Shown here: positions 1 through 64,000 of the stretch, one piece after another | Layout: each line of letters starts with the position of its first letter | How positions within the stretch are numbered: position 1 is the stretch's first letter | Source of the DNA: Escherichia coli | Lineage (GTDB): Bacteria > Pseudomonadota > Gammaproteobacteria > Enterobacterales > Enterobacteriaceae | Length of the DNA stretch: 64,000 bases | Assembly: GCF_016026235.1 (NCBI RefSeq) | Contig: NZ_CP065613.1 | Strand: one strand, 5' to 3' | The notes under the pieces: model-generated | What the model saw: the letters and a program-made list of their open reading frames with translations, nothing else | What the model was told of the DNA's origin: nothing | Database searches by the model: none | Made by a program: the position numbers and the translations under genes

Positions 1-11818: not shown

Positions 11819-11908
11819 GTCACTCACTCTTTTTTGAATATCCATCCCTGGGGGGCTTTTATCGTCTTTGCTTTACCGCCAGGGCGTCGGCCCCAAGTAT
11901 AAAGCAGA

Positions 11909-11944
11909 TAAAAACAAAAACACCATTGCGCAGGCAATGGTGTT
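11909..11944 (-). terminator. Rho-independent terminator downstream of sra
   Basis: On the minus strand: stem AACACCATTGC, loop CTGC, stem GCAATGGTGTT, followed by TTTGTTTTT. Confidence 0.55.
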
Positions 11945-11974
11945 TAATCGTCATTGAGGACTGATGGTTATGAA

Positions 11975-12112
11975 TTACTTTTCAGCGGGGCGTTTTCTGC
12001 CGGTTGGGTTATTTACTACGCTGGATTTGTCACCTTCGGTAACTATTTTGCGCTGGTTAGAAATTTTATGGTCCAGTCCAAGAATATGACGTGCCTGACG
12101 GTTCGATTTCAT
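11975..12112 (-). CDS. sra: Stationary-phase-induced ribosome-associated protein (45 aa)
   Basis: Minus-strand translation [45 protein letters not shown]. Absent from the ORF track because it is under 60 aa. Confidence 0.85.
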
Positions 12113-12213
12113 TTTAACTCCTCAATCCTGTAGCTAGTTTTAAGGACAACATCGCCGTAGCGAAGAAACACGTGCTAAACCCCTAAATTAGGTTGCCGAT
12201 CAAGCATAGCACC

Positions 12214-12429
12214 TTAAAGCGTAGGGTGCTGGCCACTGACCACATAATTGATCGTTTGCTGGTAGATATCACTGAGGATGTCGTTATCAGAAGCTTCCAC
12301 CCATTTGGTCAGCTCCATGAGAATGTCATCTTCAGTGACAACACCGTGCTGTGCCCGAAGGCCTTGCTCAATGGCATTAACCAGAGCGGGTTCTGCTGTT
12401 GAATTTTCTGCCTGATAATAAGTAAACAT
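12214..12429 (-). CDS. bdm: Biofilm-dependent modulation protein
   Basis: Start at MFTYYQAENSTAEPALVNAIEQG (71 aa) inside the listed 92-aa ORF. Confidence 0.8.
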   Translation of the reverse strand: MFTYYQAENSTAEPALVNAIEQGLRAQHGVVTEDDILMELTKWVEASDNDILSDIYQQTINYVVSGQHPTL

Positions 12430-12645
12430 AGTGATTCTCCGTGTCTGTGTATTTATGGTGTCTGCTACGGATCGCAGATTTATAAAGCACATTCAGCATG
12501 GCAAATATTTGCCGCTTCGTTGTTAAGATTAGTCCTAGTTGATGATTTTTATATTTTAACTCCATGATATTCATAGGGATTGTGATTGGTATGATCCGAT
12601 TAATATTGATACAATATCTTTTGGGTTATATATTCCCGGTAATCT

Positions 12646-12681
12646 ATTGTGGGAATTTAATTTATTGTGGGAATTTAATTT
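12646..12681. repeat. Perfect tandem duplication, 2 x 18 bp (ATTGTGGGAATTTAATTT)
   Basis: Units at 12646-12663 and 12664-12681 are identical; lies in the bdm-osmC intergenic region about 110 bp upstream of osmC. Confidence 0.9.
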
Positions 12682-12792
12682 AAGTACAGAAGTAATATTT
12701 CTGCCGGATTTTTATTCGGAATATCCTGCTTATCCTCGTGCTGTTTCTCACGTAGTCTATAATTTCCTTTTTAAGCCCACAGGAGAGCAACA

Positions 12793-13224
12793 ATGACAAT
12801 CCATAAGAAAGGTCAGGCACACTGGGAAGGCGATATCAAACGCGGGAAGGGAACAGTATCCACCGAGAGTGGCGTGCTGAACCAACAGCCGTATGGATTT
12901 AACACGCGTTTTGAAGGCGAAAAAGGAACTAACCCTGAAGAACTGATTGGCGCAGCGCATGCCGCATGTTTCTCAATGGCGCTTTCATTAATGCTGGGGG
13001 AAGCGGGATTTACGCCAACATCGATTGATACCACCGCCGATGTGTCGCTGGATAAAGTGGATGCCGGTTTTGCGATTACGAAAATCGCACTGAAGAGTGA
13101 AGTTGCGGTGCCGGGTATTGATGCCTCTACCTTTGACGGCATCATCCAGAAAGCAAAAGCAGGATGCCCGGTTTCTCAGGTACTGAAAGCGGAAATTACG
13201 CTTGATTACCAGTTGAAATCGTAA
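12793..13224 (+). CDS. osmC: Osmotically inducible peroxiredoxin OsmC
   Basis: 143-aa ORF with OsmC/Ohr fold sequence and conserved Cys pair. Confidence 0.92.
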   Translation: MTIHKKGQAHWEGDIKRGKGTVSTESGVLNQQPYGFNTRFEGEKGTNPEELIGAAHAACFSMALSLMLGEAGFTPTSIDTTADVSLDKVDAGFAITKIALKSEVAVPGIDASTFDGIIQKAKAGCPVSQVLKAEITLDYQLKS

Positions 13225-13279
13225 AGCATTGCCGGATGACGCGTCAGGCGCGTGAATGCCTGATGCGTTGTTAGCATCT

Positions 13280-14206
13280 CTACAGCGCCCGCCAGCACCG
13301 GAGCTCACGTCCGTCCTCCCTTATTGTTAATGATTGCCGGACTTCACATCCGTGGGTTGCCAGAGGGCAACGTTCGTAGAAAAAACAGCCTTGCGGCAAC
13401 GTGCGGTTTCCTGGCAGTTCCGTTTTACGTAATGCCCATTCTTCCTCCAGCGGTTTATCAATGGCGGGGAGGGAATCCAGCAATAATCGGGTGTATGGAT
13501 GTGCCGGAGCCGTTAGCACCTGTTGCGCGTCGCCCAGTTCTACAATCTGCCCGAGATACATCACCGCCACCCGATCGCTCATATGACGTATCACCGAGAC
13601 ATTGTGTGAAATCAGCACATAAGTCAGCCCGTGATTTTCCTGTAGCGTTACCAGTAAATTGAGGATCTGCGCCTGCACGGAGATATCCAGCGCCGAGGTT
13701 GGCTCATCAAGCACAATCACGTCAGGCTGCGAAGAGAGTGCTCTGGCAATGGCGATGCGTTGCCGCTGCCCGCCGGAGAACGCATGAGGCAGGCGGTCGA
13801 GATACTCCGGACGAATACCCACCTGCACAGCCAGCTCCTCTGCCAACGCTCACCGCTGTTGTTCACTACTACGCTTAGCTATCCAGAGCGGTTCTGTGAT
13901 GATGCGCCACACCGGTAAGCGCGGATTAAGCGAAGAGAGCGGGTCCTGAAACACCATCTGCATAATGCGTTGTGAGCCTGAACGGATGTACTGCCCGTGG
14001 CTCGGTTGCAGCATGCCCATTAAAAGCTGTGCGAGGGTGCTTTTGCCGCAGCCTGACTCGCCGACGATCCCTAAGGTTTCACCACGGCGGATCTGTAAAT
14101 CAATACCATTAATGGCATGAACATGTTCCGTAGTTTTACCAAGCCAGTTTTTACGGGCCGGGAAATTGATATGGACGTCGCGTAACGTTAATAACGTGTC
14201 AGACAC
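13280..14206 (-). pseudogene. ddpF: Dipeptide ABC transporter ATPase DdpF interrupted by an in-frame TGA (minus-strand codon 119, plus coordinates 13850-13852)
   Basis: The 118-aa ORF (13850-14206, Walker A GESGCGKST) and the 188-aa ORF (13280-13846, LSGGQ and Walker B) are in the same frame, reading ...[18 protein letters not shown].... Total 309 codons equals the 308-aa DdpF I recall plus stop. Confidence 0.7.
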
Positions 14207-15167
14207 TTATGACCTCCTGCTGCGGATACCAACAGGCGCAGCGCTGGTTGTTGTCACCACACGCTGTCAGCGCCGGGACGTTTTCACACTGTGCACCTGC
14301 CGCATAGCAACGATCGCGAAAAGCGCAGCCGTCAGGCAAATGGGTGAGGTTTGGTACCGTCCCTGGAATGGCGGGTAATGGCTGGCGTGGTACTCCATGT
14401 TCTGGTGCGCATTGCAGCAAACCAATGGTATACGGATGCCGGGGATGATGGATAACGTCTGCCGTCACGCCGCTTTCAATTACGCTTCCGGCATACATCA
14501 CGTAAACGCTATCGCACAGTTGCGACACCACGGCCATATCATGGCTGATGAACAGTACCGCAGTTCCACTGGCGCGGGCTTTATGTTTAAGCAAACGCAG
14601 TACCTGCAACTGTACCGTGACGTCCAGCGCCGTAGTCGGTTCGTCGGCAATAATCAATTGCGGCTCGCAGGAAAATGCCAGCGCAATCATAACCCGCTGG
14701 CGCATACCACCTGAAAGCTCAAACGGATAGCGCGACATAACTTCCACGGCATCCGGGATTTGCATCTCTTCCAGCAGGGCAATCGCTTTAGCTCTGGCTT
14801 CCCGACGACTTATTGGTTGATGATGGCGGATTACGTCCATCATCTGAAGACCTATTCGACGTGTCGGATTAAGAGCGGTCATCGGTTCCTGAAAGATCAT
14901 CGCCACTCGTGCGCCGCGCCACTGACGAAGCTGTTTTTCCCGAGCGTTAAGAACATCTTCTCCCAGCAGTGAAATCTGCCCCCGATGTACGCAATAACTG
15001 CCCGTCGGTAGCAGACGCATAATCAGCATTGCGGTGACTGATTTACCTGAGCCGGATTCTCCCACCAGACCGACAATTTCACTGCGGTTAATCTGCAAGG
15101 ACACATTGTTGAGCGCGTGAACATCACCGTTAAAACCGGGGAAACTCAAATGCAGCTGTTGAATGTT
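14199..15167 (-). CDS. ddpD: Dipeptide ABC transporter ATPase DdpD, 5'-truncated at a deletion junction (native start and RBS missing)
   Basis: ABC ATPase (GESGSGKS, LSGGMRQR). The frame upstream of ...NIQQLHLSFPGF is closed by TAA at 15171-15173 and abuts the dosC fragment. Confidence 0.7.
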   Translation of the reverse strand, partial: NIQQLHLSFPGFNGDVHALNNVSLQINRSEIVGLVGESGSGKSVTAMLIMRLLPTGSYCVHRGQISLLGEDVLNAREKQLRQWRGARVAMIFQEPMTALNPTRRIGLQMMDVIRHHQPISRREARAKAIALLEEMQIPDAVEVMSRYPFELSGGMRQRVMIALAFSCEPQLIIADEPTTALDVTVQLQVLRLLKHKARASGTAVLFISHDMAVVSQLCDSVYVMYAGSVIESGVTADVIHHPRHPYTIGLLQCAPEHGVPRQPLPAIPGTVPNLTHLPDGCAFRDRCYAAGAQCENVPALTACGDNNQRCACWYPQQEVISV

Positions 15168-15952
15168 CTGTTATTCAAATTCCTGGTGTTACGCATGGTT
15201 TGATTGAAAATACCGTCGAAATCCTGAATCAGACGAGAGATATGGCCCACTTCAGCAATGCCGCTGAAATAATGTCGACCTTTATGGTTAAACCACAGGC
15301 CAAAATCAGCCTGGCTTAAAGGCAAACTACTGCCTAAATCAGAATCCAGCAGGATTTTATAGATGATATCTATTTCCCATGAAAGTATTGAGGCTATTTG
15401 CCGTTCTTTTTCTTCTTCGGCGTTTTCCAGTAACGAGAAGATACGATAGTTTTCATCTTCTTTTGAGGCACTACTGTCACTAAAGGTAAACGCGCGGGTC
15501 ATCACTTCCATAGCGATATCAATACTGTTAATCGAGAAATGGTAGACCTGAAGTTTTTCTGCGGCAGAATAATCCGAAGAGAAGATTACCGGATAGAGGA
15601 TCTTTTTCAGCACCCGAAACCCCATCTCGACAATTTCTACCGGAATTCCTATGCGGGCATGCACTTCCGCGACGGTATGCTGGATTTGTATTAGCCTTTC
15701 GACATCGTCAACCTGGGCAGAAAGCACGTTAATAATCCAGCGTTCCATCGCACTCTTCAACTGCCGCTCAACTTGTTCATTACTCAAGAATTCTTCGGCA
15801 TGCGGGTCGATGCGGACAATTCGATAAAACTCAATACTCAGATAATGAGCATGCGCAACGGCAATTTCCGCGGCTTTAGCACGAATGGGCGGATCTGCCT
15901 GTTCGACAAGCCCGGTCCACTCATCTTTCATTCTTTTAAAATACATCTCCAT
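15146..15952 (-). pseudogene. dosC: Diguanylate cyclase DosC, 3'-truncated: globin sensor and middle domain only, GGDEF domain absent
   Basis: MEMYFKRMKDEWTGLVEQ... matches DosC through ...NTRNLNNR, then reads TFNSCI-stop (268 aa versus about 460 expected). Confidence 0.7.
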
Positions 15953-16328
15953 AATTCACACCCTTATAAGGCTGGGAAATCAGACGGAATCAAAATGAAA
16001 CGCAACGTGCGAGATCGACTAACTGCACCATATTCTCCTGAAATATGAAGATATACTGAAAAGAAATAAGCGACTTAGGACAGTTTCAATCTACGCTACT
16101 GTTCTTCAGAAGAGTATAGCCCATCGTAATTATTTTTCGGTGACTGCGAATATCGTATGGTTTTTCATATTCATACATTTTTATTAGGGGGATTATGGCT
16201 GTTTAACTAAGTGTCGTTAATTGCGTGGTTAATTTGACTTTAGTAAGCATGATTGCTGGTGGGATAGTTCAAGAGGGTAACAAGCCAGTGGGTAAAGCAC
16301 CGGCTTGTTACAAAGTAAGAATGGGAGT

Positions 16329-17648
16329 TTAACTGCCCCAACGACTTTGCAGATAGCTGACCGCTTGTTGAGTCTGCGGTTTATTCAGATAGTCCTCACG
16401 GAACAAGATGGTGCCGCTAATTTCTGGTACCGCATCGTTAAGATCGAGCTGCTTTTTCAGTTCCGGTACGCCGCCGTTAATCATCCAGTCTGGCTCTATC
16501 TTTGAAGGTTCACCCACTTTATAGAAGGCGATACCGATATACAGGCGGGTCCTGGTCGGTTTAACGACATCCGCCCACCATTTTGCCAACACGTCATAAC
16601 GCGCGGCACTCCGTGAGAACGGCCAGTAAATTTGGGGAGCAATGTAATCCAGCAATCCTTGTTCCACCCATCGACGGGTGTCAGCGTAGGATTCGTCATA
16701 GGCTGCCGCGCCTCGGGTATCGGAACCGAGCGGATCGTGTGATCGGTTACGCCACACGCCTGCCGGGCTAACACCAAATTCGACTCCCGGCTTAATGCTT
16801 TTAATGGTGTGCGATACCTTTGCAATTAACTGCTGAGTATTGTTGCGCCGCCAGTCTGCTTTTGACGCAAATGCGCCTCCGTATTTACGGTACGTTTCGT
16901 TATCATTTAGCCGTGAACCCGGTGACTCCGTATAGAAATAGTCGTCAAACTGCACGCCATCTACGGGATAGCGGGAAACCACTTCTGCGACTATTGATGT
17001 GATCCAGTCCTGAACCTCAGGGATGCCCGGGTCGAGGACAAAGCGATCGCCAGACGTTCTGATCCAGTCGCGGTGTTGCACATAGACGCTCGCCGGTTGT
17101 TGAGGCAGAGTGCTATTCAGTTCCCTGATAGTACCGGGCTTCGTATTAACCGATACGCGATAGGGGTTAAACCAGGCGTGTACTTTCATCCCACGCTTGT
17201 GGGCTTCGTCGAGCATAAATTGCAGCGGATCGTAACCCGGATTTTCACCAATCTTACCGGTCATAAGATCGGACCACGGCAAAATTTTCGATGGCCACAG
17301 GGCGGTACCGTCCGGCTTGACCTGGAAAAAGACCGTGTTTATGCCGAGACGTTGCAGATGATCCAGTTTGTCGATCATCGCCTGTTGTTGTACACGGGCC
17401 CGGCTGGTGGGGTTACTAATGTTAACCGAGGAAACCGGTGGCCAGTCGAGCCGAGAAACCGTGGCCAGCCAGATGCCACGCATCGGTTGTGACGATTGTT
17501 GCGTCGTGGCTGGTGGCTTTGAACCTGCTGGTGGTGTCACCATGGACTCTGGAGGCGTGCTTTTACAACTACACAGTAAAAGTGCCAGTGCAACTAGTAT
17601 CGCTGGTCTTCTAATCGTTAATTTCTTGTTTCGGGAGCAGATATCCAT
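16329..17648 (-). CDS. yddW: Lipoprotein YddW (glycoside-hydrolase-like)
   Basis: 439-aa ORF with lipoprotein signal (LALLLCSC) followed by a TIM-barrel-like domain. Confidence 0.85.
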   Translation of the reverse strand: MDICSRNKKLTIRRPAILVALALLLCSCKSTPPESMVTPPAGSKPPATTQQSSQPMRGIWLATVSRLDWPPVSSVNISNPTSRARVQQQAMIDKLDHLQRLGINTVFFQVKPDGTALWPSKILPWSDLMTGKIGENPGYDPLQFMLDEAHKRGMKVHAWFNPYRVSVNTKPGTIRELNSTLPQQPASVYVQHRDWIRTSGDRFVLDPGIPEVQDWITSIVAEVVSRYPVDGVQFDDYFYTESPGSRLNDNETYRKYGGAFASKADWRRNNTQQLIAKVSHTIKSIKPGVEFGVSPAGVWRNRSHDPLGSDTRGAAAYDESYADTRRWVEQGLLDYIAPQIYWPFSRSAARYDVLAKWWADVVKPTRTRLYIGIAFYKVGEPSKIEPDWMINGGVPELKKQLDLNDAVPEISGTILFREDYLNKPQTQQAVSYLQSRWGS

Positions 17649-17723
17649 ATGTGCTGGTTTCCGGTAAACAGATGTGCGCTCATTCTCGTACTTATCCCGG
17701 TTAAGTCAATACGACAGCAAGCA

Positions 17724-17753
17724 CGAAAAAGGGAGCGATGACTTATCGCTCCC
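17724..17753 (-). terminator. Rho-independent terminator downstream of gadC
   Basis: On the minus strand: stem GGGAGCGAT / ATCGCTCCC with a 5-nt loop, followed by TTTTTCG. Confidence 0.5.
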
Positions 17754-17778
17754 TTGTCTTATAACCATTCAGACATGG

Positions 17779-19314
17779 TTAGTGTTTCTTGTCATTCATC
17801 ACAATATAGTGTGGTGAACGTGCACGCGGGTGCAGGAAGAAGTGACCTTTTGGTGCGTTCTGACTGTTGATTGGCTCCAGAGTGACGCCGGTATTCGCTT
17901 TGCCTTTACGATCATGAACAGCATAGAGAATAAAGGGCAGGGCAAGTACCACCAGGAAACTAACAACCAGTAATTCAACATACATATCGGTAGAATCACC
18001 CTGGATGTTATCCGGCGGCAGGAAGGAAACAATAAACGCCATAATTGAAGTCAGCAGACCGACAATTGCCACGACCAGTTTCACCCCTTTACCACCAGGG
18101 ATATTAAATGTGCGTTTTAAGTCAGGATGTTTAAGAACCAACACAATGTAGCCAATAAACAGCATGAAATAAGCACACAGATAAATCACCACCGTCAGCG
18201 CCAGAGCGATCAGGAAGGACATGTTGTTACCGCCACCGGTATTGGTGAGGATGATCAACGCGATAGAAGTAATCACCAGCTGCGAAATGACCAGCGTTAC
18301 CGGTACGCCATTTTTGTTCATTTTAGCGAATGCCGCTGGCAGCAGGTTTTTCTGCGCTGTGACATACATCCCGCGAGAAGGACCAACAATCCAGGAGGCG
18401 ATTTCCGCCAGAACACCCAGCAACAGCAGTGCGGAGATCACGCGAACCGTCCACTCAATTTCCGGTGCCACATGGGACATCAGAACGGTAAAGGTTTGCA
18501 TTACCCCTGCGGAGAGGTTGATTTCATTACCCGGAATGACCATCGCAATAGACAAACCACCAACAGAGCTTAAGCAGATTGCCGCCACCATCAGCAGTAA
18601 CATAGCCAGTGGATAGTCGCGCCCTGGGTTACTCATTTCATTGACGTGGGTTGCGGAAGCTTCTACGCCCATATAACTCAAAATGAAGGCAACAAATACA
18701 ACCAGGGTGCCCACTTTAGAGAAGTCAGGGAAGAAGGTCTTCGAATCCATTTCGATAGCAACGGGGGCACCGGAGTGCAGATAAATAGCCGCTAATGCGA
18801 TCAAAATAAATGCAGGTAACAGGATACCGGCGAAGAAGCCAACTTTAGCAATTCGCGCCGTGTATTTCGTGCCACCAAACTGCGTTAATGCCAGCGCCCA
18901 AAGAATGATGAGTGCTGCAATAGTTTTGGTAATGGGGTCTTCATTCAGCGCTGGCCATTTCAGGATGTAGGAGAGTGCCCCTAACACGAAATAGAGCATC
19001 GGAATAAAACCAATGGCGATTTGCAGATAGCCAAATGAGATCGCTGCAAATCCCCATCTCGGCCCCAGAGTATTTGATACCCAGGCGAAGACACCACCTT
19101 CTTCCCAGCCGTCGACGGTGGCCATTTCCGCAGCACAAAGTCCCACGGGAATAAACCATAAAATCCCGCCTAATAGCAGGAAGAAGACTAATGAAAAGCC
19201 CGATGTTGCGAAGGTAGGGTATTCATAAACAGCCATTACCATCGATGCCGTTATGGCAAAGAATCCGAGTAATGTGAGCTGCTTAGCTTTACCTGTCTGT
19301 ACTGATGTAGCCAT
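17779..19314 (-). CDS. gadC: Glutamate:GABA antiporter
   Basis: 511-aa APC-family transporter immediately downstream of gadB. Confidence 0.92.
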
Positions 19315-19469
19315 ATTATCCCCCTAAAACGGTATTCCTGTCGGAACCGCACCTGTTTTGTTCTGAAGCGTATTCAGAACAATATTTTCCGTTGCTGATG
19401 CCAGTGAACAGACTTTGGAAATTGTCCCGAAACGGGTTCGTTTCGGGACACCGTTACCGTTAAACGTTA

Positions 19470-20870
19470 TCAGGTATGTTTAAAGCTGTTCTGCTGGGCA
19501 ATACCCTGCAGTTTCGGGTGATCGCTGAGATATTTCAGGGAGGCTTTGTAGTCTTCCAGCAACAGTTCAGCAAAGTCCATTTCGAAGCCGCGACGACACA
19601 TAATGCGCATCACCACGATGTCGGTGGCTTCACCGCCGAGAGTGAAGGCCGGAACCTGCCAGCCGCGCAGACGCAGACGTTCAGAGAGGTCGTACAGGGT
19701 GTATCCCGGATCTTCACCATCTTTCAGTTTGAAGCAAACCGCCGGGATGCCTTCGTCCGGGCGACCCGTACAGATGAACTCATACGGCCCCAGTTTGGCG
19801 ATTTCATCCGCCAGATAAGCGGCAACCTGGTAAGAGGCGTTCTGTACTTTGGTGTAGCCTTCACGACCGAGGCGCAGGAATTCATAGTACTGTGCAATTA
19901 CCTGACCCGCCGGGCGGGAGAAGTTGATGGCGAAAGTACCAATTTGACCACCCAGGTAGTCAACGTTGAACACCAGTTCCTGCGGCAGCGCTTCTTCGTC
20001 ACGCCAGATAACCCAGCCGCAGCCCAGCGGAGCCAGACCGAATTTATGGCCTGAAGCACTGATCGATTTCACACGCGGCAGGCGGAAGTCCCAGACGATA
20101 TCCGGGGCGACGAACGGTGCCAGAAAGCCACCGCTGGCGGCGTCGATGTGCATGTCGATGTCGATACCGGTGTCGGCCTGGAATTTATCCAGCGCATCGT
20201 GCAGCGGTTGCGGGAACTCATAGTTACCGGTGTAGGTCACGCCGAAAGTCGGCACCACGCCGATGGTATTTTCGTCGCAGGCTTCAATCATGCGTTTCGG
20301 ATCCATAAACAACTGACCGGGGCGCATAGGGATCTCACGCAGCTCCACATCCCAGTAGCGGGCGAATTTATGCCAGCAGATTTGCACCGGACCGCACACC
20401 AGGTTTGGTTTATCCGTTGGTTTGCCTGCAGCTTCCATACGCTTGCGCCAACGCCATTTCATCGCCATCCCGCCGAGCATACAGGCCTCGGAAGAACCAA
20501 TGGTGTTGGTGCCAACGGCCTGACCATTTTTCGGCGCAGGCGCATGCCACAGATCGGCAACCATATTTACGCAACGCAGGTCGATGGCTGCGGATTGCGG
20601 ATATTCTTCTTTGTCGATCCAGTTTTTGTTAATGGATAAATCCATCAACTTGTGGACGTTTTCGTCGTCCCAGGTCTGGCAGAAAGTGGCCAGGTTCTGA
20701 CGAGCGTTGCCATCAAGATATAATTCATCATTGATAATCTGAAATGCGACATCGTCGCGCATTTCGTGCAGCGGAAAACGTTTTGATTCTGCGATAGTGG
20801 AAATAGACTTCGCACCAAAACGTGAATCGAGTAGTTCCGACCTTAAATCCGTTACTTGCTTCTTATCCAT
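19470..20870 (-). CDS. gadB: Glutamate decarboxylase beta
   Basis: Start at [19 protein letters not shown] (466 aa); PLP-lysine motif SGHKFG. Confidence 0.92.
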
Positions 20871-20949
20871 TTTAAACTCCTTAAAATGATTGGATCGCAT
20901 TAAAAAAGTAGGATTTATCGATAAAGTAAGCAAGTGCAAAGGACTCTGG

Positions 20950-20969
20950 TTTAAATAACAAAATCCTAA
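20950..20969 (-). promoter_or_regulatory. GAD box (GadE binding site) upstream of gadBC
   Basis: Minus-strand sequence TTAGGATTTTGTTATTTAAA, exact match to the 20-bp gad box as I recall it, about 80 bp upstream of the gadB start. Confidence 0.5.
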
Positions 20970-21231
20970 TGTTATTTATCGTGAGATATTATTGGAATAA
21001 TATTTTTTCATTAAAAAACAATACAATAGAGAATTCTTGGGTGGTGAAAAGGTGTTTTATGTTGTTATTTTTATGCGCTTTCTGTGCCTCCTGAATTATC
21101 ACGTAAAAATCAGACCTTAAAATATCACTATTAGTACTTTGTTATTATTTTGAACGAATTTATAAAATTATTACATAAAAATGGCGAATATTGCTAAAAT
21201 TCCCGCCAACGATGTGTTGACGGGGCTGTTA

Positions 21232-24027
21232 TTATTTTGGCAATAATACTCCGGTATAAGTATTTACCGGATGAGAAAGATATTGTTTAACGGCAGTGTT
21301 AACATTCTCTACCGTCATTTGTTTCAACAATTGCTCCTGCTCAGTCCATGCTACAGGATCGTCATATTGAATAAGACTATTTACAATGGTGTTCGCTAAT
21401 TGTTGAACGCTACGCTGTTGGATATCGAGGCTGCGCTGAACGTTTTGCTGGTATTCATTCAGTTCTTGCTCACTGATCCCTTTAGCCAGACGCTTAACCA
21501 TCACTTCATTCGCTAACGTTAACAGTTCATCATGTCGTTCTGGTTGACAAGTAAAAGCCAGCAAATGACTGATATCTTTGGCCTGAGGATCAACCGAGAG
21601 GCGAGAAGAAACGCTGTATGCCCCAGATGCCTGTTCACGAATATTAACGCGTAGATCTTTTGCCAGTGCGACGTTAAAAGCATCGAGCGCCATACGCGTC
21701 GCCAGATTAACAGGTGTCCGGGAATCATAACGCTTCCACTGTGAAACCTGTGCCACAGGTTCATTTTGTTCTTTTACAGTAACCGATGCGTTGTCCGTCG
21801 CGCGAGTTAATGGTTTACCTGCGGCTAATGGCGAATCAGAGTGTTTGATTGATCCTAAGTAACGCGTAATTAACGCCACGAGTTTGTCTTCTGCGACATT
21901 ACCGACAATGACAAACGTGATATCCGCTGGAGATGAAAACAACTGGCGATCGGCAGCCAGCGCATCCGCGGCAGTAAACTGTGCAATCTGATTTTCTTGC
22001 AGTAATTTCGTGCGGTCATCAGCATAGCGCGTCTCATACATCTGCTGGGCGAATTTCTCCGCTGGACGCTGGTCGAGCGTTTTCAACGCCTGAATTTGAG
22101 CATTTTGTAGCGATGCCCAAATATTGTCGTTAATCGTGCTGTGGGTGATTCGCTGGTTAATCAACTGGAAACCAGGTTCAGGGTTATTAGTCCGCGCGCT
22201 AACGGAGAGCAACGTATTCATGCCACTGACTTTACTGCTCATGGTTACCGAGTTTTCCGCACTCCAGCGTTTCAGGCTGGAAGAGGAGAGTTCGCCAACG
22301 CCGCTTCCGCTAACTGCTTTATTTGCCAGCGCGATAAGTGATTTTTGCTGCGCAGGGAAACTTAAATCGCCTTTATTCGATATGGCAATAATTTGTAGCT
22401 TTTGCTCTTCACCCGCGGATTTTGCCAGAATAACCCTGGCACCATTGGAAAGTGTTAATGATGTCAGATTCTCAGCCAGCGTTTCTTTGCTGCTAATTTC
22501 CGCCTGTGGGTCAGCGTCTACTGTTAACGATAAATTTCTGCCTGGGAAGATGTAAGCCGCCAGCTTTTTGTTGGCGTACTCTTTTTCCAGCGCCAGGATA
22601 GCCGCAGGAGACAATGCTTTATTGGCGGCAACCTCATTGTTTACCATTTGCTCCCAAAATGCGTCCTGGTTCTTTCTTAACTGCTGCCATTTTTCCGTCA
22701 GACTTTGCACGGTAATTTGCTGCCACAGACGTTTCGAAAGTTGATATGTCTCTTCCGGCGACAAGAACGGCGTATTATTTAATGAGCTTGATGCCAGGCG
22801 ACTGGTCAGCATACGTAAATCACGTTCAGCTTGCTGATCAACCGCATTATTCAGCCAGGTGAGGCGGGTAGATTTGACATCATCGAGTTCTTCAGCAGAA
22901 AAACCATGCTGATCAATGGTTGCCAACTCTGCCATTAATGCATTCGCAGCATCCTGCATATTATCGTCTCGTGCATTTACACGGAAAAACAGCGACTGAT
23001 AATCGGGTGCAATTCTAACGCTGCGCGCAGTGCCGCCAGAAATAGTCTTCAACTCGCCCGACTGTATGCGTTCCTGCAGACGTTGATTGAACAGCTGAAC
23101 TAACATGCTCCATTCAGCTTGTTCGATAAAGCTTTGCTCATCGTTCACTTGTACCATTGGCAGGCGATAATAGAGTGCGATGCCGTTCACCCGGTTTTCT
23201 TTATCATTAATGATATTAAAGCGCAGGTGATTTTCGGCTTTTGTCGGCCAGACGCGATTTTCAGCTGCTTTGTTAGCCGGAAGCTTACTTAAATTATCCT
23301 TTATCAGCGCCAGCGCTTCTTTACTGTCGATATCGCCGACCACGATAAAGGTCATATTATTTGGTTGATACCAGCGTTGATAAAATTGGCGCAATTGTGC
23401 CGGTGTGACCGTGGCGACAGTATCCATCAGGCCGATAGGTTCACGGTCTAAATTACGGGTATTAGCCAGCAGGAAAGGGCGGCGCGCCTGAGAGGTGCGC
23501 CATTTCGCATCCTGATGGGCACGCCATTCCTCAGTAATTACGCCACGTTCAGCGTCTACTTCGAGTTTTTCAAAGGTTGCGGCATTACTCCATTCACTGA
23601 AGATTGCCATCACTTGTTGCAGATTTTGTTTCTGCGTAGTTGGTAAACTCACCTGATACACCGTTTCGTCATAGCTGGTATAGGCATTAACATCGCGACC
23701 AAAACGCAGGCCCATTGACTCAAATGTTTCGATGACTTTATTACCCGGCCATGTTTTTGTGCCGTTAAACATCATATGTTCTACAAAATGAGCCACGCCG
23801 CGCTCATTGTCTTCTTCCTGCAATGAACCGGTATGAATTTGCAGCCATAAATTTACCTGATCCTTTGGATGAGCATGCGGATAAATCATATATCGCAAGC
23901 CATTGTCCAGTTGCCCGGTAATTAACTTTTCATCCTGCGGTAAGGCGGCGGCAATCAGCCGCCCGGGGAGCAACAGAGTTGCCACTAACGTCAGTAAGAA
24001 ACAGAGGTTTCTCATAATTATCTCCAT
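21232..24027 (-). CDS. pqqL: Periplasmic M16-family zinc protease PqqL
   Basis: 931-aa ORF with signal peptide and HxxEH zinc motif (HFVEHMMF). Confidence 0.85.
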   Translation of the reverse strand: MEIIMRNLCFLLTLVATLLLPGRLIAAALPQDEKLITGQLDNGLRYMIYPHAHPKDQVNLWLQIHTGSLQEEDNERGVAHFVEHMMFNGTKTWPGNKVIETFESMGLRFGRDVNAYTSYDETVYQVSLPTTQKQNLQQVMAIFSEWSNAATFEKLEVDAERGVITEEWRAHQDAKWRTSQARRPFLLANTRNLDREPIGLMDTVATVTPAQLRQFYQRWYQPNNMTFIVVGDIDSKEALALIKDNLSKLPANKAAENRVWPTKAENHLRFNIINDKENRVNGIALYYRLPMVQVNDEQSFIEQAEWSMLVQLFNQRLQERIQSGELKTISGGTARSVRIAPDYQSLFFRVNARDDNMQDAANALMAELATIDQHGFSAEELDDVKSTRLTWLNNAVDQQAERDLRMLTSRLASSSLNNTPFLSPEETYQLSKRLWQQITVQSLTEKWQQLRKNQDAFWEQMVNNEVAANKALSPAAILALEKEYANKKLAAYIFPGRNLSLTVDADPQAEISSKETLAENLTSLTLSNGARVILAKSAGEEQKLQIIAISNKGDLSFPAQQKSLIALANKAVSGSGVGELSSSSLKRWSAENSVTMSSKVSGMNTLLSVSARTNNPEPGFQLINQRITHSTINDNIWASLQNAQIQALKTLDQRPAEKFAQQMYETRYADDRTKLLQENQIAQFTAADALAADRQLFSSPADITFVIVGNVAEDKLVALITRYLGSIKHSDSPLAAGKPLTRATDNASVTVKEQNEPVAQVSQWKRYDSRTPVNLATRMALDAFNVALAKDLRVNIREQASGAYSVSSRLSVDPQAKDISHLLAFTCQPERHDELLTLANEVMVKRLAKGISEQELNEYQQNVQRSLDIQQRSVQQLANTIVNSLIQYDDPVAWTEQEQLLKQMTVENVNTAVKQYLSHPVNTYTGVLLPK

Positions 24028-24071
24028 GCGAAAACCGGGCGAATTTACCCGGTTAAGTAAAATCCGAACTA

Positions 24072-26444
24072 TTAAAATTTCATGCTGACATCAAGCCAGA
24101 AAGTACGGCCACTGGCGTAGGTCGCCACACCGGTATTCGTTGTATCAACAGCGGTTTTGCTATCCAGTACATTGAGAATATCGGCACTGATCGTCAGGTT
24201 TTGTTGTTTCAGAAATTGTGGCGTCCAGGACAAGCGGGTGTCCCAGGTCAGGCTGCTATCCAGTTTTTCGTCAACATACTGCTTGTAATCTGAATATTCG
24301 CTGATGTATTGCGCATTCGCCTTACCCAGGATAATGCGAGCTTTACGCGCTTCTTGCCAGGCCAGCGTATTCGCCCACACCAACCCGCTCGGTTGATGCG
24401 TGAAATCCATGTTTAAGGAGATCTTTAATGGGTTATTAAAATCCGCCACTGGAACGCTATCGTAAGAAACCAGATTACCGTTATAAACCACTTGGTTATC
24501 ACCGGTATTGCTCTCCTCATAACCATTGTTTAACGACAAGTTGCCCTTGCTCTTGATATAGCTAAAGACAATTTGCGGGTTAATATCTACCTGGCTGATA
24601 TGCAGGGGTTCGGCCAGTTCAAAACTGAGGTTGAACGAATGCGTTTTGGTTTTGCCGTCGTTGTTATATTCAGTAATGGTGGTTTTAGTCGCGCTGTCGG
24701 TACGACTGCTTTTGCTGATTTGATCATGCGCTTCACGGTAAACATAGTTTGCGCGCGCAATAACGTTCTTACCGATTTTTTGCTGCAATCCCATTGCCAG
24801 TTCATCGTTATAAGGCGTTTTCAAATCCTGATAACGCGTCAGGGTTTTATTACCTGATACCGATTCCGTCCAGCTATTGCGGATATCACGTAATCCCATA
24901 TCAACAATATTCCCGCCATAGTAACGGTTATAACCTGCTGTAATCATTGAGGTTTGATCAGCAAAAATATCCCATTCCGTCATAAAGCGCGGGGAGATAT
25001 TGTGGTTTGACAGATAGTTGTCATAGTCATACCGCACGCCGGGCATTAATGACACATTACGCCAGCTAATGCGATCCGCCATATACAGCGTGTAGTTGTC
25101 AATTCCCAGGCTGCCTTTACCTTTATGGTATATGGTATGGTTAGTTTTCTTTCCGGCAGCATTAATCACATAGGATTCAGACTGGTTATGGCGTTCAGTC
25201 CACGCATCGGAATAGATGTATTCCGCGCCGAAGTAGGGTTGATGCGAAACATTACCCACGGCGAATTTTTGCCAGTCCAGGCGTGTTTTGAAGGTGTAAT
25301 TATCTACAGCCTGGGAAATGTGTCCTAATCCACCACGGGTGCAACGCCCTGAAATATCACCATATGTACATGAAAGTTCGGTGTACCAGATGTCATGATC
25401 GTGACGGGTATAATCACTAATATGATCCCAACCAACGGTGGTACGTAGTTTGGCCCATGCGAGCTGCGTATCCATATCCCATGCCAGACCGTAGGATTTA
25501 TTACCCATTTCGCGATCAGACTGCGGGAAGGTGCTGGTATTATAATCACGGCTGGAGCCGGTATATTTTAAGGTTAAATCGTGGGTAAAGCGGTCGCTGG
25601 CAAACCAAGTAAATTTGCTCAATGCAGTATCGATAACGTTTTTATACTGTGCCCGACCGGCGACAATGCCGTCATTCGAAACATAATCCGCGCGGGTGAT
25701 ATCAGACTGGCGGCGCGATAAACCGGCGGTAACGCCAAAGTTATCAGCGAGTTCCTGATTAAACGACAAGGTATAAAAGTTCTTTTTAAAATCTGGGGAG
25801 TAATAAGTACTTCCTGAAGAGCCTTGATTAAATGCGCTCTTGTTATTCTCATCGATATGCGATGTTAACCAGTCCGAACGCGTAGTGCGATAACCCAGTT
25901 TCACGCTGCTATCATCAGCGTTGAAGCGTTTGATCTTTGCATCAATTACCCCGCCATTGAAGCGACCGAATTCAACCGGCACAAAACTGTCATAAAGCGT
26001 CACATTGTCCAGTAATCTGACATCAAGATAATACCCCTGTGACATCCCGCTAATATTGGTTGCACTACTGGCATCGGACTCATTCGCTGGGTTCAGGTTA
26101 TTAGTGGCACTAATACCATCAATCAAATAGGCATTCTGGTAGGGCGACGCACCGTGAATAGAGATTTTCTCCGGGCGAATATCTCCCTGGTTCAACGAGG
26201 TACTTTGCGTTGAATCCATGCGTACCGCAGGGTTGGTTCTCAGCAGATCGCTGATATTGCCATTCCCGGTCGGTAAACGCTCGATGCTTTCACTGGTGTA
26301 ATGCGTGTTGCCGTTTACGGGTACAGGGACAGGAGCATAGACCGTCATCTCTTCAAAAACATGCATGTACATGTTTTTGTCATCGACGGCCTGCGCCACA
26401 TCAGCGCCACATAAAATGACGCCAGGAATAAGAACTCGCTTCAT
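24072..26444 (-). CDS. yddB: TonB-dependent outer-membrane receptor YddB
   Basis: 790-aa ORF with plug and beta-barrel domains and a C-terminal aromatic residue. Confidence 0.85.
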   Translation of the reverse strand: MKRVLIPGVILCGADVAQAVDDKNMYMHVFEEMTVYAPVPVPVNGNTHYTSESIERLPTGNGNISDLLRTNPAVRMDSTQSTSLNQGDIRPEKISIHGASPYQNAYLIDGISATNNLNPANESDASSATNISGMSQGYYLDVRLLDNVTLYDSFVPVEFGRFNGGVIDAKIKRFNADDSSVKLGYRTTRSDWLTSHIDENNKSAFNQGSSGSTYYSPDFKKNFYTLSFNQELADNFGVTAGLSRRQSDITRADYVSNDGIVAGRAQYKNVIDTALSKFTWFASDRFTHDLTLKYTGSSRDYNTSTFPQSDREMGNKSYGLAWDMDTQLAWAKLRTTVGWDHISDYTRHDHDIWYTELSCTYGDISGRCTRGGLGHISQAVDNYTFKTRLDWQKFAVGNVSHQPYFGAEYIYSDAWTERHNQSESYVINAAGKKTNHTIYHKGKGSLGIDNYTLYMADRISWRNVSLMPGVRYDYDNYLSNHNISPRFMTEWDIFADQTSMITAGYNRYYGGNIVDMGLRDIRNSWTESVSGNKTLTRYQDLKTPYNDELAMGLQQKIGKNVIARANYVYREAHDQISKSSRTDSATKTTITEYNNDGKTKTHSFNLSFELAEPLHISQVDINPQIVFSYIKSKGNLSLNNGYEESNTGDNQVVYNGNLVSYDSVPVADFNNPLKISLNMDFTHQPSGLVWANTLAWQEARKARIILGKANAQYISEYSDYKQYVDEKLDSSLTWDTRLSWTPQFLKQQNLTISADILNVLDSKTAVDTTNTGVATYASGRTFWLDVSMKF

Positions 26445-26481
26445 TTATTTATATCTCCGTACAGCAGGGCTTTTATTGTTT

Positions 26482-28167
26482 TTATAAAACCGCGCTAATG
26501 TCACAAATATCATCTGCCAGGTTCCAGACACCGGGTTGATGTGTAACCATAATGACGCCGCTTGTGGGTAGTTTTTCACGCACTAAACGCAGTAAGCGGA
26601 TAGCCTCTTGTTCCTCAAGATGAGAGGTAGTTTCGTCAAGAAATATCCATTTCGGACGTCGTAAAATTAATCGTGCCAGGGCGATACGTTGTTTTTCGCC
26701 GCTGGAAAGAATATCTCCCCAGCGATCGTGGTCATGAATACGCGCAGCCAATTTCCCCAGACCAACCTGATGCAGTATTTCGCTCAACGATTTATCGTCT
26801 ACGGGCAGAGGAAGTGCTTTACAAATAATCTCTTTCAGTAAGCCGGTTTTGATTAACGGTGTTTGTGACACATACCAACTGTCGGCAGGAGAAGAAATAT
26901 CACCTTTAAACCACGGCCAGCAGTGGGATAATGTTTTAAGCAGTGTGGTTTTTCCCGCACCAGAGTAACCTTTCAGTAATAGCCATTTGCCTGGCGAAAC
27001 ATGAAAGTTCAGGTTCTCTAATATGATCTTATTATCAGGAGTACGAATACTCGCGTCAGCCACTTGTACCGCATGTTGGCAATTTTTAGGCTTATTCGTA
27101 GGGCGATGTTCGGTGAGTTGATGGAACTCATACAAGCGATCGATAACCGCAGCCAGTTCAGCAAGTTCGTCATATTTATAAACAAACCAGCTTAAATTGT
27201 TCGATACCAGCATAAAGGCCTGGCGCGATTTCATCAGTCCGCCCAGATTGATCTGTCCGCTAATAAACTGTGGCAATAACAGAAAGTAGGGAAGAACGCT
27301 AAGCGAGCGCGAATAAATATTCTGCCAGTAATCAAGCCACCGCTGACGATTCATTAAACGATGCCAGTTCTCTTTAATAGTATGAAAATTGTCGCTCAAC
27401 TCCTGGCGTTGTAGAGACTCAGCATTGCTTAGCGCAATCAGTTCTGCCTGCTTATTATGCTGCACAAGATTTGTTCGAAATGTCGCTTCGCTACGTTGTT
27501 TTTCCACATTAAGCGGACGAATACGTTTACCCACCTTATGGGTAAATAAAGTTCCACCGATCACAATGAGCACAACGGTATAGACCATATACCCCTGGAT
27601 ATTCCATTCTGTTCCACCAACAGTGAATGAGAGCGTACCCGCGCTTTGCCAAAGAATAACGGTAAAGGTGATCAGCATGCTAAGTGACTGGATGAAGCCA
27701 AATGAAAGGCTGAGCGTTTTGCTGATCAGTAAGAGAATGTCTTCAGCGATACGTTGGTCAGGGTTATCTGTATTTTTATGCTCACCGTAGATCTGCGTGA
27801 AGTAGTAGTTTTTATCTGCAAACCAGCGATTAAGGTAGTAATCTGTTAACCATTCGCGCCAGCGAATAGTCAGTAGTTTAATTAACCATGTTTTGTTTAC
27901 GGATATTAATACAAAGATCCCCAGCAGGGCAGGGAACCAAAGGACAAGCTGCCAAAGCTTATCAGTTTCTTTCTGGCTTAGCGCATTGAAAAAATCATTA
28001 TTCCAGTCGTTTAACCAGACCTGAATTTTAACCACGCCAAGGATCATGGCGAGGATAATAATGATTAACAACACTGAAGTTTTATTATTCTTACGCAGCC
28101 AAAAGGGCTTCAGCAGACAGAGATACTTTGCTATCAACATACAAAACGTAATGGGAATGGTTATCAT
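26482..28167 (-). CDS. yddA: ABC transporter, fused permease/ATPase, YddA
   Basis: 561-aa ORF: N-terminal TM helices, C-terminal Walker A (GYSGAGKTT) and signature LSSGEKQR. Confidence 0.85.
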   Translation of the reverse strand: MITIPITFCMLIAKYLCLLKPFWLRKNNKTSVLLIIIILAMILGVVKIQVWLNDWNNDFFNALSQKETDKLWQLVLWFPALLGIFVLISVNKTWLIKLLTIRWREWLTDYYLNRWFADKNYYFTQIYGEHKNTDNPDQRIAEDILLLISKTLSLSFGFIQSLSMLITFTVILWQSAGTLSFTVGGTEWNIQGYMVYTVVLIVIGGTLFTHKVGKRIRPLNVEKQRSEATFRTNLVQHNKQAELIALSNAESLQRQELSDNFHTIKENWHRLMNRQRWLDYWQNIYSRSLSVLPYFLLLPQFISGQINLGGLMKSRQAFMLVSNNLSWFVYKYDELAELAAVIDRLYEFHQLTEHRPTNKPKNCQHAVQVADASIRTPDNKIILENLNFHVSPGKWLLLKGYSGAGKTTLLKTLSHCWPWFKGDISSPADSWYVSQTPLIKTGLLKEIICKALPLPVDDKSLSEILHQVGLGKLAARIHDHDRWGDILSSGEKQRIALARLILRRPKWIFLDETTSHLEEQEAIRLLRLVREKLPTSGVIMVTHQPGVWNLADDICDISAVL

Positions 28168-28457
28168 TAGCGAAAATTGATTGTGCCATCCAATGATTAT
28201 CTATGGCAATGATTTACTGATGAAATTTATTTAAGTATCATTTAACAATATGAAATATATAGAAATTTTTAATTTTCAGTGGTTATGGTTATGCTATTGA
28301 TAATCAAGGGTATTACTAATGCCCTGACGCATACCACGTATGCCAGGATTTTCGCAAGGGAAGATGATGATGACGAAACACCCAACAGGAATTTATGTCG
28401 GGTGTCTTGTTAAGGCCATAAGAAGGAGGCTAAGACTGGAGCAAAGAGGGAGCGTTA

Positions 28458-29615
28458 TTAATTATTCTCCATTTGTTTTGCAACATCCATAATGTGGTAA
28501 AGCGGTACTCTGTTCTTGGCTAACTCCACCATGGCGTTCATATAAGGTACCATGGTTGAAAAAAGGATTTTATAATCTTCGCAAAAATAAGAAACAGTCT
28601 CATTGTTTACTTTAGTAATACGATGCTTAGGACAACCGCCATTGCAGATAGGTTTATATGCACATTTCAGACATTTCGCTGAAATCCGTTTTTTTTGCGC
28701 TGTCAGTTGTACACTGTTCATCGTTTTGAGTTCAGATTTATTAATATTTCCAATTTTGTACTGTGGATAGACAAAATGGTCGCATTCGTAAATGTCTCCA
28801 TTACTTTCAACAACCAGATTATCCTTGCAGGACTCCTGGAAAATACAACTGGTATGCCCATTCCCTAAAAAACGGCTGACAAAGCTTTCAAACTGACGGA
28901 TGAAAACTTCACCCACATCGTTTTTAACCCATTGCATAAAAATGGTTGACATAAACTTGCCATAAGCCGTGGGAGGCACAGAAAAATCAATGATACGGAA
29001 TGTGTTCTCACTATGACCACTGAAATCAATATTCGGCGTCCCGGTTTCTAGCAATTCGATAAATTGCATATGTTTACTGCCGATAGATTTTAAAAAATGA
29101 TAAACCTCAAGAGGGTAATGGACATTAACGTTATTAATGACGGTTAACGTATTAAACTCTACTTGATATGATTTCAGACGCTCGATGGCTGCTATCACTT
29201 TTGTAAAAGTACCGTTACCTGAATTACTGCGTCTGTAACGGTCATGTAACTCCTGGGGGCCATCGATCGAGATACCAACCAGAAATTCATGTTCTTTGAG
29301 AAAGGCACACCATTCATTATTCAATAAAATGCCATTCGTTTGTAATGCATTAAAAATACGTTTTTGGCCTGCATAGCGTTGTTGATAGTGAATAACTTTA
29401 CGGAAAAAATCCAGGCCAGCCAGAGTGGGTTCACCGCCTTGCCAGGTAAAATAGACCTGATTGCCAGACGCTGCGATATATTGTTTGATGAACTCTTTCA
29501 GAGTGCTGTCATCCATCCATTTTTCATGAGTAAACTGCGACTCTTTTTCAAGGTAAAAACAGTAATCACATTTGAGATTACATTGAAAACTGGAGGGCTT
29601 GGCTGTAACGTGCAT
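28458..29615 (-). CDS. ydeM: Radical-SAM, anaerobic sulfatase-maturase-like protein YdeM
   Basis: [10 protein letters not shown] radical-SAM motif near the N-terminus; start chosen at MHVTAKPSS (385 aa). Confidence 0.75.
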
Positions 29616-29666
29616 CGCTATCTCGCTCAATAAGGCGGCGGAAAAATCCGCCGCATGAAGGTTTAG

Positions 29667-31349
29667 TTATTTCGCTTCGCTTAGTGCTTTCTTGATATTG
29701 TTAAACTTCTCCTGATTTACCTCGCTAAGCGGTGGCTGGCTGCTGTCGATAAACTCTCTTACCACGCCTTGCATCTCTTTAACGACCTGCGGATTGGCGG
29801 CGGCAAGGTTATCTTTTTGCTGTAGATCCGTCAGTTTGTAGAGACCTAACTGATTGTTTTCTACTGTATAGACAAGCGAATAATCGTTATTTCTCACCGT
29901 ATAAGAGAATTGGCTTAAGTCCTCAGTGTTGGGGTTATGCGGGTAATCGTCTGACTGATGACGGACAAATTTGTGGTAATTATCCCAGAATGGAATATTT
30001 TCCTCATCAAACCAGTGAGAATAAGAGGTTATCCAGGTCAGATTTTTATGTGGCTCGCCTTGTTTCTTATCTTGCAACCAGGGCAGCAAGGAAACGCCAT
30101 CCAGCTTAAGGTCTTTTGGAATGCTGATATCGGCTGCATCAAGAGCTGTCGGGTAGAAATCCATTGCGGAAATCAGCTTGTCATAATTACCGGGTTGAAG
30201 TTTTCCTTTCCACCACATAAACATTGGGGTGTGAGTACCGCCAGGATAGGTCTGACTCTTATAGCCTTTTTGCGCCCCGTTCAGCGGCAGAGGGCCATCG
30301 ATAACCGCACCATTATCGGAGGTAAAGAGAATAATTGTATTGTCATACTGTCCGTTTTTCTTCAGTTGTTCGAGAATGCGTTTTACACCCTGATCAACAG
30401 AATAAACGGAAGCGTAGTAGTTATCTGCTGTTTGACTACCGGTATTAAATTGCTTCTGATATTGCTCCGGTGCAGGATTATCATTTGGCAGGTGCGGAGC
30501 ATTATAAGCCAGGTAAAGCATAAAAGGCTGGTCAAGTGTTTTGGCACGATCAACAACGCCAATTGCCTCATCGGTTAACTGATCGCTGATATAACCTTTT
30601 GCGGGGACACGTTCACGATTTTTGAACAGTGAAGGGGAGTTGTAATATGCCGTTCCTGCAGCGTGGAATCCCATAAAGTAATCAAAGCCACGGTTTTGCG
30701 GGTGCCATTCTTCCGCAGAAAATGTGGTGAAGTTGTCATGATAGTCACGTGTTTGTTTATCTTCCGGTACCGGCACATTACTGATTTTTGACAAGTGCCA
30801 TTTACCTACTGCTGCAGTGTAATAACCATGATTCTGGAATAATTCAGGCAAGAAAGTTTCTGTTAGCGGAATACCATCCTGAGCATCAGTATTGGAATAG
30901 ACACCAAAGCGGGCGGGCGCTCGACCGGTCATTATTGCGGCGCGGGAGGGGCCGGAAACACCGTGCGCCACATAGCCGTTAGTAAAACGTACGCCTTCAT
31001 CCATTAATGAAAGGAGCGTCGGCGTTGATTTTTGCGCAGCTTCAATGGCTTTATCTATCCCTATTTTGTAGGTATCGACAACTTCACGATTTTCCATTGT
31101 TTTTGGGTCAAAAGATCCCTTATCAAAAGGAAGTTGTCCATAACCAAGATCATCCATGGTCAGTACGATAATATTTGGCTTTCCTTTGGTACTGTATTCA
31201 GTCGGCGTAAAGTCTGAGAAAGCAACGTTTGTTTTGGTTGCTTTCAGCTTTACATCATCTGCCGCATGAGCAGCAAATGCAGCCATACCAGATGCCAGTA
31301 TCAAAGATATCGAGGTACTTACGACACTTTTTTTTAATGCAGACTTCAT
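29667..31349 (-). CDS. ydeN: Sulfatase-family protein YdeN
   Basis: Start at MKSALKKSVVSTSISLIL (signal peptide, 560 aa); sulfatase fold. Confidence 0.8.
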   Translation of the reverse strand: MKSALKKSVVSTSISLILASGMAAFAAHAADDVKLKATKTNVAFSDFTPTEYSTKGKPNIIVLTMDDLGYGQLPFDKGSFDPKTMENREVVDTYKIGIDKAIEAAQKSTPTLLSLMDEGVRFTNGYVAHGVSGPSRAAIMTGRAPARFGVYSNTDAQDGIPLTETFLPELFQNHGYYTAAVGKWHLSKISNVPVPEDKQTRDYHDNFTTFSAEEWHPQNRGFDYFMGFHAAGTAYYNSPSLFKNRERVPAKGYISDQLTDEAIGVVDRAKTLDQPFMLYLAYNAPHLPNDNPAPEQYQKQFNTGSQTADNYYASVYSVDQGVKRILEQLKKNGQYDNTIILFTSDNGAVIDGPLPLNGAQKGYKSQTYPGGTHTPMFMWWKGKLQPGNYDKLISAMDFYPTALDAADISIPKDLKLDGVSLLPWLQDKKQGEPHKNLTWITSYSHWFDEENIPFWDNYHKFVRHQSDDYPHNPNTEDLSQFSYTVRNNDYSLVYTVENNQLGLYKLTDLQQKDNLAAANPQVVKEMQGVVREFIDSSQPPLSEVNQEKFNNIKKALSEAK

Positions 31350-31752
31350 AAATGTTCCTCTTCTTATTGTACTTAATTCCAAAGTAATTTTACGAAGAGA
31401 AATAAGTGGATGTAAGTGAAGTTAGTCACATAAAGAGATAGCAGATTTAGCTAAAAAAAGGGAAATAACAGTCCATAAAGCGTTGACATTACTTTTTGTT
31501 CTACTAAGTAATTTCTCGACGATAAACAACTAATCTATTGATATTTAATAAATTATTGTATTTTACTAACAAAATGCCGAATTGAGATCATAAATAATCA
31601 TGCAACAGGTTATGCAAATGCATAAATATGTGATGAATGTCACTTATTTATTTCAATAAATATATCGCCTAAAAACAACGCGGGGCAGGGAATGACTGCC
31701 CCATTTTTAATTTTTACGTAGGGTGCGTGGTTGACTACTCGTTAGCAAATAA

Positions 31753-32514
31753 TCAAATAGCTAAAGCATTCATCGTGTTGCCCGTATTCATACCTGTGTG
31801 ACTTTGACAACGGTACTCCTTAGAAACTCTCTTCGGACTGTTGCCGAAATGTTTGCGGAACGCATAAATAAAATAAGATGTACTGGCATAACCACATTGT
31901 TCGGCAATTTTATTGACTGAACCTTCTACGCGTATCAAATTTTTTGCGTGCTGCATTCTGGCATCTAATAGAATCTGTGAGAATGTCGTTTGCTCTTGCT
32001 TTAGTTTTTTCTTCAACAGGCTTTCACTGATGTACAGGCAGTCACAAATATCTTTCAGCTTCCATGGGTGCGCCAGCTTCATGTTGACAATATTTCTCAC
32101 TTTCCCGGAAACGGATAGCACACCGTTAGTTAATAGTGTAATGAAACCTTTGCATGCGGCAAAAATAGACAGGCAAGAAAAAAGCAAAAGTTCTGAAAAA
32201 TTATGATGATTGCGTTCTTCCGAGTTGAGATAAGCAATCATTTCATTAAGCAATCCAGTCGGCACATTTGAAGCACGTAAAAACTTCGCAGGAACAGGCA
32301 CCGTCACTGTCTGGATGTTAGTGCATTGTAGATATTTTTTAATGGTATTTTCATTAAATCCGATTTCTTTAAAATGCCGCTCATAAGGTTCAAAATGTGT
32401 ACGAACAGCGTTATCTACCATCAGGATCTCGCCGTCAGAGAAGGCGTAATCTTTATCTAAAATGTTAGCGTTGAAAGCATGATGAATAAATATAACAGAA
32501 CAAACGAGCGACAT
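31753..32514 (-). CDS. ydeO: AraC-family acid-resistance regulator YdeO
   Basis: 253-aa ORF with C-terminal AraC-type HTH. Confidence 0.85.
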   Translation of the reverse strand: MSLVCSVIFIHHAFNANILDKDYAFSDGEILMVDNAVRTHFEPYERHFKEIGFNENTIKKYLQCTNIQTVTVPVPAKFLRASNVPTGLLNEMIAYLNSEERNHHNFSELLLFSCLSIFAACKGFITLLTNGVLSVSGKVRNIVNMKLAHPWKLKDICDCLYISESLLKKKLKQEQTTFSQILLDARMQHAKNLIRVEGSVNKIAEQCGYASTSYFIYAFRKHFGNSPKRVSKEYRCQSHTGMNTGNTMNALAI

Positions 32515-32587
32515 TTTATCTCCTTAAAACAATAAAGTTTTATCGATACTTTTTTAACATTTCATATTTATAATTTGCTGTTTATTT

Positions 32588-32785
32588 TCAGTCTTGCAAA
32601 CTATTGATAATGAAATGTGTAAGATCTCTTGCAATGCGACCCATTTCTGAAATACCCAGCTGATCAATTGCCGAAAAAATGGCTATCAACGTAAGGGTCA
32701 GTAATAAGACAACCACAATTACAGACATGATTTCTTTATAGTTGTCTCTTTGCGTGATTTTGTTTTTCACTGTGGTCGCATGCAT
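32588..32785 (-). CDS. safA: Small membrane protein SafA (connector of EvgS/EvgA and PhoQ/PhoP)
   Basis: 65-aa ORF MHATTVKNKITQRDNYKEIMSVIVVVLLLTLTLIAIF..., immediately upstream of ydeO. Confidence 0.8.
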   Translation of the reverse strand: MHATTVKNKITQRDNYKEIMSVIVVVLLLTLTLIAIFSAIDQLGISEMGRIARDLTHFIINSLQD

Positions 32786-32896
32786 TTCAAATATGTTTAT
32801 TTAGCGGATAACGTTAAAAATCGTTAATCAGTATGCTTAATATAACAGGCTGGAGAAAAGAGGAAATAGGACTGGTGCTTCAGTACTGAGCGGAGT

Positions 32897-32914
32897 TTCT
32901 TACAGCTGTAGGCA
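32897..32914. promoter_or_regulatory. EvgA box upstream of safA-ydeO
   Basis: TTCTTACA-gc-TGTAGGCA, close to the EvgA inverted-repeat consensus TTCYTACA-N2-TGTARGAA. Confidence 0.4.
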
Positions 32915-33032
32915 GAAATTTATATCTTATAGTATGTAGTTTAATTTAATCCATGTGAGCAAATTGCGCGATAATAGTCAATGAGATATTCTTCTGCTGT
33001 GCGGATGACAGCAGAAGAAATGAGAAGAGGCA

Positions 33033-64000: not shown

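Follow-up and report, generated by a model that had tools for sequence, protein, structure and literature searches.

Sra of E. coli, also named protein D, is a basic protein of 45 aa that was first taken for ribosomal protein S22, the product of rpsV. According to a later paper that cites Izutsu et al. (2001, PMC99491), Sra binds the 30S subunit tightly, its copy number goes up in stationary phase, and its expression is tied to RpoS (sigma-S) and (p)ppGpp. By the later paper's account, the copy number also goes up in persisters. Published counts are ~640 copies per cell during growth and ~5,850 once the cells have spent one day in stationary phase. The protein is sub-stoichiometric, and it is no longer classed among the core ribosomal proteins. 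It is found on ribosomes early in stationary phase and is lost together with RMF. The gene is co-transcribed from the promoter of the upstream gene bdm and also has its own promoter. CsrA represses sra indirectly, cadaverine stimulates its translation, and deletion of sra causes little phenotype. Papers call the function of Sra 'unknown' or 'obscure' and describe a distribution of ribosome states that Sra leaves unaltered; reviews count it among the hibernation factors. A preprint places the origin of Sra within the Enterobacteriaceae and describes it as evolving fast.

Among the known E. coli factors, RMF resembles Sra in being small, basic and induced in stationary phase, in binding the 30S subunit, and in moving on and off the ribosomes in parallel with Sra. 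The two are not homologous, as Sra matched PF08136 only, and they differ in what they do: RMF has a defined role in the formation of 100S dimers, whereas Sra leaves the proportions of the ribosome states as they are, and no binding site is known for it. The bS22 of mycobacterial and Bacteroidetes ribosomes is presumably unrelated to Sra, with only the number 'S22' and the small size in common.

The window analyzed here is a stretch of 64,000 nucleotides that corresponds to the E. coli chromosomal segment narU-yddG-fdnGHI-yddM-adhP-maeA-sra-bdm-osmC-ddp...gadBC...hipBA. Between bdm and maeA, we found on the minus strand a reading frame with an ATG start at 12112, 45 codons and a TAA stop at 11977-11975, preceded by a strong ribosome binding site. 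The coding features are as follows.

11975..12112, minus strand: coding sequence of sra (rpsV), from the ORF list, PF08136, NF007473, identity to WP_000841554.1 and substitutions at codon position 3.
12118..12123, minus strand: Shine-Dalgarno sequence GAGGAG, 5 nt upstream of the sra ATG, read from the sequence.
12214..12429, minus strand: bdm, 71 codons plus stop, from a full-length match to Pfam PF10684 (BDM, 175 bits) and the RefSeq annotation.

The translated frame matched the Pfam family PF08136 (SRA_like, 'Ribosome hibernation factor SRA') with an E value of 2.6e-31 and 108.2 bits against a cut-off of 25, with residues 1-44 covering profile positions 1-46 of 46, and it scored 74.5 bits against a cut-off of 35 for the NCBIfam equivalog NF007473. 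The family-membership cut-offs of both collections were thus exceeded over the full length. All 45 residues were identical to RefSeq WP_000841554.1, annotated as sra, an accession shared by strains MLI023K1, ATCC 25922 and O157:H7 EDL933, and the exact 45-aa sequence is filed as Sra in a large protein collection, where it occurs on at least 1000 contigs. The predicted product is small and strongly basic (5.1 kDa, pI 11.0, 11 Lys and Arg against 4 Asp and Glu). Compared to the described E. coli Sra, the protein of the window is the same in sequence, and length, Shine-Dalgarno sequence, terminator and neighbors (bdm upstream, maeA downstream, osmC divergent) are also shared, with no difference at the protein level.

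Hence, the feature is almost certainly the chromosomal E. coli sra gene (old name rpsV, 'ribosomal protein S22') with its ribosome binding site and a Rho-independent terminator, located between bdm and maeA. Nothing counts against the identity of the gene, and the mechanism is the weak part of the explanation. The gene, its signals and its location are already known and are the same as annotated in thousands of genomes. The first-pass annotation had assigned sra to this 45-codon minus-strand frame, and the coordinates (ATG at 12112 to the stop at 11975) together with PF08136, NF007473 and WP_000841554.1 bear it out. It had named a search with the 45-aa translation as the way to check the assignment, and since this search did return Sra/RpsV (PF08136 at 108.2 bits, and NF007473), the assignment was not refuted. 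It had also remarked that the gene was missing from the ORF list, which is explained by the lower limit of 60 aa on that list, under which a protein of 45 aa falls. The sra case can be read as a quality check: an ORF cut-off of 60 aa hides real, well-studied small genes, and such genes are recognizable from the sequence. The same list placed the start of bdm at the ATG at 12492 (92 aa), while the RefSeq start is at 12429 (71 aa), and the start of maeA at the ATG at 11845 (574 aa), while the RefSeq start is at 11818 (565 aa).

Short open frames are frequent in this region, with 40 ORFs of at least 20 aa overlapping the 2.2 kb around sra, and a 45-codon frame in the spacer between bdm and maeA might accordingly be open by chance, with no protein made from it. 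Against this stand the family matches far above the curated cut-offs, the strong Shine-Dalgarno sequence at ideal spacing, and published mass-spectrometric data in which Sra was detected and quantified on ribosomes. The pattern of substitutions argues in the same direction. E. coli strains that differ by 1-2% over a 351-nt region around sra encode an identical Sra protein, and their 2-3 differences within the sra frame are all synonymous and at the third position. Between genera, the differences at codon positions 1, 2 and 3 numbered 3, 5 and 20 in comparison with Salmonella, and 2, 3 and 20 in comparison with Citrobacter. Among 17 family members, M1, S3, R5, Q6, A7, L11, G12, S18, N19, K22 and R39 were invariant and the GRKR motif nearly so, and this invariance of the N-terminus across genera adds to the third-position excess. 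As judged from these substitutions, the test for an excess of third-position changes was positive and the sra frame is under protein-level selection; the probability of a chance frame is negligible.

A second open frame, of 59 aa with a TTG start, lies on the opposite strand (11954..12133, plus strand) and overlaps sra. Being longer than sra and uninterrupted over the entire sra frame, it could in principle be the real gene of the stretch. It starts, however, with TTG, and it is unannotated in all four RefSeq records with feature tables that cover this stretch. Since its codon position 1 coincides with position 3 of sra, where most of the substitutions fall, the antisense frame would be under no protein-level constraint. 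The 59-aa frame at 11954-12133 was rejected because the substitutions pile up at its first codon position, and the idea that it is the gene instead of sra can be given practically no credence.

The sra region is nearly universal in the species. A 901-nt probe around sra found matches in 5412 of 5426 complete E. coli genomes, the top matches being 99.9% identical and annotated as bdm, sra and maeA, and 14 of the 5426 genomes had no match to it. A 351-nt probe of the sra region was 100% identical in MLI023K1 and 97.7-99.7% identical in the other sampled strains. We also observed that 4 of the 5428 matching places of the probe over 11700-12600 of the window were on plasmid-typed records, and that some genomes had two places. 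In strain FDAARGOS_943, an IS1A element lies inside the same 901-nt region.

A related arrangement was seen in E. coli NR341 (locus L004, 2288-2985), where an IS1 transposase gene is located between osmC and maeA, replacing bdm-sra. Of the 351-nt probe, no more than the final 43 nt are left in this strain, which represents a natural deletion of bdm-sra. The replacement of bdm-sra by IS1 in NR341, together with the 14 of 5426 genomes without a match, indicates that sra is dispensable.

Outside E. coli, the order osmC (divergent), bdm, sra and maeA was found in Salmonella and Intestinirhabdus. The order in Citrobacter and E. albertii was osmC, sra and maeA, with bdm not called, and in a distant metagenomic relative sra was again upstream of a malic-enzyme gene. 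The orthologs of Salmonella, Citrobacter, Intestinirhabdus and E. albertii share with the window the nearly invariant N-terminal 20 residues, the GRKR motif, the synteny and the sequence of the hairpin described below, whereas their overall identity to the Sra of the window is 64-89% and their C-terminal tails are 1-3 residues longer. The named homologs in 66 clusters all belonged to Escherichia, Shigella, Citrobacter, Salmonella or Intestinirhabdus, i.e., to the Enterobacteriaceae only, and this distribution fits the dating of the origin of Sra in the preprint.

Downstream of sra, the minus strand carries the following two elements.

11918..11945, minus strand: stem-loop of a predicted intrinsic terminator, with a 12-bp stem and a 4-nt loop, from a terminator scan, folding and conservation.
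11910..11917, minus strand: T-run TTGTTTTT, read from the sequence and continuous with three T of the 3' arm of the hairpin.

The hairpin, AAACACCATTGC-CTGC-GCAATGGTGTTT, occupies 11945..11918 on the minus strand and lies 30 nt past the sra stop. The terminator scan reported 12 pairs, 5 of them G-C, and this was the sole strong terminator-like site in 11700-12800. The folding energy of a 71-nt stretch containing the hairpin was -19.3 kcal/mol, compared to -8.8 ± 2.5 kcal/mol for shuffled sequences (z = -4.3), and 0 of 200 shuffles were as good; the hairpin by itself gave -16.2 kcal/mol. A stable stem-loop followed by a T-run, 3' of the stop and on the coding strand, which is the pattern of an intrinsic terminator, was therefore found. 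The first-pass annotation had described an 11-bp stem and a T-run here. The hairpin and the T-run were supported by the scan, the folding and the conservation, and only the length had to be corrected, to 12 bp, the twelfth pair being the closing C-G pair. The span that it had given for the whole feature, 11909-12112, runs exactly from the start codon of sra to the end of the T-run.

The sra hairpin was found in all the orthologous loci of Escherichia, Salmonella, Citrobacter, Intestinirhabdus and the metagenomic relative, with the arm sequences nearly unchanged, and the TTTTTG motif behind the stem was retained in most orthologs. One U-A pair is changed to C-G in Intestinirhabdus and the metagenomic relative, which is a compensatory change, and one pair is turned into a U-G wobble in Citrobacter. 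In an alignment of 6 taxa, 97% of the cells were paired in the proposed register, compared to 33-69% in slid registers. The observed covariation score was reached by 29 of 500 shuffles, with 1 pair changed on both sides; the covariation support is thin, since 8 of the 12 hairpin pairs never vary. In the ortholog L010, which is still more distant, the same place is taken by an unrelated hairpin, rich in G+C, with a T-run, suggesting that the function as a terminator, and not the sequence, is what is kept. From structure and conservation, transcription of sra is predicted to end at the hairpin and T-run 30 nt past the stop.

The degree of conservation raises another reading, in which the hairpin, in place of or in addition to terminating transcription, is the 3' end of a stable regulatory RNA derived from the 3' UTR, or an element acting on maeA. 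Both arms are almost invariant across genera, in contrast to the 30-nt spacer before them and the synonymous sites of sra, both of which have diverged, and the conservation of the arms exceeds what the structure alone requires. In addition, the rpsV mRNA of Salmonella was pulled down with the sRNA PinT, so that the transcript does take part in sRNA networks. However, the hairpin is built like a textbook intrinsic terminator, the unrelated hairpin and T-run in L010 occupy the same place, and no Rfam family was above threshold in a search over 11500-12900 at E <= 1. The matches of this search (a Streptococcus sRNA and miRNA families) were all at chance level and far under their gathering scores, the best of them reaching 24.5 bits where 48 is the gathering score. 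We consider this reading very unlikely and retain the plain terminator. A more specific form of it rests on the invariance of the hairpin sequence from Escherichia to Intestinirhabdus, which the preceding spacer does not share, and for this reason a second role at the RNA level may be entertained: the sra terminator hairpin might double as a stable sRNA derived from the 3' UTR, or as a docking site for a protein or sRNA that ties the expression of sra or maeA into a stationary-phase network. This would be a long shot.

On the upstream side, bdm and sra are separated by a spacer of 101 nt. On the basis of the literature, sra would be transcribed both from the bdm promoter and from its own promoter in this spacer. 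A scan with the sigma-70 consensus found no minus-strand promoter in the 101 nt. One element was noted by its fit to another pattern.

12202..12210, minus strand: candidate -10 element of sra's own promoter, GCTATGCTT, proposed from its fit to KCTAYRCTT.

We take KCTAYRCTT to be the sigma-S -10 pattern. Matches to it in the window numbered 3, compared to 3.06 expected, and the match is not significant alone. The core TGCTAnGCT was conserved in the alignment, also at loci without bdm. Since this sigma-S-type pattern is conserved but not significant alone, the promoter of sra is listed as a candidate only. Another block conserved in the alignment, TTGTCCTTAAAACTAGCAACAGGATTGAGGAG, extends into the Shine-Dalgarno sequence of sra, at which the block CAGGATT[G/A]AGGAG showed little or no variation among Escherichia, Salmonella, Citrobacter, Intestinirhabdus and the metagenomic relative. 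Elsewhere in the spacer, in the leader or promoter region of sra at about 12150-12200 on the minus strand, the block GGCAACC(N4-8)AGGGGTT was conserved across genera, also at loci without bdm; it may form a small hairpin or bind a protein.

A search of the PDB with the 45-aa Sra sequence returned no chain, even at E <= 1, and the placement of Sra on the ribosome is therefore not derivable from solved structures. An AlphaFold model built on an alignment of 17 sequences was of low confidence (mean pLDDT 67, pTM 0.28). Its only moderately confident part was an N-terminal helix at residues 4-11 with a pLDDT of about 84, and the rest was low. In the mechanism we propose, Sra would be an accessory hibernation-type factor, touching the 16S rRNA of idle 30S/70S particles through its invariant N-terminal segment (11 residues, with the predicted helix 4-11) and through the GRKR motif. 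Such a factor would come and go together with RMF. Sra is dispensable for growth. We infer that an accessory hibernation-type factor contacting 16S rRNA is what Sra most likely is, insofar as the conserved residues and the predicted helix can be relied upon. Sra remains of biological interest because its site on the ribosome and its function are unsolved, and the window adds nothing there.

Several further observations were made elsewhere in the window. The most notable of these side observations is a precise deletion junction at about 15146-15166 (ORFs 15952..15146 and 15149..14199, minus strand), at which the first ~268 codons of dosC are fused to a 5'-truncated ddpD. About 7.35 kb of MLI023K1 is missing at this junction, comprising the 3' end of dosC, dosP, ddpX, ddpA, ddpB, ddpC and the 5' end of ddpD. 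None of the 5426 complete E. coli genomes covered 80% or more of a 301-nt probe across the junction, whose two halves matched separately, and no IS element was found at the junction. At 36402-37675, an IS3-family element with IS2-like ORFs of the InsC/InsD type (136 and 301 aa) adjoins a ydeQ-like fimbrial gene; this element is absent from the otherwise collinear segment of MLI023K1. The region 39016-42428 encodes a full-length fimbrial usher of 883 aa (ydeT-like) and a chaperone ORF of 239 aa, whereas the corresponding part of MLI023K1 contains just a truncated ydeT pseudogene; the ydeT region is about 2.9 kb in the window, compared to about 0.6 kb in MLI023K1. Finally, across the 64 kb, SECIS_3 alone among the Rfam families exceeded its threshold, at 4310-4368 on the plus strand (84.3 bits, gathering score 63), a site that falls in the region collinear with fdnG, the selenoprotein gene for the alpha subunit of formate dehydrogenase-N.

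Follow-up and report, generated by a model that had tools for sequence, protein, structure and literature searches.

An 18-bp unit, ATTGTGGGAATTTAATTT, occurs twice in perfect tandem in the divergent spacer between the stress genes bdm and osmC in the 64,000-nt stretch of Escherichia coli DNA analysed here (hereafter the window). The event is best read as an ordinary microhomology or slippage duplication that survives as a rare, probably near-neutral allele, and we place the probability of this reading at roughly 0.6. The two-copy allele is already present in public genomes, though apparently undescribed; no earlier description of it was found in the literature. In itself the duplication matters little: it adds another short slippage duplication to those seen in intergenic DNA under weak constraint. 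The intergenic regions of K-12 and strain 2014C-3011, which differ by exactly 18 bp, form a natural isogenic pair, and this pair could be useful for asking whether the distal spacer has a part in H-NS repression of osmC and in any coupling of the bdm and osmC promoters.

The duplicated unit and its setting

Direct reading of the sequence places the two copies head-to-tail at 12646-12681 with no base between them, in the local order CCCGGTAATCT ATTGTGGGAATTTAATTT ATTGTGGGAATTTAATTT AAGTACAG. Tandem Repeats Finder (TRF) reports the repeat at 12640-12682 (period 18, 2.4 copies, 96% matches), and the additional 0.4 copy is due to the likeness of the upstream TAATCT to the unit end TAATTT. When up to three mismatches are permitted, the 18-mer is matched in the 64-kb window by the two tandem copies and by no third sequence, against 0.10 matches expected from shuffles, and the chance expectation for perfect 18+18 tandem pairs in 64 kb is about 1e-6. 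The unit is 78% AT. The junction between the copies, AATTT/ATTGTG, is the sole sequence absent from single-copy genomes, and AATTTAATTTATTGTGGG can serve as a two-copy k-mer for the allele. The initial annotation of this DNA had placed a perfect tandem duplication of 18 bp between bdm and osmC, some 110 bp before the start of the latter. Both statements hold, as the copies are identical and adjacent by direct reading, TRF and 18-mer search alike, and the downstream end of the repeat lies 111 bp upstream of the osmC ATG at 12793.

The gene order around the repeat, taken from open reading frames (ORFs) and the RefSeq annotation of matching genomes, is maeA-sra-bdm followed by osmC-ddpF, with osmC on the plus strand and the other four genes on the minus strand. 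The divergent bdm-osmC spacer measures 363 bp in the window, compared with 345 bp without the duplication. Its features are collected in Table 1.

Table 1. Features of the bdm-osmC region in the window, with mean pairwise identity among eight Escherichia lineages where calculated.
Feature	Position	Strand	Basis	Identity
bdm CDS, 71 aa, divergent from osmC	12214..12429	-	ORF, annotation in matching genomes	
bdm-proximal block	12430-12560			0.95
bdm-direction promoter-like hexamers TTGCCA ... TATAAA	12479..12504	-	sequence; predicted in PMC3946193	
Predicted RcsB box TAAGATTAGTCCTA upstream of bdm	12524..12537	.	0 mismatches to consensus; conserved across Escherichia	
Central spacer	12561-12645			0.68
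Putative sigma-70 site TTGATA-17-TATATT, osmC direction	12606..12634	+	consensus scan 10/12; predicted in PMC3946193	
Left breakpoint context TAATCTA(T)	12640..12647	.	register analysis; 6/7 vs TAATTTA at right breakpoint	
Copy 1 of the 18-bp unit ATTGTGGGAATTTAATTT	12646..12663	.	sequence, TRF, exact-match search	
Copy 2 of the 18-bp unit	12664..12681	.	sequence, TRF, exact-match search	
18-bp unit (18 columns, 8 lineages)				0.84
Spacer after unit	12682-12711			0.63
osmC-proximal block	12712-12792			0.94
RcsB-box-like TCGGAATATCCTGC, presumed overlapping RcsB/NhaR activator site	12716..12729	+	2 mismatches to consensus; conserved osmC-proximal block	
CTATAAT, presumed -10 of proximal sigma-S promoter osmCp2	12757..12763	+	sequence; invariant in all Escherichia lineages compared	
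osmC CDS, 143 aa peroxiredoxin OsmC	12793..13224	+	ORF list, RefSeq annotation of matching genomes	

Candidate RcsB boxes were sought with the consensus TN(G/A)GAN4TC(T/C)NA (PMC7913699), up to two mismatches being allowed. At this threshold no box occurs within 12615-12715, and the nearest boxes are those at 12524-12537 and 12716-12729; the 18-bp unit and the junction were likewise rejected as RcsB boxes, with no consensus match at up to two mismatches. Upstream of bdm, a gene activated by RcsB, the window carries a G-to-A SNP at 12537 by which the K-12 sequence TAAGATTAGTCCTG, with one mismatch, becomes TAAGATTAGTCCTA, a perfect match to the consensus. Among the aligned strains, this A is common to the window and TUM9757 only. 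The box on the osmC side is presumably the one that serves osmCp1 activation, as reportedly described by Davalos-Garcia 2001 and Sturny 2003. In the latter study, the NhaR and RcsB sites reportedly overlap and lie near the -35 of the distal promoter osmCp1.

Two overlapping osmC promoters have been described, of which osmCp2 is RpoS-dependent (PMC7285182). Constitutive promoters have also been predicted in the spacer, namely TTGCCA-15-TATAAA toward bdm and TTGATA-17-TATATT toward osmC (PMC3946193), and the spacing of the former, given as 15 in that report, is 14 nt by our count. The -10 of the predicted distal promoter toward osmC (12606-12634) ends 12 bp before the repeat. If this site is active, its transcription start would be near 12641, 5 nt before the repeat.

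The pattern of identity across the spacer (Table 1) places the insertion in its weakly constrained middle, between two constrained modules. Within this middle, the unit appears as a modestly conserved island (0.84, compared with 0.63-0.68 for the spacer around it) and may represent a real protein-binding element, the doubling of which would then matter. Inspection of the unit by eye for CRP, IHF, Fis and Lrp sites gave weak partial matches only, the best of which was Lrp-like (10/15).

Occurrence among Escherichia genomes

When the spacer was searched for with a 401-nt query, a match was found in 5,409 of 5,426 complete E. coli genomes. The match is about 382 nt long in K-12 MG1655 and in the large majority of genomes, and 400-401 nt long in a small set. 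The belief expressed in the initial annotation that the reference has a single copy proved correct: MG1655, which was checked as a reference that might itself have carried two copies, is single-copy, and is one of 5,374 such genomes among the 5,409 matched (about 99.4%). With a 48-nt junction-specific query, which is unable to seed on a single-copy genome, the two-copy allele was found at 100% identity in exactly 35 of the 5,426 complete genomes (0.65%), and in each the junction is chromosomal. No three-copy allele is present in these 5,426 genomes, because every junction match covers at least 46 of the 48 nt. Human, cattle, pig and deer hosts, surface water and food are all represented among the carriers, as are several countries and continents.

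The single-copy state is found in all phylogroups sampled, namely A (K-12), B1, B2 (ABU 83972) and E (O157). Other Escherichia lineages were retrieved via a degenerate osmC-start pattern, and E. whittamii, Escherichia sp. E1V33, MOD1-EC7003, E69 and SCPM-O-B-8794 have a single copy as well. The 18-bp unit is not recognisable in E. albertii or Salmonella, and the junction was not found in species-representative genomes or metagenome contigs.

Origin and spread of the two-copy allele

When one 18-bp duplication is added to K-12 MG1655, the 2014C-3011 allele is obtained base for base over 400 nt, and the bdm-osmC region of 2014C-3011 is identical to that of K-12 except for these 18 bp. Three equivalent 18-bp registers of the K-12 duplication yield the observed allele, which corresponds to 2 bp of exact microhomology (TA). 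The right breakpoint, TAATTTA, consists of the unit end and the next base, and together with the left breakpoint context it forms an imperfect repeat, TAAT(C/T)TA, in which the exact homology is short (2 bp). Slippage with 2 bp of exact microhomology is plausible as the mechanism. Judging from the breakpoints, the duplication would have arisen on a K-12-type intergenic haplotype when a nascent end in TAATTTA re-paired with the upstream TAATCTA during replication and 18 nt were re-copied. We infer the near-neutrality of the allele, the slippage mechanism and the identities of the promoter elements from sequence comparison.

Microhomology-mediated tandem duplications (MTDs) form between microhomology pairs, only rarely where these are short and AT-rich, and they revert about 100 times faster than they form (PMC8639346). 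The bdm-osmC duplication resembles MTDs in its perfect head-to-tail arrangement, in the identity of the variant with the ancestor plus an exact duplication and in the expectation of reversal by slippage, and the short homology at its breakpoints is compatible with such an event. It differs from the yeast alleles of that study, which formed between pairs of 5-8 bp, in having 2 bp of exact microhomology (6/7 with one mismatch), and, unlike those gene-inactivating frameshifts, it is intergenic.

The history of the allele was examined by comparing the variable sites of 18 strains over 11900-14325. In these strains, every two-copy allele lies on the K-12-like upstream intergenic haplotype and never on the O103/O121/RM9131/O157 haplotype, and the osmC-ddpF flank of the carriers comes in at least five haplotypes. 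The subgroup formed by the window, EC2641 and FDAARGOS_943 has O121/RM9131-type sequence from about 12700 on and is a mosaic, and TUM9757 combines a window-type spacer with a K-12-like right flank. The duplication and a SNP some 85 bp upstream of it are incompatible in a four-gamete test. When the 18-bp gap is discounted in a 5.7 kb comparison, the carriers are no nearer to the window than are single-copy B1 strains. EC2641 and FDAARGOS_943 are 99.9% identical to the window over 9500-15166; over 40000-47000, the best among the matches listed are other strains, at 98.5-99.1% identity, so that none of the listed genomes matches the window throughout.

These observations fit either a single origin or a small number of origins with later recombination and possibly reversion, or recurrent gain of the second copy. 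The short length and AT-richness of the microhomology favour a rare origin with recombination. The two-copy allele would accordingly persist as a rare natural variant that recombination has transferred to several flanking haplotypes, and its persistence on many backgrounds despite the high reversion expected could hint at weak selection.

The spacer also varies in other ways. In addition to the duplication, the window allele differs from K-12 by a 1-bp T-run indel and substitutions at 12701-12709, by an A at 12686 and by the G-to-A change in the bdm RcsB box. The A at 12686 is private to the window, EC2641, FDAARGOS_943 and TUM9757. At 12701-12709, directly upstream of the osmC activator box, the window group reads TTTCTGCCGGATTTTT and K-12 reads TTTTCGCCGGATTTT, the T-run of the former being 1 bp longer. 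Single-copy RM9131 has this variant too, which indicates a recombination breakpoint adjoining the repeat. The central spacer (12561-12645) occurs in E. coli as two sharply distinct haplotypes, one K-12-like and the other O157/O103/O121/RM9131/B2-like, with about 20 differences in about 80 bp, and the flanking promoter modules are nearly invariant. In FDAARGOS_943, which is among the strains nearest to the window at this locus, an IS1A insertion disrupts maeA next to sra (equivalent to about 10950-11900 of the window); the window is without it.

Effect on the osmC and bdm promoters

The repeat sits between two inferred modules. One comprises the bdm promoter and the associated RcsB box (12479-12537), the other the RcsB/NhaR-type box of osmC and the -10 that follows it (12716-12763). 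The repeat lies 34 bp upstream of the 12716-12729 box, 76 bp upstream of TATAAT (12758-12763) and roughly 110 bp away from the RcsB box of bdm. The spacing inside each inferred module is unaltered, and the RcsB-type boxes and -10 elements are intact. The duplication does not fall inside the inferred core osmC promoter elements, as the block 12712-12792 is intact and the sequence is identical to K-12 from 12710 on. Moreover, a perfect tandem duplication preserves both flank contexts, so that sites within the left flank plus unit, or within the unit plus right flank, survive.

What the duplication adds is 18 bp, or 1.7 helical turns (about 257 degrees), between the upstream DNA and the osmC module, together with a doubled AT-rich element and one novel junction sequence. 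Compared with K-12, a distal element some 80-115 bp before the osmC start sites is present in one additional copy, and the centres of the RcsB-type boxes, which are 174 bp (16.6 turns) apart in the single-copy arrangement, are separated by 192 bp (18.3 turns). The suggestion in the initial annotation that promoter spacing could be altered is therefore right for the distal elements (the AT-rich spacer, the predicted 12606-12634 promoter and the bdm control region), which are shifted from the osmC module, and wrong for the inferred -35/-10 and activator-promoter spacing, which is kept. Because the inferred modules keep their internal spacing and both flank contexts are preserved, the functional outcome would most likely be no effect or a small quantitative one. 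The creation of an intrinsic DNA bend was considered and rejected, since a wedge-model curvature calculation gave no novel bend and the existing one at about 12707-12715 is merely displaced.

Alternative explanations

The main rival reading is a modest quantitative regulatory effect, in which the doubled AT-rich element and the rotation of about 257 degrees would alter the geometry of an H-NS/Lrp filament or bridge, or the phasing of the promoter modules, and hence the silencing of osmCp1, osmCp2 and perhaps bdm, an outcome that we consider unlikely although several lines of evidence point toward it. The bdm-osmC spacer is bound by RpoD holoenzyme and H-NS in genomic SELEX (Shimada et al., PMC3946193), H-NS represses both osmC promoters by a mechanism that is unexplained and Lrp acts there too (PMC7285182), and osmC belongs to the genes in which the H-NS motif is matched between -300 and +100 (PMC2094087). 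In addition, the unit is AT-rich and better conserved than its surroundings, the distance between the RcsB-type boxes changes by 1.7 turns, and at the junction the two-copy allele gains a sequence that the single-copy allele does not have, ACAATAAATT (12659-12668, minus strand), with 8/10 positions matching the high-affinity H-NS motif tCGATAAATT (PMC2094087). However, an 8/10 match to a 10-mer is weak in AT-rich DNA, the wedge model predicts unchanged intrinsic curvature, and the spacer tolerates many substitutions and indels among lineages, which makes tight geometry unlikely. In Sturny 2003, activation by NhaR and RcsB also reportedly needs no more than short sequences immediately before the -35. 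A more far-reaching form of the proposal, in which the 18-bp element would be an H-NS or Lrp binding or nucleation site and its doubling, with the 1.7-turn shift, would measurably retune osmC and/or bdm silencing and stress induction in a minority of A/B1-type E. coli, reversibly by slippage, is improbable. An effect on the osmC message is very improbable. It would require the predicted distal sigma-70 promoter to fire, which would put the repeat within a long osmC leader, between about +5 and +40, where the second copy could alter translation or mRNA stability, for instance if UUGUGGG of the repeat were to pair with CCCACAG beside the Shine-Dalgarno. The promoter-like site does score 10/12 and is the same one predicted by Shimada et al. 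(PMC3946193), and the ViennaRNA MFE structure of the two-copy long leader sets copy-1 UUGUGGG opposite CCCACAG. Against this, the consensus scan found as many promoter-like sites as occur in shuffled sequence (2, with 2.2 expected), and the predicted unpaired probability of the Shine-Dalgarno is 0.29 with one copy and 0.34 with two. The unit variants ATGGT, GTGGT and GTGGA in other lineages are uncompensated in CCCACAGG, which is invariant, so that covariation is lacking, and no Rfam family lies over the region; covariance models gave no match over the repeat and two sub-threshold matches elsewhere, both with an E-value >0.2. The anti-Shine-Dalgarno pairing of UUGUGGG with CCCACAG was rejected as unsupported, given the barely altered accessibility and the lack of covariation across lineages.

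Phase-variable contingency loci include repeat tracts in the promoter spacers of Neisseria and Haemophilus genes. Like these, the bdm-osmC duplication is a tandem repeat in promoter-containing intergenic DNA, the copy number of which could change by slippage; unlike them, it has two copies and two allelic states, does not lie between a -35 and a -10, and is stable among siblings. That it acts as a recurrent reversible copy-number switch, with frequent gain and loss of the unit and heritable reversible expression states, is a remote prospect, even though the four-gamete conflict with the nearby SNP and the variety of flank haplotypes fit repeated gain and loss and a perfect 18-bp tandem repeat should revert readily (PMC8639346). 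Recombination accounts equally well for the haplotype mosaic, and short AT-rich microhomology belongs to the class least prone to duplication (PMC8639346). Only the one-copy and two-copy states were seen in the complete genomes, and siblings and re-assemblies are concordant (d1-58 twice, MLI023K1/K2, RM13745/RM13752 and three SMN strains). The repeat also lies outside any -35/-10 spacer or coding region, beyond the -10 of the distal promoter predicted toward osmC, and its copy number sets no -35/-10 spacing or reading frame. A sequencing or assembly artefact in the window might be suspected from two further private small rearrangements there, a 64-bp tandem duplication and a deletion junction. 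The chance of this is negligible, as 35 independent complete genomes, produced in different laboratories and on different platforms, share the identical junction and the closest of them are 99.8-99.9% identical to the window across the region, and an artefact is excluded because these genomes include two independent d1-58 assemblies and sibling isolates. An ordinary slippage duplication with little or no consequence is thus the reading that we prefer.

Other rearrangements in the window

At the deletion junction 15166/15167, ddpD (14199 to about 15166), minus its first 19 or so nucleotides, is fused to an internal point of dosC, and ddpC, ddpB, ddpA, ddpX, dosP and the 3' part of dosC are consequently missing. 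The truncated dosC ORF (15146-15952) retains the N-terminal 268 aa only, with the Protoglobin and DosC_2nd domains, and is followed downstream by yddW-like, gadC-like and gadB genes. None of the 5,426 complete genomes covers 80% or more of a 181-nt query across the junction, which makes the deletion private to the window strain. The ddp/dosC region carries a different deletion in ABU 83972, and the ddp operon contains IS5 in other strains.

The 64-bp tandem duplication is perfect (2 x 64 bp, TRF score 256) and lies at 51907-52034, at the 5' end of an autotransporter gene of the ECSE_1600 family with an ESPR signal peptide (ORF 49887-51917, minus strand). It probably disrupts the 5' end of this gene, because 64 is not a multiple of 3. 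A 341-nt query across the locus spans 277 nt, the single-copy length, in every full-length match listed, the best included (11 of 12 rows sampled across the spread of matches). Finally, TRF detects an imperfect 20-bp tandem repeat at 2771-2809, with 1.9 copies, 89% matches and 5% indels.

Follow-up and report, generated by a model that had tools for sequence, protein, structure and literature searches.

The ddpF gene of this Escherichia coli chromosome is cut by an in-frame TGA, and the question that this locus raises is whether the triplet marks a plain loss of function or whether a working DdpF ATPase could still be obtained, be it by recoding, by assembly from two fragments or simply because the base is wrong. 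The window, by which we mean the whole stretch of 64,000 nt that was analysed, has a gene content typical of the E. coli chromosome (fdn, adhP, maeA, osmC, ddp, digH, gadCB, pqqL and lsr). We are very nearly certain that what it holds at this site is an ordinary nonsense pseudogene of an already known gene, lying within a larger operon deletion, in other words a case of ordinary gene decay.

The ddpF reading frame and its internal stop

The ddpF gene lies on the minus strand, for which the initial annotation gave no strand, at 14206..13280 (927 nt and 308 codons, as read in the minus-strand translation of window positions 14209..13280). The otherwise full-length frame contains a single internal stop, a TGA at codon 119 (13852..13850, appearing as TCA at 13850-13852 of the plus strand), begins with GTG at 14206, runs through 118 sense codons up to the TGA and continues for another 189 until the natural stop at 13282..13280. 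The 5′ fragment (codons 1-118) thereby occupies 13853..14206 and the 3′ fragment (codons 120-308 plus the stop) 13280..13849, both on the minus strand; in the list of open reading frames the same pieces are given as 13850..14206 (118 aa) and 13280..13846 (188 aa). The length of 308 codons matches the RefSeq-annotated ddpF of E. coli FDAARGOS_943 and of E. coli O103:H2 12009, and the earlier claim that two same-frame ddpF ORFs are split only by the TGA and together reach the expected length is borne out, as 118 codons, a stop and 189 codons against a reference of 308. The window ddpF does not offer an uninterrupted 308-codon frame with a complete nucleotide-binding domain, and judging by its sequence it is a pseudogene of its family and not a functional member. 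The appropriate annotation for ddpF is that of a pseudogene with an internal stop.

An ungapped comparison of window positions 13200-14300 (1,101 nt) gave 2 differences with FDAARGOS_943 (99.8% identity), the nearest complete genome, and 12 with O103:H2 12009 (98.9%). Base 13852 is one of the only two differences that separate the window from FDAARGOS_943 over these 1,101 nt; it is an A in the window and a G in both references, so that in gene sense a CGA codon (Arg) has become TGA. The nonsense mutation put forward in the initial annotation, which had proposed a reference comparison to identify the ancestral codon, is thus a single C>T transition (G>A at plus-strand base 13852), designated R119*. 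In order to estimate the frequency of the allele, we used a 41-mer centred on base 13852 with megablast at word size 28, a setting in which any match necessarily spans the central base. The CGA version, which is the positive control of the method, matched 4,052 of 5,426 complete E. coli genomes, and the TGA version, sought on two haplotype backgrounds, matched 0 of the same 5,426. The exact 118-aa product of R119* is indexed in 150 blocks of a public gene-position collection, a rough frequency only, since some of the genes counted in such blocks are truncated at the end of a contig (e.g. L015).

Protein domains and predicted effect of the stop

For the protein-family scans, codon 119 was conceptually restored to Arg. 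Pfam then recognised ABC_tran at residues 33-171 (102.5 bits) and oligo_HPY at residues 222-287 (74.7 bits), and the best NCBIfam match was PRK11308 (dipeptide ABC ATP-binding protein) with 320 bits, below its 408-bit cutoff. The restored DdpF has the features of an Opp/Dpp-type ABC ATPase (PF00005 plus PF08352), namely Walker A, signature, Walker B and the oligo_HPY region. Walker A (GESGCGKS, residues 49-56) and the Q-loop (Gln, residue 87) are encoded by the 5′ fragment, the premature stop takes residue 119, and the signature (FSGGQ, residues 143-147), Walker B (VIVLDE, residues 163-168), the H-loop (SHN, residues 200-202) and the oligo_HPY C-terminal region all fall on the 3′ fragment. The stop is therefore inside ABC_tran, between the Q-loop and the signature, in agreement with the initial observation that it separates Walker A from the signature and Walker B. 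Residue 119 is located in the helical subdomain, and the closest solved homologue aligns an Arg to it in one ATPase domain and an Ala in the other, which means that the position is not catalytic.

By the change of CGA (Arg119) to TGA through one C>T, translation would halt in the nucleotide-binding domain and leave a 118-residue stub. Such a stub, with Walker A and the Q-loop and without the signature, Walker B and the H-loop, would be expected to form neither an ATP-hydrolysing ABC dimer nor composite ATP sites, and we infer the loss of DdpF function from this established architecture of ABC ATPases. Among the stop codons of E. coli, UGA is the leakiest. Given this leakiness and a plausible Shine-Dalgarno/GTG pair 8 codons downstream, traces of full-length or split DdpF products could conceivably still be made.

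A 7,355-bp deletion removed most of the operon

We mapped the deletion against the corresponding locus of FDAARGOS_943 (L011; osmC-ddpFDCBAX-dosP-dosC-digH-gadC). Window positions 12807-15166 match positions 1-2360 of that locus and window positions 15166-20000 match its positions 9716-14550; the missing 7,355 bp comprise nt 1-19 of ddpD, the whole of ddpC, ddpB, ddpA, ddpX and dosP, and the last 596 nt of dosC. A deletion upstream of ddpF had already been noticed; once mapped, with its junction at 15166/15167, it is wider than ddp alone, as it also took dosP and part of dosC. At the junction (15166..15167, without strand), the microhomology amounts to 1 nt (T), and there is no IS element. An IS-mediated deletion was considered and rejected, as no IS or repeat of at least 200 nt is found at the junction or as a repeat in the window, and the microhomology is limited to that 1 nt. 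A 41-mer across the junction was not found in complete E. coli genomes, and it is present in assembly GCA_900449985.1 (L005) and in the Logan assembly of run SRR23545530 (L010).

Two remnants border the junction. The ddpD remnant (14199..15166, minus strand) lacks the first 19 nt of the gene (the start codon and codons 1-6), still shows the Pfam domains ABC_tran and oligo_HPY, and does not share the frame of the dosC fragment upstream of it. The truncated dosC (15146..15952, minus strand) consists of about 262 native codons followed by 6 out-of-frame codons and a stop, and its 268-aa product has the globin and the DosC middle domain and no GGDEF. These remnants should be labelled truncated dosC and start-less ddpD, not intact genes.

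The ddpXABCDF genes form a single operon whose transcription starts at the ddpX promoter and is controlled by RpoN/NtrC (PMC8743547), and this promoter lies within the deleted segment. The 7,355-bp deletion, which we attribute to illegitimate recombination, fused the truncated dosC to the start-less ddpD; with it went the ddpX promoter and the genes for the dipeptidase, the binding protein and the two permeases. A complete set of partner genes (ddpX, ddpA, ddpB, ddpC and ddpD in one operon) is accordingly not found in the window. Since the operon promoter and the partners are deleted, the TGA would have no remaining functional consequence in this genome. The view that the whole ddp system is non-functional is supported: ddpX, ddpA, ddpB, ddpC and the start of ddpD are deleted and ddpF is stopped, from which the strain is predicted to be unable to import or hydrolyse D-Ala-D-Ala through Ddp. 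The oxygen-sensing c-di-GMP module DosC/DosP is lost as well, with dosP and the GGDEF half of dosC deleted, and this loss may be more consequential than that of ddp.

In regards to the order of events, two other datasets are informative. The Logan assembly of run SRR13627093 (L007) and assembly GCA_902503985.1 (L003) carry the window's ddpF haplotype with the TGA, with 0 and 1 differences, respectively, and yet they have full-length ddpX, ddpA, ddpB, ddpC and ddpD (193, 516, 340, 298 and 328 aa, respectively) plus dosP. The occurrence of the TGA in an intact operon makes it most parsimonious that the stop is older than the deletion; R119* probably came first, and the 7,355-bp deletion later, in a sub-lineage represented by the window, L005 and L010. 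L005 (contig UGFA01000002.1) is 100% identical to window positions 5850-22206 (16,357 nt) and presumably represents the very genome of the window or a clone of that genome, and L010 agrees with the window in the TGA and in the junction of the deletion, with 2 SNPs against it in 11.1 kb. In this sister isolate (L010) the decay of the dosC remnant is continuing, one of the 2 SNPs, a C>T at position 3792 (window position 15715), adding a further stop that splits the remnant into ORFs of 79 and 172 aa.

Neutral decay or adaptive loss

Taken as a whole, the locus is best explained by neutral decay of a dispensable operon for D-Ala-D-Ala uptake and utilisation that is induced by starvation and nitrogen limitation, and we infer relaxed selection on ddp. 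The alternative that best survives is that the loss of ddp was adaptive and that R119* is a recurrently selected inactivating allele, which we consider improbable and which nothing in the data calls for. It draws on the distribution of the allele, the TGA at codon 119 (nt 355 of ddpF) being present on at least 3 distinct ddpF haplotypes, the window's included. Relative to the window, the ddpF sequences of loci L004 and L006 show 29 and 17 differences, and those of L008 and L009 show 16 and 15, respectively; in these four loci the distinguishing SNPs flank the stop on both sides, within about 20-95 nt of it, and the operon is otherwise intact. This suggests that R119* arose independently more than once. 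The region has also decayed independently in FDAARGOS_943 and in O103:H2 12009, which could likewise be taken in favour of selection. In FDAARGOS_943 (L001/L011, NZ_CP065615.1) ddpB and digH contain internal stops, maeA is frameshifted and an IS1 separates it from sra, and O103:H2 12009 (L002, NC_013353.1) has an independent deletion of dosC, dosP and the 5′ part of ddpX. We read the decay of the operon in these genomes as a sign of relaxed selection on a dispensable function.

However, neighbouring nonsense alleles in ddpF are indexed at the same order of magnitude, with 63 blocks for Q117*, 85 for Q116* and 40 for W108* (that is, 40-85 as against 150 for R119*). Codon 119 is the only CGA within the first 239 codons of ddpF, and these counts are what would be expected from relaxed selection combined with a C>T bias at that codon. 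The absence of the allele from all 5,426 complete genomes speaks against a sweep, and it is not known to confer a phenotype. For the same reasons, we did not retain R119* as an exceptional mutational hotspot: Q117*, Q116* and W108* are also common, and the modest enrichment fits the C>T bias together with clonal sampling. The broader proposal of a hotspot in E. coli at ddp and the adjacent dosCP, where inactivation would recur and might be selected, is in our opinion unlikely to be correct; if it were true, importing and hydrolysing D-Ala-D-Ala would seem to be costly to fitness in some niches. Under neutral decay, which we prefer, R119* matters little beyond correct annotation.

Split gene, recoding or sequencing error

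It could also be proposed that ddpF has become a split gene, in which the 118-aa N-terminal fragment and a re-initiated 182-aa C-terminal fragment associate into a working ATPase. An in-frame GTG does occur shortly past the stop, at codon 127 (13828..13826), preceded 6 nt upstream by GAGGAG, a Shine-Dalgarno-like motif, and gene finders call a 182-aa ORF from this GTG in every assembly with the allele. The presence of the motif before the GTG explains these calls, but GAGGAG corresponds to two wild-type Glu codons and is not a new feature. Moreover, residues 119-126 would be missing and the domain would be cut within the helical subdomain, and with DdpB, DdpC, DdpA and the ddpD start codon deleted there would be nothing left to energise. 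A functional split DdpF is therefore very improbable.

Even less credible is a recoding of the TGA, whether as selenocysteine or through programmed readthrough, that would yield a complete DdpF. What could be said for selenocysteine is that TGA is its codon and that the selenocysteine machinery does have targets in this genome, one of them, fdnG with its SECIS, in the same window: the genuine selenocysteine site of fdnG (plus strand) is a TGA at 4313-4315 that splits its frame into ORFs at 3728-4315 and 4364-6775. We took advantage of this site as a positive control. In a permissive Rfam scan of both strands of window positions 3000-17000 (E<=1), the fdnG SECIS_3 element (RF01989) was detected at 4310-4368 with 84.3 bits and E=3e-19, but no match was obtained near 13850. 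Segments of 63 nt and 101 nt that surround and follow the ddpF TGA folded no better than shuffled sequences (z = 0.18 and 0.23, respectively). These two results led us to discard selenocysteine at codon 119, and they uphold the initial view that it was unlikely given that no SECIS-like hairpin follows the TGA. A selenoprotein gene would have a SECIS 3′ of the UGA and relatives with UGA or Cys at the position; ddpF has no such element, and its relatives have CGA, so that the ancestral residue was Arg and not Cys. Against recoding in general, the TGA 41-mer was found in none of the complete genomes, as opposed to the thousands with the CGA 41-mer, and residue 119 is, as mentioned above, not catalytic.

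Finally, that the TGA is a sequencing or assembly error in a ddpF that is really intact, an alternative the initial annotation had raised and one that a one-base difference from the closest complete genome could in principle produce, was dropped and is scarcely conceivable, since the identical allele is found in separately sequenced and assembled datasets (GCA_900449985.1, GCA_902503985.1, SRR13627093, SRR23545530 and others), and since L010 combines the TGA and the junction with 2 other SNPs and therefore represents the same lineage in a different isolate or run. This agreement of independent runs and assemblies excludes error for practical purposes and indicates that the R119* allele is real.

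Other disrupted genes and repeats in the window

Disruptions are also seen elsewhere in the window. A second disrupted ABC ATPase gene is lsrA (autoinducer-2 ABC transporter ATPase; 55484-57021, plus strand), which appears to be frameshifted by a 2-bp GA tandem duplication at 56335-56336, the window having TGAGAC where E. coli EC22 has TGAC. As in EC22, an ISEc20 transposase of the IS110 family (46975-48171, plus strand) splits an ECSE_1600-type autotransporter gene (45161-51917); the larger autotransporter fragment consists of two overlapping ORFs (48185-49939 and 49887-51917), an arrangement suggestive of a further frameshift. Positions 8392-8473, which are intergenic and close to yddM and fdnI, gave sub-threshold Rfam matches to naRNA4 and ES036 (REP-like), probably ordinary REP repeats.

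Comparison with known systems

The known system to which the window gene belongs is E. coli DdpF (YddO), the ATPase of the DdpABCDF D,D-dipeptide importer. Both occupy the same site (osmC / ddpF-ddpD) with the same 927 nt, and the window gene shows 98.8-99.8% nucleotide identity to RefSeq-annotated E. coli ddpF and the same ABC_tran plus oligo_HPY architecture, as befits an orthologue. It differs from that system in having TGA for CGA at codon 119 and in the deletion of the rest of the operon. Among proteins of solved structure, the closest relatives are Opp/Dpp-type ATPases, namely M. tuberculosis Rv1281c OppD (8j5q_D) and E. coli OppF (8z21_D) and DppF (8z1v_D). The similarity to OppD, OppF and DppF extends across the nucleotide-binding domain and the C-terminal extension, with E values of 1e-72 to 1e-99, and these ATPases share with DdpF the order of the motifs (Walker A, Q-loop, signature, Walker B and H-loop). 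Nevertheless, OppF, DppF and Rv1281c are intact functional subunits, whereas the window DdpF polypeptide stops before the signature motif. With fdnG, ddpF has in common an in-frame TGA that divides an otherwise continuous frame. The difference is that fdnG has a SECIS hairpin at and after its TGA, while in ddpF, which is without such an element, the TGA is a rare derived allele. The two genes thus provide, within a single window and with an internal positive control, a clean case for telling a nonsense TGA from a selenocysteine TGA.

Follow-up and report, generated by a model that had tools for sequence, protein, structure and literature searches.

The DNA analysed here is a stretch of 64,000 nucleotides from Escherichia coli, called the window throughout. 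Positions 11000-20000 of the window hold the osmC-ddpF-ddpD...dosC-digH(yddW)-gadC region. Between the intact genes osmC and digH, the first part of dosC runs directly into a ddpD gene that has lost its beginning, and ddpF follows (Table 1).

Table 1. Positions of the features around the dosC-ddpD join in the window.
Feature	Position	Strand	Basis
osmC, intact flanking gene on the ddpF side	12793..13224	+	ORF list, K-12 annotation
ddpF pseudogene, nonsense codon R119* (CGA>TGA) at 13852-13850	13280..14206	-	Codon-by-codon comparison with K-12 and FDAARGOS_943
ddpD remnant without its first 19-20 nt, ATG and RBS; reaches the native stop	14199..15165	-	Sequence, ORF list, protein comparison; NCBIfam ABC-ATPase matches
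Deletion junction	15165..15167	-	blastn HSP ends and three-way display against K-12 and FDAARGOS_943
dosC' stub ORF, 268 aa (262 native residues plus TFNSCI), then TGA	15952..15146	-	ORF list and protein comparison
TAA of dosC origin, closing the ddpD frame upstream of the junction	15171..15173	-	Direct sequence reading
dosC upstream (promoter/leader) region, intact, between digH and dosC	15953..16328	-	Inside the 98.7% K-12 HSP
digH (yddW), intact flanking gene on the dosC side	16329..17648	-	ORF list, K-12 annotation

A blastn alignment to K-12 (NC_000913.3, 1553000-1573000; L001) gives two collinear HSPs, which meet at window position 15166 and have 1 nt in common. In the window, K-12 position 1,566,354 (dosC nt 787) abuts position 1,558,998 (ddpD nt 20), and the K-12 interval 1,558,999-1,566,354 is missing, a loss of 7,356 bp. 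On the left, the dosC flank stops at 15167/15166 (nt 787); on the right, the ddpD flank begins at 15166/15165 (nt 20/21). Either of them could supply the A at 15166. Both flanks are collinear and co-oriented with the reference, and their identity to K-12 is 98.3-98.7% over kilobases. Chance resemblance is not an issue for flanks that are 98-99% identical to the reference over such lengths. The window is otherwise collinear with K-12 throughout.

According to the K-12 annotation, the missing interval comprises dosC codons 263-460, dosP, ddpX, ddpA, ddpB and ddpC, together with the first 19-20 nt of ddpD. A blastn search with this K-12 segment gives no match within the 64-kb window. The initial annotation had proposed a fusion of dosC to ddpD after about codon 262, with dosP and ddpXABC lost, and the alignments to K-12 and to FDAARGOS_943 agree with it exactly. 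Its estimate of about 7 kb missing between the K-12 loci compares with 7,356 bp in the alignment. The genes that it listed as lost, those for DosP, the dipeptidase, the binding protein and the permeases, all lie inside the deleted interval. The alignment it suggested for defining the interval and any microhomology yields the K-12 coordinates above and an overlap of 1 nt only. It had placed the site at 15146-15173; the junction does fall inside this range, but the physical junction is narrower.

We compared the junction with K-12 and FDAARGOS_943 in a three-way display, and no IS end, terminal inverted repeat, filler or target duplication is present at the junction. A direct repeat of several nucleotides at both breakpoints was not found either, and the 1-nt overlap is about what chance would give. 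The pentamer AACAG lies close to each breakpoint without being in register with the junction, and a repeat-mediated origin was rejected. The junction string TTTGAATAACAGAACATTCAACAGCTGCAT is a clean lineage-specific signature for PCR or k-mer searches.

The closest complete genome, FDAARGOS_943 (L003), carries the whole interval and is 99.85-99.96% identical to the window on both flanks. At least 80% of the interval is covered in 4,206 of 5,426 complete E. coli genomes. Because FDAARGOS_943 and most complete genomes carry the interval, and because both border genes are truncated, the change is a deletion. When positions 30000-52000 of the window were used as the query, the closest complete genomes were only about 98.2-98.6% identical; the lineage is not represented among the complete genomes in that search. 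In FDAARGOS_943 itself, ddpB and digH are annotated with internal stops, maeA is frameshifted and an IS1 lies between sra and maeA; the wider clade may be accumulating pseudogenes.

The exact 268-aa stub (STL95358.1) is present on 13 contigs, and three assemblies contain the exact junction string. One of them is a 4.56-Mb contig in NCBI (GCA_900449985.1, UGFA01000002.1; L004), which is 100% identical to window positions 9146-21952. The Logan assembly of SRR8186592 (L006) is likewise 100% identical to the window. The assembly of SRR30892832 (L005) differs from the window by 8 SNPs in 7.1 kb, all of them in gadB. Since they are near-identical, the junction-bearing assemblies stand for one clone or a tight lineage.

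The gadB SNPs of SRR30892832 form a 480-bp cluster (window 19906-20385, L005 357-836), which suggests gadA/gadB gene conversion or the collapse of paralogues in a short-read assembly. With all 8 SNPs inside these 480 bp, we ruled out that this assembly stands for a divergent lineage and an old deletion.

What remains of DosC is the N-terminal part of the protein. Residues 1-262 of the stub are identical to DosC of K-12 and of FDAARGOS_943, and this native part ends in ...NTRNLNNR. The next six residues, TFNSCI, are read out of frame from ddpD sequence, and the TGA at 15148-15146 closes the ORF. The stub has the N-terminal sensor globin (Pfam Protoglobin, residues 27-155), and in the PDB it matches the DosC globin 4zva (residues 8-170, E=1.8e-102). 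Its middle domain is incomplete. Pfam DosC_2nd matches residues 180-264 with model positions 1-85 out of 110, and residues 173-264 match 92 of the 126 residues of 4zvc, the crystal construct of the DosC middle domain. The stub has no Pfam match to a GGDEF domain; in K-12 DosC the GGDEF motif sits at residue 374, inside the deleted part. What is left, the globin and roughly three quarters of the middle domain, cannot act as a diguanylate cyclase or make c-di-GMP, because the GGDEF domain is gone.

The DosC reading of the initial annotation, intact through NTRNLNNR and then TFNSCI and a stop, is confirmed by these comparisons. Its description of a globin-only stub is right about the globin being kept, but the stub also keeps 85 of the 110 Pfam positions of the middle domain. 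The same annotation described a ddpD without its first codons, start codon and RBS, closed upstream by the TAA at 15171-15173; reading the sequence bears out every part of this.

In detail, ddpD has lost six codons and 1-2 nt of codon 7. After the TAA, the ddpD frame reads CAG AAC ATT..., which translates to Q-N-IQQLHLSFPGFNG; the K-12 DdpD counterpart is MTQPVLDIQQLH, and the N-terminus of K-12 DdpD is MTQPVLDIQQLHLSFPGFNG. An in-frame ddpD TTG at 15149-15147 overlaps the TGA of the stub (TTGA), and no Shine-Dalgarno sequence can be read ahead of this TTG. Termination followed by reinitiation of DdpD' at TTGA is conceivable from the sequence. DdpD' retains the Walker A region and the native C-terminus.

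DdpD also differs from K-12 by G35S (window ~15064-15066), a few residues upstream of Walker A, and by D136A and L269P. These three substitutions predate the deletion, since the ddpD DNA is 100% identical to that of FDAARGOS_943.

The nonsense codon in ddpF is found neither in K-12 nor in FDAARGOS_943, and it occurs in other assemblies of the lineage. It splits ddpF into ORFs of 118 aa and 188 aa; the gene calls in L004 and L005 are 118 aa and 182 aa. This nonsense codon would fit relaxed selection on an operon already useless by then. Both orphan ATPase genes are decaying, ddpD without a start codon and ddpF interrupted at codon 119.

The deletion also changes what can drive the remnants. The ddpXABCDF genes form a single operon transcribed from a sigma-54/NtrC-dependent ddpX promoter (PMC8743547). 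Because the operon runs from the ddpX promoter, the ddpD and ddpF remnants have lost their own promoter and now lie downstream of the dosC promoter. The intact region between digH and dosC would thus be the sole upstream transcription signal left for dosC'-ddpD'-ddpF'. A scan of positions 14900-16400 for promoters and terminators found nothing above the expectation from shuffled sequence; one sigma-70-like match lies at 16220-16192, and this count is no higher than in the shuffles.

The consequences would fall on two systems. The losses would include the phosphodiesterase DosP, the dipeptidase DdpX, the binding protein DdpA, the permeases DdpB and DdpC, and the ddpX promoter. The Ddp set for D-Ala-D-Ala import and hydrolysis is broken: ddpXABC and the ddpX promoter region are deleted, ddpD has no start and ddpF carries its nonsense codon. 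Scavenging of D-Ala-D-Ala is induced by nitrogen limitation (PMC8743547). DosC and DosP are an O2-tuned 'push-pull' c-di-GMP pair linked to PNPase and to curli and PNAG regulation (PMC11543664, PMC5635171). The two have been suggested to work as a local rheostat close to PNPase, and DosP is said to be the c-di-GMP phosphodiesterase of greatest abundance in the stationary phase (PMC11543664). We infer that the strain would lack O2-tuned local control of c-di-GMP as well as the import and hydrolysis of D-Ala-D-Ala by which this dipeptide is scavenged.

The window differs from K-12 at several other places. An IS2 of 1,331 bp occupies positions 36356-37686 within the fimbrial adhesin gene ydeQ, between the copies of a 5-bp GTAAT duplication; K-12 has no such element at this site. 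Against the NCBIfam IS2 TnpB model, the InsD-like ORF of this IS2 scores 727 bits. An insertion of 1,449 bp that K-12 lacks (46748-48196) lies inside an autotransporter gene of the yneO/ECSE_1600 type, with a run of C on either flank. It codes for a 398-aa 'RNA-guided transposase' of the IS110 family (NF033542, 238 bits). In the ydeT/yneL region, the 2.9 kb at 40243-43161 correspond to only 574 bp in K-12, so that K-12 appears to hold a deletion and the window the fuller fimbrial-usher region. The HSPs against K-12 overlap at 8341-8552; this implies that the region between fdnI and yddM is about 178 bp longer in the window, by locally repeated sequence.

We are highly confident that the dosC-ddpD join is a genuine, single chromosomal deletion of 7,356 bp in one E. 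coli lineage (GCA_900449985.1 and near-identical isolates), that it is a loss of function, and that it arose most probably by illegitimate recombination. In one step, dosC nt 787 would have been joined straight to ddpD nt 20/21, two genes that face the same way. The join was most probably made without homology: the junction has no IS and an overlap of 1 nt only, and illegitimate recombination is for this reason the most probable route.

A real deletion could still have arisen in vitro, while a culture-collection strain was stored or passaged, and would then not be a natural marker of the lineage. The junction contigs are near-identical and differ only by the 8 clustered SNPs in gadB. The exact junction is present in 0 of 5,426 complete E. 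coli genomes, and its exact 30-mer has no match in JGI metagenome contigs. Against an origin in culture, the ddpF nonsense codon is a second, independent lesion of the remnant operon and suggests a longer decay, and the 13 contigs with the junction come from several samples. Neither of the two points is decisive, and we consider an in vitro origin unlikely.

The deletion could also have been mediated by an IS, for example as an adjacent deletion by IS1, if the IS was afterwards lost precisely. There is a precedent at the same locus in EC596, where dosC (nt 833) is followed by IS1 and ddpF. An IS1 is also found nearby in the relative FDAARGOS_943, and the window holds an IS2 and an IS110-family element elsewhere. 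However, the junction shows neither IS sequence nor a terminal inverted repeat nor a target duplication, and the flanks abut with a 1-nt overlap. The clean removal of an IS would require a second rare event. We therefore regard this route as very improbable, and illegitimate recombination is the route we keep.

An altogether different possibility is that the fusion is functional and was selected. The haem-globin stub, expressed from the dosC promoter, would then be an O2-binding or dominant-negative protein, and DdpD' would be made by reinitiation at TTGA. It would be in keeping with this that the region upstream of dosC and the 262 codons are unmutated, that the stop of the stub overlaps the in-frame TTG of ddpD, and that DdpD' keeps its Walker A region and C-terminus. 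An unmutated stub is uninformative at such low divergence, however. The cut in the middle domain at 85 of 110 model positions makes folding and dimerisation doubtful, the TTG is not preceded by a Shine-Dalgarno sequence, the partner DdpF has a nonsense codon, and the permeases and the binding protein are gone. A functional fusion is hence a highly doubtful reading, and loss of function the one we hold to.

That dosC and ddpD reads were falsely joined while the interval is really in the genome, the artefact that the initial annotation had named as its own refutation, is scarcely credible: nothing specific speaks for it beyond the window being a single assembly, the breakpoints offer no repeat able to cause a collapse, and misassembly is excluded because the identical junction string recurs in a long NCBI contig and in Logan assemblies of two different SRA runs, three independent assemblies among 13 contigs overall.

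How unusual is such a loss? With K-12 queries, at least 80% of dosC is covered in 4,294 of the 5,426 complete genomes (79%) and at least 80% of ddpXABC in 4,265 (78.6%), with 1,143 genomes giving no ddpXABC match. For dosP the same coverage is reached in 5,305 genomes (97.8%), and 79 genomes have no match at all. Loss of dosC and ddp is common (dosC and ddpXABC are missing from about 21% of complete genomes), and loss of dosP is uncommon. The junction described here is rare and lineage-specific, yet as a loss-of-function allele it is ordinary, at a site which has been broken repeatedly in E. coli and Shigella lineages. It adds one more data point on how plastic the c-di-GMP network of E. coli is known to be, and raises no new mechanistic question.

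A similar case is a subset of O157:H7 strains (for example F7349, NZ_CP038363.1; L002). There, too, a single deletion of about 7.5 kb leads from dosC into ddpD without any IS and takes dosP and ddpXABC with it. Its breakpoints lie elsewhere, at dosC nt 1242 and ddpD nt 590, and the flanks overlap by 3 nt (L002 4049-5685). At least 8 complete genomes share this deletion, which arose independently in another lineage; other O157:H7 strains are intact.

Two further configurations occur at the same place. In EC596 (NZ_CP156718.1; L009), dosC is likewise truncated, 46 nt further in than here, and dosP and ddpXABC are lost, but its junction carries an IS1 and the deletion also takes in ddpD and the start of ddpF (L009 3215-4816). 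The ST131-type strain JJ1887 (L010) has likewise lost dosC function and the ddp operon at the same chromosomal site. In this strain, however, dosP is intact, dosC persists only as a 47-bp piece and its last 165 nt, ddpXABCDF are all absent, and osmC adjoins dosP. Judged on a sample of rows, the ST131-type configuration probably makes up most of the roughly 21% of genomes without ddp.

A related remnant exists outside E. coli. The dgcO gene of S. flexneri 2457T (S1870) carries a truncating deletion and has no GGDEF domain, and it gave no signal in a c-di-GMP reporter assay (PMC11327459). As in the window, a DosC remnant without GGDEF domain is left. S. flexneri is still listed as having pdeO/dosP (S1871), whereas here dosP and ddpXABC were lost in the same event.

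The recurrence of independent deletions over this interval is the only mildly interesting angle, and it might reflect selection. At least four independent events on one short stretch (this lineage, the O157:H7 subset, EC596 and the ST131 type), together with the truncation of dgcO in Shigella, could mean that switching off the O2-responsive c-di-GMP module of DosC and DosP, with or without ddp, is positively selected in particular niches. The recurrence would then be due neither to neutral decay nor to a fragile site, and the globin stub, unmutated and behind its native promoter, might retain a role independent of c-di-GMP. We think it rather improbable that this explanation is correct.

That dosC (dgcO/yddV) and dosP (pdeO/yddU) have been lost in some E. 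coli strains and kept in others was reportedly described by Povolotsky and Hengge in 2016 (as cited in PMC5635171). Frequent loss of DosC among E. coli is already part of published surveys (Cimdins et al. 2017, PMC5635171). Compared with the losses surveyed there, the deletion in the window hits the same genes. It differs in that it also removes dosP, which 97.8% of the complete genomes have kept.
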